A stretch of 64,000 nt of DNA from Trichodelitschia bisporula (taxonomy: Eukaryota). The stretch spans positions 248,001-312,000 of the forward strand of contig ML996704.1 in the NCBI GenBank assembly GCA_010356995.1. Reading direction: 5' to 3'. Positions 1 through 64,000 of the stretch are shown one piece after another. The position numbers were made by a program, and so were the translations under genes. Under the pieces are notes generated by a model that saw nothing but the letters and a program-made list of their open reading frames with translations, did no database searches and was not told where the DNA came from. The first letter of the stretch is position 1. Each line of letters opens with the position of its first letter.

Positions 1-1815
1 AAGCCATTCCTCACGTGACTTGGTGATACGGGTAGCTGGAAGAAAGAGCTTGGTGCGGGCCAAAAAGTGCCAGTCAAACTCCAAAGACGTCCCAGAGAGA
101 AAATGATCCTGTGTAATCGGACTCGGTTCAACAGCAGCTGGCATATTGTGCCATGTTCTTTTCCGAATGCCCTCGTAAATACTGTATTCAGAGGATAAAT
201 GGAGTTAAGAGATCAGACTGCAAAGCAATACTCTCATAGCCTTATCCGGACAGTTGTCGTTGCTTTGACCACGGCGGCCGTGAAAGCGCGCGGAAGTTTG
301 CCGAGTCAACATCTAGATGTCCCCACAGCAGTCCAAGTCGATCGACCGCCCCTTGATTGTGTTCCTTTATCTAGGGAGGACTGAGCTTGCGGAAAGTATT
401 TGCGAATCTCATCGGAGAAAGGAACAGACGCACGTAGCCGATATGGAATCTAGACATGCGAGATCTGCATCGATGATGCTGACGGTACGGTACTGTGCCG
501 GTGGACATCCATCAGATAGCAAATGCTGTCGCGGTCACAGCATTGCAACACTGATCCACTAGAACGAGAACTACACGCCAAAAAGCCCACGACATGGCAA
601 CAGCGACGACGTGACAGTCATGCAACACTCAACGGCAATATAAAACCCTTTGGTGAGACGAACATCAATCGGTCAAATGGCGGAGCAAAACCCCAGCAGG
701 CAAATCCAGCCGCTACGCTCCTACTCGTCCGCTTAAGGCGCCTTTGGTCTGTTCTTTCCCACCCCCCCCCTGGCTGCCTCGAAAGCATTGGATGATGGCG
801 AGCTTTGGACCGTGAAGCCTCTTGGCGTGAGAGGTGAGGACTGAAAGCAGAGGCCGGGCAAGTGAGAGAAAAGAGGATATGTAGATGTTCACATCCTTGC
901 ATCTCTTTAATCCCAAATCAACTTCTTCAACAATCGCTGCTTCTGCTCCTCCAGGTTGCTGCAGTATCGAGATATCATCTTGCCATCTCTATCTCTCTCC
1001 TTTCTTCAGACGTCGTGCCACTTCGTTCTCTCTGCCTCTTTCTCTCCACACACCCCCCCCCCCGGCCGGCCCAGCCATTTGTCTTGCATAGCACCGCGGG
1101 ATCAAACCTGTCCATATCGTCCTGCCTGCTTTTGGATGAGCCCTTTGTTGGATTCCTCCCCAGAGATTTCTCATCTGATCGTCATCCGTCTATTTCTACA
1201 TTCACCATCTAGCCGCTATTGTCGATTGTGAGCAACCTCCCACTGCAAGCACCGCGAAAAGGCCACTCGACTGTTAGCTCAAGCCAGTACCATTTTTCCT
1301 CTCACCGAATCGCACAGCGTTTCGGCAAGGGCCGCCCTCGAGCATTAACCCGGTCTCACAGAGCACTTTGGACCACCACCGCTCAAAGGCCTCAATAAAC
1401 TGTCGTACGTTGCAACGCTTCTCTTCCTTCTTATCATACCATTCCATCAAACCCAGCGGCGTTCATGTTCAGGCATAATCATCGCCAGCGCTGTTGGGAA
1501 TCGCTGCGCCATCCCGCCCTACTGTGGTGAAGGCGAAAAGCGTCCAACTGTTAATTTGCAGCCGCCCTGCCTGCGTTCCACTCACTGACCGGCCTGACCA
1601 CACACTAGAAACCTGCAGGTGCTTTATCTGACGATGAAAACACCTGCTTGAAGCATCTCGACATTCAGCGTCTTCCATCTGCATTCTTGCTTTACCGAAC
1701 ACCACTTTTCATCGGTTGCTCTGCTTTCGACAGTTGTACAGGTACCGGTGATATTTTCCCAGCTGGGCAAATCCAGGCATTCGGGGCTCCGCCACCTGAT
1801 CAGGGACAAAACACC

Positions 1816-4800
1816 ATGGTTCAGACGCGCCACCGCCAACAGTCCATCGTTAGCAATCCGGAAATGAGTGCACTACAGCGTAAGTATATATTTTCTCAGC
1901 TCAACAGATTCCAGATCATAAAATGCAAAGATTTTCCTTCGACTGACCCATACCCCAGCCACATCGCCCCAATCTTTGCTGCGGCGATCTAAGCGAAGTT
2001 CAAGTAATGCTCCTTTGGCCTCCGAAGCTGAATTGCAGCCGCATCGTATCGCAACTCGCAATGCAGTCCGTGCCAATTCCACGATCAGCTTGGATAGCCG
2101 ACGCAACTCATTTGAATCGACAGCTCACGTGGGCGGCGTCGACATTGACGCTTTGCGACCGGCCAAAAGGTTTCGGTTTTCTGGTCCCATTAGCGATGAG
2201 CGAATTCCAGAGGAACTGGATCAGTACTCACCGCCCATTCAGGATGAACGCGTTGCACAGGTCGCGCAGGAAGGCAATGGAGATGTCGCTGACGCAACCG
2301 AAATGGACCATGTTCAGAGCACCAAAGACAGCACGACGAACGGCCATTCCAACATGACTAGCTTTGAACTGGAGTTGAAAGAGTCTCCAGTACCCCCAAA
2401 GCGTCGTGGCCGCTGGCCCAAGGCTGCGCAATCAATCACTCCAGTGGAATCGGCCGCAGGAACACCCATGCCTGGGACGCCGTCCAACGGCGTGCTGCAT
2501 GAGAACGGCTTGGGCGAGCTTAAAAAAGCGGCTAAGCGCATGCCTGGACGGCGACGCGCCCCGAATCCGAACGACAGCATCGAAGCGGATCTCCGCCGCC
2601 AGCTCACGCTCAAGACCGCCTACCGCAGTGTTGCCAGGGCCTTAAAGCCCGTGCTCGCAGAACTCGCTCAACGTACAGTTCGTGAATTGGAAACTGATCC
2701 AGAGGCTCACCGCCAGAGTGAGGAGTATGAGGCTATTCAACAGGAGCTCGCCATTTATTTCAAGGAGCGGCTTGCGCAAATTGAAAGTGAGAAGCGAGTG
2801 AAGCAGAATCAGAAAGTACTTCAGATGGATGTCGAGAAAGAGATCATGAAAGAGCAATATATAGTAAGAGCACTGTTGTCTTGTCGGACTATACTAACAG
2901 CATCAGAATGTGTTCCACGACCTTCAATTCGATTACGAGCTCCGTGCGCAGAATGAAATCCTCGAGCTGGCTCGGCAAAACGAACGGGAAGTGGATGAGG
3001 ATGCTACAGACGACGAGGTGTGTACCAGGGTCATTGCCAATCTCGCAGCTAACGTAGCATAGGATGGTGTTATTCCGCCTCTCCATAGATTTCCGACGGA
3101 GGAGAATCCGGCCGAGGTTCTGGAGAAGAAGTTTGACTCTCGCAGCCGCTTCTTCCTAGAGACAGAACGGCTCGCGCAGAAGTTCGAATACCGGGCGGTG
3201 GTCCGTGCGGCCAAAGATCAAATCGTCGAGGAGATGGTCCAGGAAGATCCTTCAGATTCTAAGGCCGCTCAAGTCCCAGATACGTTCGGAACTTTTGATG
3301 CCTCGCAGCGGGAGCACGCCCTCGGAATATTGAATGCCCGGATGTTGATCCAAGCCGCAGAGTCTATCCAAGCCGCAGAGTCGCTCCCTGCCGCAGAGTC
3401 TCTCCAAACAAACACCTCACCACCACCTCCTGACACGCCCGCCAACTCCAACGTACCTGTCAACGTATCCTCGCTACATCTCCTGGCTGATTTGCTACTC
3501 ACCGAGCCACCTCCCCCAACTGTGATCACCGCTCCTCCCCCAACTGTTTCCCTGACTTCGCCAGCTGCCGCTAAGCCGAAAGGTAATACTGGTAGCTGCA
3601 CTAATCAGATCGAAGTGTTTATTGACACCGGGAGCAGTACCCTCGCCGGTAATGAATCAGCAGCATTGGGTTCCGTCTTCCCGTCCAGACGATGGGGATG
3701 ATGACGATCCCCGTTCTCCCGGTCACCAGGATTCATCCTCTGACGCCATTTCATCGAGCCCTCAAGCTAACGGAGACTGGACGTGGCGCGTAGCTGCCAA
3801 CACGCGCCCAGCACCCGGTCAGACTGGCGAGGATAATGATATGGCTGAAGATGATCATATGCCTTTGCCTCGGACACCTAGCCCGGAGCCGCCGCCGCCA
3901 TACAGCGAGAGTCAGAGCACGGGCGTGCCGCTCTTCCCGGTCGGTCATCCTCCCCTTGACGGACCACCAACCGATGCGCACTACGTCACGTCTCCCCGGC
4001 AGAGCGGTGCGGATGAAGCTGAACGCTACATCACTCCAATCCCCAACGCTCCAACTACCAACAACAGCATCGTTCCCTACGGCGCTGAGGGGCTCACGTT
4101 CCCAACTTCTGACCGGGTCCGAATTCCAGCCAACTCTTCAGACAGCGCTTCAGACAGCGATATAGACGGCGTCCACGCAGCTCCCATCCGCAACGCATGG
4201 CGGACCAATCCAACTGGCTCTACATACAGAGGGACACAATCCGGCAACGCACCAACCATGAGGCAAAACAGCAACCGCAACACTGGCTACCCTGCACAAA
4301 ACCGGCCCCTCCGTCCGAACTACGCGCAGTACGCCGTCAACATCCCCGCCTTCCCCCCACCCCCCCAGCAAATCATCGTCCACCCCCACCGAGGCGCCTA
4401 CGACGTCACCATAACCGCCCACAACCCCTCTCAGTACCCTGGGCACGTCTTCATCCCTCCGCCTCATTTCATCCCCCCGCCTCCGCCTCCTTTCCCCGTC
4501 GCCCCTCCTTCGTCACAATCGCATATCAACTTCCATGGGCCCCAGTTCGGCATGCCCGCTGGATCGAACCCTACGATCGGTTTTACAGGCTTCCGCGGCA
4601 ATCGTGGCCGCGCCCGCGGGGCTCGTCGCCAGACAACCGACCGCACTGGGATGACGGAGCGCATGCAGGAACAAAATCAGTACCAACCTCCACCGCGGAA
4701 CACACGTCGCCCGAACGCGCAGGAGCAGATCCAGGATCAACCGCCACCGCCGAGCCTAGGTTACCAGCCCGACCATCGCGGAACCCTAGCCTCGAACCTC

Positions 4801-5094
4801 GCCACCGCCGTCATCGAGCACGCCCAAGACGCGGGGCTGCGCCGGAGCAGACCCGAGCTACCGACTATGCTTATGACGGCGCTGCGCTCGCCGGAGGAGA
4901 TTCGTCTTAGGGAGGAGACGGCGCGCGCGCAGAGGGATGAGGCGTTGCTTAGGGTTGAGCTTGCGAGGGAGCAGGTGCGTGCTGTGAGGGAGGCGAGGTT
5001 TAGGGAGGCCGAGGAGTGGAGTGGGGAAGTTCGACGGATTGGGGAGGGGGATAGTGGGAGTGGGAGTGGGAGTGGGAGTGAGGGGGAGGAGTAA
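1816..5094 (+). CDS. Large, mostly low-complexity hypothetical protein (basic AT-hook-like motif, coiled-coil, Pro-rich C-terminal half), probably nuclear
   Basis: ATG at 1816. Introns 1880-1958 (GTAAGT..CTGAC..CAG), ~2864-2906, ~3019-3062 and 3583-3637 join ORFs 1976..2956, 3198..3701 and 3622..5094. Motifs PKRRGRWPK and helical IEADLRRQLTLKTAYRSVARALKPVLAELA. Family not recognised. Confidence 0.7.
5053..5080 (+). repeat. (GGGAGT)n hexamer tract encoding Ser-Gly repeat at the C-terminus of the first gene
   Basis: agtgggagtgggagtgggagtgggagtg read directly; translates SGSGSGSE. Confidence 0.8.
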
Positions 5095-5505
5095 GGGGGT
5101 AGGTGTGATGGGTGCGCGTGGTTGTGTGTCTGCTGGATTTACTCTGGAAATGACGCCTGAGTGGTTTGAGGAGGGTTTTGGGTTGAGGGCGAGGGTTGAT
5201 GATGGACTCTTGTGTGATGGACTCCTGTATGATGGACTCTGGTGTGCGGGCGCTGGATTCTGACATGCATGGCGATGGCGATGTTTGAAGTGCGGATACC
5301 CTGTCTTGTTTTCTGCGGATTCACAGTGCATGGAGACAAGTGCGTGTTGGCTCAGAGTCGAGCTGGTACTGTAACTAGGCTAGACAGACGAACGATTTGA
5401 GCTGAAGATCAATTACTCGTGTGTGCTGTACATCATAAAGCGTAACCCAGACCATTCATGTATCTCATATACGTGCACTCCCCCCCCCCACCATCATCTC
5501 CATCC

Positions 5506-8020
5506 TCACCCAATCCTCTCCTCGCGACACGTCCCCTTCTCACAAATCATAACCACATTCTTCTCCGCATCCAACGCCTTCAAAACTTCACTCCTCCCCC
5601 TCAGCCACCCCTCCCCCGGCCTAACCCTAGTAACCGTCCTCAAAACGCCCACACCATCCCTCTCCCCCCTCCACCTCTCCTCACACTTCTCACCCTCCCC
5701 AGCGACAACAACCCCCCTCACCCCCAAACGTCCCGCAACAACCGGCTCCATCAATCCCACAAACAAAAACGGATGCTGCAACACCTCCGCCTCAAACGCC
5801 GCAGTTGTCTCCCTTGCCTTTTTCTCATACCCCTCATCCTCTAGATAACTAGCCAAGCGCAGAAGGTTCCGCGCACTCGCGCCATTGGTGCTGGGCTCCG
5901 CGTTATCCAACCCGTCCTTGAGGCGCAGGATCAAGTCCGTGGCGTTGGCGGAGGTGCTGAAGAAGCCGCCGGCGCGGGAGTCCCAGAAGAGGGCGATTTG
6001 GGTGTCTAGTCTCGTCAGCAATCGCAATGGCGTACACATGTAGCCCGGGGCTCACTCACGCTGCAGCTTCTCCGCCCATTCCAACCACCCCTCCTCGCCC
6101 GTCGCCTCGAACAGATCACACAAGCCCGCGATCAAGAACGCATAATCGTCCGCAAATCCAGGAGCATCACCGGGGCCCTCGCGGAACACGCGCTTCGCCG
6201 TGCCCCTCTCCTCGTCGTACAGGTTCTGCTTAATGAACAGTGCGGCCTTCTTCGCGGCCTGAAGGTACGAGCTCGCACGCTCTGGGTCTTCGGTCTCAAT
6301 GGCCGAAGCCACGCGCGCAAGCGCCCCGATCGCAAGGCCATTCCACGACGTGACGATTTTGTCGTCCAGCGCAGGACGAGGACGCTCCTTCTCGCGGTGC
6401 GCGCGGAGTTTCTCCTTGCCCTCCTGCAAGATCCGCAAGACTTCATTCTTCTCCAGGCCAAACTCCTTAGCCAGTGCGTCAGGCGTAGTCGTAATAGCCA
6501 GGACATTTTGATTGATCAACTCATCGTGCGCGTCATGTTCCGGGCTCACGTTGCCATTCTCCTGCACGCCATAGTAGCGCCCAACAACCTCGGCGTCGCG
6601 GTCTCCGAGGATGGACTGCAGCTCTTTTTGCGTCCAGACGTAGAAGGCGCCTTCGCGCTTTTCCTTGTCCGTTGAGCGATAGTACGAGTCAGCGTCTTCG
6701 GCGGAAAAGAAGCCGCCTTCGGGCGAGTGAATGGGTGCGCTGGTGAGATAGGTCGCAATGTCGTGGACTGTGTCGAGATGCGATGAGTCTTTGGTGATGA
6801 GGTAGGCGTCCAGGTAGACGGCGAGGAGCTGCGCTTGGTCGTAGAGCCTATTTGGACGTTAGACTCTGCAATATCAAATGAATGAAATGAATGAAATGAA
6901 CCATCATACATCTTCTCAAAATGCGGCAGGCTCCAGTCCCGCGTAACCGAATACCGCGCAAACCCATTCCCAATCTGATCATGAATACCACCGCGCGCCA
7001 TACGGGATAATGTCTCCAGGGCCATCTCACGAGCCTTCTCACACTCCTTCTCCCCGACCACATCTCTCACTTCCTGCGGAAACTCTCCCAGGCGGAGCAA
7101 AAATGCCAGATTGCTCGGTGTCGGAAACTTTGGTGCGTCCCCGAATCCGGCAAAGGTGCGATCATACCGCTGGACAAAGTGATTATACGCCTCTTCCAGG
7201 AGCTCGAGATCGAGCGTGACCCCCAACGTCTGTTCCTCGCCATCTTCTCCCTCTCCGAGGCTAATCATGCCCTCCTGCGTAAACTCCCTCAGATCCTCCG
7301 TGATCTCGCGCGCGCTCTCTAGGCACTTCTCGCGTTGCGTGCGCCACACATCAGCCATCTTCTTCAGCACATGCATGAAGTCAATGTGTCCAACCGCGCC
7401 GCTTCCTACCGTGCTTCCTGGTCCAGGCCAATATGTGCCGCCGAAGAGGGGTTCAAGGTTGGGCGTGAGGAAGACGCTCAGCGGCCAGCCACCCGACCCA
7501 GTAGTCGCTTGCACGTAGTTCATGTAGATACGATCGACGTCCGGGCGCTCCTCGCGGTCCACTTTGATGGGGATGAAGGAGGAGTTGAGGAGGGCGGCCA
7601 CGTCATGGTTCTCGAAGGACTCGCGTTCCATCACATGGCACCCTGTCGGGGCGATTTAGCCACGGCATTGCGGAGCGGAGAGGTCATGGAGACATACAGT
7701 GGCAAGCGGCATATCCGATGCTCAAAAATATCACCCTATTGTGTTTCCTGGCCAGTTCGTGCGCTTCCGGTGTCCACATTTGCCACGCGACCGGGTTGTT
7801 CATATGTGATCTGACCTGTCGTCATCTCAGCTTGCGCTCAGGCTTCATCGTTATCCCTGCGCATCGCCGAGATAAGCGGGAGCGGGAAGTGACATACATA
7901 GGGACTCCGACTCTCAAAGAGGCGATTGACCAGCTTCAAGTTTGATTCGCTGCTCGACTCTTTCCCGGTATTCGCCTGTGCGCCTGCAACAGCATCTTTC
8001 GAAAATACGCGCGTTGCCAT
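5506..8020 (-). CDS. SPATA20/YyaL-like DUF255 protein (thioredoxin-like domain plus alpha/alpha barrel)
   Basis: Spliced exons give NRLFESRSPY-VRSHMNNPVAWQ, ACHWCHVMERESF, IKVDREERPDVD, GGWPL, APKFP, GGIHDQIGNGFARYSVTRDWSLPHFEKM, LDDKIVTSWNGL and DNAEPSTNG. An in-frame upstream ATG exists at 8248. Confidence 0.93.
6877..6900. repeat. (AATG/AAATG)n microsatellite in a SPATA20 intron
   Basis: aatgaatgaaatgaatgaaatgaa. Confidence 0.7.
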
Positions 8021-9038
8021 GATGGCAGTATGTCTCCCCAACCGGCCAAATGAGGATAGAGGCCCCCTACTTGAATGCTGGGTGTACCGACGATAAGACC
8101 TTCTCGCAACCGATCTGCAGCTGGAGTGAACAGTGGTGAGAATGCGACTTCGACTGTGGAGTGGTGGCGATGCGAAACGACAAAAGCGGGGACAATGCGA
8201 CTGCCGATGCGGGGTTTGTCTGGGGACTGAGGGGTGCACAAAGCGCATAAAGGCTGACGCCTTAGATTTCGTGTATCTCGAAGGCAAGAAAGTGCGTGCG
8301 ATAACGAGACGGAGAACAAGAAGCACGGTCAAAGAGGAACAAAGGGGCGAACAGCACAATGAGAATTCGAGGACAGATGTACAAGGCACACAAGTGAAGT
8401 TGATCGAGTGAGTGGGGTTAACGTGAGGCGCATAGCGGGACAGCTCGGCATGCAAGCACTTCGTCACCAGCGACTGGGGTAGTCTTGGCCTTCAAACGTC
8501 TTTTGACGGGAAGGGAATGTCGATCCCCAACCACCAAAATGGAGCATGCTGCCGGCGTATCCCCAGCATATTAGAGCCTCAATTACCCACCGGAGGGACA
8601 ACCGAAAACCTTACTCCAGAGCGGTAGAGACGCTGCCCGATCCTTACGATACGGGTGTCAGTGAGAGCCGCACGGCCGGTACCAACCTTACGCCGCTTAA
8701 TATATAAGGACACCGACCACACGAAGCTTATTTCAACCGGAAAGTTCACATATCGCAATCATGAAAAATGGAGTTCGAGTTTGATTCGTTGGCGAAACCC
8801 CCAACCCGTGCCCGTGGGCTAGCCGAAGTATCTACGTAGAACTGACATCTGGCTCACCCTTGGAAATGCAGACACGCCAGACGCCACAAACCCCCGAGGT
8901 AAATTGTGTCGTTCCCTACAATAGGTTTACGCTAGATGCCACTACCAGGGCTGACACATATCGAAGAAAGAAAACACACCGAGTAGATCTGACCGTTCAA
9001 CACGCTACCCGGACTACACCATGCACCGAACGAACCCC

Positions 9039-9978
9039 TTAGTAGGTGGTGGTGCCACTGACCATCGGCTTGCCCAGAGGAGGCAGGACGTTCTTGTCAA
9101 ACTCGCCCAGGAAGTTGCCTGAAAATTCGTTAGCATCATCATTATCAGAAAGGAACAGAAACACATACCAGGAGACTTGTAGTTGCAAACCGTGAAGTAG
9201 GGAGGAACATTGCCACCGGTGTTGGCCAGACCCTTCCCAGAGCAATCAACAGTAGCGCAACCGACAGAGGTGGTACCCTTCCAGACGATCTGGGTGAAGT
9301 GACCGTAGGTGTCGAAAGCCTGCTCGTTGTTCAGGTTGGAGGGGGTGGCCTGCCCGTAGAGACCAGCGAAGTTGCCAACCTCGTTGTTGTAGAACAGATC
9401 GGAGATGATAGACGCGATATTGCTAGCGGGAGCGCCAGCAGCGATGTTCTGGCCGTAGCCGCCACCACCAGTCTTGCTGTTAAAAGTCAGTATGAATTCT
9501 TTGGAACACAAGGATATGAAACCTACGTGTCATGAGCGTAGACGCAAGAGCTACCGATCTGCTGAGCAATCGAAGCCAGGCTGTCGTCCCAAACCAGAGC
9601 CGGAGCCGAGTGGTTGGCGCGATGAGCGTTGTGATGATCCACGACGGTCTGAGCGTAGGAGTTAGGAGCCGAGGAGCCACCAGTCGAGACAGGAGCCGCT
9701 TCAGACGCAGGAGCCGAGTAGGTGTCAGCAGGCGCCGCAGCAGGAGTGTCGACAGGAGCCGCAGCCGGAGTCGGAATGACATAGGTCACGACAGTGGTCG
9801 CCGCCGCCGCAGGCTTGCCCTTCTTCCACCAGCCCTTGAAGCCGCCGGAGGCCGGAGTGGGAGCGACCTGATCCTCGTAGACGGTGGTGTACACATCGGT
9901 GACCTGGGTGACGGTGTAGCCAGCCGGAGCGGCAGCCACAACGGCGACAATGCCAGCGATGATCATAGAAGAACGCAT
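9039..9978 (-). CDS. Secreted CAP/SCP (PR-1/PRY-like) protein
   Basis: Signal peptide MRSSMIIAGIVAVVAA, Ala/Pro/Thr linker, HNAHRANHSAPALVWD, YGQNIA, GHFTQIVWKGTTSVGCA, CNYKSPGNF. Two introns (~9479-9526, ~9119-9168). Confidence 0.93.
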
Positions 9979-12900
9979 GCTGACGGTTGTTGGATGCTTT
10001 CCTTTGGTATGTGAAGACAAGTAAACTGTTTGAGTTGCGGGATCCCTGATCTCCGGATAATTGCTGAAGTGAATGTCAGTGCTGGTTTTGCGACGTCAAG
10101 AGCGAAGCGGATTTCGAAGGAGTGGACGACGTTTGGCGAAAGCAAGGGAGATCCGAGGCACGCGGGAGCCTTGTCGTTATAATAGGGAACAGCGAAGATG
10201 AATGGAAACAGTAGTGAACGAACAAGGCAAACAGTTTGTGCAAGGGAGTATGCTTCGGATGCAAGTCACGCAGGCGGCGCTTAGTTATTGTATCGGCTTA
10301 CCTCAAAGCGTACTTTTGTGGATTCCTCACAGAGGTTTCAAAGGCTTGGAAGCGGTACAACAATCGAGGCAACCAGTGCGACAAAGAGGGTGATGTGCGA
10401 ATAAAGGATTGGACCTTGGGATAAGGACTGAGAGAGCGACTGAACAAAGGAACGTGATGCACAAGTGCAGAAAGAGAGCGTGAAGATGTGGAAGAATTTG
10501 GGGGTTGTAGAAGAAGAGGAGAGGAATCCCCAGTGGCTCGTTGGGGGGTTTATAAAGGCCTGGGGTATCGGCTGCTTGGAAGCAATCGGTTGGTTGGAGC
10601 TAGTCGCTTAGCGGCTGGCGCTCTACGGCAGGTACGAAGGAGTCGCGCAAAACCCTTGCACTTTCCATCATTGTAGAGAAGGCTTACTGGCTGACTGGGC
10701 TGGGCTGGCTGAGGGGGAAGGAAAGATGGCGTTGATGGTGGGCTTGTCTTTGCGGGCGGCCTTCTCTCTCGCGGGCGGCAGGTGCAGGCGCTAGGGTCCC
10801 CGGCTGAGGCGTGGCCAAATTGGCTAGGATTTTTGAGGGGGGGAAGCCACGACCTTCTGGTGAAGGTGAAGGAGGGGCAGCTGCTCGGACCACAGTTTCA
10901 TGTTTCCCGCGCCTTGTGGGCAGCCGGTCGCTGTTTCCTCCTCATTGCACCGCACGACAGGGTGAACACCAGTAGTTGACGGGTGCATGACGAAACGTTT
11001 GGTTTTTTTAGGTCGCGGTTTGGAAACAGCAGGAGCGATCTACCTCAAGGATGGTCTTGATTTGATTGATTCGATTCGGGTTGCTGCTAACGACTACCCG
11101 GCTCTCCCCCACGTTTCTGGGTTTCGCTCTCTAGCTCTTTGTCTCGACGATGCCCATTTCCAAAGTGTGTATCTTCTACGCCATCCATTGGCGTGGGGAT
11201 GAACGCAAGAACGGATGCTCCCATGGAATAATGCTGCAGCTTCCCGTATTAGTCTGCTTTGAAGTGACAAGAAATAGATCCACATTGCTTGACCACCCCC
11301 AGCCAAGCTGTATCCCCCTCGGACTTGCGTCCTGGGCCTTCTCTGGCCCAGACTGTCTAGTCCTCTTACTACCGCCATCACCACCACAACCACCCCACAG
11401 CCGCCGCCGCCCGCAGTACGGCAGACGGAACATTTCACCTACCCCCCCGTCTCTGCTTCTTCATCCTTCTCGGGCGCCCGCGCAATTCACTCAGGCCCGC
11501 CCAGCATCCTCTCATCAGCAGGGGAAATAGATCTCTTGGCCAAAACTCAGGGGGCTAACCGGGTTCCTGTGACGACGGTACCTGGTTGAGGGCGGCCGGT
11601 GGAGTACCTTGGCTCTTGCTTGTCGTACTCAATCACACGCTTAAATGTTATGATGGATTCGCACTTCTTCAAGTCCCGGTACAAGGTCGAAGGTCACCGG
11701 CAAGATGAACAAGAAGATCCGTTGACAATGGGGATGCGGGTTGATGTTGTGAGAGAAGAGGGGTGGTTGGGCCCTAGTCTGGCCCCTGCCCAGTCCTTCA
11801 TGCAGGAACAAACCAAACACGCGCGGGAGCCCTGACATGGGGCACCCTACGTAGTAGTGCGACAAATCCCTGTCTCCCCCTCGAACAAACGCCCATTTTA
11901 AATTTTGTGCCAATGTGAAGCTGCTGAACCGGCGGCCATTTGCCCTTTGAGGCCTCGACGTAATACCCACTGCACATCACATACTCGCGGCCTGATACGT
12001 GCTCAGGCGCCCATCAGGTTTAGTCCCTGAGTAAAGGTGCAGATATCGCGGCTGGCTGACGAATTATCGATTGCGATGTGCGATCTACCGTAGTCCGCAA
12101 CGGGCAGCCTTGAGATTACCCCCCCTACTACCCCGGAGGGACGGCCGGTGATCGACGGGGGGCAATCATAGGATCTGACCCTTATCCCCCGGCCTCCCCA
12201 CACTTCTTTGAGAAGGTTAAAGGCCCAGGCTCAGCCTCGCATCATCCTGAGCTTACATTTGTCAGACAGTTCGTATAAACCGCCATTATGAAAAGCGTGG
12301 AGATTGTTGTGCTTGAGATCTGGGCGGGCATCTATTTTTCGCACTCTGGCATCGTACAAGCCTACCTCACTCCTCCGGAACTTCCACCGGTGTCACAGGT
12401 GGTTCGGGCTGGGCTTGCGACATGGGATTCTGGAACACCGATCACGCTTTCGGAGCACTGAACATCCGCCTACTGCGATAAGAGTCCGATATATAGCGAA
12501 GGGGGCAGCATGTCTCGCTGCATATTTACATAGCCCCGAGGGACCAGATGCCTTCACTTCCCCGAGCATTCACCCTCCGCGACCGTCGCTCAACACTCCG
12601 CCTGGCCGCAAACCATGGCGCAAAGCAATCTCCCGGTGTCCGCTAATACTGTACTGTAGCTCCAGCAGCATTGCTCACTCTTGCATACACCAAACCAATG
12701 CGCACTCCGCGCGTCGCACAACTCATGTCTTTCACGCACCCGCAGCAGCGCAGGTCCAATGTCCTTCCCAAACCGCCATGTCGTGCATCGTCGGTCTCCT
12801 CACGCAGCACCACCACTCCCTCCAATAGGCCCTCAAAGCGTCCACCCCGTCAGCAGGCAGTGTCATGTCGGCTACGCAAACCCATCATCGCTAATATACA

Positions 12901-15567
12901 CACCGGGCCTCCAAACTGAAGTTGAACCCTCCAGGCCCAAGCTCAATTACTAGCTCCCTCCGGAGACTCCACCGAAGCTGGCCCCACTTAGCGGGCGGGA
13001 GCTTCAGCACGGCACGCCGCGCGGACCAGCGGGACGGGCGAGGGTTCGCCTCTTCAACGCTCGGATCGATCAAGCAGACCCACTTTAGCCGCGCTGCACG
13101 CGGGGCAGAAACAGACCCCCTTCCCCGAGCCGCAGAACGTTCGCATGCAGCAGCGGGACAAACTTCCGGCGCGCATGTCTCGCGCGCATGTCTCAGCGAT
13201 GGCGGGCGTCGGCGTCCTTCGTACTTCACCGCTCCCACAGTGCCGCTTACGGCATGAAGGTGTTCGGTGAGGGGGTCGGTGCAGATGTAGGTCTAGGGAT
13301 GAAACGACGGCTTTGGGCGGGTGGCGCTGGGGGATGCGTCTGGGTTTTTGCGGTGCCTTGCGTTTGAAACGAGATTTGGAGATGGTGGTGGCGAGATGCG
13401 GCTCGGGAGCGTTCTTGCCACCGCTCGCGCTTTTTGGTAGCTTCGTTAACCGGGCCCGAGACGGGGAGTCGGGCATCTCGATGACATTCCCATCTCCATC
13501 AAAATCAAACCGCAACAGAGCCGCCTCTCCTCTAATTACCCACCCAGCCTTGCTCGCAGAGACAGGGAGCGCCGTTGAGTCGCGAGCCTCACGACCCCGC
13601 GCCTCCTTAATTAAAAAAGGCAATGAGAAGTGACGTGCGCACGTCGGGCCAGACGCTCAGCGCAGGGCTTAGTGCCCACTGGCTCCGCGACGTAATCATC
13701 GAGGTGATCATCCTCTAGAACTAGTGAATCATGATTCCCGCACAGTGGTCCCCAGATGCATTCGAGGCCCGAGGATCGACATCGCGTTCCGACGACAGCG
13801 CGCTAGGAAATCTTGATTACCAACATAGAGGTACAGTAGATGATGAAACGGTAGTTGACATCTTGCACTCCGCAGCGCAACTAACAACCGGTTAGGTAAT
13901 GGTCGGCCGGCTGCCTTGGTGGCTTGCGCGTATAACGACAAGTTCCGCAGCGGAGACGTGCAGGTCCGTTTGACATCCCGATGTCGTGACGTATGTGACT
14001 TCCGCAACCCCACCTTCATCCAGCATCGAACCGCCGGCTCCCCATCGCCCTACACCCTCTCGCGAACCCCTCCTCCGCATCCTCAGAAACAACCCCACTT
14101 AACCGCCCAAACCCAGCCCCACCCGCCGTCACCATCAGCTCATTTATCAACCCATTCATCTAAGCGCCGCCGCGTCAAACACCCAGAACCTCCACGACCT
14201 CCACGAACAAAGGCCCACCTCTAACCCCTCGCCCTATTATCTCTCCACACTAGCCTCCCTCAACCTCCTTTGCCCTATTTCCTACCCCGCAGTAGCGCCC
14301 TTCGCACCTTCCGCACCCCGTCCCGCCAGAAAGGCACTGTACAACCGCTCCCGCGCGTACCACTTCCAAGGCCCGTAGCCTGTGTCCCCCCGCCCAGCAA
14401 GGCCGCTACTCGCGCAGGGTCCAGAACGTGCGGGCGGAGGATAGACACTCTGCCGGGACGATATCAGGTTCGCCGACGTATAACGCCGGGCATTTCCCCG
14501 CTCTGGCCTAGAGCCGATACCGACGCCCACGTTCCCCCGTTTCAAACAGCATTACCCTCTTCAAACCGCAGTGTTTCCCACGCAACTGCGACCCCACACA
14601 CGACAAACCCGAGTACATATCCGCCCGTCCCGCGCGCATGACTCCTTGCCCTGCCATCCACCCGGTGGGTGGCATGTAGGGCGGGCGGGCGCTAGAGCGT
14701 GCCTGCATTCCAGACGTCGAGCAGAGAGCGGGGTATGTAGTTTCCATGCGCACACCCGAACTATGGATCCGGCTTCGTGGTGCGGAGGGCGATATCAGCT
14801 GGTGATATCACGTTCACAGCCCATAGCCCTGCTCGCCTTGTCGTGATTTCTAGACCGGTCGTCCTGCTACGACTCACCGACCCTAGGTGGCTTAATGGAG
14901 CATATATATCCGTACCTGCGTCGCGGCCACGTCGCTGCCCTATGTGGTCGTGCGCTGCGTGGTGGTATCCTAATGCGCTTAGCCGGTATATAGACTCTAA
15001 TATGCTCTTACCTGATCTGGGCAGCGCTGGATGGCGCCGCAGAGGATGTTTGCGGGGCGTCGGTGTGCGAGGACGGAGGTCACTTGAGTGACTTACGACG
15101 ATGTACGAAGTACACATTGTGTCTTGAATCAAGCGAAGCATTTGCCATGTCCATCGATTTGCTAATCTACAATGAACCGCCGGCTCCTCCACGTGCTCGA
15201 TTCCTGTCCCGCATTGCCCTGCTTCGCATACGCTAGAATACACACCCGAAAACTCGGCATCCGACCGCGAGGTCTCGTGAAATAACAAACTTTTTGGTGG
15301 GTTTAGATACGAAAAGGCATCAGAAAACTCAAAGCACAACTTTTTTCCGTCCCACAAACGCCAGCTCATCCCATACTCCCCTCCCACAAAGAAACCCCTC
15401 CTTCGCCCTCGTGAGAGCAAAAAAAAGCCCATCTCGCACCAGAAAGCCACGGACAGGGTATATACCAGGGTACAACATGAGCAGCAACGGAAAAACGCGC
15501 ACATCACACAAGACAAGCAAATCTGACAGCAGCAAACAGCAAAAGGAGAGACACGCAGTGACGCCGG

Positions 15568-18500
15568 CTAGTCACCTTCCGTGCCCGTGCCCGTGCTCGG
15601 CGTCAGGCTGCTCCGGTTCTCGCCGGAGCTCCCAAACGTAGCCATGCTCGCGCGCTGCGCAATCCGCTCCCTCGACCCCGACGCCGGTGTCATGAGGCCC
15701 TGTAAGCCGCCGCCCGGCAACCCGGTGGCAGACGCACCGGCGCTGTTGAGCCCGGACGACGGCCCGCCCGGGCCGGACTGCGACTTGCGATTGTGAGGCT
15801 CGCCGTGGGTATCTCGCATGCGCTTGATTTCGCGGAGACGGTTGCGCCAGGGCGAGAAGTGATCGTCGTGTTCGCGGTTCGCCCATACGAGACTGAAAAC
15901 CGAGGCGTTGAGCGCCAGGAAACGGATGAAGCTGGGGAGGGCGCGGAAGGTGAGGAGTTTGGCTTCGGCGGCGGAGGAGATCTCAGGAAAGCCGGGGCGG
16001 CTGACGACTTGGACTTTGTAGACGTAGCTTAGCCGGTCGGTGGTGCGGAGGGAGACGAAAGAGGGGGCGGTTTCGGGGGTTATGATGATGTAGACGTAGT
16101 TGAAGGCGCTGGGGAAGGTGTCGAACTTGAACGGGAGCCCAGACTCGTTCCACACGACGTTGACGAAATCGTTTCCGATGTGGCTCTTCTTCTTGGTGCA
16201 TTGTGGATCATACTCCAGGTCTGTCGGCATCATCGTCGTGGCGTGGAAGACAATTTCGGTTGCCCTATCGCGCCACGCGTACGTGTACTTCCCATCCGAG
16301 TCGCCATGACGGTCAAGGCCTTGAGTGTTGAACCTTGCGTCCTTGAGCCGCATCAATGTGCCCAACGCGCTGACGAACGATGTGTAGTCTGCAGAGCCAT
16401 ACGTGTTGGCAAGAATCTCCGCCTCCGATGTTTGGCCAGGGGCGATGTATATGACGCCGACCTTATGCCCGTCGACAGTGGGATTTAGGTCGAAGCTACT
16501 AAGCGCACGTCTAGTCATATCATCATCAGGAAGTGGAATTGGTCGCTCGTTGATCCATCCGGGAGGTGCAGCAATGGTAAGCGGGGCGTAAGACTCTTGT
16601 AAGATGTCGTCTGGCAGCACTCCCGTATAGGCGGAGCTGCGGAAAGCACCATACTCCAGGCCTACAGTGAGTGGAACCTGATGGCGAGGAGGGGAAGTGA
16701 GCGACGGCTGTAGTATGTGGTATTTCGTCCCAGACTAGCACGGTTAGCTTACTGGTCCACAAGCGGAAACGAAAATAGGTACCGGTCTTCGGTGAGTGAT
16801 CTGGGAAAGGCCCGTACGTCCCGCAGTCTCAATCGTCAAGAAACTCAATCCAACAATCCAAGTCCGACGAGAAACTTCGCCATCGGCCGGTTTGGCGAAG
16901 TCTGGCTTATACACCGTTTCGTCCCGGTCGGAGAAGGCAATTTTGTCCATCATGTCCAATGTGACCAAGGCTTGCTCTTCAAAGTCGTAGTTGCCGAATT
17001 TGTCGGTAAATGCAAGCTTTTCGGCAATCCAAGGCTTGTAGATAGGCCGGTCCTGAAGCTTGAGTGCCATGAACCAAAAGGTAATGACGTGATATGCCAA
17101 AGCGTGAACATATTGCGGAAGATCATCCGATGGTGATCCAATGTTGGGACGAGAGTCTTGATCCGACTGCTGTCGAAGCTCACGGAAGCTGTCGCTGTGT
17201 CGCATGACTGCGGCCCTGCTTGGACGCGCAAGAGGTTGGCTTGCCTCCTTTTCTTTCTGATCACGGGAGTACTGCAAGTACCGGAAGCTGACGCCAAACA
17301 CCATCTTATATTCCTCCTGGGAAAAGTTCTTGTAGAGCTCAGGCATCCGCGCAAGGCCCGTCAGGAACTCCAGGATATGGATGGCAATCTGGGGTTGCGT
17401 GATGATTTGCGACATCTTTTGGACGATGATGTCTAGACACTTGCTGGTAGACGACCGCAGCTCATGACAGCATACGGACAAGGCGTGGATGCACCACTTT
17501 GACGTTCGATCCCAGGATCCGATTCCAAGCGTTAAGGCGCGCACAATCTCATCCTGCTCGCCCTTGCTGAATTGGGTGCGGTAGCTGATGAGCATGGTGA
17601 GAACGTGGAACAAACATATAGCAACATCTGCCTTCTTCAGAGAAGTGTAACTCGGCGGGTCATGAAAGCTCGAAGCACGGATCTGCTCACAGAGGACGGC
17701 CCGCAAAAGCTGGATTTGTGGAGATGCAGCCCTGAAGAGGTTTTGGTTGCCGAGTTGAGCGCCCAAGTGGACCACGACATAGCTGTATATCTCCCAATCC
17801 GTCTCCGGATACTGCAGAAGCCCGATTACGGTCTCCAACCAATGCGTTATCTTGAGCACCTTTGGTGCATCTGGGGCGTCCTTGACTGGCGTCTCGAGGA
17901 AGGAATACAGACAGGTGCTGGCATCCGGTGGGGGCTCCTCGGGCAAACCCTTGGGTCCAGGGTAGAACCAGAGGGGTGGAACAGGTCTCCTGACGTTGAA
18001 CGCTTTTTGCTTGAGCGATGAGCTTTGCAAGACACCACTAGCCGCACCTTTCGCGTCTCTTGATACAGCCTCCTCCGCTGCTTGAATCCAATTGGCCGTT
18101 TCAACTGTCCGGCACAGGACTGCTGCCATACTTTCGGACTCTGAAAGTGGGCGTATGTAGATGGCACAGTCACTGTTTGCTCGCAGGCGACAGAGTAGCT
18201 TCACAGCACATATCCTGGCATCAGTGGCGATTTCATGGCTTCTGGCAATCTGGAGGACTAAATCAAATAGCGCCTCCGCCTTGCCAGTGCTCCTATTGAT
18301 ATTGCCGATGAACATGCGAACGACGTGCTTCGCTGCGACACGGCAGAGCGAAGCTGGAGTCGAAACTGAGAGCCCAGTAGCCAAAGAAGCTGACGGAGAA
18401 CCACTCTGGGATGTTGTTGAGGAACGTCGTTGGAAAATGGTAGCGCGAAAGGCTGCGAGTACGAAATCGAGGGTGTCCTGGTCAGCGCGCTCAACGACAG

Positions 18501-20364
18501 CAACGCCAAAACTTGCTAAGATTTCGAGAACAAGCGGATCGTTCTCTACGCTCATTTTCTCCAAGAACATACGGGCAAAATCGAGTGGCTTATCTCCTGG
18601 TAAGCATTCAATAGAGGCGTAGGCGTCCCTAAGAAAGCTTGCCGTAAGGACGCGGAGATCCGACGGTCGGGACTGGTCCTGGAGGAACTCTACGGAAAGC
18701 CGTTTGCATATTGCCTCCCATTCGTCATTCGAGGGATAGATCAGGCGATCGTTGGCACAATGTCTAATCAAAGTTTCGGCGGCCTGATCGTCGAGTTTCG
18801 AGCCGAGTTCTAGGAATAGGCCTACCATCAGATCCTTACGCAGGAGGTCTGAGGTAGGGAACATGCGGCAGAGTTCGGATATGATGGCGCCAAAGGCTTC
18901 TGATCCCCGTACCACATCCGAGTCCGACACACTCTCAAGGCTTGAAGTATCGGCGGCGTCCTGTATCGCGTTGCCAGAGGCCGGGCGACCAAGAGCCAGC
19001 CCATCTGTGCACTTGACTATGGAGGACGTGAAGCAACTCCAGTCCACCTCCGCAGCCAATGCCCGGGCCAACTCTTCGTCACCAAGCAAACCCTGGAGTA
19101 GGAGGAGGACGTCTAACTCCAGCTTCCGCTCTCCGATGTCGAGCGCATGGTCTATGGCTGGCATGATAGACGAGATCGGCACGATGGGCAACTCTTCGCT
19201 TCCGTGGGCTAATACCAAATGTGACAGGGCGGACAGGGCTCCTCGGACTACATTAGGTGGTTGCCCAGGTGGTGTTGACGCGGTTTCGAGGATATGTACA
19301 AGCTCTTGTACGGCTGATTGACCGAGGTGGGAGCGAAAGATATTTCCGAGCACCTCCCAACTGTGCGTCTTGAGTGAGCTGAGCTGGCGGTGCACGTCGC
19401 ATAGCAACTCAAGGCAGGGGCGGAGAGTCGAGTGGGGCACTTCCGTGAATGTGATGAGGCTATTTATGACCTTTGTGGCACAGACAATGTCGGCTTCAGA
19501 TGTCGTCTTTTTGCAGATCAGAATGATTTGGTCCAATAGTCGAATGAACCCATCCTCTTGAATGACCTGTGCGTTGAACTTGGTGACTTCAATAATGAAG
19601 TCAAAGATCCCCTCCAGCACAGTCTCACGGGCAACAGTCTCGGGGTTTCCTTTGCGACCCTGCTTCCGCATCTGAGAAGCACTATTAAAGCTGACCTCGA
19701 GAAATTGCGTTAACAAGGGGGCGATATGTGGTTCAAACGGATCTATGTCCCGTCCATTATTGGTGAGCTCAACAAGTGCCCGGAAACGGAGGTCGGTATG
19801 GCCATGGTGGTCGCTGGAAGAAATTGCATCGAAAAAGAGCTTCCGTTCTCTAGGAGACAAGCCCGACTGGCCGGTGCAGCTGATGAGCAGATTGTATCCG
19901 GACCGAGAGGCTTCAGCCGAGTCGTGGCGCAGGAGATCACGACCGGCCGTCCAGAGGGTCAACAGATTTTTGACCGGGTATTTGCGCAAAATGGAACTAG
20001 CCTGGTCCGCGGCATTGATACGCTCAGTCGAGGTGTGAGCTTTCCTCAGCAGCTCCAGAACACCTGGCAGTTCAGGAGGGCCTCCCACTATGTCATCCAG
20101 GCGCAGAGGAGCATCCGGCTCGGAGTCTATTCCGGACACGGGACTCGATGCCGACGTCGACTCTTTATCTTGAAGTTCAGAGCGTATGGGAAGGTCTGCA
20201 GTACTCTCCCCGTGCACAAAGGACGGCTGTGCGAGTGTATTGGAAGGCGGCGCCTGCGACGACGATTTTGGCCGACCGGAGGTTAGAGTTCTGAAGGCAC
20301 TCAGTAGGGTGGATTGTGAGGGCCGCCTTTCAGGCGTCCGCGGGTCATCTCCCGGCGGAGGCAT
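15568..20364 (-). CDS. TSC2: Tuberin (TSC2), Rheb GTPase-activating protein
   Basis: Two exons (20364-16783, 16734-15568; intron GTACCT..GCTAAC..TAG). C-terminal Rap-GAP motifs HKVGVIYI, IVFHATTMMP and KKKSHIGNDFVNVVWNES; tuberin-domain motif AIHILEFLTGLARMP. Confidence 0.93.
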
Positions 20365-22056
20365 AAGGGTGAGTCAGAGCGCGCAGTGAGTTTGAGGATC
20401 AGGTCGTTTCCTAGGCGTTGGTAACCTGCCGTTAGCAGGGCTACAGAATTTCTTTGTTGGGGAGGAGTTCCATGGCCGAGGGTCTCTGGTGTGAAGGGGT
20501 TCACGGGGGAGGGTCATGAAGCAAGGCTGGAAAGGTGACGCATTTCGTCCGCCTCGAGCTCCACGCATGACCCCACCCAGCTCGAGAGCAGGCTGCGCAG
20601 TATGTACTGGGCGCAGTATGACAGAGCTTAACCGTGAGATGCACCAGTAAGGTGCGGAAGGTATCAGAACGAGATAACTCACAGGATCAGAGCAGACGAG
20701 GCATGACCAAAGAGTCCAGGACGTAGGAAAGTTGTGGGGAGCTAATTATTTTGCCCACGACGGAGGACAGGGCGGCATGCGTAAGCGCCCCATGGAAGTG
20801 TCTGCAGGGCGGCGGGTAGGGCGTGTGGGGGAAGGGAGGTGGGGCAGTTGCGGTAGATGGGGAAAGCAAAGACTTTCAGACCATCCAAAGGGGGACAGTT
20901 GGTTAGCGTTATGACGGGCTCACAGCCCTCATTGAGGCGAAAAAGGATCACGAGATTGGATAGCCAGTCGGAGGTTGTCAGAGCGTGACTGAATCGCGGG
21001 GATTTTGTTGATCCGTCCGAAACAAAAGTCATGTGATACATGATCTTCGACTTCACCTTTGTTCTTCCACACGTGACGAACCTCGCGTCGTCCATAATTG
21101 CACGTCTGTCGCCCTCAAGGAGGAGGCATTTCGTCCGGACTATGAAGTTATATTGCTGTGATGAGAGAGACAAGAACTAGCTTGTCATCCTATCCAGACT
21201 GGTTGGTAACCTTACCATTCCCATGTGAAAGTTGCCATCAGGGCAGAGTAACCTTACTTGTGGAGATATGCAGAGGCTTCTACAACGGACTGAATAAAAG
21301 AACACCATTATCTTGTAGAGCTGCGTTGGCGTCTTCGAGCTCTGATCTTGCGTTCCTACCCATCTGTGTGCCCGCATCCATCAGACCTCAAAATCTATGT
21401 GCAGTAGATGATCGGCGTTGTACATACGGGGAGGAACAGCAAGGCTAGGGGAGACAAAGTGCATTCCCCATCCACTTTACGCGAAGAATGACGGGGCCAA
21501 TGTTGAAGCTACAACATCTCACTTTGAGCCCATTTACAGTACGTGATGAGTCAAGTAGCACATTTCCATCAGCATACACGGTACCCGTAGTATCGTGAGC
21601 AAGGTTGTTGAGATGATAGCCAAAGTCAGAAGAAATACAATATAAACAACCCCACCTCCTGTGTTTTTTTGGAGTGAGGGGCACAACAGTTCTTTCTCAC
21701 CCTGTCCCTGTACGATGATTTATTGGGGAGGGGGAAGAGAACGCTTTCCCCAATCCATGCCTCTTTGATAAACTCCACGATGCATCATCCCGGTTCTCTT
21801 TGCAGCTGGCCTTGGCCCGCCCCGCAAAACCTGCAACGGCCCGTGCTAACTTTGTTCCGGACAAGGCCCGCGTCCGAATGAGCTCACTGGAGGGCGAGTG
21901 GCGGAGAGTAGAACTACGCAGTAGAACAGCATCAGAAAAAAGAGGCCGACACATTCTCCTGTTTTCCGCCTCCCCCGACACAGATATCCTCTACCCTCAT
22001 AAATCACCTTCTCTCCTGCGCTCTCGTTGTTTTATTCCCCCCCTCCAACCGCGATC

Positions 22057-25000
22057 ATGGCGCTCCCCCTGCCCCAGCTGCTGGAAATCAGTTTGAATCC
22101 AGCGCAAACCAAACAAGGTTTGTTTACACCTTGCGGCTACCAGGCCACCGCGCTGGAGTGCTTCGCTTCCTATATTGACAGCTTGTAGCCGAAGAAACAC
22201 TAAAAGCGCAAGAGAAAGCGCCTGGGTTCTCTGTCGCGCTCCTCCACATCGTCGCCGATGCTTCGTGCTCGCCGAGCGTTCGCCTCGCGGCGGCGCTCTT
22301 CTTCAAGAACTTTATCAAGCGGAACTGGATTGTACACTGCCCCGGTCAACCGGATGATACATGCTTATGATTTTGTAGGACGAAACAGGAAACTACAAGC
22401 TCACGGACATTGACCACTTGACCATCAAGAAGGAGCTCATCGGCCTGATGATCTCGGTTCCTCCAAATCTACAGAGCCAACTCGGAGAAGCCATTAGCGT
22501 GATCGCGGACAGCGATTTCTGGGAGCGATGGGATACTTTAGTGGATGTATGTCGTGCATTCCACCCCACAAGGTTTGTAGAAAAGTGGTGGCTGACCTAG
22601 TGCTAGGACCTGGTTTCGAGGCTGACGCCAGACAACCCCGAAGTGAATAACGGAGTTCTTCAAGTTGCACATTCCATCTTCAAGCGGTGGCGGCCGCTCT
22701 TCCGATCGGATGCTCTGTTCACGGAGATCAACCATGTCCTCTCAAAGTTCAGCCAGCCCTTCCTCCAGCTCTTGCAGGTACTTGCCCCCGCCCTCTACTG
22801 ATGTATGCATACTGAGTCTTCTGTAGACCACCGACGCAGCTATCACCCAAAATGCGAATAACAAGGCGGCATTGCACCAGCATTTCGCCACCCTTTCCCT
22901 GATCGTCAAGCTGTTCTACGACCTCTCCTGCCAGGATCTTCCTCCGCTCTTCGAAGAACACCTCGACAGCCTCGCAGGTCTTCTTCACAAGTATCTGACG
23001 TACGACAACCCGCTTCTGCATACGGACGACGATGCGGAGTCAGGACTCCAAGAATACGTGAAGGCGGGCATCTTCGAATCTCTCACGCTCTATGTCCAAA
23101 AGTACGAAGATGCTATTGGACCGCTGCTAGGCGGCTTCGTCGGCAGCTCCTGGAACTTCCTCACCACTGTCGGCATCGAGACAAAGTATGACATTCTCGT
23201 CAGCAAGGCACTGCAGTTCCTCACGTCCGTGGCTAAAATCCCGGAGCATGCGAAAACTTTCAGCGACGAGGCGACGCTTAGCCAAGTTGTCGAGAAGGTC
23301 ATACTGCCAAACCTTGCCTTGCGCGAATCTGACCTGGAATTGTTTGAGGACGAGCCTATCGAATTCATTAGGCGCGATCTGGAAGGCTCGGATAGTGAAA
23401 CTCGGCGCCGGGCGGCTACGGACTTCCTTCGTCAACTGATGGAGCACTTCGAACCCCTGGTCACGTCCGTCGTTCAAAAGTACATTACCCACTACTTGCA
23501 AGACTACGCGAAGGACCGCGCTAGCAACTGGAAGTCAAAGGATACGGCCGTTTACCTGTTCTGCGCCATTGCGATGAAGGGAACGGTAACCGCGGGCCAG
23601 GGCGTCAAGAGTATAAATCCCGGTGTCGATGTGCTTCGCTTCTTCCAGGATAACATCGCGGAGGACTTGGCTGGATCCAGCGTTCATCCGATTCTGCAAG
23701 TGGATTCGATCAAGTACATCTACATTTTCCGCTCTCAACTCACCCAGCAGTACTGGCATGCGGCCTTCCCTCTCCTGGTGCAGCATCTGAACTCCTCCAA
23801 CTATGTCATCTACACATACGCTGCGATCGCCGTGGAACGCGCACTTTTCCTCTCCAATCAGGAAACCAAGGAGCCGATTATACCAAAGGCAGACGTTGTC
23901 GCCATGTCTAAGGATCTTCTGCAACATCTGTTCAAGCTGATCACGAAGGATGTTGCGCCGGAGAAGGTCCAGGAGAATGAGTTTTTGATGCGCTGTGTCA
24001 TGCGCGTTCTGATCTTCATTCGCGAAGCTGTGGTACCGATACTTGACTATGTCCTGCACAGCTTCATCAGCATCACGATGGTCATCCGTCACAATCCTTC
24101 GAACCCTCGCTTCTACTATTACCACTTCGAGGGCATTGGAGCCTTGATTCGTTTCGCGGCGCCGACCAACCCTACGCCATTCCAAACAGACCTCTTCAGT
24201 GCGTTCGCAACGATCCTCGAATCGGACGTCCCTGAATTCGCGCCGTATGTGTTCCAGTTGCTTGCCGCCATGCTGGAAGCGCTCCCTGAGGGACAGATTC
24301 CAAACTCGTTCGAGGCCATCATCCCCCCCGTTCTGCTCCCCGCAGTGTGGGAATCGAAGGGTAACGTTCCTGCGCTGGTGCGGTTGCTCAACGCCATCAT
24401 TCCGCGTGCCACTGCCAGCATCGCGGCCAATGGCCAGTTGGAGCCTATCCTCGGCATCTTCCAGAAGCTCGTTTCCACACGCGTCCAAGAGTCGCATGGC
24501 ATGGACTTGATTGAGACCATCGTCTCGTCATTCCCGCCCGATACTCTCGCCCCCTACTGGACCCCAATGTTGACTATCATGCTTGGCCGCCTCTCGAACA
24601 ACAAGACTGAGACATTTGCCCTTCGTTTCGTGCGCTTCTACCACCTGGTGTGCACTCGTGATGACAAGGGGCTTGGTGCTGATTTCTTCATCAAGGTCAC
24701 GGATCAGGTCCAGCATGAGTAAGGCGCAGTTTTATGCCTTCTAGGACGCGTATGTTAATCTTCTCCAGTGTCTTCCGGCCTGTCTATACCGGCATCATTC
24801 TTCCAGATACCCAGAAGCTCACCAAGCCCTCTGACCGCAAAATTGCTGTTGTGTCCCTCACCAAGACGCTCGCAGACTCGGAAGCCTTCGTCGAACGGTA
24901 AGTCAACATCCCACCCTAACCAACATCCACTAACACTCCACAGTTACCAAAAAGGCTGGGCTTTGACCTGCGAAGCTCTCCTCAAGCTCCTCATCAACCC

Positions 25001-25259
25001 TCCCGTCCCGACCGCTCCCGACGACGCCATCGCCGAGCAAGACGTGGACGACCTGAGTTTCGGCGTCGGCTTCACACAGCTGAACACCTGCAAGAAGCTG
25101 CCGCGTGATCCCTTCCCCGAGATCCCGGATGTCACGGCGTGGGTCGGTACGTACCTGCAGACTGCGGACCAACGGCACAGCGGGCGTATTGGTGCCTATG
25201 TCAAGGATCGCCTGTCGGATAATGCGCGGCAGACGCTGATGGGGCTCATGGGTATCTAG
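22057..25259 (+). CDS. CSE1: Exportin-2 / importin-alpha re-exporter Cse1
   Basis: RLAAALFFKNFIKRNW, QSQLGEAISVIADSDFWERWDTL, DLSCQDLPPLFEE, ELFEDEPIEFIRRDLEGSDSETRRRAATDFL, NPSNPRFYYYHFE. Several short introns. Confidence 0.95.
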
Positions 25260-26095
25260 GGGCGTGTACGCTTGGTTTAATTGTAGACTTCGTAATATGT
25301 AATGCCTGGCTGTTTGTGCTGGGTCGGATGTGGATGAGGGTACATATTGTACTTGAGGACATGAGTATTACGAACCTCAAACATGGGGAACTGTTGCTCG
25401 CAGGTAGACTGGGTATCTTGTGTTGGTGACCTGTGTTTGAAGACTGAAGACAAAGTGTATAGATAACCAAGACAAAGTCACTTTTTGCTGCGGTCCTTTA
25501 ACCGGTGATACGTCTAGATGCATCAGCATCAGTTCCACGAACTCGAATTGACCCTCAAGCTATGGATGATCAAAGCAGCAGCATGCAAAATTGCGACTTA
25601 GGTATTATTACAGACAAGCGAGTGACCACCCATACTCGATCGGATACTAAGCCATGGCCGTAGAACGTAATACCGTAACACCAGAGTGCGTAAGCAAGCA
25701 AGATACACGAAGTCGAGAGACCTGACATATTTTGACGCAGCCCCTTAACAGCACACGACGCTCCATTTACTTTTCTGCATCCTCGGAACAAAGGAACAAG
25801 ACAAACAAGATAGTAAACACCAGGAGCCCATCAGACGAAAAAAGACATCCACGAATGATTATGTAGCGCGAGGACAATCATGACCGCATAAGAACTTCGC
25901 ATCGCTCATAAACACAGAAAACGAGGGTACAAGAACAGGAAAAAGTAGCCCCCAACTCGCTATTGAATAAGTTGGAAGAAGAAATTAGGTTAGCGTCATT
26001 CTCGTACGAACAGCGCTTGCTGATATCAATCTTCCAGGTCCTTACGTGATGCCAACCAGACAGAATTTTGTACACCGAGCTATGGATTATGAGAT

Positions 26096-29000
26096 TCAAG
26101 TCGACGAGCTCTCATCCTTCAGCTCCTTGATCCGCTTGGCGAGCGGGCCGACCTTACGGAGGATGGGATCGTGCGTGTTGTTCTCAGCGATCTGGACGTA
26201 GGCTTGGTGGACACGAATCTGGATCACCTCCAAGATCTTGTAGAGGATCCCGTCGGCGTAATCAGGATTCTAACAAATCAGATGGGTTCAGTAACTACAA
26301 AAAGGGGACTTACGTGAGGGTTAATCAAGCTGATGATGTACTCAAGCCAGGCGATACGTTGCGGGATGTAGGTGTTCAAAGACGACGTCACGGCTGCAGC
26401 CACTGACAGCTGAACGAGACTGTCCATCTGCCCCAAATACGTCGGGCTGAACTGCGAGAAGAGCTCATCGAAGAGCTCCGTCTGGCTCTGGGAACGAATC
26501 CACTATGGTGATGTCAGTAATCTGCTAACGAACGTCCTTATGTCACTCACAGTAACTGTTGCAGCCTCCAGATTGCGTTCGCTTAGAAGCGCCCGGATAT
26601 TGTCGCGTTCTAGCTCTTCGGGAGACTTCTCATACTCCTGAGCCGGGGCCTGAGCAGGGGCGTTGGCCAGTGGCGGCTGAGCAGAGTGCTGCATCTGGCT
26701 CAGGGCGGCCCTGGTCTCGACCTGGAACCGAGTCTGCTCTTCGGCAACGGCGTGAAGCATTTCCTGAAGCTGACTAACGGAGTTGATGAGACGGTCCAGT
26801 TTCGAGTTATCTTGCTGACGTGCCATGTCAAGCTGGCGGTGACGTTCTACGAACATGCGGTCGACGTCGGAGGCAATTTGCTTGGCGGAGGAGAGCGCAA
26901 TGTTTGCAATGGCTGGAGGAAGCGACGCCATCAACTGGGCCTCGACGTGATGTGCTACCTTCATAAATACGGTATCGCCGATCGCTGTGATGGTACGTTG
27001 GTCGTTCATTACCTGCAACAGCGACTTCTCTAGCTCTCGGGGAACAGATCCTTCTATGCTGTCGGCAATCACATCGGAAATGTTGCTGTCAATGGAAGAC
27101 GCAATAAGCTCCCTCAAGGGGCCAGTGGTGAGCTTTTCCAAGCCCTCCGTGACAATCGTCTGCAGCGACGACTCGACATTTTCTGTGAGAGTAGTCGATA
27201 CGAGGCGCAACACGGCATCCTGCCGCGAAGCACCGGTGGCATCTTGAACGCGCTTGTCGGCGGCAAGCTTGCGATATAAGCCCTCCAGCTCAGTAGTAAG
27301 CAGCTTTTCGATCTTCTGCTGCATCTCAGCGATCGATGGACCAGAGCTCGGGCTGTCCTTCTTGAGAAGTTGAGTGGCCCACTTCGGGACCTCCGCGTCT
27401 GCCTTGTTGGTAGCCGTCATCAACTTGCGCTGAGGCGATGGCGAAACCGTTTTGGCCGTATCTTCTTCCCGCATAGTAGCAGAGGGCTGCTGCGGAGTAG
27501 GTGCGATAATGGGCGTGACTTGCAACGCTGTGTCATTGCCCTTCTTCTTCTTCTTCTTGTCGGGTTTCTCGGAGCCATTGGCAGGAGATTCAGTCTTGGC
27601 GAGGATTTCGGCGACTTGACCTTTCGTCACGCGGGTAGAAGCAGGCTCGTCCTTTGGCTTCGCATCCTTGGCTGGCTTGTTGCCCGTCACGGTCGGAGCA
27701 AACGGGGGTGGCGATTCCCCAGCCACCGGCTCGTCGACAATTACAGGCGGCGGCTTCAGCTCTGTCATAGTAATGGAGCCAGCCTCCAAGGCATCGACGG
27801 AATTCATCAGTTTACCTTCAGCCGACCAACCCAAATGGGACCTAGTAATGCGCAACTCCGAAAGGCCCTTGGAGTGCATGACGTAAATCGAAAAGAGCGG
27901 AGCGGTTTGGTCGCCATACTGAGACTGAGCCGTCGGATCATCGATTATCTCCAGGCTGCGGACGACGCCCTTCGATCCCAACGAGTACTCCCGGACATTG
28001 CTAACAATCACAGTCGACGCCGGGGCAGGGACGGCGGCATCATTGTTGGCAAGCATCGACACGTACTTAGCCTGCGAGAGAATGGGCAACGTGTACTTCG
28101 GCGCGGACACGTGCAGAAGATAGATGGAATTCCGCGTGGGGTGGCCCACGGCAAGAATCCCAGACCGCGCGTGATAGGCGATGCTGCAGATGGCGTCGGA
28201 CTCGTGCGAGTGTGGGAAGTGGATCTCCTGTACCGGCTTCTTGAGCCCGAGATCCCAGAGCTGGAGTGTGTGGTTTTGCTTCATGCCGACTAGCACGTAG
28301 CGCGATGCAACACCCTTGACCATGGGCTTATCCTTGTCGAGGAACATGACGGAGGTCGGCCACGACTTCTCCGACGGATGGCTGGTGGCCAGCGTCATCA
28401 GAGGAACTTTCACTTCAACCGCGTTCCACGGCTCAATTGTGCTGTGGTAGGTGGGTGCGGTCAGCTCTCGGATGTCCCAAAATCTCATGCGCCCTGCCTT
28501 ATCAAGGGACACCATGATGGAATCGTCCGTGCTGAAGCAGAAGTCCTTGCCAGCCTTCTCTGTGGAGATCTTGAGCGAATGCTCCTTGATATACTTTTCG
28601 CTGTTGCAAACGCGAGATTGCCGATCCGTATAGGCGGTGTGGCGGGCTATCTGCGGGTGAATAATGTAGATATTCTTCCCTCGGCCGTAGGCGAAGATTG
28701 CAGGGTTCCGGAAGGTTGCCTTGACTCTCGTCTTCAGCTGGCCACCAGAAGTGTTCTCATCCTGAGTCTGCACCGGCGGGAAAATGAAGCCTCGGTCTTC
28801 GTCCTTCGGTCCGTAATGGTCATTGTGTGGGAAGTTTGCCAACGGAACCCAGAAGACGGAACCGTTCACGCCGGTACCGAGGACGGCTTCCACGTCCTTA
28901 GTCTCGTTCCCCTTGATATTAGACGACAAGGACAGGTTGAATATGCGCTCTTTGGAAGAAGAGAATATCTGACGATGGTTGCCGTCCTCCTGCTGGATAA

Positions 29001-30392
29001 GGCGGAAGCCACCGCCCTTCAGGGGATATGCGATGACATTTTGTGAAGCGCAGACGAGAGAACGGTCGATCTGGTCGAAGTCCTTCTTCACACGGGCAAT
29101 GTCAGAAATCATATCTTCCTGGACCTCCATTGGCGGCTCCGTCAAGTGCTCAATGCGAATTGAAACAAACGGCTTTAGCTGGAAGGAGAAAACGCAGATT
29201 TGCTTGGGCTGCTTTTCTACAACCTCTTCCCAGTTGTCGCCGCCGGATGACTCCTCGCCCGCTGTCTTGACGTCGGTCAGCTCTTGGGACTTTTCGGTCT
29301 CAATGTCACGGTGGGTCTCCTGCTCTTGAACATCCTGGCTCTCCGCCAGACGAGCGTCAATGCTAGCAAGTCCGGGCTCACTGCTACCGTTCGCCTCGGA
29401 TGTCAGCTGCGTCAACGCATGTTCGAGCTCTTGATCGACGCGTTCTCCAAGCTCGTTAACCGCCTCCGACACGGTGTCACGCTGTTCCGTCGGCTCGTGA
29501 TGGGCTCGATTAAGGTCATCCTGGGCCGGAGTGTGCTGTTGCGAAAGCACTGGGGGAAATTGCTCGAAGGGATTGACGCTGGTAAAGACCGTGCTCTTAG
29601 CGATAGGCTTCGGCATAGCAAACGTAGTCTGACTACCCCGTTCATCCCCGAAGATGTGCATAGACTGGTCCGCAGCCCGTGCCGAAGCGCGTCTCAGGTT
29701 TTCCTGCTGCGCCATCGCCGCGCTGTCCGAATCGTACCGCTCCGGCTCACTCGGCTCGTCGAACTGCTCGGAACGCCTGAGGGGTGCCGTGGAGTCACCC
29801 GACGGCTTCGTCGCTTGGGTGAGGAGCTGGAGCAGGATGTCCTGTGGGTTGTCCGAAGAGGTGGGCGTGTCAACAGCGCCCCCGGTAGCTCCGTAAACGG
29901 TCGTTCGACCGGACAGCGGCGAGTTGCCCTGAGCAGCCGAGGCAGGTTGCTTGCGAGAAAAGCTCGCCACCAACTCAGCAGCGGAAACAGGACGCCCTTG
30001 GTTGGAAGTCGCATCACCATCGCGGGAGTGCGGTGGATTGCTTCCGTGTGCTCCGTCGCCCGAGTGATGAGACATTTCAGACGTAGAAGGAGGTTGGGCG
30101 CCTTGCTTGAACTTGAGAAGACTCAGCAGATCGGTGGCCCTCGTCGGTCCACTATCAATAGTGGGCGAGTGTTGGGCAGACGTGTTAGGATTCTAAGAGA
30201 AAGGGCGTCAGTGAGTTTGATGTGATGGATGTGGAATGGGAGGAAGGGACTTACCTGGGCGTAATTGCCGGAGAGTGACGGAGAGAACTGGCGTGAAGAG
30301 AGTGACGATTGCCGCGGATGCTGCGTCCCAGACTGCTTGTCTGAGGGAGATTCTTGGAGCATCCTGCCTAGCAAATCTTGAAATTCCGCCAT
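26096..30392 (-). CDS. EDC4/Ge-1/Pdc1-like mRNA-decapping scaffold (WD40 propeller plus C-terminal helical region)
   Basis: ATG 30392; introns ~30193-30254, 26503-26550, ~26270-26313. Central propeller DIARVKKDFDQIDRSL...SGGQLKTR...KAGKDFCFSTDDSIMVSLDKAGRMRFWD...QNHTLQLWDL, then coiled-coil RQDAVLRLVSTTLTENVE. Last exons LSVAAAVTSS...ESSST*. Confidence 0.75.
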
Positions 30393-32381
30393 GGAAGTAG
30401 AAAGCCCAGGTGGGGGCGACAAGTTTGACAACGGGGGTCAAATTAGAACAGAACAAACGGTAAATCAGAAAGAAGATGAATACGGCGTATCTGGCGCATG
30501 CGACGGAAAGGACGATGCAGAGTTGATGATGAGGTTGTGCTGGATGAAGTTTAGCAGGAGGCGCAAGACACGTCAAGACGGGGACTGGGGGCGGGAAGTT
30601 TGAGGCTGGCGCTTGGCAAAAGAAGAGAAGGTGGAGGATGGCGGGGATCCGTGCTTTGGGACGATTTGTGGGTTGCAACAGCAACAACCGCACAACAAAG
30701 CCTCCGTCAAGCACCGCCTGTTGGCCTGGCCAAGCGCGTATCGGTGAGAATGTCTATGCCTTCAATTGCTGCACACTTTGTTGACGAAACTGGCAACGAC
30801 CTATACAATTCCTCTTGGGAACTGGGGGGGGGCCTTGTGAAAGTGAGTGGTGATGGATCTCCCATCTCCAAACGCCACCGCAACCTGTCGAGCCACATGG
30901 CAGTCACCTTTCGTCGTTCTCCCTACTGGCAAGGCGTCAAAAGTCACCTTGCATTTACCCCAGCATTCTGCTTTAGGATGCCGTAGAGAGGCCTCCCTCG
31001 CCTCACCATTTGCCATTCCATGAACAATGTCGCCCCGATGGAAGGTCTCCCCAGCGGCTTTGGCGGCTATTCTGTAGCTTGGTGGACAATAATGTACGGA
31101 GTACAGTAGCCTCGCCGCCCGTTGAGTACTGTACGTTCGTAGTGGCCCGCTATTATCGGGCGTCATTATTGCCTCATGCCTCATCAAGCGGCGGGCATGC
31201 ACGTAATCGCAAAGGTTGCTTTGAACACACGTAGCACATGCTATGTCTCGGCTCAGGATCTGGAAGCCAGCTCTTTCTCCATAGCTACCGTAGTGATAAA
31301 CTGCGACCGGCAAACAGTTCTTTAACCACCAGAATCACATCAAGCTTTCGCCACCCGGAGCTCTTTCGGCCTGATGATCTACAGCCGTTGCGTCCAGCCA
31401 GATGGTGGTCAATTGACCAGGTCCCCGGATGGATCTTGAATGAGGGGGGTCGGCAATCCTCGAGGCATCTCGACCGACTTTTGTCAGGGGTCTGCCTCGT
31501 AATCAGCCCGATGTCCACGTCTCTTCCTCTTGGCTCTGGAGGCTACAGTTCAGCATTATTCTACAAGTACCTACTCTCAGTTGCTTAGAACGCTCGGCGC
31601 TTTTATGCTGGTATTGGGGTAGGACTAGCCGAAGTGTATAGGATCTCAGGAACTATACACCTCATGCAAACGCTCAATATTCAAGACCTGCTTCGGTGCA
31701 TCATTTACTGTGCAAATTTTGACTGTCTAGATAGCCGCCCGTAATAGGGAATGCATTTCAAAGAGGAAATTGCCCATTTGCCATTGCGTCTACTGCAACT
31801 CTGCACTTGACATCACGAAGTTACCACGTGATGAAGCCGACATCAGGGCATGAGGGCGATGACGCTTTCTGCTTCGCCTCCATTTAGTGCATCGGCTTTA
31901 CTCCCGACCTGATAACGACTTGTGGTTCCCGCCTTTACCGATGGTCATTGTACAAGGGTCGCTGTAACGGCAAAAGGCTTGCCTATCTCTAGAGCCTCTT
32001 CTAACCTCTCCTGCTGGCTCACCTCCTCCCGCAAAACGCGTCACTTAGCATGGCATCCCCGCCGCTTGCGGATCCTATGCTCAACAGGCTTCACGGCAAA
32101 AAAGCTTCACGGCACCGGGTAAACCGGCTCGCAATCCACGCACCGCTTCTTCAGACATCCCGATCTCGCACTAATCCAAACATGCGTACGCCTAAGCGGC
32201 TGTGCGGCTCTCCACCGCTAAGCCCTTCAGAAGCAGTGAAGCTTAAAAGCCCATTCAGATCTCCTTCTCCTGCGTCATCTTTTGCTCTCCCGTTGAGACT
32301 GTTGAGCTCATTTTTACTGAGTGCCCCACGGTCCGATTTTGATATGCTTTGGAGCTTATTCCCGGTCCTCCTATTCCCGAC

Positions 32382-34096
32382 ATGAACGCCCACAGCTCTC
32401 GAGACTCGCTCTCCCATTCAGTAATTCAGGATCCAGAAAAGTTTGCTGGAGCTGAAAATTCGCCGACCCATTCGTACAAAATCGATCGAACGGTAACCCA
32501 AGCTTCAACACATGATGTGCCGCCAGCGACCGATTATGCGGAAGCTGGAGATGAGATATATGATCGGTTCGCGAACCGTAGAAAGATGGTAATAACGGTG
32601 GTGCTTTCGTACTGCGGATTGCTCGCCCCCATCTCATCCACGGCGGTGCTGTCGGCAATTCCAGAGGTCGCCGCGACCTTCAACACCACCGGGTCTATCA
32701 TCAACATAAGCAACGCTCTCTACCTTCTTTTCATGGGCCTCAGCCCGGTATTTTGGGGTCCAATTGGCCAGGTCTACGGACGACGCCCGGTATGACAGCC
32801 TTGCCCACCCCAATACAGCATGTCCGCTTCTGGTTGGACTTTCTTAATACGGACATACTAACCAGCCAAACACAGACGTGCCTTTGCACCGGCGCATTGT
32901 TCTTTGCGTTCTCCATCGGAACAGCACTGGCACCGAATCTTGTATCATTCTTTGTATTCCGTATCCTTACGGCCTTCCAAGGAACGTGCTTCCTGATTGT
33001 TGGATCCAGTTGCATCGGTGATATTTATAAGCCGGTACGCTGACCCATTTTTCGGGTGGCCGCCTACTTACTCCTCAGACCGAGCGTGCTACGGCGATCG
33101 GATGGTTTATGAGCGGGACGCTGATCGGCCCGGCATTCGGTCCCGTCCTGGGAGGCATCATCGTCACATATCGCTCCTGGAGGGAGGTTTTCTGGCTGCA
33201 GACGGCACTCGCGGGGTTGGGAGTGGTTCTCGTCGCCTTTCTCCTGCCGGAGACCATTCATTACAAGCGGGCCGTAGAGTTGAAAGGCGTCTCCACACGG
33301 GAGTACGCATCCAAGCTTTGGCAGTGGAGCAATCCATTCCGCGTCATCAAGCTGTTTCGGTATCCCAACCTTACGATTGTGGTAGGTTCGAGAACTTTGT
33401 TCTGCAAAATCTGCCAACTCACTGTTCCCAGAGCCTAGCATCGTCCTCAGTCGTCTGGAATATGTATTCCTTGCTCACGCCGATTCGATATGTACTGAAT
33501 CCCCGGTTCCAGTTGACCTCGCCTATCCAGTCCGCCCTTTTCTACATTGCGCCGGGATGCGGTTACCTCCTTGGGACCTTTGGTGGTGGTCGATGGGCTG
33601 ACCACATGGTCAAGAAGTGGATTCGAAAGCAGGGAGAGCGTGTTGCCGAAGACCGGCTGCGGAGTGCGCTTCCGGCCATGGGCCTCGTGATCCCTGCTTC
33701 CATTCTCATTTATGGGTGGAGTATCGAGAAGGAGAAGGGCGGGATTGCGCTGCCCGTCATCGTCATGTTTCTGCAAGGCGTCGCCCAACTGTTCTGTTTC
33801 CCCTCACTGAACACTTACTGTTTAGATGTTATGCAGAACCGCAAGGCTGAGGTTGTCGGTAAGTTTCTAGCGCACCATGTGGTCAAAAGCTAATGGAGAC
33901 AGCGGGCAACTTTATGGTGCGATACTTCTTCGGAGCTCTGGGATCGGCTTTTTGTCTGCCTGCTATCCAGAAAATCGGTGTCGGTTGGTTTTCCACCATT
34001 TCTGCAGGCTTCCTAGTTTCTGCCACTGCTGCCACTTATGTGACTATCATCTTTGGAAAGGGTTGGCGCGAGGCGATAACATCATCGGATAGCTGA
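32382..34096 (+). CDS. MFS drug:H+ antiporter (DHA1; Dtr1/Qdr-like)
   Basis: LAPISSTAVLSAIP, WGPIGQVYGRRP, IGDIYKP..R, GTLIGPAFGPVLGG, LPET, EDRLRS. Four short introns. Confidence 0.9.
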
Positions 34097-35644
34097 AGAA
34101 AGACCCATTTCGTGCGGCACAGGTACTAAGGCATTTTGACTGCAGCGGCTGAGGCTCGTGGAATGTGGTGGGTGATTTTGCTGCCTATGAGGCGACTTTG
34201 GCGACAGAGAAAGTTGAAATATCCCCATCTCCTCATTGTTGCTCTCTCTAAGTGCGATCCCGTTGGCTTCCCTGCATGACAAGGCTGAGCCAGGTTGCCA
34301 GCATGAAAGAAGCCCGATCTCGACATCTACTGTGGTATTCGCTCCTACGGAACGTTCCGACTCTCCACTCATGCCCTCGGTAGGCGTCAAAGCATAGTAA
34401 TCATCTGACGGTATTCTGCTGGGCGCGTGGTGAAGCGCTACGGCCCCAACACTTAACGCCGATAAGCGATGTCAGACTAAGCATTTGACATAAGCTCGGC
34501 GGAATGCGAGATTGGACAAAGGGCCATATTTCACGACTCAGCTTTTACATGTCCCCGATGCCCATCGCCCACTGACAGGCTAAGGTAACATGATTTGAAG
34601 AGGCGACTAGCACCGAGATCTTTATATAAGGCCTAGTTCTAGCTATCATGCTTCACGGTGGCTCGGATTCCGTCCATCAAAAAGGCTTCATACCGCACCC
34701 CGAGCGAAAATACATCACCAACAGCCGATATGTCCGATTTGTTGTATCTGGCAGCCTTCGCCGCGACCATTGGCGCCGCCGTGTACCTTTTTGACCCTCT
34801 TTTCCGCATCTTCCTCTTAATGTCAGTTGCAGTATATCCTTTAGACTAGTTCTAGCACGCGAAGTGTTATCCGTCTGGTACTGACATGGCGTTAGGTAAT
34901 CATAGTGTTTCCCCTTCAAGTTGTCTACAGCGTATCTTCTACCATTTGAAAGGTTCCCAGACGCAAAACTGTGGCCCATGTTCTCATCCCCCTTGGAATC
35001 GGCTCAGGTGTCAGGAGAGGAGGACAAGACTTTCAAGCTACCTTGAGAATACGGCAGCCACAACCAGGTGGACCGCAACGAATTCTCCTACATCGACGCC
35101 ATTATATGGAAAGAGGCACACTCGTATCAACCGGGCCACGAGGTAAAGAGGTAGCAAAGTAGGTTCCACCAGGAGACAACATCGTCGACGGAGGGTCCTC
35201 CCCGGCGCGACGGTCCTGCGTGGCCCACAGTACGACATGTAATTTATCGACTCGACGAGAAATTTCGTTCGCCCGACGAATTTCACCCGGGAAGATTCCG
35301 GCGCAATGCAGCATTTGCCAACAAGAAAGGCCGTCGTCCAGTCCTTTCAGGTCTTCTAGTCAGGTTTGGAGCTTGTGGATGGAAGGGACGGTCGCACGTC
35401 CCAGAAAGGTTACATTTTAAGGGACAAGAAATTGTTGTATGTGATGATCAAGCCAGTATAAGATTCTGAGCAGTTGCGTACTGCACGGTTAGGGACCGCA
35501 GGACGTCCTATCAGAAAATTTGGAAGTTGCCGGTCCCTTGGAAGGCTCAACAAATGAACCTCTGAACAGGCCAGACAAAGTTGTCACAAAGAATAGTAGA
35601 GCCGCTGATCATGATTATTGGTGACCGGTACATGACTCAAAATC

Positions 35645-36703
35645 CTAAGTCTCCACAAGCTGGCGCATCAGTCCTTCCTTTTCGATCTCGTACTCAATTT
35701 GCCTCTTCGGTCCTTTGGTCTTCTTGGCCGGCTTGGGTTGTTTCCCATCCGGACGCTTGCGCTTGAGGGTGCCGAGAAGCTTCTTGAGCTTCTCAGCGTC
35801 GGCGTCGCCATCGCTGTCCTCTTCATCCCCGTCCTCGCTGGAGCCTTCTCCACTGTCGGATTCTTCCTCGGTGCTCTCGTCCCCAAGCCAATCCTCCAAA
35901 TCCTCGAGCTCCTCGTCGGATTCGCTATCCGCATCGCTCACGTATTCCACCTCGCCCACGCCCTCTTCGTACTCATGCTCCCCCTCCATTTCTTCCTCCT
36001 CGTCGATGCCCTCGTCCATGTCCTTGTCGCGGACACCCTCGCCGCCACGCTCCAAACCCTTCAGGACCTTCTTCCACACAGACTCCTGGACGTTTAAGGG
36101 GTTGTCTCCGTAGGCTCCGCTCCTTAGACGTTCAATCAGCTCGCGCTCAATGGCCCGTTCCACTCTGGCAGCAGCTTCCGCTTTGCGCTCGCGCGTCTCC
36201 TCTCGTCTGCGAATCTTGGGGGCGAGTTTCGGTACGAGTCTCTCCCCAAGGCGCTCCTCTTCCTTAGCCAGCTTCTTCATACGGATTGAGACTTGGGTCA
36301 GGCGCGTGAGGCGCTGCTTGCACTTGTGCACCAGAAACTTAGGCCAGTAGATGAGGCGTTCGTCCACCATCTCAAGAGCTTTCGCGTAGTTGGAAGGGAG
36401 CTTGACGCGCTCCCACCACCGGTTGGGCATGTGTGAGCGCTCGATGGTCTTCAGGTAAAGGTAGAGCTGGCCGGTGGCGGCGTCGGCACGAATCGTGGCG
36501 TAGCGAGAATTTGCAAGAGGACAGGCCTGCTTGCTGCAGAATCCCGTGACGTTGTACTCATTACGACAGAAGGTTTGGTCTTTACTTGTCCTGCGAAATG
36601 TTAGGAATGCGACGGTGGACAACAAGTCCGGGATTGCATACTTGAGCTTGTAGGAGCAGAATTGCTGGTTGATGATGTTCCACACAATATCGTCGGACGC
36701 CAT
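35645..36703 (-). CDS. MAK16: Mak16, 60S ribosome biogenesis factor
   Basis: MASDDIVWNIINQQFCSYK, FCRNEYNVTGFCSKQACPLANSRYAT, KCKQRLTRL, IERELIERLRSGAYG, acidic tail. One intron near 36592-36640. Confidence 0.96.
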   Translation of the reverse strand: MASDDIVWNIINQQFCSYKLKYAIPDLLSTVAFLTFRRTSKDQTFCRNEYNVTGFCSKQACPLANSRYATIRADAATGQLYLYLKTIERSHMPNRWWERVKLPSNYAKALEMVDERLIYWPKFLVHKCKQRLTRLTQVSIRMKKLAKEEERLGERLVPKLAPKIRRREETRERKAEAAARVERAIERELIERLRSGAYGDNPLNVQESVWKKVLKGLERGGEGVRDKDMDEGIDEEEEMEGEHEYEEGVGEVEYVSDADSESDEELEDLEDWLGDESTEEESDSGEGSSEDGDEEDSDGDADAEKLKKLLGTLKRKRPDGKQPKPAKKTKGPKRQIEYEIEKEGLMRQLVET

Positions 36704-36957
36704 GGTGACTAGCCTAAGGACAAAGGTTGAGCCGACGTAGGTGAAGCTGGGGGGTTTCAAAGGTAACGGTGGTGCTTGGAAGTGAGCAGAAACGAAGTTG
36801 CGCGCGAGGCCGATGAAGCTGAAGCCCCAGAAATTTTTGGGAAATCTTGGCATGCGGGTGGTGATCGGCCCGCTTCGACGCCCGCCAACTACGAGGTCCG
36901 GATTTGGTTCCCCTGTACAGGTTGTTTGCACGGCATGAAGTCAACGCTTCACCGCTC

Positions 36958-38801
36958 ATGCTTCGTTCCTCCTTCTATCGACTGCCGAGGGGTTGGAAAG
37001 GCTTTGGCTCATCCATCACAACTCCTCTCTCTTATTCCCAATGGGTTTTGCGTCCCGCTTTAAGTTACCACTCGAGTGCAGCTGGTCGAGTCTGCCCATC
37101 TGCTGAGGATAGCACAATATACGCCTTGTCAACGGCGCCTGGACGGGCGGCGATTGCAGTAGTTAGGGTCTCGGGACCAGCTTGCGTAGAGGTAGAAACT
37201 GCCATTAGCATTCCGACCGCATGCCAACGTTTATCAGATATACCGAGCACTGTGCCCGGGTAAGCCACTCCCGAAGCCGCGAAGTGCAGCCTTGCGCTCG
37301 CTCCATGACCCTGTAAGGACACCGGATGATGTGCCACTCGACGCCGGATCCCTGGTGTTGTTCTTCCCTTCTCCAAGATCTGTGACTGGAGAGGATGTTC
37401 TCGAATTCCACGTTCATGGTGGACCCGCCATCGTAAAGGCAGTGCTTCAAGCGCTCCCACGCTGCGCCTCCTCAAGCAGTCCGATTCGGTATGCCGAACC
37501 TGGAGAATTCACCCGCCGGGCGTTCCTCAATGGCCGCCTCGATCTGACCCAAGTGGAAGCCTTGGGAGACACGTTGTCCGCAGCGACAGAGCAGCAGAGG
37601 AGGCTTTTTGTCCGCGGCACGGGGAACCAGTTGTCTAAGCGCTACGAAGAATGGCGCCAACTCTTACTGCACGCTCGTGGAGAACTGGAAGCACTAATTG
37701 ATTTTCACGAGGACCAGCACTTTGGCGAGTCTCCTGCTCAGCTCGCGATATCTGTCGCGCATCAGGTGTTGAAGCTTAAGCGGCTCATTGACATACACAT
37801 CCGCAATGCCATGCGAGGAGAGCTACTGCGTAATGGTATTAGTATTGCGCTACTTGGGCCGCCTAATGCTGGAAAAAGCTCGCTTCTGAATCAGATTGCT
37901 GGCCGTGAGGCTGCCATAGTAAGCCAGGAAGCTGGGACAACGAGAGATATCGTTGACATTGGCATTGACCTTGGTGGTTATCTCTGCAAGCTGGCTGACA
38001 TGGCCGGCTTGAGACAGTCAACTGCGCCGCAACAAGGCGATATGGACGCTCTCGGTTCGGTGGAGAAAGAAGGCATCAGACGCGCAAAGCTGCGCGCCTC
38101 AGAGTCGGATGTCGTGGTCGTCATTTTGCCGGTGAAGCGGGACCATAACGGAGAGGCCCGGCTCATGACGGATTCTGAAGTTTTAAGGACCGCGGCAACA
38201 TGCGCTGCCAATGGTAGTGAGCTTGCTGTAGTGATTAACAAGATTGATCAAATGTCGGACAGCGCTCTACTGGAAGTCTGGATATCGGAACTGCATGCCA
38301 AGCTTGCCATTCCTCCGGATCGGATATTCCCCATCTCCTGCAAGTCGGCTGCAGGGGCTTCAGGGGACGACCCTGGACGCGTCCAAGCATTTTTACGCGG
38401 GCTGGTTGGGGTGTTCAGAAGCATGACTTCAGCTGTCGACGTTGATTCCCAGGCGGACCTGGCGATCCCTGGTATCCCGGCACAAAGCGTATCGAACACC
38501 TTGCTCCAGGAATCTCTCGGAGCCAGCGAGAGACATCGGTTACTCCTCCAAGAATGTATGATACATTTGGAATCCTTCCTTGAGCAGGTTGAAACTGAAG
38601 TCCATGAAGAAGGAGAGCCCGATATCGTTGTTGCGGCGGAATGCTTGCGAGCCGCAGCGGATTGTCTCGCAAGAATCACCGGTCGTGGGACATCGGGCGA
38701 CGTAGAGGAGGTTCTCGGCGTCGTTTTTGAAAAGTTGGTAAGCACTGCCTCGCGCCCGGCGTTGTGAACTAACGCCTCCCAGGTTCTGCGTCGGAAAATA
38801 A
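36958..38801 (+). CDS. MSS1: Mitochondrial tRNA modification GTPase (MnmE/TrmE/GTPBP3)
   Basis: Basic presequence, TIYALSTAPGRAAIAVVRVSG, EPGEFTRRAFLNGRLDLTQVEAL, GPPNAGKSS, GTTRD, NKID; terminal exon FCVGK* after the last intron. Confidence 0.95.
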
Positions 38802-38991
38802 ATAGGCCAACAAACAGAAAAATCAAGCATTGATGTGATAGTACATGATATCTCCTTTTGCGCCTTCTCGCTATGTAGAAATCGATGCCCGTCCTTCTAC
38901 TCGTACATGTCCGCAGCCCGTGCGGTCGGTATGGACGGAAGCCCGTCATGCCAACAATGAAAACAAAATTCCACCCAAGTATGTACAAGCG

Positions 38992-39015
38992 CTAGTTGTA
39001 TCCGCCTCTTCCCAT
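38992..39015 (-). CDS. sORF 3, heptapeptide MGRGGYN
   Basis: ATG GGA AGA GGC GGA TAC AAC TAG. Confidence 0.75.
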   Translation of the reverse strand: MGRGGYN

Positions 39016-39078
39016 CCGACAGATGTTGGTGTCTGGCTCTCGGCCTGCGTAGTGCGCGGACTGGTGCTTTCCTCCAAT

Positions 39079-39102
39079 CTAATTGTAGCCACCACGGCCC
39101 AT
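39079..39102 (-). CDS. sORF 2, heptapeptide MGRGGYN
   Basis: ATG GGC CGT GGT GGC TAC AAT TAG. Confidence 0.75.
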   Translation of the reverse strand: MGRGGYN

Positions 39103-39188
39103 GTCGCCGAAGTGGAAGGTTTCAAGTGTGTTTATCCGATGGCGAAAGGAAAAGCAGTGCTTGGTAAGTTGAGAAGACGTGATCCGGA

Positions 39189-39212
39189 TCAGTTGTATCC
39201 GCCGCGGCCCAT
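39189..39212 (-). CDS. sORF 1, heptapeptide MGRGGYN
   Basis: ATG GGC CGC GGC GGA TAC AAC TGA; first minus-strand ATG after an ATG-free stretch from 39600. Confidence 0.75.
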   Translation of the reverse strand: MGRGGYN

Positions 39213-39608
39213 GGAGAATTGAAACAATTGGCTGAACAGAGGAAAGCAGAGGTCTGGGGAAGATGTGGAAGACGGCGGAATTGGAGACGGTAAGAAGGCG
39301 CAGGCTCAGAATTTGAAGTTTTCGGAGATGAAACCGGTGGGAAAGAGAGATAGTTCAACTGGAGGACAGGAAGAAATGGCGACGACAATGGGAGAGGAGA
39401 GGAAAAGTGATAAAGTGAGAAGCTGAAGGGAAAAGGAGATAAAGCTCGACGGTTTATGACTGAGGATTTTACCCTGCGAGGAAATGACTAGAACCCGTGC
39501 AGGTGTTCGAAATCGGTGCCTTTAGGAGTTGACGAAAGGTAAAAGACTGGAAATCTGCCAAATGAATTGCTTGTGGGCCGAATTCGCTGCCTAAAGAATC
39601 CATTATAT
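39213..39608 (-). promoter_or_regulatory. Pyrimidine-rich core promoter / 5' leader of the MGRGGYN transcript
   Basis: Minus strand is strongly C/T-rich (tctccttttcccttcagcttctcactttatcacttttcctctcctctccc) with no ATG between 39600 and 39213. Candidate TATAA (~39604-39608) and CATAAA (39453-39458). Confidence 0.55.
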
Positions 39609-40112
39609 GATCGCGAGGCCGCACCATATATGCAGTATTTTGGCCCCAAGTCCGGAGAGTCATCGCGGTGACCTCCAGCTAGGCAACGAGGAGGGAATGG
39701 CAACAGCCCCAGGGCCGCAGCACCTCGTTGCCAAAAACTGTCTCCGCACCATTATGGTGACAGATTGGCGGACAGGACGTGAAGATCTAAACATGGGCCG
39801 GGCCGAACACCACACAGCCTCCCACGAAGCACCAGCCACTTTTCTGCCCCAAAAAGTGGCCACGAACTGTTGTGGTCGGCGGCGAGTCATACATCACGAT
39901 TCACACGGAGCGACCGCACTGGCCGGTGGGGGAAGAAATTATCATGTCAGCACGCCAACGGAACGCAGTCATATTACTATGTACGTCCAGCCTGTCCGGA
40001 CTTGCCCGTGCTACCGTCCGGACGCTGCTGACACAACACTGGCCGCAGCGGATAATTCGAGAAGTGGCTGTCGATCTGATCCGAAATGTGCGGGGAGAAT
40101 AGACGCAGATTG

Positions 40113-40234
40113 TGTGGAGTGTGTGGAATATTCCCTGAATGCGGCTCCCAGTTTGTAAGACGTTTATAAGACGTTTAAACTGCTAATGGAGATAATGTGG
40201 AGTGTGTGGAATGTTCCGCTCAATGCGGCTCCCA
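40113..40234. repeat. Imperfect ~38-bp direct repeat (40113-40150, 40196-40234) with an internal 11-bp tandem duplication
   Basis: tgtggagtgtgtggaatattccctgaatgcggctccca vs tgtggagtgtgtggaatgttccgctcaatgcggctccca; taagacgttta twice at 40156-40177. Confidence 0.75.
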
Positions 40235-40813
40235 CTTCGTTACGTACCGTAAGCCGTTTAAGGTGTAGCACCGGAAGAGGCGGTGCCATGGCGGCCCTGT
40301 AGGGCTGATCAATGGTCGTCGTGTGGCTGATAAATCCACCGTCGCTGATGCGCTCATGCGGTAGAACTAGGCATACGAAGCTACGGAAGATACTATGTAC
40401 TCCCAAATCTGTAATTGCGTCCCCATGGCTCTCTCTCTTTACGCCAGTATGCGGCCTCGGGCGATACTCTGCCACCCGGGTCGGCAGTGCTGTCATTCCG
40501 AGCACCAATATCCGTGCATTTGGATTTCATATTGCTTATGGGGCACTTGGATTATGCTTCAAAATCTCTTAGAAAATGGATGTGATTCACTGTGAGTTAA
40601 AATAGAAATGGCCGTTAACCGCCCCGATCCCAGTGCTTTTCTACCATTCTGGCCCATGTGACAGGTGGCAAGGACTGGGCGATCGTGCTAATTGAGGTAA
40701 ACCCCATTACCCGTTTGTAGCAGTCAACTTCCGCTGGATGCTATTGTGCGAGCAACCTCCAACTACAGTAAATGGGCTGGTTGATGATTGGCAGACCACC
40801 GCCCCGAAATGGA

Positions 40814-42026
40814 TTAAGCACTGTAAGAGCTGATGTAGTACTGGCTGCAATCAGCTTTGTTACGCCTGGCAATGTCACTTACAGTCAATGCTGACTCTTC
40901 CTCATCGCGCTCGCTCGGTAGGTAGACGTAGAGAATGAGGGCGTGTTCGTGGCAGAAACCTTCTCCGTCAGCATCAGATATCCAGGAAGCGGAGAATCTA
41001 ACAAGCAATGACGCGACCTCCAAGCCGACCAACCGACATGACCTTGCCCCAATCCTTCCCATCGAGTCGCACCTTTGCCCACCCCTCCTCACTTTGACCG
41101 TCTGGCCCACCAAGCTGCTTCATTCTCGTGCTCGGATGCTGTTGAATCTCCTCCATTCCGCCTTCGAGATGCGACGGATCAAGCTCCGGATTATCTAGCC
41201 CAGTCCATAGGCTGGCCATCTTCATCGCGTCAGTCTTGATGCCTAGCCGTAAGCAACCGTGCATGTTGGCCGCCATCTCCAGCCTCGGGCCGATAGCGCT
41301 TAAGCCAGCCGTCACGGATCGGGACTCGAGCGCGACCTTGGTGAAGCGGTCCGAAATGCTCTTGAGCTGCATCAGGGGTGGTAGAATAATGTGCACATCT
41401 GGATCGCGACAGCGCGGCTCGTGTATGCCCTCTACTTTAGACGGGCTGAGCACCCGGACCGGGACATCCTGTGTGATGGTGGTCTCACGCTCCCGCGACA
41501 AGCCGATGCCAATCCCGCCGTCGTCGTCCTCACTAGCCGACTGGCGTGCGTTGCCGATGGAGTTGCGTACGATGGTGATAGAAAGCAGCGGGATGTTGTC
41601 CTTTTTCGTCAGTCGGATCGAGGCCGCAGTAGCTTGCAGTGCCGATTTTAGCGCCTGATGCAGCGGGCCCAGTGGTACTTCAAGGTTGATTACATTCTCG
41701 GCCGCCGACTGGATGGTGTAGCCTTCGAAAATGGCGTCCTGGGCAATTAGCTTGCCGCATGACGATGGGGGCAACGTACGATGGCGAGCACCCTACGCTG
41801 TTAGCAGTTCCACGAAGTCTGGCTCTACTGCATACGCCCAAACCTGAGTCCCTTGTTCGGGAATGATAGTAAAGCGGACATCATTCTCGTTCAGCCGCAC
41901 CCACGCCACGGGACCCAGCGAAGTGAGTGATGCGACGAATTCTTAAGATATTAGCGCAGCCTTCAGAGATGATGATTGCTTACTAGTGAACGTGGTGATA
42001 TTTTGTATCTGAGCCTTGAAGCGCAT
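40814..42026 (-). CDS. HUS1: Hus1, 9-1-1 checkpoint clamp subunit
   Basis: MRFKAQIQNITTFT, IIPEQGTQVW, YTIQSAAENVINLEV, IRLTKKDNIPLLS, ITQDVPVRVL, DVHIILPPL, CHEHALILYVYL, QYYISSYSA*. Multiple introns including a micro-exon near 41780. Confidence 0.92.
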
Positions 42027-42362
42027 TTTCGCGCTCATACGTACCGTACCAGAGGCCTCGTGCTGGTGGTTGGGGTGGCCCAAGGGGCCCACCATCCCTG
42101 CAGCTGAAATGCAGTCCACCACGTCGGCACCTAACCACCTCCTCCACCACCATCTCTGGCCCTCCCAACCACACCCTAACCCCGCACCTTGACCCGGACC
42201 TTTCACTTTGATTTCGCGCTGCGTCGCGAGGACTTGAATGCTTTTCAATTACGTCAACTAGTTACTGCAAACTTTCATCAAAGAACTTCCGCGATCCGTA
42301 AGAACTCAACCGCAAAGAAAGTCACGCCATCAGCTGTCGCCCCGCAGATGCAACACACTCAT

Positions 42363-42938
42363 TCAGCAGTTATGCGATATCCTCAGACCACTACCCGCGT
42401 CGTCGGTGTCGTAAACTCCACCCTTGACCCTGTCCGTATTTGCCACGGCAAGCCGGTAGTTGAGTGTGCTCTGGCACACGAGCGAGTTGATCCAGACGAG
42501 CTTGGGCTCGTTGAGCGCGGTGCCCGTGGGGAACTGGAACGTCCCGACCAGCGACCCGGTCAGAGGCGTGATGTTGTCCCATGTCGGCTGTGTGGGCAGG
42601 TTGCCGTTGATGGCATAAACGTTGATGACTTGGGGGTCACCGATGCCCCAGACGTACGCGCCATGGCCCGGCTTGTAGTCGAACTGTAGGTTGCAGCCCC
42701 AGGAGCCCTGTGGGATGTTTTGGAACGAAACGATGAGGTCTTTGCGGCCAATGTCTTGGTTGACGTCGACGACGGAGGTCTGGGGCCCGTTGGATGATGT
42801 GGGCTGGTGTTGCGAGATGCTCCACAGCTGCGGGAGATAGTTGTACTGGCAGGAGTCACGGGCCTCCAGCGGCAACGCCAGAGTTTTGCCGTAGACAGTC
42901 GAGATGACAGCAAGTGCGAAGGTAGTAATGAACTTCAT
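42363..42938 (-). CDS. Small secreted protein with But2 C-terminal-like domain
   Basis: Intronless 191 aa. Signal peptide, LEAR processing site, VSFQNIPQGSWGCNLQF, PTWDNI, VGTFQF, INSLVC, terminal HNC; four Cys. Confidence 0.75.
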   Translation of the reverse strand: MKFITTFALAVISTVYGKTLALPLEARDSCQYNYLPQLWSISQHQPTSSNGPQTSVVDVNQDIGRKDLIVSFQNIPQGSWGCNLQFDYKPGHGAYVWGIGDPQVINVYAINGNLPTQPTWDNITPLTGSLVGTFQFPTGTALNEPKLVWINSLVCQSTLNYRLAVANTDRVKGGVYDTDDAGSGLRISHNC

Positions 42939-44256
42939 TGTGTCTGTGGATGGTACGATGGGTTTGGGGAGACTGTTTCTTGGAGGCTATCTACGGCGTG
43001 AAGTCTTTGGCTCTTATATCTCCACTTACCAAAGCATTACGCTCGCAGCACCATAGCCATCTGTCCGCTTTGGATTTCGGTTTGTCACGCTTACTGAAAT
43101 TGCAGTTTCAATACGAGAGGAGGCGACATCACGCGCTCGTAGACACTGCCCGCCAGAGAGGCTTCTGAGATGCAAGGAGAGCCGATTGAAGGAGGTAGAG
43201 GCCGGCAGGGAGTGTCAATATCATGAAGGGTGCATTACGGCGTCAGGAGACTTAAATACGAGGAAGGAGCCAACTGCGTAACGTCGTGTCCCCGGATGAG
43301 AGGCGAACAGCTCGAACGTATGTTTCCCGCGGTCTTCCGCATCCTTAGGGATGAAGCTTTCTGGTTGCGATCAAGATTTCCGATCACGAAGGTAATTGCC
43401 GCTCAACTGAGACATCTCGTATCGGCTGATCGCTGTGATGTTCTGCTAAACTTAGATCCGACCGGGAACAAATCAATTCTCTGTGGCCTCGTTCGCTCCT
43501 CCTCAGCTTCGCAGTTGTATCCTCAAGTTGCAGTGGATTTTTGAGGTATAGGATCGATGCGCGTTATGCTATAGGGCAAGCAACGGAGTGAAGCTATCCA
43601 AAGTCGGTCAAATGCTGATATTTCTGAGGATTTGGCCTATCATTATGAATGCCCCATCACGCAATGCATCCTCGTCCGGCCTTACGGTCTGAGTAGATCC
43701 TCCGTTGGGAACCATTAGATGCACACTCCCAAAGCTTGAGATGCGCACCATAACTAGACATCCTCAAATCTAACCCATCATTAGGCCAAAGATCTGAGCA
43801 ATCTGAGCCAATCCAATCCACTCCCTTATCTGTGGCCCGTAGCACCCTTTGAAGTTGAATAACAAATTTTCCATAGGTGCATGTCGTCGAATTTCGGACC
43901 TGAATACTTGCCTTAGCGAGGCGAGTAATTTGATAGTTAACCTGGATGTGTGCGGGAAAATGTGCTATCCAAATTCAAACTCTGGGTAGCTTTAACGGGG
44001 TAGCTAACCTAACCAGCTAGTATTTCCCAAATCAATAACCGTATTAGTACCCGACTCGCCCTCCCCTATCTGTTCCTCAAGCATTACCACGAGAAATTGT
44101 GACGGGCTCGTTAATATTTCTATATGCGTTTACCCGTAGCATGTTAAGATTAACCGACGTAAGGTTCGGACGCAACAACATCAAGGGAATGACATCTTAT
44201 CTAGCGGTAGGATTGCGGCTGGGACACGGGCAAATATAACGGGATCATTGCGGGTC

Positions 44257-44429
44257 TATCCCTTGTACTGGGGGCGTCCTCGCTGGCATCCTAAGAGCTG
44301 GCGAGCCGATCAGGAGTAGAATTTATTTACATAAAAGTACCGAGAAGAAATCTTGCCCTCTAATTGGTCCGCCAGTCATGAAGAGGTCAGCGACGACGCC
44401 AGCGAGGACGCCCCGCAATACAAGGGATG
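44257..44429. mobile_element. MITE, divergent subfamily (TIR TATCCCTTGTA..GGGCGTCCTCGCTGGC)
   Basis: tatcccttgtactgggggcgtcctcgctggc and gccagcgaggacgccccgcaatacaagggatg are ~31-bp inverted repeats sharing the terminal motif of the family below. Confidence 0.75.
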
Positions 44430-44486
44430 ATATACACTTTAGAAAGCTAGAGTCTCACAGTTCTCGTAAGCGGGGGGATACTAGAC

Positions 44487-44685
44487 TATCCCTTATATGG
44501 CCCAGGTACATGCCCAGGTACTCGTCGCCCACTTTTCGACTATCTTGGACCAATAAAAAAGCAAAAATTTAGTTCTGTAAAGGTTTATCTGTTTCTGTAA
44601 TAAATACTAGCTCTTTGACTGGTCCATAATAGCGGAAAGGTGGGCGACGATTACCTGGGCATGTATCCGGGCCGTACAAAGGATA
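44487..44685. mobile_element. Foldback MITE copy (TA-flanked)
   Basis: TAtcccttatatggcccaggtacatgcccaggtactcg...cctgggcatgtatccgggccgtacaaaggaTA. Confidence 0.85.
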
Positions 44686-45439
44686 AGCAGTCGCCCTTCA
44701 ATGGCGGCCGAGTCCGAGTCCCAGCGAGGTGTACTGGCAACGACTCGGAAAAAGCGGACGGTTTTCGGGGAACTGGGGTAGTAGTTGCACCGTAACATAC
44801 CTAAGATGCCCGGCTTGAATGTATATATATATTCAAATTAACGTCCGGTATGTTGTGCTCAGCCCCAGATGTTGAAACTCAATATGCTTATGGGCCGCCT
44901 TTTGATGATAAATTAGCTTCAGAAGAGAGAGAAACGTTTAAGATCATACTACCTAACAACGCTATTGAAAGTCGTTTATGAGGTAAATAACGTTCCTGCT
45001 AGGTCTCTTGGGTCATATTGTGTTATCACTTTTACTGCCGAAAGATTGCTGCGCTCCTGGCAATGGTACTTACTGGAGTACTCAGCTTTGTGGAGCAGTT
45101 AGAAGGATGCATTTTACCAACACAAAAATACTGGATGCCAGCTAACCTAGCAACTTGCAACTGTCCATATACTCATGCTACCGTAGGCTACCAGCTTGGA
45201 GTACTAATATTATGCGACTTGGTGAGATTGATAACTCGTCATCCCTTGAGTATGTGACAGTTGCAAATTGCGGAGCGCAGACGTAAACGATGTTGGTAAA
45301 GAAAAGCTCTAACGACGATACGTAACGTTACAGTATCTAGCAAGTAGCCCGGTGAGTAGCTCACCCCTAGGGGGGATAGAACAAAGTCCAGATGTACGCT
45401 GGTGAGGCCTAGCATTGACCTTGTGGCGAGCTCCTCACG

Positions 45440-45765
45440 TTTTGGCTTTTCTATCAATTTAGGGGCATGAATAAAATATTGGATCATCCAGCTCCTGGAG
45501 GCAATTGATGATGGTTAAGGGCAAATAAGGGCAGCCTTAGGTACACCTGACATAAAGCAACGGTAAAATAAACATCCATAATAGGTGGTCCAATCAAGTA
45601 GTTGGGCCCTTTATAAGGGTTATATAGATGCTGTAAAAATATTTATGCATGCTGGAAAGTAAAGCGAGCTTGAAGGGGGCAGCAATTAATGTAGAGGTCC
45701 TCTAGAATCTAAATTCTACAGCTTTAATGCACATTGCATTAAAATTGAGGCAGAACTGTTGATGG
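45440..45765 (+). pseudogene. Decayed ankyrin-repeat gene fragment
   Basis: Fragments in different frames: GHE*/IIQLLEA, WALYKGYIDAVKIFMHAGK* (45603-45662), LKGAAINVEVL*NLNSTALMHIA (45670-45738). These resemble the ankyrin consensus TALHxAAxxGHxxxVKLLLxxGAxIN. Confidence 0.5.
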
Positions 45766-46165
45766 AATAATAAGCTTTTGAGCTAGTTCCTGTAGCTACA
45801 CATGCAATGGGACAAGCAGCTTAATACTTCAACTGGTCTAACACGCTTGAGAGAATTTATTAACCAGCCGCAAGCATATCACCTCATAACCTTGTGCACT
45901 GCATGAATCTCCAGCCGTAGCACTTAAGCAGACTCGCTACTAGTGGACTGAATCAGAATGCACTAATATTTAAGATTATGCGACTATCTATATCTTAGCC
46001 GACAACGTCCATCCTGTATCATTGCAGGGTATTAGGCAATTTTCTCTTTATGTATAGCATTGTCAGTAGCTGGGAAGTATTCGTAATAGGAACAATATCA
46101 ACGAGAGTAGCTACTAGCATCCACGGAATATCCTACCCTTTAATTCATAAAGATATTTATGGTTT

Positions 46166-46342
46166 TATCCCTTGTACGGCTCAGGTACTGGCCCAAACGC
46201 ATGCCCGGGTACTCGTTGCCTACGTTCTCACTCTAAAAAATTTATCTACTTCTACAACAAATTCTAGCTCTTTGACTGGTTCATAATAGCGGATGAGCTG
46301 GCGACGTGTACCTGGGCCAGTACCTGGGCCGTATAAAGGATA
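46166..46342. mobile_element. Foldback MITE copy (internally shortened)
   Basis: TAtcccttgtacggctcaggtactggccc...gtacctgggccagtacctgggccgtataaaggaTA. Confidence 0.85.
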
Positions 46343-46999
46343 ATTTAGTAAGCACTCATTCTACAATAGTCATTGGCTCAAAGATGGACAGCCCAATAGT
46401 CTCGAATACAGCTCTTTAATTAATAGCCCACAGCTGGCAGATATCGCGCCAGAAACATACTAAAATTTCAAAGAGGTAGGGCTTGTGAGAGTCCCTTTTT
46501 AAATTTTGTACAGGGCTTTGTACTTGTACCGTGCTAAAACTGATGTCTAAAGAAGCGCCTTGATATAATGCACTATATATTAAGAACATCTTTGTTGTAA
46601 GGACCATTGGGCTGTCCATCTGACAGACCCTCCGGCATGCAACCAAGAGTGTGTCATAAGGATTTTGTCTAACGAGGGGTTTAACCTGACTAAACTACGT
46701 TCCGTAAATAGCCCGTGAGACCGGCTGGTTGCTGCTACCTAAATAAACCGCGAAGGGGCCGCATTGGGTGCAAGACTGAAGGGCATTTAAAGAAGAAACT
46801 TAGTATGTCCGATTTCCCCTAACGAGATGTATTGTTTGGGATTTTATTTAGCATCATGCTGGGATAGAACATGGAGCAAACAATCTTTGGAATAGCTTTG
46901 TAGACCGAAAGTTAAGGAGGGCTATTGATTGGCTGGAACTACCGGATGGCTGAGATGTAACAAGCAGCCGTTGGCTGGTTTGGGATGAGGGCTGGGGGA

Positions 47000-47210
47000 T
47001 ATCCCTTGTACGGGCCAGGTACTGGCCCAGGTACATGTCCAGGTACATGTCCAGGTACTTGCCCAGGTACAAATCGCAGTCATTGGCCAGTTAAAGAGCT
47101 AGTATTTGTTACAAAGACTGAGAATTCCTTACCGGACTAACCCCTTGCTCTTTAGTTGGCTATTGACTGCGATCTGTACCTGGGCCAGTACCTGGCCCGT
47201 ACAAGGGATA
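47000..47210. mobile_element. Foldback MITE copy with expanded 12-bp subterminal repeats
   Basis: TAtcccttgtacgggccaggtactggcccaggtac, with five CCAGGTAC units on the left arm ... gtacctgggccagtacctggcccgtacaagggaTA. Confidence 0.88.
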
Positions 47211-48937
47211 GGGCAGACAAATATCTTCGAAATACTTCGCCCGTGCAGGCGGGTATGATGATGCATTCATAGTCCGGAGCAGCCGTAGGGGCTATGACTC
47301 ACACAGGCGGGTATCTTGATCTTGGGTTTGGGAGGTATGCCGGTGACCTGTCTTTCGTGTGTGACCCTTTGCCATGTTTAAAGAAGAGAATTCACACGTT
47401 AACATGTTGCCCAGGTCTTGCCGGCTAAGCCACTGATATTCTCAGTTCCATATACACAATGGTTGCGATGGCATGTACAGCATTTATGCAAAGTAACTCC
47501 ACCTAGGGCTTTCTTTCTGCTCAAATCGATGTTAGGACCTCTAAAGGCTACTCAGCACATTACCATATATCACACCTAGCAATATCAATGAATGTAGATA
47601 AATTTAAATTGCTATCGCTTGTACTTTGGGCATCCTCGCTAGCGTGCTTGCTACTGGCAGACCAATTATAGGGCAAGTTTTTTTTTTTTGCAGAATAGTT
47701 ATGGTTAAACCTAGGAGCTTCCGGTAGTCAGCCAGTTTTGGTTTGAGCGTCTTAGGGATCAAAGCTCCAAAGTCCAGACCGTCTAGACTTTATATGTGGC
47801 TTGTGCGTATGATCCCTATCGAAATCGACCCGCGGGGCGGTTTCCTTACCAGGGTGGACGGGAGGGGGGGGAGGCACCGGTCTAGAGAAGCGGGCGCTTT
47901 TTCCCGCCTTGACCTTAAAACCGTAGGGAGCCACAGCGGCCAGGAAAGATAATAATAATATCCGGAAGGAAAGTTTGAGATTCAGCTGCGGCGCCTGAGT
48001 CAATTTGAAAGGGGTGAATCAGTTGACGCCTGCTAGTCTTTAAAAAATAATCATGTCGGCAGTAGCCGAGTGCGGGACGCATATGCACCGCTTTGAGTAA
48101 GGACTTAATTGAAAAGATCTTGGCAGTTGCTCCAGCATATTGCCTGTATCCTGATGCTGGTACACACGGTATGGACCTTACGGGCCTCTTTCAATAGTCT
48201 CACGTAGTCGGCTCATGCTTTCATCTGAGAACACTTATGTCCTATCCATTAAACGACTGGTAGACCAGTCGGAGACCGCATTTTATTTACATAATGAAGC
48301 GGTTAAGATATATTGCGCTATTCGACTCCTTAATTAACATAACGACGGCGAGGCGCACGAGACCCCGCCAGAAATATAAAGGATAGGTAATACCCAGGCC
48401 GTTTTCAGTCGTCATTAAATTTTCTGCTCGAAGAAGCACTTGTCTTCGACGCTAGAATACAAAACCATCAAGGCTGAGCGCTATGAACCCAATCCATTAG
48501 CTAGCTATTAGCCGATTGGAACGAAATGGCATAGGAGTATGGTTTCTTAGAAGTTTAGATATCCTTTTTCTTTTAGCCCAATCAAGAACCCTTATATCCG
48601 TACTTGTAAATGCTATTTCCCCGCCCCAGCTCACGTTCTTGACGCTTTCGGCTGAATCAAATACGATTCATCGGCCTGCGCTTCAAACCAGATATTCACC
48701 CGGTAAGGGCCGCCGCTAAACGCTCTTTTATCCGCGCTCAGTCCAGGAATTTAGCTCCAGTTTATTTACTTAGCACTGAGTGTAGAATTATGTAAATTCA
48801 ACGCCCTCATCCTTTGAAGATACATTGATGACTGATTGATGCGTGTTTATCATGTACCCATGCCAAAGCTTAGATTACATGTCTATCATTACAATGATAC
48901 TGCGTAGAAAAGTGTGATAAGCTCTAGCAGTTCTCCA

Positions 48938-49158
48938 TATTTCTTGTACGGCCCAGGTATTGGCCCAGGTACACGCCCAGGTACTCGTCCCTCACTTTCC
49001 CCTCTCATAGACCAGTTAAAGAGCTGAATTTAGTTCTGTAACGGTTTCTCTGTTTTTATAACAAATCTTAGCTCTTTAATTTGTCCATGATAGCGGAAAA
49101 GTGGGGGACGAGTACCTGGGCGTGTACCTGGGCCAGTACCCAGGCTGTATAAGGGATA
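48938..49158. mobile_element. Foldback MITE copy (most complete, ~100-bp arms)
   Basis: TAtttcttgtacggcccaggtattggcccaggtacacgcccaggtactcgtcc...ggacgagtacctgggcgtgtacctgggccagtacccaggctgtataagggaTA. Confidence 0.9.
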
Positions 49159-51023
49159 GTGCCTCAAAGACCATGCAAGCGTACTAAATTAGTTAGCCAG
49201 GAGATGCAACAAAGTAATAAGTATTCCGAGGACGTGCACTGTCCAACTTATGGAGTATTATGAGCAAGGGGTTTTGGGAAAAGATCTTTGCTCAGACTCA
49301 GGAGAACTTTCAAGGATGGTAAGCAAGCGTATAGTAGTGGTTTTGAAACTAACAAAAGTTGCGCCCCCCTTCATTCAATTAATGACGGTCTGGCGCTATT
49401 CAATCTACAGTATGTATCCGGATTAGCTCCACAAAGTTCTAAGCACCGTTTCCAAAAAGCGCCTCGCCTGCATCCCGTCGCGTGAAGGTCTCTTGACGTC
49501 TACACGGTATGGTCAGCTACTCTACGCGAGGAAAATGTATGCAGATGGGATCTAGGCTACTAAAATAGCCTCAGGGAAGGGCAATATTTCTGCGTGATTT
49601 TATTTTATTGTTTCTCATTTGTATCAAATGAGTCCTTCGTTCTTTGGGATTATGAGGCTGTTCGTAGCTCGCGCTAAATTAAGCTCCTCCTATCCCACTA
49701 AAACTTAAAGGTGACGAATTGCCGATCTTCAAGTGGCAGGAAGCTGATACTGCGGAGTTTGATTAATATTAATTTTGCATAGTTGGAGTAGCCTTAACCA
49801 GACGTATCGTTGCGACCATTGCTGTCTTTTACTTAAATATACAGGTTGTGCTCATAACGAGTTCCAGTCGATTAGGTTGGGGGGTGGGTGCTCAGCACGC
49901 GAATTGGGGCTTTATACTTCGATCTTCAGCGTCTGGGGTTTATGAGAATTATCTATGGCTCCCTTAGAGCTTTTGAGGAGCGCTCCGTCCCGCTAGTCTT
50001 GCCGCTTTACTGTATCGTAGAAAATTAAATCTTAACGCGGTACCCACCTTGGGCGCCAGCCTTGCATATGAGATTTTCCTCGGAAGTCCGCTATCTCATA
50101 CCTGGTTGTACCTCCAGAGGACCCTTATCCGTAGTCTTGTTCAATTTATAATAAAAGGGTATGAGAGCCAATTCCAAATGCATAATCTTGTGTTTTAGAA
50201 CCTGCTCCGTTAACGATCCGGCCATTCGTCCTGCATATGTTTTGGCCTTGGAACTGCTGTAACGGATATTGCCTGGAAAGTTGGAATAGTTTATTTACTT
50301 ATGTTTCCTTTGCCTCGGCTCCGACCGACAATGCTTTTCCTTCCTGTATGCCTTCCTTGTGACTAAGATTGACCTTACCTGTATCTCTGACTTTCTCCTA
50401 ATATTCCGAATGCGGAGAGTATGTTAGGCAACGTTGTCAGTCTTTCTATATAAATAATTGGAGATTTTGAACTCCTAGAATTTTCTGGCGCGCAATAGTT
50501 ATGGAGCCTGGGCGTCCTCTTTAAGCTGCGCGAACTTTTGTAATAGACACTTAATACGGCTCAAGTAGCTAAAACAACTACTCTTAGAGTAAGTGGTGCT
50601 GTTGTCTAGAACAGCTCACATATGAGTCCTTAGTGCTCGACGTATTTCTGCCCCGTGATCCAATCAGAACTCCTCTCCTCCAATCGATACTTGACTGGAC
50701 GTAGTCGTACTATCAATCAAGAACCACGGCGCAGCCAAACTGCAGCTCCTTTGTAACCTACTCACAACCGCTAGGCAAGGCCTCTTTACTTCGTAAGTTT
50801 GAGGTACCGCTGCAAAATAACCACGGGAGCCGCCTTTCCCCCGTAGCAAAATTCAGTCGGCAGTATCCCACTGATCAGCAGTTTGTTAAAATTCATTACC
50901 GGTAAATATTAGATAACCCTGGTCTAAGTGCTTTGTCTATCAGGATTGGGTGCGCCCTGGAAAACCTGAGAAGTATATCTTGAGGTCACAACTTCAAGTC
51001 GCAAAGCACTCACGCCACGCAAG

Positions 51024-51221
51024 TATCCTTTGTATGGCCCTGGTACTGGCCCAGGGATATGCCCAGGTACTCGTCACTTTGGTCCTCGTCATCATAGACC
51101 AACCCAAGAGCTGGAATTCAGTTCTGTAAAAAGAATCTTCTTCTGTAATAAATCTTAGCTCTTCAACTCGTCTATGATAGCGGATAACCAGGCGACGTGT
51201 ACCTGCGCCGTATAAGGGATA
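51024..51221. mobile_element. Foldback MITE copy
   Basis: TAtcctttgtatggccctggtactggcccagg...gtacctgcgccgtataagggaTA; shares the internal agagctg-aattcagttctgtaa / aaatcttagctct core. Confidence 0.85.
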
Positions 51222-52942
51222 TTGAGATGGTACAAAGTGCCATAGAGCCTCCTTGACATTTTAATCAGCTTGACACTTCATTTGAGTTGACGCATATTCC
51301 AGAGAATTTTCTACCCAAGGATAAAGTTGTGGGACTTTTCTGACTTGTACTGGGGTGTCTTTTCTCAATCCCCGCGTCTGAGTAACTGATTTGGAGAAGG
51401 GTGTACATACGGGTTGGATAAAAAAAACCTTCGAGCGCGTTCATCCCATACTGCGGTGGTTCTCGCTGGGGTCCGTGTAAATGCCGGACCAATGAAAGAG
51501 CCGGGTGTTCTTACAGAAAGGCTGTGTGAAAAAAGACGATACTCTCTTATTGGTCCGCTAACATCGAGAACCCCAGCCATGGCGCCAGCAAGCACGCCCG
51601 CATTACAAGGGATGGCTCTTCCTCTCCGCCATTCAGATGTCAGAACTTTGAGGCTGAACATACCCAATAATGCCTCCCTGGCGCCTGATCTTTGGAAACT
51701 TTGGAGTAGCAGTGAAACCTCCCATAGGGAGCATTGGACTAAAGAAGATTATTAAAGTTACCCCTCCTGCGCAGCTGGTGCAAGTGATACTTCATTTTCG
51801 CCCCTTTCAAGGATGTGTAATGCGCTCAAAGTCGATGGTTGACGTTCACCCCATAGGAGTGTAATTATTATCATCTTACCTCCCCCGCTAAATTTTAAGA
51901 AAAATATAGTAGCCCATCATTTACGACACCGGCTGGTTTCTGGCTCGTGAAGCAAGTTTTGCCAGAGGCTTCTAGTTGGGCACCATCTTGCCAGATTGGA
52001 TGAAACCGCTCCCGCACCTGGCCCCCAAAATTCTGGTTGGTCCGTGCTTTTATCCCTGCATGTCTGTGTTGCTGCAGAAATCTCCCTGCACCCCCCCCCC
52101 CCCTGCTTCTGTGTAAACGGCGGACTCCCTCCAACCTTAGACAAGGTTGCAGTCGTGATAAGTTCTTGGGAGCAGATGCTTTCAGTTGATATGCATGTGG
52201 TTTATGTCCCTTCAAAGATACCAAGAACCTAGCACTTCATTTAGGTCCATATGCACCCATAGAAATTTTGTTTGCAACGGCAAGCTTTGAATTCATTTGA
52301 TCTGGTTATTGACCGGTATTTCCTTGAAGTTGTGCCTTCTAATTGGCATGGTTGGGGGTGCTCATGTAAGTGTATTTCTTACAATTTGGGAGTGTGCCCA
52401 TAGTGGCTCACTGTATGTAGAATGTATATCATATTCTTGTGGTGTATGGTAGGTTCCGCAACAATGCGCTACAGCTTGACAGAGTGCCCACAGTTGCACA
52501 GCCATATCCCGGAATGCTAACCTGGTGGAGAATCGGTACTCATAATTGAAGTGATAAACGCCAGTTTGGGAATCCCAATCTAATCAACATAAGCTCAGTT
52601 GTCCTTCCCATGTAAGCAGCTCCTTGAAATCTCTGCTGCGCTTCCACGTTCTTTTTAGCAACATCATGTTCCTCATCGCCTTTGAAAGCTTCTCCTGATC
52701 AGACAAGAGTGTGGAACTGTTTGATTTCTGAGAAGGTTACAATCCCTTGCCCAGGTAAACTCGCTCTGCAAGATGTCGTCGCCTGAACAACCTCAATAGG
52801 CGGTCGTGGTTGCTCAAAACAATTATATCCCGGTACACGCCTTCAGCAGTCCGGCCTTATACATCTCCATGCACGTTCAGTCAAAATGCTGTATCCCTTG
52901 AACCCGTTCATCCGCATGAGCTGTTCCGTTATGATTCAAGAC

Positions 52943-54996
52943 TCACGAGCTGCAGCTGCACTGCATGCCAGCCTTATATGCCGGGATATCTCCACAGAAG
53001 CGCTCCTCTGTCTCACGATCCCATCCCCACTCTTCGTTGAAGGGTGCAAGAGCCATTCTCATGACGCCGTCTAAAATGTCCCGTTCGCTCTTCTTCTCCA
53101 CTCGCTCGATTATTTCATCCAGGATCCAACCCTTGGGGATAAACTATACATGTTAGCACTCTCGAGTACGGGAGATACAATGTTCTCGCCTACCTTCGGG
53201 TTGACACTGTTCATGGCTTCGCGCCGGGCGTCTTCAGGACCAGTCCCCCAGTCCTCCACAACCCGACGGCTCCACTTCTCGAGCCACTGCGCCACCCGCG
53301 CGCGGGCGACGTCGTCGTCTCGCTCAAGTACGCCGTTCTTACCGAACAGTGTGCTGGCGGCCTGCCGCCGAGCTTCCTCGTCACCGGTGAGACGCTCCAC
53401 ATGAAGCGCCCCAAGCCTCCGGAAGGACTGGTTAAAGTCCAGTTGATGGGCCTCCATCAAGTCCAGGAACTCCGAGTACAATTCGTTAAAGTCGCTTTCC
53501 TTGAATTTTTTGAGGCCCAGTCGGGCTGTCATGGCTCGCCGGTATTCCTCCATGAAGACGGCCTTGTATTCTTCCCCAGCCGCGGCAATGAGGGTTTCTG
53601 CGCGCTCGACGAGCTCGTCGACCCACACCTTCTCAACACCTTGGGTGGCAAACACCTCCTCATCCACTCGGTCCCCCGCACCAATAAGCTCTCCAAACGC
53701 CTCACCCAGACGAACTAGATTCCACCATATGATTGTGGGCTGGTTGCGGTAGCTGTAGCGGCCGAGGTGGTCATCGTGGTTGGGCGTATAGGAGGGGTCG
53801 AATACATCGATAAACGCAAACGGACCAAAGTCCATGCTTAAACCGAAGATTGATGTGTTGTCGGTGTTGAGGACGCCATTGGTGAAACCGTAGGCCTGCC
53901 ACAAGGCCACGGTGCGGGCGTTACGGCGCACGATTTCGCGGTACAGACGCGCATACCGGTTCTCCGCATACTTCCCACTGCCCTGGGTCTCGAGCTTAGG
54001 CACACCGGTTTCCAGGTCCATAAACTGCTGGCTATCAACGCTATTGGAAGACATTGTAGGCACGCTGCGCATCGATTGTGTATGGGGAGCCGCTTCCAGG
54101 ACGTCCTTGCCGGGCTTGACATCAGAAGAGAGCTTCGCTGGCAGCTGCTCCCAGCCACCAAAGACGTGCTCCGCAACATAGTCAGCCAGCTGGCGAAGCA
54201 ACTTCCGATCGCCGCGGGTCCGGAGGAGGTCAAAGGTCCCGATTCGCAGCCACGACTCAGCAAACCGGCAAACTATAGCACCTGGTTCTATGCGTTCCCG
54301 CTGGACTTTGGAGTGAGGTGTCAGAACTAGCGATAAAGCGCGTGATGTCGGGATGCGGAGTGCATTCAATGCTTCCGATACTATGAACTCCCGGATACTG
54401 GAGCGGAGGACGGCCTTTCCGTCGGCAAACCGCGAATATGGTGTCTTTCCCGCACCCTTAAGCTGAACTTCATAGCGTTTGTTTGTCTGGGGGTTCGTAG
54501 TCTCAAATAGCGAGAGAGCGCGGCCATCGCCTAGCTGGCCGGCCCACTGTCCGAACTGGTAGCCACCGTAACACTGTGCCCAGGGGTATATCCCTTCTCC
54601 CGTCTTCTCGTCCCAGGCGATTATCTCGTTGCCAGCCATGGTTTGCAGGAACTCTTCTTTATCCGCCCCAGGCCGCAGCCCGAGATCGTGCATGGCCGCA
54701 GCGCTCACGGCGAGAAGCTCGGGAGACAGGACGTTCTCTGGTCGTACGTATGTGAACAGGGCGCCTTTGACGAGGCGAGGGCCGAGGTCCTCGCGCGGGG
54801 CATTGTGCGAGTCTTGAGGGGTAGGATATGCGGGGTCGGGAGGGAGATTGGCGGTAAAGACATTCGATTTGGGGAGATCTCTGATGCTGAAGCCGGATTG
54901 CGCCATCTGGGACTGGCTGGTGCTCATATGGGCGGCGATTTGTTGAAGTCGCATTGAATGCCTGGTCGATAGCCGGCGAAGGAATGGGGTAAGCAT
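52943..54996 (-). CDS. FMP40: Selenoprotein O-like protein adenylyltransferase (Cys form), mitochondrial
   Basis: YGGYQFGQWAGQLGDGRA, QLKGAGKTPYSRFADGKAVLRSSIREF, GFTNGVLNTDN, DFGPF, GRYSYRNQP, MNSVNPK. Intron ~53145-53193; last exon FIPKGWILDEII...MQCSCSS*. Confidence 0.94.
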
Positions 54997-55314
54997 GCAG
55001 CTGAGGAAGGGAAGGGAGAGGGGAACGAAGAAAGAGGGTGAGATAAATGGCGAGCTGTTAAAGAGGCAAAGGAAGTTACCCGTGGCAAAGGTATCGGGGG
55101 CTGATGTCATCAGGGCGGGCTGTTATCGATAAGCTTCTGACGAAAGCCCTATGGACAATCTTGGTAAGCGGGCGTGTAGGCTTCGAAGATCATCACTGAG
55201 CCTACTGGCCCAATACACCCTTGCATCTACACAGTTACCGTACTGCCTCGCGCCTTGCCATTACCGTCACGTAATCCACACAACGCTATTCACCGCACAA
55301 CCTCACGAGAAATC

Positions 55315-56776
55315 ATGGAGAGGAGGCAAATCCCCGGCTTCTACTATGGTATGTCTTCAGAAACAAGAAATCCGCGAGTTTCGCTAACAGTCACAGACGA
55401 ATCTCGGAACAAATACTTCAAGATCACCGCCGACCATCTCGCAACGAGCTCGGATGTATACACTCGTAGCTTTGTCGAAAAGACTGCAGAAGACAAGGCG
55501 AGTCGTTGCCATACCCCGCCCGATTTCCTGAAGCTAATGCGTCCAGAAACGTTCAGAACATGAAGCCCGGCGGAAGCGTGCGAGGTTGCAGCTCGTCACC
55601 CGAAGCAAGGTCCTGAAGAACCCCTTCGCTGCTGAGGCAGGCCTTCTGCGCGAAATCCACGTCTCCGCTCGCATTGACTGCGTCCACACCTGGGGAAAGG
55701 CATGCGCCCGTGGCTTTCGGAAGGAGTATGATTTTGTGTATCCTAGGCGAAGTCCCTCCAGACGGGCTCCTCAGGTCGACTGCATAGAGTATGATACTGC
55801 CACAGACAACTTGATTATGGCATTCACCGACCGGAGGAGACACTGGTTGACAGATTACTACATTCAATCAGGACCTAAAGTCAACCGTGTTCGTCCGTCG
55901 CCTGATGACGGTCGTACGGACTCTTTATTCCCCTCACAGTTATCGTCTCTGACGCTGACGCGTGACCGGATGCTGGTCGCCACAACAATAGGAGACGCAA
56001 TGCCGCCCAGTATCTACCTGTGCCGACTGAAAGAGCAGAACACCACCGACGCCACTCAGCGTCTAACAGACCACGATGTGTGGGAGCAGCTCCAGTCGCC
56101 AATGTTAGGCACAACGGTCTGGACATCACGAGCAAATCCTGAACGTGCTGAATTTGCCATTGGGTCGTCTCGCGGCTTCGGCATCGGAACAGTAGAGACC
56201 TCCGGGTTACATTTCGTCCAAACCCAGTCTGATGCTCAGTCCTTGGACTGGTTGAATGCCCACGTACTGGCTGTCGGCCATCGCAACGGTGCCGTTAAAC
56301 TTTATGATACCCGCAGTAAGGGGAAAGTGAGCCGCTTGCGCCTTCCAGGACCAGTGACGAGCCTGCGCGGAACCGGCAACGAGACGAAGCTGGTGGCTTG
56401 CTGGAACCAGGGCTCGATGGACATGTACGACCTGCGCACCGCATCGCTTCCCGTGAAAAGGAAGCCACCCACGGAGCCGGTCTTGGAATTCGACAGTGAA
56501 GATCCGGTCAGCGGAAGAGATCAGATCGACATCAAGGCGGAGCTAGGGCTGGTTGTGGCTGCGAAGACCGACGGCATTGACATCTACTCGCTTCGCAACG
56601 GTGAAAGGCTCCGCAGGCTAGTCGTTCCCACGCAGTCTTCGCCCGAGGACGATCCAGCAACCATCAATCCGGCAACAGTCAATTCAGCAATCGGCGTGAA
56701 ACTAATAGAGGATAAACGAGGATGTGTGCGGCTATTGGCGAGCAGAGACAATGCTATCGCCGACTTCCGCTGGTAG
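55315..56776 (+). CDS. WD40 protein, DCAF4/WDR21-like CUL4-DDB1 substrate receptor
   Basis: N-terminal IPGFYYDESRNKYFKI, WD-type GHRNGAVKLYDTR and MYDLR (DxR) motifs. Introns 55349-55396 and GC-AG 55498-55546. Confidence 0.75.
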
Positions 56777-57275
56777 GACATGTTCCCTTGGGCACACTTT
56801 CCGGTGAACACATTGGGAGGAATTATGCATGTATGACTAGATGGATGTATTGGCGAAGAATGGAAAGAGTCATCGCAATGCTACCACCAAGGTCTTTGTC
56901 ATATGGATGTGGCTACAATGTACGGAGTAGAAGTAAGCAATCTGGTGGGAGTCCGGCGATACTAGTCCGGCATGTCCAGTAGCAGTCAAGCGCAATGCAA
57001 GATAGACGAATAATGACTCAATGCACAGCCCTTGCCCAGGTGTGGCGGAGGCGGGGTCGTAATGCGCCGCAGCGGGGCTGCCAAGGCTCAAGTGTCCCCG
57101 CTGCGCCTTTCTGCCCTTCGAAAGAATATCAAGAGGAACTTCCAGCGCCGTCAAACTCTCATCACAGCACTTTCATCCCCGCACCCGTAGCATCAGCTAC
57201 CCTCCCCCTCCCAAAGCTCTAAACCTTCAACTCAAACTCAAACTCCAACAACCTCCTCCAAAACATCTCCTCAAC

Positions 57276-58069
57276 ATGGCGGTACGCGCTCAGTTTGAAA
57301 ATTCCAACGAGTTAGCCATCCTGCTCCCTCCGCCACCTGAAATGCGAAAGCTAACCAGCGCAGAGTCGGTGTCTTCGCAACTCTCACCAACTCATACGCA
57401 CTTGTGGCTGTGGGCGCGTCGGAGAACTTCTACAGCGTCTTCGAGTCCGAGCTTCAGGACGTCATTCCAATCTGCCACGCCACCATCGCAGGCACGCGCA
57501 TAGTCGGCCGCCTCACCGCCGGCAACCGCAAAGGGCTTCTTGTGCCCACGTCAACCACGGACCAGGAGCTGCAGCATCTGAGAAACAGCTTACCTGACGC
57601 TGTTCGCATCCAGAGAATAGAGGAGCGGCTGTCGGCCCTGGGGAACGTAATCTGCGCAAACGACCACGTCGCCCTTGTGCACCCAGACCTGGAGCGCGAG
57701 ACAGAGGAGATAATAGCCGATGTCATGGGTGTCGAGGTGTTCCGTCAGACCGTCGCGGATAACGTCCTCGTCGGCTCTTACATGTCACTGTCCAACGCCG
57801 GCGGCATCGTGCACCCAAAGACCAGCATCCAAGACCAAGATGAGCTGAGTTCGCTGTTGCAGGTGCCGCTTGTCGCAGGTTCTGTCAATCGGGGAAGTCC
57901 TGTCGTGGGCGCGGGGATGGTGGTCAACGACTGGATGGCTGTTACGGGCCTGGATACAACCGCAACCGAGCTCAGCGTGGTTGAGAGCGTGTTCAGACTA
58001 GGCGAGAACCAAGGCCCAGGTGCCATCAATACGACGAACAAGGATGCCATGGTAGAGAGCTTCTATTAA
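57276..58069 (+). CDS. TIF6: Translation initiation factor eIF6
   Basis: [63 protein letters not shown]. Intron 57311-57363. Confidence 0.97.
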
Positions 58070-58262
58070 ACGGGAATCGGGCGCGGGCAGGAAAGGAGGA
58101 ATATGCATCACTACGTTGCTACCTGTGCTGGTATCCGCCGGAAGATTGGTGTCGGAACTGCCAGGTAAGAGTGGTATGTTTAATACCTGCATCTGTAGTG
58201 AACCTTGTCTTGCATCACACGGACAAGCCTTATCAATAGAGCACGTTCTCGTTGCCCACACC

Positions 58263-59603
58263 TTACTTCTTTACCTTGGGAGTGACTGCCGGTGTCCATC
58301 TGGCTTTGGCCTCTTTACGTTTCCCATGGCCATCAAATACTGCGCCCACTGGACTTTTCTGTCTCAGGGGCGTCCCAATCTCCCCAAGCAGCCGCTGAGC
58401 AGCTGGCGTCAAGGAGCCTGGTTTCTTCTTGGCGCCGCTGAGGAATCTTGGTATCGGGGACCGCGCATCTTCGACAGGTCTTGTACTTTGCTTGTGTTTG
58501 TCCACTAGCCGGTGATGAAGGGCTTCTCGCGTGCTGACTTCGTTGATCTTAAAGGGGCTTGGCGACGCATCAGCCGCAATCTGGGAGAGCAGTGAACTCG
58601 GATCATAGCCGTGCTTGGCCGCCAATTCCGCCGATGTAGGCTCAGCATCGACAAAGGCGTACCCCGCGACGCGTGGCGTCTCAGAGCCTATGTAACCAGC
58701 CTCCGAATGCGTAGGCCGGGGCCGTCCGGCAATGGCAGCGTCAATGGCAGACATGGATGGAGATGGGGGGATAGGAGGCTCGACTGGGGCAGCTATCGGC
58801 ATACGAGTGTTGTCATGGAGAACGGCCTTCGGTGGCGCATTTGATCTGGCTTCGGCGGCTTGAGAAACTGTGACCTGCGAGTCCTCGATGGAGTCGGGAA
58901 TGAACATGAGCGCGTTTCGGGGTGCCGAGACTTTATGCTCAGGCATCGCCGGCCGAGTGTCCTCATACACTTGGAGCTGAGATTCCGCCCTGGAAGCCTC
59001 CAGCTTGGCTTGTCGCTCTCGATAGGCAATCTGCCGCGGTGCAAGGATCTTGTTTTCATTCCATGCCCACGCATAGTTTTCTGCACGCTTGTTGTTTTGC
59101 TTATCGAGCAGAGCGTTGAACGATTCATTGTCCTCTGAGGTGTACTTTGCCTGGAATGCTGAGAGGCTCAAGCTGAGGTCCACGTGCTGTGCCTTTTCCG
59201 GCTCTTCAACCGACTCCGCAACGGTTCTGGGGGTATCTGCGGTCCAATCCCGGGGTGTAGCATGCGCGGCTGCCATCATAGGAGCCATACTGGTGCCTCG
59301 TCGACCTCTATATCTTCGCCCGTCGGGACCTGGTGTCATCGCCTGTGTGAGAGTCTGGCCCGCCTCAGCGATCCACGCGCCATCTTTTGATTCTAGAGCA
59401 TCCAGGTACTCCTGTTGAGCTTCGGTCTCTTGCAGCCCTGGGAAAAAGTCTCGAGCGATTATGTGCGACAGCGCTTTGGTGTAGGTATCTTCATCGAGAA
59501 CTGTGCTTGGTCGTTTGATGCGCTTGGGCGGCGGCGGCGGCCCCATCAGGGCTACATCGGCGGAGCGCTTCACAAGCGCTTGTGGTGGCTGCTGATCTGA
59601 CAT
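58263..59603 (-). CDS. ESS2/DGCR14 (Es2) spliceosome-associated protein
   Basis: VLDEDTYTKALSHIIARDFFPGL, LSLSAFQAKYTSEDNESF, RNALMF, TPRVAGYAFV, LTPAAQRLL. Confidence 0.92.
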   Translation of the reverse strand: MSDQQPPQALVKRSADVALMGPPPPPKRIKRPSTVLDEDTYTKALSHIIARDFFPGLQETEAQQEYLDALESKDGAWIAEAGQTLTQAMTPGPDGRRYRGRRGTSMAPMMAAAHATPRDWTADTPRTVAESVEEPEKAQHVDLSLSLSAFQAKYTSEDNESFNALLDKQNNKRAENYAWAWNENKILAPRQIAYRERQAKLEASRAESQLQVYEDTRPAMPEHKVSAPRNALMFIPDSIEDSQVTVSQAAEARSNAPPKAVLHDNTRMPIAAPVEPPIPPSPSMSAIDAAIAGRPRPTHSEAGYIGSETPRVAGYAFVDAEPTSAELAAKHGYDPSSLLSQIAADASPSPFKINEVSTREALHHRLVDKHKQSTRPVEDARSPIPRFLSGAKKKPGSLTPAAQRLLGEIGTPLRQKSPVGAVFDGHGKRKEAKARWTPAVTPKVKK

Positions 59604-59898
59604 TTCGAATTCGAGGAAAGCATGGAGTGGATCTTGAGGTGGCTGTAAACTGTAATCGTTGTGACGTTTGAGTTATGGGGTCGTGGTGGAGGTGTCGTGG
59701 GGTGTACGTAGTACGGAGTATGTTGCACGGCTGCTGTCAGCCCAGGCTCCAAAGGCCTCGCATTTCTGCCACCTCCGACCGCCTTTGAAGCCCTCCGCAG
59801 CCACCCGCAACTTATTCTGAGGCAAGGCTGCATCAAGCCCACATCAACCTACGGTTGCAAAGGCTCATCGTCAAATGTTGCACCCCAAACCTCCAGAC

Positions 59899-60294
59899 AT
59901 GCCAGCTGTTTGCAGGCGACCAAACGCTTCATACGTTCAGTTTACAACCTCCCTCCGCCGCCCCCAATGGTCCTACTTCCACCTGTCACTTATCACTGCT
60001 TCGACCGCCGCCCAAGCAACAGTTGCCCTTGATGCTATAACAGTACGGCAGCATGTCACGGCCGCACTCTCCCGTTTCTTGGGTCTCCACGGTACTGCCA
60101 TCGTGTTCGATATCCTGCAAGTTCATGAGGCAGAGCTGTTTGTGCGAGTACCACGAGAAGATGCTGTACCTTTCCACGAAGCTATCACATCCTGGTTAGG
60201 GGCCGGTGGGACCTGTCGATGGACAACAAGGGAAAGGAGCAACTGGCTCGTCTGTATCGGCAGCGGAGATGGGCAGGACTTGTTCCAGCGGTAA
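59899..60294 (+). CDS. POP8: RNase P/MRP subunit Pop8-like protein
   Basis: WSYFHLSL...LDAITVRQHVTAALSRFLGLHGTAIVFDIL...VRVPRED; ~131 aa. Confidence 0.75.
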   Translation: MPAVCRRPNASYVQFTTSLRRPQWSYFHLSLITASTAAQATVALDAITVRQHVTAALSRFLGLHGTAIVFDILQVHEAELFVRVPREDAVPFHEAITSWLGAGGTCRWTTRERSNWLVCIGSGDGQDLFQR

Positions 60295-61101
60295 ACAGGT
60301 CAACATGTTTGGTGCGCTCCCAGTTGTACCTCTGCTGCTCTTTTAATCTCTAACGGAGACAGATGCGGTGATCATGCAGCCCACATCACCTACAAATGTA
60401 TTGCTGGTACGGCCAATCTTGTTGGTGACGTCCCTCACTACTATCCGGAGTGAGTACGCAGACCGATGCCCCTTTACGCGGCCGGGAAGCGGACGCCCAG
60501 TTATCTCAACAGGAGCTACTGATAGGGAACATATATGGCTATACTGCCTCCTACGTGGAGGCTCGACAAATTCGAGGAAATCGGCGAGATTGCCTGTTTG
60601 TAAGCCCGTCAAATCTGCTCTGATTCGGACAGCAGCGCGTCGGAGTCACTTCGTTCAGGCTCAAAGCTGCCTGAGAGCCACCCGTGCCATCAACACAGCT
60701 CCATGTGCGAACGAATTGATCTTAGAATAGAATTTAGTTCTAGACTACATCGGCATGAGTATCTCGCTCGGCGAATATCGATGGTATCGACGCATTGTCG
60801 TGCAAGCTGGTCCTGATGAGATCCTCATCCATTGCCGTTACTTGGAATTGAATTCCGCCACAAATATGAACAGCAACTGCCTATAAACTGACGACATGAA
60901 TGGGCTTGTCTCTCAGCAGTCGACACCTGATTTCAAACCCCGTTTGCGCGCGGGGACGCCCGTCGATAGAAATATCACGTGATGGCGCATCCAGCTCCGG
61001 TCCGTCGCGTTCTCGCGTCTGTGGATGCTTGACAGGGCAACGTCATGAGAAAGTATTGTCGCGCGTCTCTCTAATTGCAACCACAAAACACTGAACGCAC
61101 C

Positions 61102-62629
61102 ATGCCCCCAGACTACCAGCTCCTCGGTCATCTCAATGCACAATTCCCATGTCGGGAGCTCCAAATTCGCAGCCTTGCCACGCTTCTCCAAGTTCGAACC
61201 CACTCCGTTTTACGCGCACCTGCTGACCAAGCCCAGCCTACTGCCCCGTCGCCGTCATGCCTCGTAGTACATGGCACCGAAGCCGTCGGTAAAAGTGCTA
61301 TAGTTCAGGCTCTGTTGGAGGGGTTGGAAATTCCACATGCACTTATCTCGTCTCGAGAGTGCATCACAGGACGACACCTACTGGAGCATACTTTGGCTGC
61401 ATGTACCACTGTCATCGCTCCGTCAGATCCAGAATCTGCAGGCAGTACGAGATGCGAGAGTCTCAACACGCTTCAAGTATGCCTCCAGCGCCTTCTCCAG
61501 ACACAGGACAAGTTCGTGCTGGTATTTGACGGCATCGATCGTCAGAGAGAGGCCTACTCGAGTTTGATTCCTGCGTTGATGCGCATGGGGGAGACCGTGA
61601 GTCGGAGCCTCGCACACCATTGGTACAGCTGACATCTAAGGTGCCTGCATTGATCGTTCTTCTTATAGTCTCCTCGCCGAGCCCCCGCATTTTCCATAGT
61701 ACCGGTGTGCCGCACATACACTTTCCCAGCTACGTCAAAGAAGAGCTGATCCGTATCCTCTCTCTCTCTCCCCTGCCTATATGGGAAGAGCCACCTGATA
61801 CCGACTATGACCCAGAGACTGCCACAGAGGAAAGTGCATGGGTCTGGACGCGGTTCTGTTCAGCAGTATGGGACACTATCGCAAAAGGTGCCGCCCGTGA
61901 CCTTAACTCGTTCCGCGATGTCTGCGAGCGGTTGTGGAGGCCATTCGTGGCACCCATCGTCAGCGGTAGCTATGGTACTAGAGATTTCTCTAGGCTACTT
62001 GTGGCCAAACGGACATTGTTTCAAGGCGAGGAGGCTCTCATAAACAATATGCTGGTTGCAGAAGAAAGCCAGGCCATCAAGGCTGTAGAGATTGGTTTGT
62101 GCGTGAGAGCATCTTGTAATGGTATCTAACGACCACAGGCAACCACGAGCTTCCATACTACTCGAAGCTCCTGCTTTGCGCAGCTTATCTCGCCTCGTAC
62201 AATTCACCTCGTCAGGATCAAATATATTTCGTGAAAAGCAGCGACAAGAAGCGGAAACGGCGCGGAGGTGCTCAGGCGGGGACCAAACCGACCAAGCATC
62301 GAAAGGTTTGGTTTCCGAAGCTATTCAGGTGTCTAAGCCTTAACGTTGCATAGATCCCAAGGAGCATGCTGGCGCCGTCGCCATTTCCTCTTGACCGTTT
62401 GCTTGCGATTCTTCACGCCTTAACCCCACACCCTCTTCCGCAAACTTCAGACCTTCTCACACAGCTAACAACGTTGGTGTCCTTGCGACTCATCCTTCGC
62501 GCTGGTACTTCCGGCTCCGATGTCTTGGATGGCACCACCAAGTGGAGGATCAATTGCAGTTCGGATTATGTGGTTGCTCTCGGCCGCGCTGTGGGGGTTG
62601 AGATGAGGGACTACCTTGCCGACAACTAG
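61102..62629 (+). CDS. ORC5: Origin recognition complex subunit 5
   Basis: FPCRELQIRSL, Walker A HGTEAVGKS, ECITGRHLLE, LVFDGIDRQRE, HFPSY, LPYYSKLLLCAAYLASYN, PFPLDRLLAI. Four introns. Confidence 0.94.
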
Positions 62630-63622
62630 AAATTCGTTAACTCTTGACCCAAACTGTTGACCTTACCTTCCCCGTACGGTTCGGTAGCGGATGTCGCCTA
62701 CACTGAGAGTGTCTGTAGGTTGAATGCCTTCGAAGCCGAGAACCACACCATTGTGGGCCGATCTTATCACTTGGAGATCTTCGCTTTTACGCTGGTCATC
62801 ATCCAAAACTTCAGCGACGCCTACGGATGGAGACCTCCTAAGATGTGGAAATAACTATTTGGTCGCAGCCGGGAAACAGTGTTGGGTACACTCTCTCACA
62901 TGCCGCCATGCTCAAACTACGGTATCCATGCATCGTGACAGATCCCGGGGACTCTTGACGCCAAACCTCAATGCAGGGGCAGCTATGGTCGCGCACTTTG
63001 AGCTTGCGCAATTCGGGCTTTCCAACAGCCCGTCTATAGGTTCTCGATGAGGTACCGCCAGTCCCCGGCCCTGGATTAGGTTTTCGCCGTCGCAGATTAA
63101 CAATGTTGTCTACCTCGGCCTTTACTCTCCACATTTCTGGACTGCCACACGCTTAGCGTTTGGTATATTGTTCCACCAAATGCGCGTCGACCTGCAAACG
63201 CTGGCTTTTTTTTTGGAACGGTGCCAAAGTGCGAAGGGCTTGATCTCGCAGCGCTAACATAATTTTTGGGCACTGCGGCCATTTAGGTCTGCACCCGCTT
63301 CATCACTTCATCGGCTAGTTCTTGCTCACTCCCCCCGGGGGCTGCTGGGTCCGTCATGTCGTCTCCCCGGGGAGCTTGTCAACATGAACCGGGAAATTGG
63401 CCATGGTACCGAGCCTGTACGTGGCTTAATTCCTTGCAATATCAGTGGGCAAACTCGCTCCTCATATATCATGGCTTGGCTCCCTGATGTCCGTGCCATC
63501 AACCCCCACAGTGATCGTGATGTCCCGACTCTCGTGCCCATCGCAATGATCGTTTCTGAATCATTCGTCACTCGTTGAACTGCATCGACGCCCTCGTTTT
63601 GTTGCAGCTGTCTGTCGCTACA

Positions 63623-64000
63623 ATGCAGCTTGCTTTGCTCATAGGCGCTGCCTGCGCAGTTGGCGCAGCTGCCGCTGAAACTTCGAAACACCATCTGTTT
63701 GTGGGGACCTACGGCACACCAGCCATCTACGGCATTGAATTTGACAGTAACGCCAACACGCTGACGGTCGCTGGCAACAACACTACGAGGAAGGAGAACG
63801 AATGGCTCGCTCTCTCATACGATAGCAAGACTATCTACAGTTCAGGGTCGTCCGGATGGTCCTCCTTCCCGATTACGTCGCCCACTACACTCGGGAAGGA
63901 AGCTAGCACCACGCCAATTGGCAGCTGCTCGTCGTGGGGCGGAGTGTTCATCTTAGCTTCTCGACGATCTCCTTACACATTGTATGGGTCGTTATCTTGC
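63623..64000 (+). CDS. Secreted lactonase-family beta-propeller (carboxy-cis,cis-muconate cyclase-like), truncated by window end
   Basis: MQLALLIGAACAVGAAAA signal peptide, then HHLFVGTYGTPAIYGIEFD...WLALSYDSKTIYS; open to the window edge. Confidence 0.75.
   Translation, partial: MQLALLIGAACAVGAAAAETSKHHLFVGTYGTPAIYGIEFDSNANTLTVAGNNTTRKENEWLALSYDSKTIYSSGSSGWSSFPITSPTTLGKEASTTPIGSCSSWGGVFILASRRSPYTLYGSLSC

Follow-up and report, generated by a model that had tools for sequence, protein, structure and literature searches.

Are three tandem reading frames of seven codons each, all specifying the peptide M-G-R-G-G-Y-N, a gene, and if so, what might such a product do? The frames lie on the minus strand of the window, by which we mean the whole 64,000-nt stretch of Trichodelitschia bisporula DNA that was analysed, where they span 221 nt. 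A sequence-only reading had proposed that they form a polycistronic micropeptide gene. All three were found exactly where that reading had placed them (Table 1), and a degenerate pattern for MGRGGYN plus stop matches the entire 64 kb at these three sites and no others; 100 dinucleotide shuffles of the window produced no match to it. The three 24-nt ORFs differ pairwise by 6, 5 and 6 nucleotides, and each difference is silent, as had been claimed, falling at a third codon position, in the switch between CGC or CGT and AGA for arginine, or inside the stop codon. For the six sense codons, 14 of 54 possible single changes are synonymous. The two spacers are indeed unrelated to each other (local alignment score 6, versus 6.9 on average and 12 at most for shuffled sequence), and a repeat search of the locus found the 22-nt ORF body, at 73-86% identity, to be the sole repeated unit.

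Table 1. Features of the micro-ORF locus and its convergent neighbor, in window coordinates.
Feature	Coordinates	Strand	Remarks
Micro-ORF 1	39189..39212	-	M-G-R-G-G-Y-N-stop (TGA); first ATG past the 388-nt ATG-free leader
Micro-ORF 2	39079..39102	-	M-G-R-G-G-Y-N-stop (TAG); relative to ORF 1, four synonymous changes plus two in the stop codon
Micro-ORF 3	38992..39015	-	M-G-R-G-G-Y-N-stop (TAG); Arg codon AGA
Leader	39213..39600	-	ATG-free, C+T-rich, G-poor (7-20% G per 60-nt bin); probable promoter-proximal region
Spacer 1	39103..39188	-	86 nt, without ATG, unlike spacer 2
Spacer 2	39016..39078	-	63 nt, without ATG
Tail	38802..38991	-	190 nt, ORF 3 stop to convergent MSS1 stop; presumed 3' untranslated end
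MSS1	36958..38801	+	MnmE-type mitochondrial tRNA-modification GTPase; convergent neighbor, stop ends at 38801
MSS1 introns	37190-37235, 38734-38782	+	optional 54-nt intron at 38556-38609
RNA-derived coverage (runs X1 and X2)	38783..39980	.	no joint or difference

Minus-strand ATGs between 39700 and 38992 occur at 39663, 39627, 39603, 39212, 39102 and 39015; therefore the assertion that the three ORF starts are the only ones from 39600 to 38992 stands. TATA-like strings, noted by eye only, lie directly upstream of the leader at about 39603-39630. It had also been stated that no long ORF follows the micro-ORFs and that the locus instead meets the 3' end of MSS1, and this too proved accurate. The one sense ORF beyond them, 233 codons from 38949 to 38248, runs antisense through MSS1 exons, and the tail likely overlaps the MSS1 3' untranslated region. 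Pfam searches of the window neighbors returned MMR_HSR1/MnmE_helical, Hus1 and Mak16 only, corresponding to the genes MSS1, HUS1 and MAK16. A search of positions 38000-41000 against Rfam, at E values up to 1, gave no match; the locus is not accounted for by any known RNA family, snoRNA or riboswitch.

Metagenome contigs were scanned with a degenerate codon pattern for the motif, and 86 loci were recovered. Every match has the peptide by design of the pattern; independent evidence comes from clustering and synteny, from the scarcity of ATG, and from the intron and variant forms described below. Two or three exact matches share one strand in 28 of the 86 loci, and 79 contain at least one GRGGYN-stop core, with none on the opposite strand. 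As a control, 596 Gb of prokaryote genome sequence was scanned and gave 12 loci, every one single and none clustered, and these chance matches are without the depletion of ATG and G in leaders and spacers that is documented below. The recurrence of the motif is not chance, because the metagenomes yield clustered and syntenic lineages, whereas prokaryotes yield only unclustered single matches.

Grouping of loci by near-identity gave 54 groups, the window counted as one, and blastn of the window against all other groups found no match of 60 nt or more. At least two cores are present in 26 of the 54 groups and a convergent MSS1 in 32; one or the other is present in 37. The clustered copies that the sequence-only reading expected in other genomes are thus present across distinct lineages: 36 lineages plus the window have two to five motif copies on one strand, a convergent MSS1, or both. 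In 34 of the 37 groups at least two motifs are contiguous, and the remaining three (L008, L041 and L042) have an intron-split second copy. Synteny had been suggested with both MSS1 and HUS1. The former was borne out, with MSS1 convergent in 43 of 86 metagenome loci, but HUS1 was found within 1500 nt upstream in none of the 86. Among the 26 multi-copy groups, 21 have the convergent MSS1, and in the other five the downstream sequence extends no further than 709 nt. Given that dozens of distant fungi share this arrangement, the three-ORF locus very likely represents a genuine micropeptide gene overlooked by standard annotation, and we lean toward its conservation across distant ascomycete fungi of the Pezizomycotina type.

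Across 69 core copies from 37 lineages, all glycine codons are used, arginine is encoded by CGN or AGA, and third positions vary freely. The first glycine is GGT in 34 copies, GGC in 20, GGA in 13 and GGG in 2; arginine is CGC in 37, CGA in 15, CGT in 14 and AGA in 3; the stop codon is TAA in 44, TAG in 16 and TGA in 9. ATG immediately precedes the core in 60 of the 69 copies, extra residues stand between Met and Gly in nine, and a purine follows the stop in 56. The flanks of these copies are unalignable, with no conserved base. Motifs with at most one mismatch number 89 on the sense strand versus 0 on the antisense strand. Free third-position variation, unalignable flanks and this strand asymmetry together show, as far as sequence comparison reaches, that selection acts at the level of the peptide, as originally supposed.

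The sequence between and ahead of the motif copies carries an unusually clean evolutionary signature. The 37 leaders, taken up to 150 nt, contain 5 ATG versus 41.6 expected from shuffles, together with 173 CAT; the 33 spacers contain 1 ATG versus 23.6 expected, together with 121 CAT. Pooled, six ATG are seen where about 65 would be expected, and G content in these relatives is about 10% in leaders and spacers alike. Conservation at the codon level and the depletion of ATG suggest that these ORFs are translated.

Several relatives encode the motif in other ways. In six loci, a sense-strand GT..AG intron of 54-61 nt interrupts the core at the same place, after 8 nt, with a branch-like CTRAY 15-16 nt from the 3' site, and its removal restores the motif in frame; the same intron-in-motif pattern has no match on the antisense strand of the loci. 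The split copies of L008 and L041 were found by regular expression, and that of L042 by eye in an alignment, its motif reading GRGGHN. Relatives also fuse motif copies into ORFs of 19-62 residues; at loci adjacent to MSS1 such ORFs have 19-61 residues, two motifs and an acidic tail, and fused relatives carry two or three RGG units 20-35 residues apart. Annotated relatives with the motif are 37-80 residues long, a few of them labelled hypothetical protein. Short fungal proteins beginning MGRGGY had been suggested to be possible mis-models of such loci. Proteins of this kind are indeed annotated in Thermoascus crustaceus and Aspergillus wentii, but their metagenome counterparts are real fused forms beside MSS1 rather than obvious mis-models, a verdict that concerns the metagenome loci. 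Unrelated longer proteins contain from 9 to about 20 GRGGYN repeats, the units often flanked by Asp or Asn.

Contigs from runs X1 and X2 are RNA-derived, since they skip four GT..AG introns that are retained by DNA run X3. They are collinear with the genome across the whole covered stretch, all three micro-ORFs included, and so provide none of the spliced reads that were named at the outset as grounds for rejecting separate cistrons. Part of this coverage could be plus-strand RNA, because the contigs are continuous with MSS1 and also hold a plus-strand intron, 39981-40048, just upstream of the leader. A minus-strand RNA, with its own ends, is presumed to exist in this organism.

The explanation we favor, with moderate confidence, is a small conserved fungal gene in which all three ORFs are genuine cistrons, translated by scanning and re-initiation. 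A short minus-strand RNA would start within the leader, and a scanning 40S subunit would reach the ORF 1 start first because the leader is G-poor and ATG-free. After seven codons, the 40S subunit would stay on the RNA and re-initiate at ORF 2 and ORF 3 by way of the ATG-free spacers, with a possible contribution from leaky scanning past weak start contexts, so that each pass might yield up to three copies of M-GRGGYN. The Met before Gly would probably be removed, leaving GRGGYN, and the selected unit would be this hexapeptide itself, acting in trans. Our best guess at a target is a reader of Arg-Gly-Gly-Tyr short linear motifs, which a free, single-unit motif could occupy. The RNA would end against the convergent 3' end of MSS1, a pairing that is kept in relatives. 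Counting against this explanation, a free hexapeptide in the cytosol is expected to have a short life.

The main rival, which we consider unlikely yet deserving of serious attention, is that the micro-ORFs are cis-acting upstream ORFs with a conserved peptide, in which nascent GRGGYN, or its translation and termination, gates downstream re-initiation or the lifetime of the RNA. The regulated thing would be the next small ORF, if there is one; in the window, it may be how stable an RNA is that extends, in antisense, into the MSS1 3' end. As in conserved-peptide uORFs generally, the peptide rather than the nucleotides is conserved in the 69 copies of 37 lineages, and the micro-ORFs are always 5'-most, behind an ATG-free leader. 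The role fits because the same micro-ORF precedes other small ORFs elsewhere. In nine lineages, the next ATG, 35-152 nt downstream, opens a conserved basic ORF of 34-48 residues; in L012 a single copy stands ahead of a Cys/His ORF, and in L028/L085 ahead of a related ORF, with a gap of 57-77 nt and MSS1 not seen alongside. The preference for a purine after the stop and the frequency of the convergent MSS1 in multi-copy groups, both given above, are likewise listed in its favor. Against these, the window and several three-copy relatives (e.g. L007, L032 and L053) lack any conserved ORF before MSS1. No counterpart of the L012 Cys/His ORF was found in the window, and a basic stretch of the 233-codon antisense ORF was rejected as a homolog of the basic small ORF (best profile E values in the window, 2.8-6.8). 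The original statement that these are not uORFs of a conventional gene applies to the window and to the relatives nearest to it in architecture, in which the convergent MSS1 begins within a few hundred bases; it is qualified by other loci, in which small ORFs do follow. A gate, moreover, has no need of several identical tandem copies. Nor is placement at a stop codon required, because the motif is kept inside longer ORFs, with residues before the stop, and as repeats in unrelated proteins.

It is very improbable that the locus is an untranslated DNA- or RNA-level element, such as a protein-binding site in a long MSS1 3' region: its constant place beside the MSS1 3' end would suit such an element, and the coverage contigs are compatible with RNA of either strand, but variation is limited to third codon positions and the CGN/AGA switch while ATG and stop are conserved, the depletion of ATG and G is confined to the micro-ORF strand, the intron preserves the reading frame, and the three copies read on the plus strand give differing peptides, one of them in another frame (ORF 38845-39222). 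Equally hard to credit is a longer, spliced protein gene to which the segments would belong as exons or fragments, with the in-frame stops removed, for although one lineage has an intron inside a motif copy and others have fused multi-motif ORFs, the RNA-derived contigs of two runs cross the locus without a joint, there are no donor/acceptor pairs around the stops, and 60 of the 69 copies keep their own ATG and stop.

The locus was also compared with known systems. The arthropod gene tal/pri/mlpt (tarsal-less, polished rice or mille-pattes) has several tandem tiny ORFs for one short motif on a short RNA without a long ORF, a layout that the window locus may share; it was long thought non-coding and, like the window locus, is missed by gene finders. 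Its ORFs are of 11-32 codons, in animals, with translation and pathway demonstrated, whereas those described here are of 7 codons, in fungi, and known from sequence; the fungal copies, unlike those of tal/pri/mlpt, are sometimes fused, intron-split or joined by other small ORFs. Because MGRGGYN is unrelated to the heptapeptide of that family, the window locus is an analog of tal/pri/mlpt and not a member. In fungi, arg-2/CPA1 has a uORF for the arginine attenuator peptide, and mammalian S-adenosylmethionine decarboxylase mRNA has a hexapeptide uORF similar in size to the micro-ORFs; what they share with the micro-ORFs is a very short 5' ORF with conserved amino-acid sequence. Each of those uORFs, however, is a single copy that precedes a main ORF and works in cis, at termination, unlike the two to five copies here, with no main ORF in the window and with the motif occurring also away from the stop.

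Two other kinds of system resemble the locus in part. MccA, the microcin C precursor of enterobacteria, is a functional seven-codon gene whose peptide ends in Asn, as here, but it belongs to bacteria and shares an operon with its modifying enzymes; the neighbors here are MSS1, HUS1 and MAK16, and Pfam detected no ThiF/MoeB-type adenylating enzyme among the window neighbors. Kex2-processed repeat proteins and ustiloxin-type RiPP precursors place many copies of a short core at one fungal locus, yet within a single long ORF that begins with a signal peptide and is cleaved at dibasic sites. In the window, start and stop codons are separate for each copy, KR flanks are absent, and seven residues leave no room for a signal peptide.

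The RGG/RG motifs of RNA-binding proteins have the string G-R-G-G-Y-N and a Gly-rich Arg/Tyr context in common with the micro-ORF product. An RGG/RG motif is usually defined by two or three closely spaced units (di- or tri-RGG), and each cistron here has one RGG. The yeast Hrp1 PY-NLS, as listed in PMC8140498, contains the hexapeptide GRGGYN, there as part of a 27-residue signal within a large protein, whereas here it is the whole product. By analogy with such motifs, mimicry of an RGG-Tyr motif might be the mode of action, the case being one of resemblance.

A bolder claim, which we offer tentatively and regard as rather doubtful, is that GRGGYN is a ribosome-made hexapeptide effector, for which a seven-codon ORF and Met removal would constitute the whole biosynthesis, with no precursor or protease. 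It would be kept across distant classes of filamentous ascomycetes and encoded interchangeably by tandem re-initiated micro-ORFs, fused peptides of two or three motifs, an intron-split copy, and possibly multi-repeat precursors. Were this so, eukaryotes would have no smaller conserved protein-coding gene known, and fungi would have a new class of peptide signals or regulators. The peptide might cap Arg/Tyr-driven interactions as a monovalent unit or bind a conserved RGG reader as its ligand, and its expression would be coupled to MSS1 by convergent transcription.

If our preferred reading of translated, re-initiated cistrons holds, fungi would gain their first described polycistronic micropeptide gene, the 7-codon ORFs would rank with the shortest conserved coding sequences of any eukaryote, and the locus would be a natural model of eukaryotic re-initiation with several cistrons per RNA. 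ORF-length thresholds hide the locus, and annotation has only the fused forms, as hypothetical proteins; annotated small proteins with the motif exist in tractable species, Aspergillus wentii and Thermoascus crustaceus. Since the convergent pairing with MSS1 is fixed, one may ask whether the locus is coupled in antisense to this gene of mitochondrial tRNA modification. A scan by degenerate codon pattern, filtered by clustering and synteny, is reusable for other micro-ORF genes.

The string MGRGGYN had no occurrence that we found in the literature. Among the matches listed for GRGGYN or RGGYN there is no title on a fungal micro-ORF, nor did keyword searches list any such work, and we found no description in print; a bioRxiv match to GRGGYN is an artefact of a C-terminal -Y-NH2.

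Some further candidates for function were set aside. N-myristoylation was not retained as the conserved function, given the residues that stand between Met and Gly in nine of 69 copies, nor were N-glycosylation sequons, since the stop follows the Asn directly. A link between the Gly and Arg codons and MnmE-modified tRNAs was dropped as well: GGT, GGC and CGN are the dominant codons, and MSS1 acts in mitochondria. The sole contig from run X5 (organism B) is 155 nt long, matches 38826-38980 exactly and has a depth of 3.7, too little to call that organism a relative. For the motif-bearing proteins, Pfam returned only MBOAT_2, in a Drosera protein, and a sub-threshold GRP match. An atlas look-up with P0129 gave no usable match, one with P0122 gave a single ascomycete cluster (score 0.80, a lead only), and a search with P0130 returned six proteins.

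The degenerate MGRGGYN-stop pattern matches the 64-kb window exactly three times, at micro-ORFs 1 to 3 (see table), and none of 100 dinucleotide-preserving shuffles of the window contained any match. Pairwise nucleotide differences among the three number 6, 5 and 6 and are confined to third codon positions, the two-base switch from CGC/CGT to AGA in the Arg codon, or the stop codon; of the 54 single changes that the sense codons allow, just 14 are silent. The 22-nt ORF body was the only repeated part found by a repeat search at the locus. The sequence-only reading had placed the three ORFs, called all their codon differences synonymous and described the 86- and 63-nt spacers as unrelated; minus-strand reading and the pattern matches bear this out, and the spacers are no more similar to each other than shuffled sequence would be. 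It had also reported no other minus-strand ATG from 39600 and no long ORF ahead of MSS1, the convergent plus-strand gene for an MnmE-type mitochondrial tRNA-modification GTPase. The closest upstream minus-strand ATG is indeed at 39603, leaving a 388-nt leader without ATG whose 60-nt bins contain as little as 7-20% G, and the sole sense ORF after the micro-ORFs, 233 codons long, mirrors MSS1 exons on the opposite strand. In an MSS1 model rebuilt using introns supported by RNA contigs, 38801 is the last base of the stop codon, which leaves 190 nt up to the stop of micro-ORF 3. All factual statements of that reading were thus confirmed, and its interpretation as a multi-copy micropeptide gene is supported.

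Features of the window and of metagenome-contig loci (L numbers)
Feature	Coordinates	Strand	Evidence or remarks
Micro-ORF 1, M-G-R-G-G-Y-N-stop, 24 nt	39212-39189	minus	minus-strand reading
Micro-ORF 2, M-G-R-G-G-Y-N-stop, 24 nt	39102-39079	minus	minus-strand reading
Micro-ORF 3, M-G-R-G-G-Y-N-stop, 24 nt	39015-38992	minus	minus-strand reading
GT..AG intron	37190-37235	plus	skipped in RNA contigs of runs X1/X2 over 37000-40500
Optional 54-nt in-frame intron in MSS1 coding region	38556-38609	plus	X2 only; spliced and unspliced forms
GT..AG intron	38734-38782	plus	skipped in X1/X2 RNA contigs over 37000-40500
Intron GTACGT..CTGAC..CAG	39981-40048	plus	skipped in X1/X2 contigs
MAK16 (Ribosomal_L28e and Mak16 domains)	35648-36853	minus	Pfam
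HUS1, upstream neighbour of micro-ORFs	41001-41792	minus	Pfam
Second-type locus: single micro-ORF and a downstream small ORF (49 residues, Cys/His-rich)	L012:1274-1524	minus	
Basic small ORF, third cistron after two micro-ORFs	L009:1749-1853		also L040, L055, L079, L003, L010, L067, L076, L050

Relatives were found by scanning metagenome contigs with the same degenerate pattern. The scan returned 86 loci, 28 of them with two or three exact same-strand matches within a few hundred bases; one or more GRGGYN-stop cores occur in 79, never on the opposite strand. A control scan of 596 Gb of prokaryote genomes with the identical pattern gave 12 loci, each with a single match. The 79 core-bearing loci plus the window form 54 near-identical groups, and the window has no blastn match of at least 60 nt to any other group. 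Two or more cores occur in 26 groups, a convergent downstream C-terminal part of MSS1 in 32, and either in 37. Of the 86 loci, 43 have MSS1, which lies 255-1389 nt past the last copy and shows 39-63% identity to the window protein (spans of at least 75 residues); it is present in 21 of the 26 multi-copy groups, the remaining five having no more than 709 nt of downstream sequence. Clustering and synteny with MSS1, proposed earlier as checks, therefore hold on metagenome contigs, but the synteny with HUS1 proposed alongside them does not, no HUS1 being found within the 1500-nt flanks of the 86 loci. Named MSS1 relatives of the window are from Dothideomycetes, at about 48-57% identity in a search whose length window excluded full-length proteins, while annotated small proteins with the motif occur in Thermoascus crustaceus and Aspergillus wentii, which we take to be Eurotiomycetes; from this distribution, the locus is old.

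Codon usage was tabulated for 69 copies from 37 groups. All four Gly codons are used, as are CGC, CGA, CGT and AGA for Arg; Tyr is TAC in 65 and TAT in 4, Asn is AAC in 60 and AAT in 9, and the stop is TAA in 44, TAG in 16 and TGA in 9. The core follows ATG immediately in 60 of the 69, and no conserved bases were found in the flanks. Because the search pattern fixed the peptide, the codon table alone is circular. Independent of the pattern are the convergent MSS1 synteny, a depletion of ATG, a sense-strand intron, natural variants of the core, and the clustering and strict one-strandedness of the motif, which at up to one mismatch occurs 89 times in sense and never in antisense. Leaders (n = 37, up to 150 nt) contain 5 ATG versus 41.6 expected from shuffles, and 173 CAT; spacers (n = 33) contain 1 ATG versus 23.6 expected, and 121 CAT; leaders and spacers alike have roughly 10% G. 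Stretches of 230-670 nt without ATG are common at the metagenome loci, and the corresponding stretches at the prokaryote chance matches run to 4-128 nt, with 17-35% G. Six loci (L008, L020, L021, L063, L041, L083) carry a 54-61-nt intron at an identical site within the core. Its donor is of GTAAGT or GTACGT type, a branch-like site lies 15-16 nt from the acceptor, and excising the intron restores G-R-G-G-Y-N in frame; no such intron was found on the antisense strand, and two further loci (L042, L019) look similar by eye with a different donor.

Natural variants of the core include GRDGYN, DRGGYN and GRGDYN, and one copy is interrupted by a stop. Some copies have an N-terminal extension of 1-13 residues, mostly acidic or polar, and the intron-bearing lineage adds 3-4 residues after Asn. 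Beside MSS1, two copies may be fused in a single ORF of 19-61 residues (the L018, L022, L025, L078 and L043 groups; L044, L056, L068), with Met retained before the second motif and usually an acidic tail after it. In nine lineages a conserved basic ORF of 34-48 residues starts at the first ATG beyond the second micro-ORF, at a distance of 35-152 nt; it has an Arg/Lys-rich core ending in E-R-W-R and synonymous variation of its own, matches nothing in Pfam and is missing from the window. Searched against 1.84 billion proteins, a profile of the fused forms hit 30 cluster representatives (E up to 0.001). Some of these are longer proteins (P0129, P0130, P0127) in which GRGGYN is repeated 9 to about 20 times, frequently with Asp or Met before the unit and x-Pro after it. 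One is from Hypoxylon sp.; in another, from the plant Drosera rotundifolia, the units lie behind an MBOAT_2 domain in what may be a chimeric model.

The micro-ORFs could instead be regulatory uORFs whose effect depends on the peptide, a serious alternative that we nevertheless consider rather unlikely. It accounts for their 5'-most position, perhaps for the constant pairing with MSS1, via control of antisense RNA, and for the small ORFs downstream in other loci. No MSS1 was detected next to the micro-ORF at loci of a second type, of which L028 and L085 offer less than 450 nt of downstream sequence. Each of these loci (L012 and L028/L085) has one MGRGGYN ORF after a 254-365-nt leader without ATG, and another small ORF begins 57-77 nt beyond it, that of L028/L085 having 36 residues and partly resembling that of L012. 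The uORF reading leaves unexplained why identical copies stand in tandem, why some loci have nothing downstream, and why motifs occur internally or fused. At L047:1-728 (minus strand), a possible instance of uORF use ahead of a conventional gene, a single micro-ORF follows 270 nt of ATG-free leader and stands 246 nt before an ORF without Pfam match, which the contig end cuts off after 152 or more residues. The reading as an untranslated DNA or RNA element conflicts with where in the codons the copies vary, with ATG being depleted on one strand only, and with an intron that preserves the reading frame.

That the micro-ORFs are exons of a longer protein is contradicted by RNA. Five public runs contain the window stretch, none recorded as RNA. 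Four GT..AG introns are missing from contigs of X1 and X2, while those of DNA run X3 are collinear over 37000-40500 with introns retained, so X1 and X2 derive from RNA. Their contigs span 38783-39980 with no joints and no differences, rather than joining the segments by splicing as the exon reading expects; the micro-ORF locus is therefore transcribed, on one or other strand, without splicing into a longer message. Assembled contigs carry no strand, end or expression-level information and all four introns are plus-strand introns, so the RNA over the micro-ORFs could be of either strand; the intron nearest HUS1 places plus-strand RNA just upstream of the leader.

With its ATG-free leader, seven-codon ORFs and ATG-free spacers, the micropeptide locus reads as a eukaryotic polycistron from which each pass would yield as many as three copies of one peptide. 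These sequence features, and the leader's lack of structure, suit cap-dependent scanning. After a short uORF, as in yeast GCN4, 40S subunits can be retained and re-initiate; after the seven-codon first ORF they would likewise stay bound and do so, and the spacers, 11-209 nt across loci, would conduct them to the next start. The motif is kept whether or not it has an N-terminal extension or residues after Asn, and also in fusions and in unrelated repeat proteins, which suggests placing function in a GRGGYN peptide acting in trans rather than in terminating on that peptide. Initiator Met before Gly is normally removed, which would yield exactly GRGGYN. The PY-NLS of yeast Hrp1 contains the identical hexapeptide, according to a passage in PMC8140498. 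Such resemblance to RGG-Tyr motifs is the only lead to a target, and a role drawn from it is a guess.

The exact string MGRGGYN is absent from the searchable open literature (subscription-only papers and supplements being outside its scope); GRGGYN and RGGYN return only unrelated items there, judged mostly by title, and keyword searches gave no fungal micro-ORF papers among the matches listed. Neither Pfam nor Rfam has a match for the locus. The insect tal/pri gene is closest by function, but the peptide fails the tal/pri family motif, which makes the locus an analogue in another kingdom.

Upstream of the leader, a 48-codon ORF with four Cys (39944-40158, plus strand) crosses the junction of the 39981-40048 intron within a spliced RNA region at 39923-40240; no counterpart was found in the 86 loci. 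A direct repeat of about 50 nt, with 86-89% identity, lies at 40107-40156 and 40190-40240, and an X1 RNA contig stops within its second copy, probably because the assembly broke there rather than because the RNA ends. The only contig of the region in run X5, which carries the label of a different organism, is 155 nt long, at depth 3.7, and identical to 38826-38980; it may have been carried over between libraries or come from a conserved piece.
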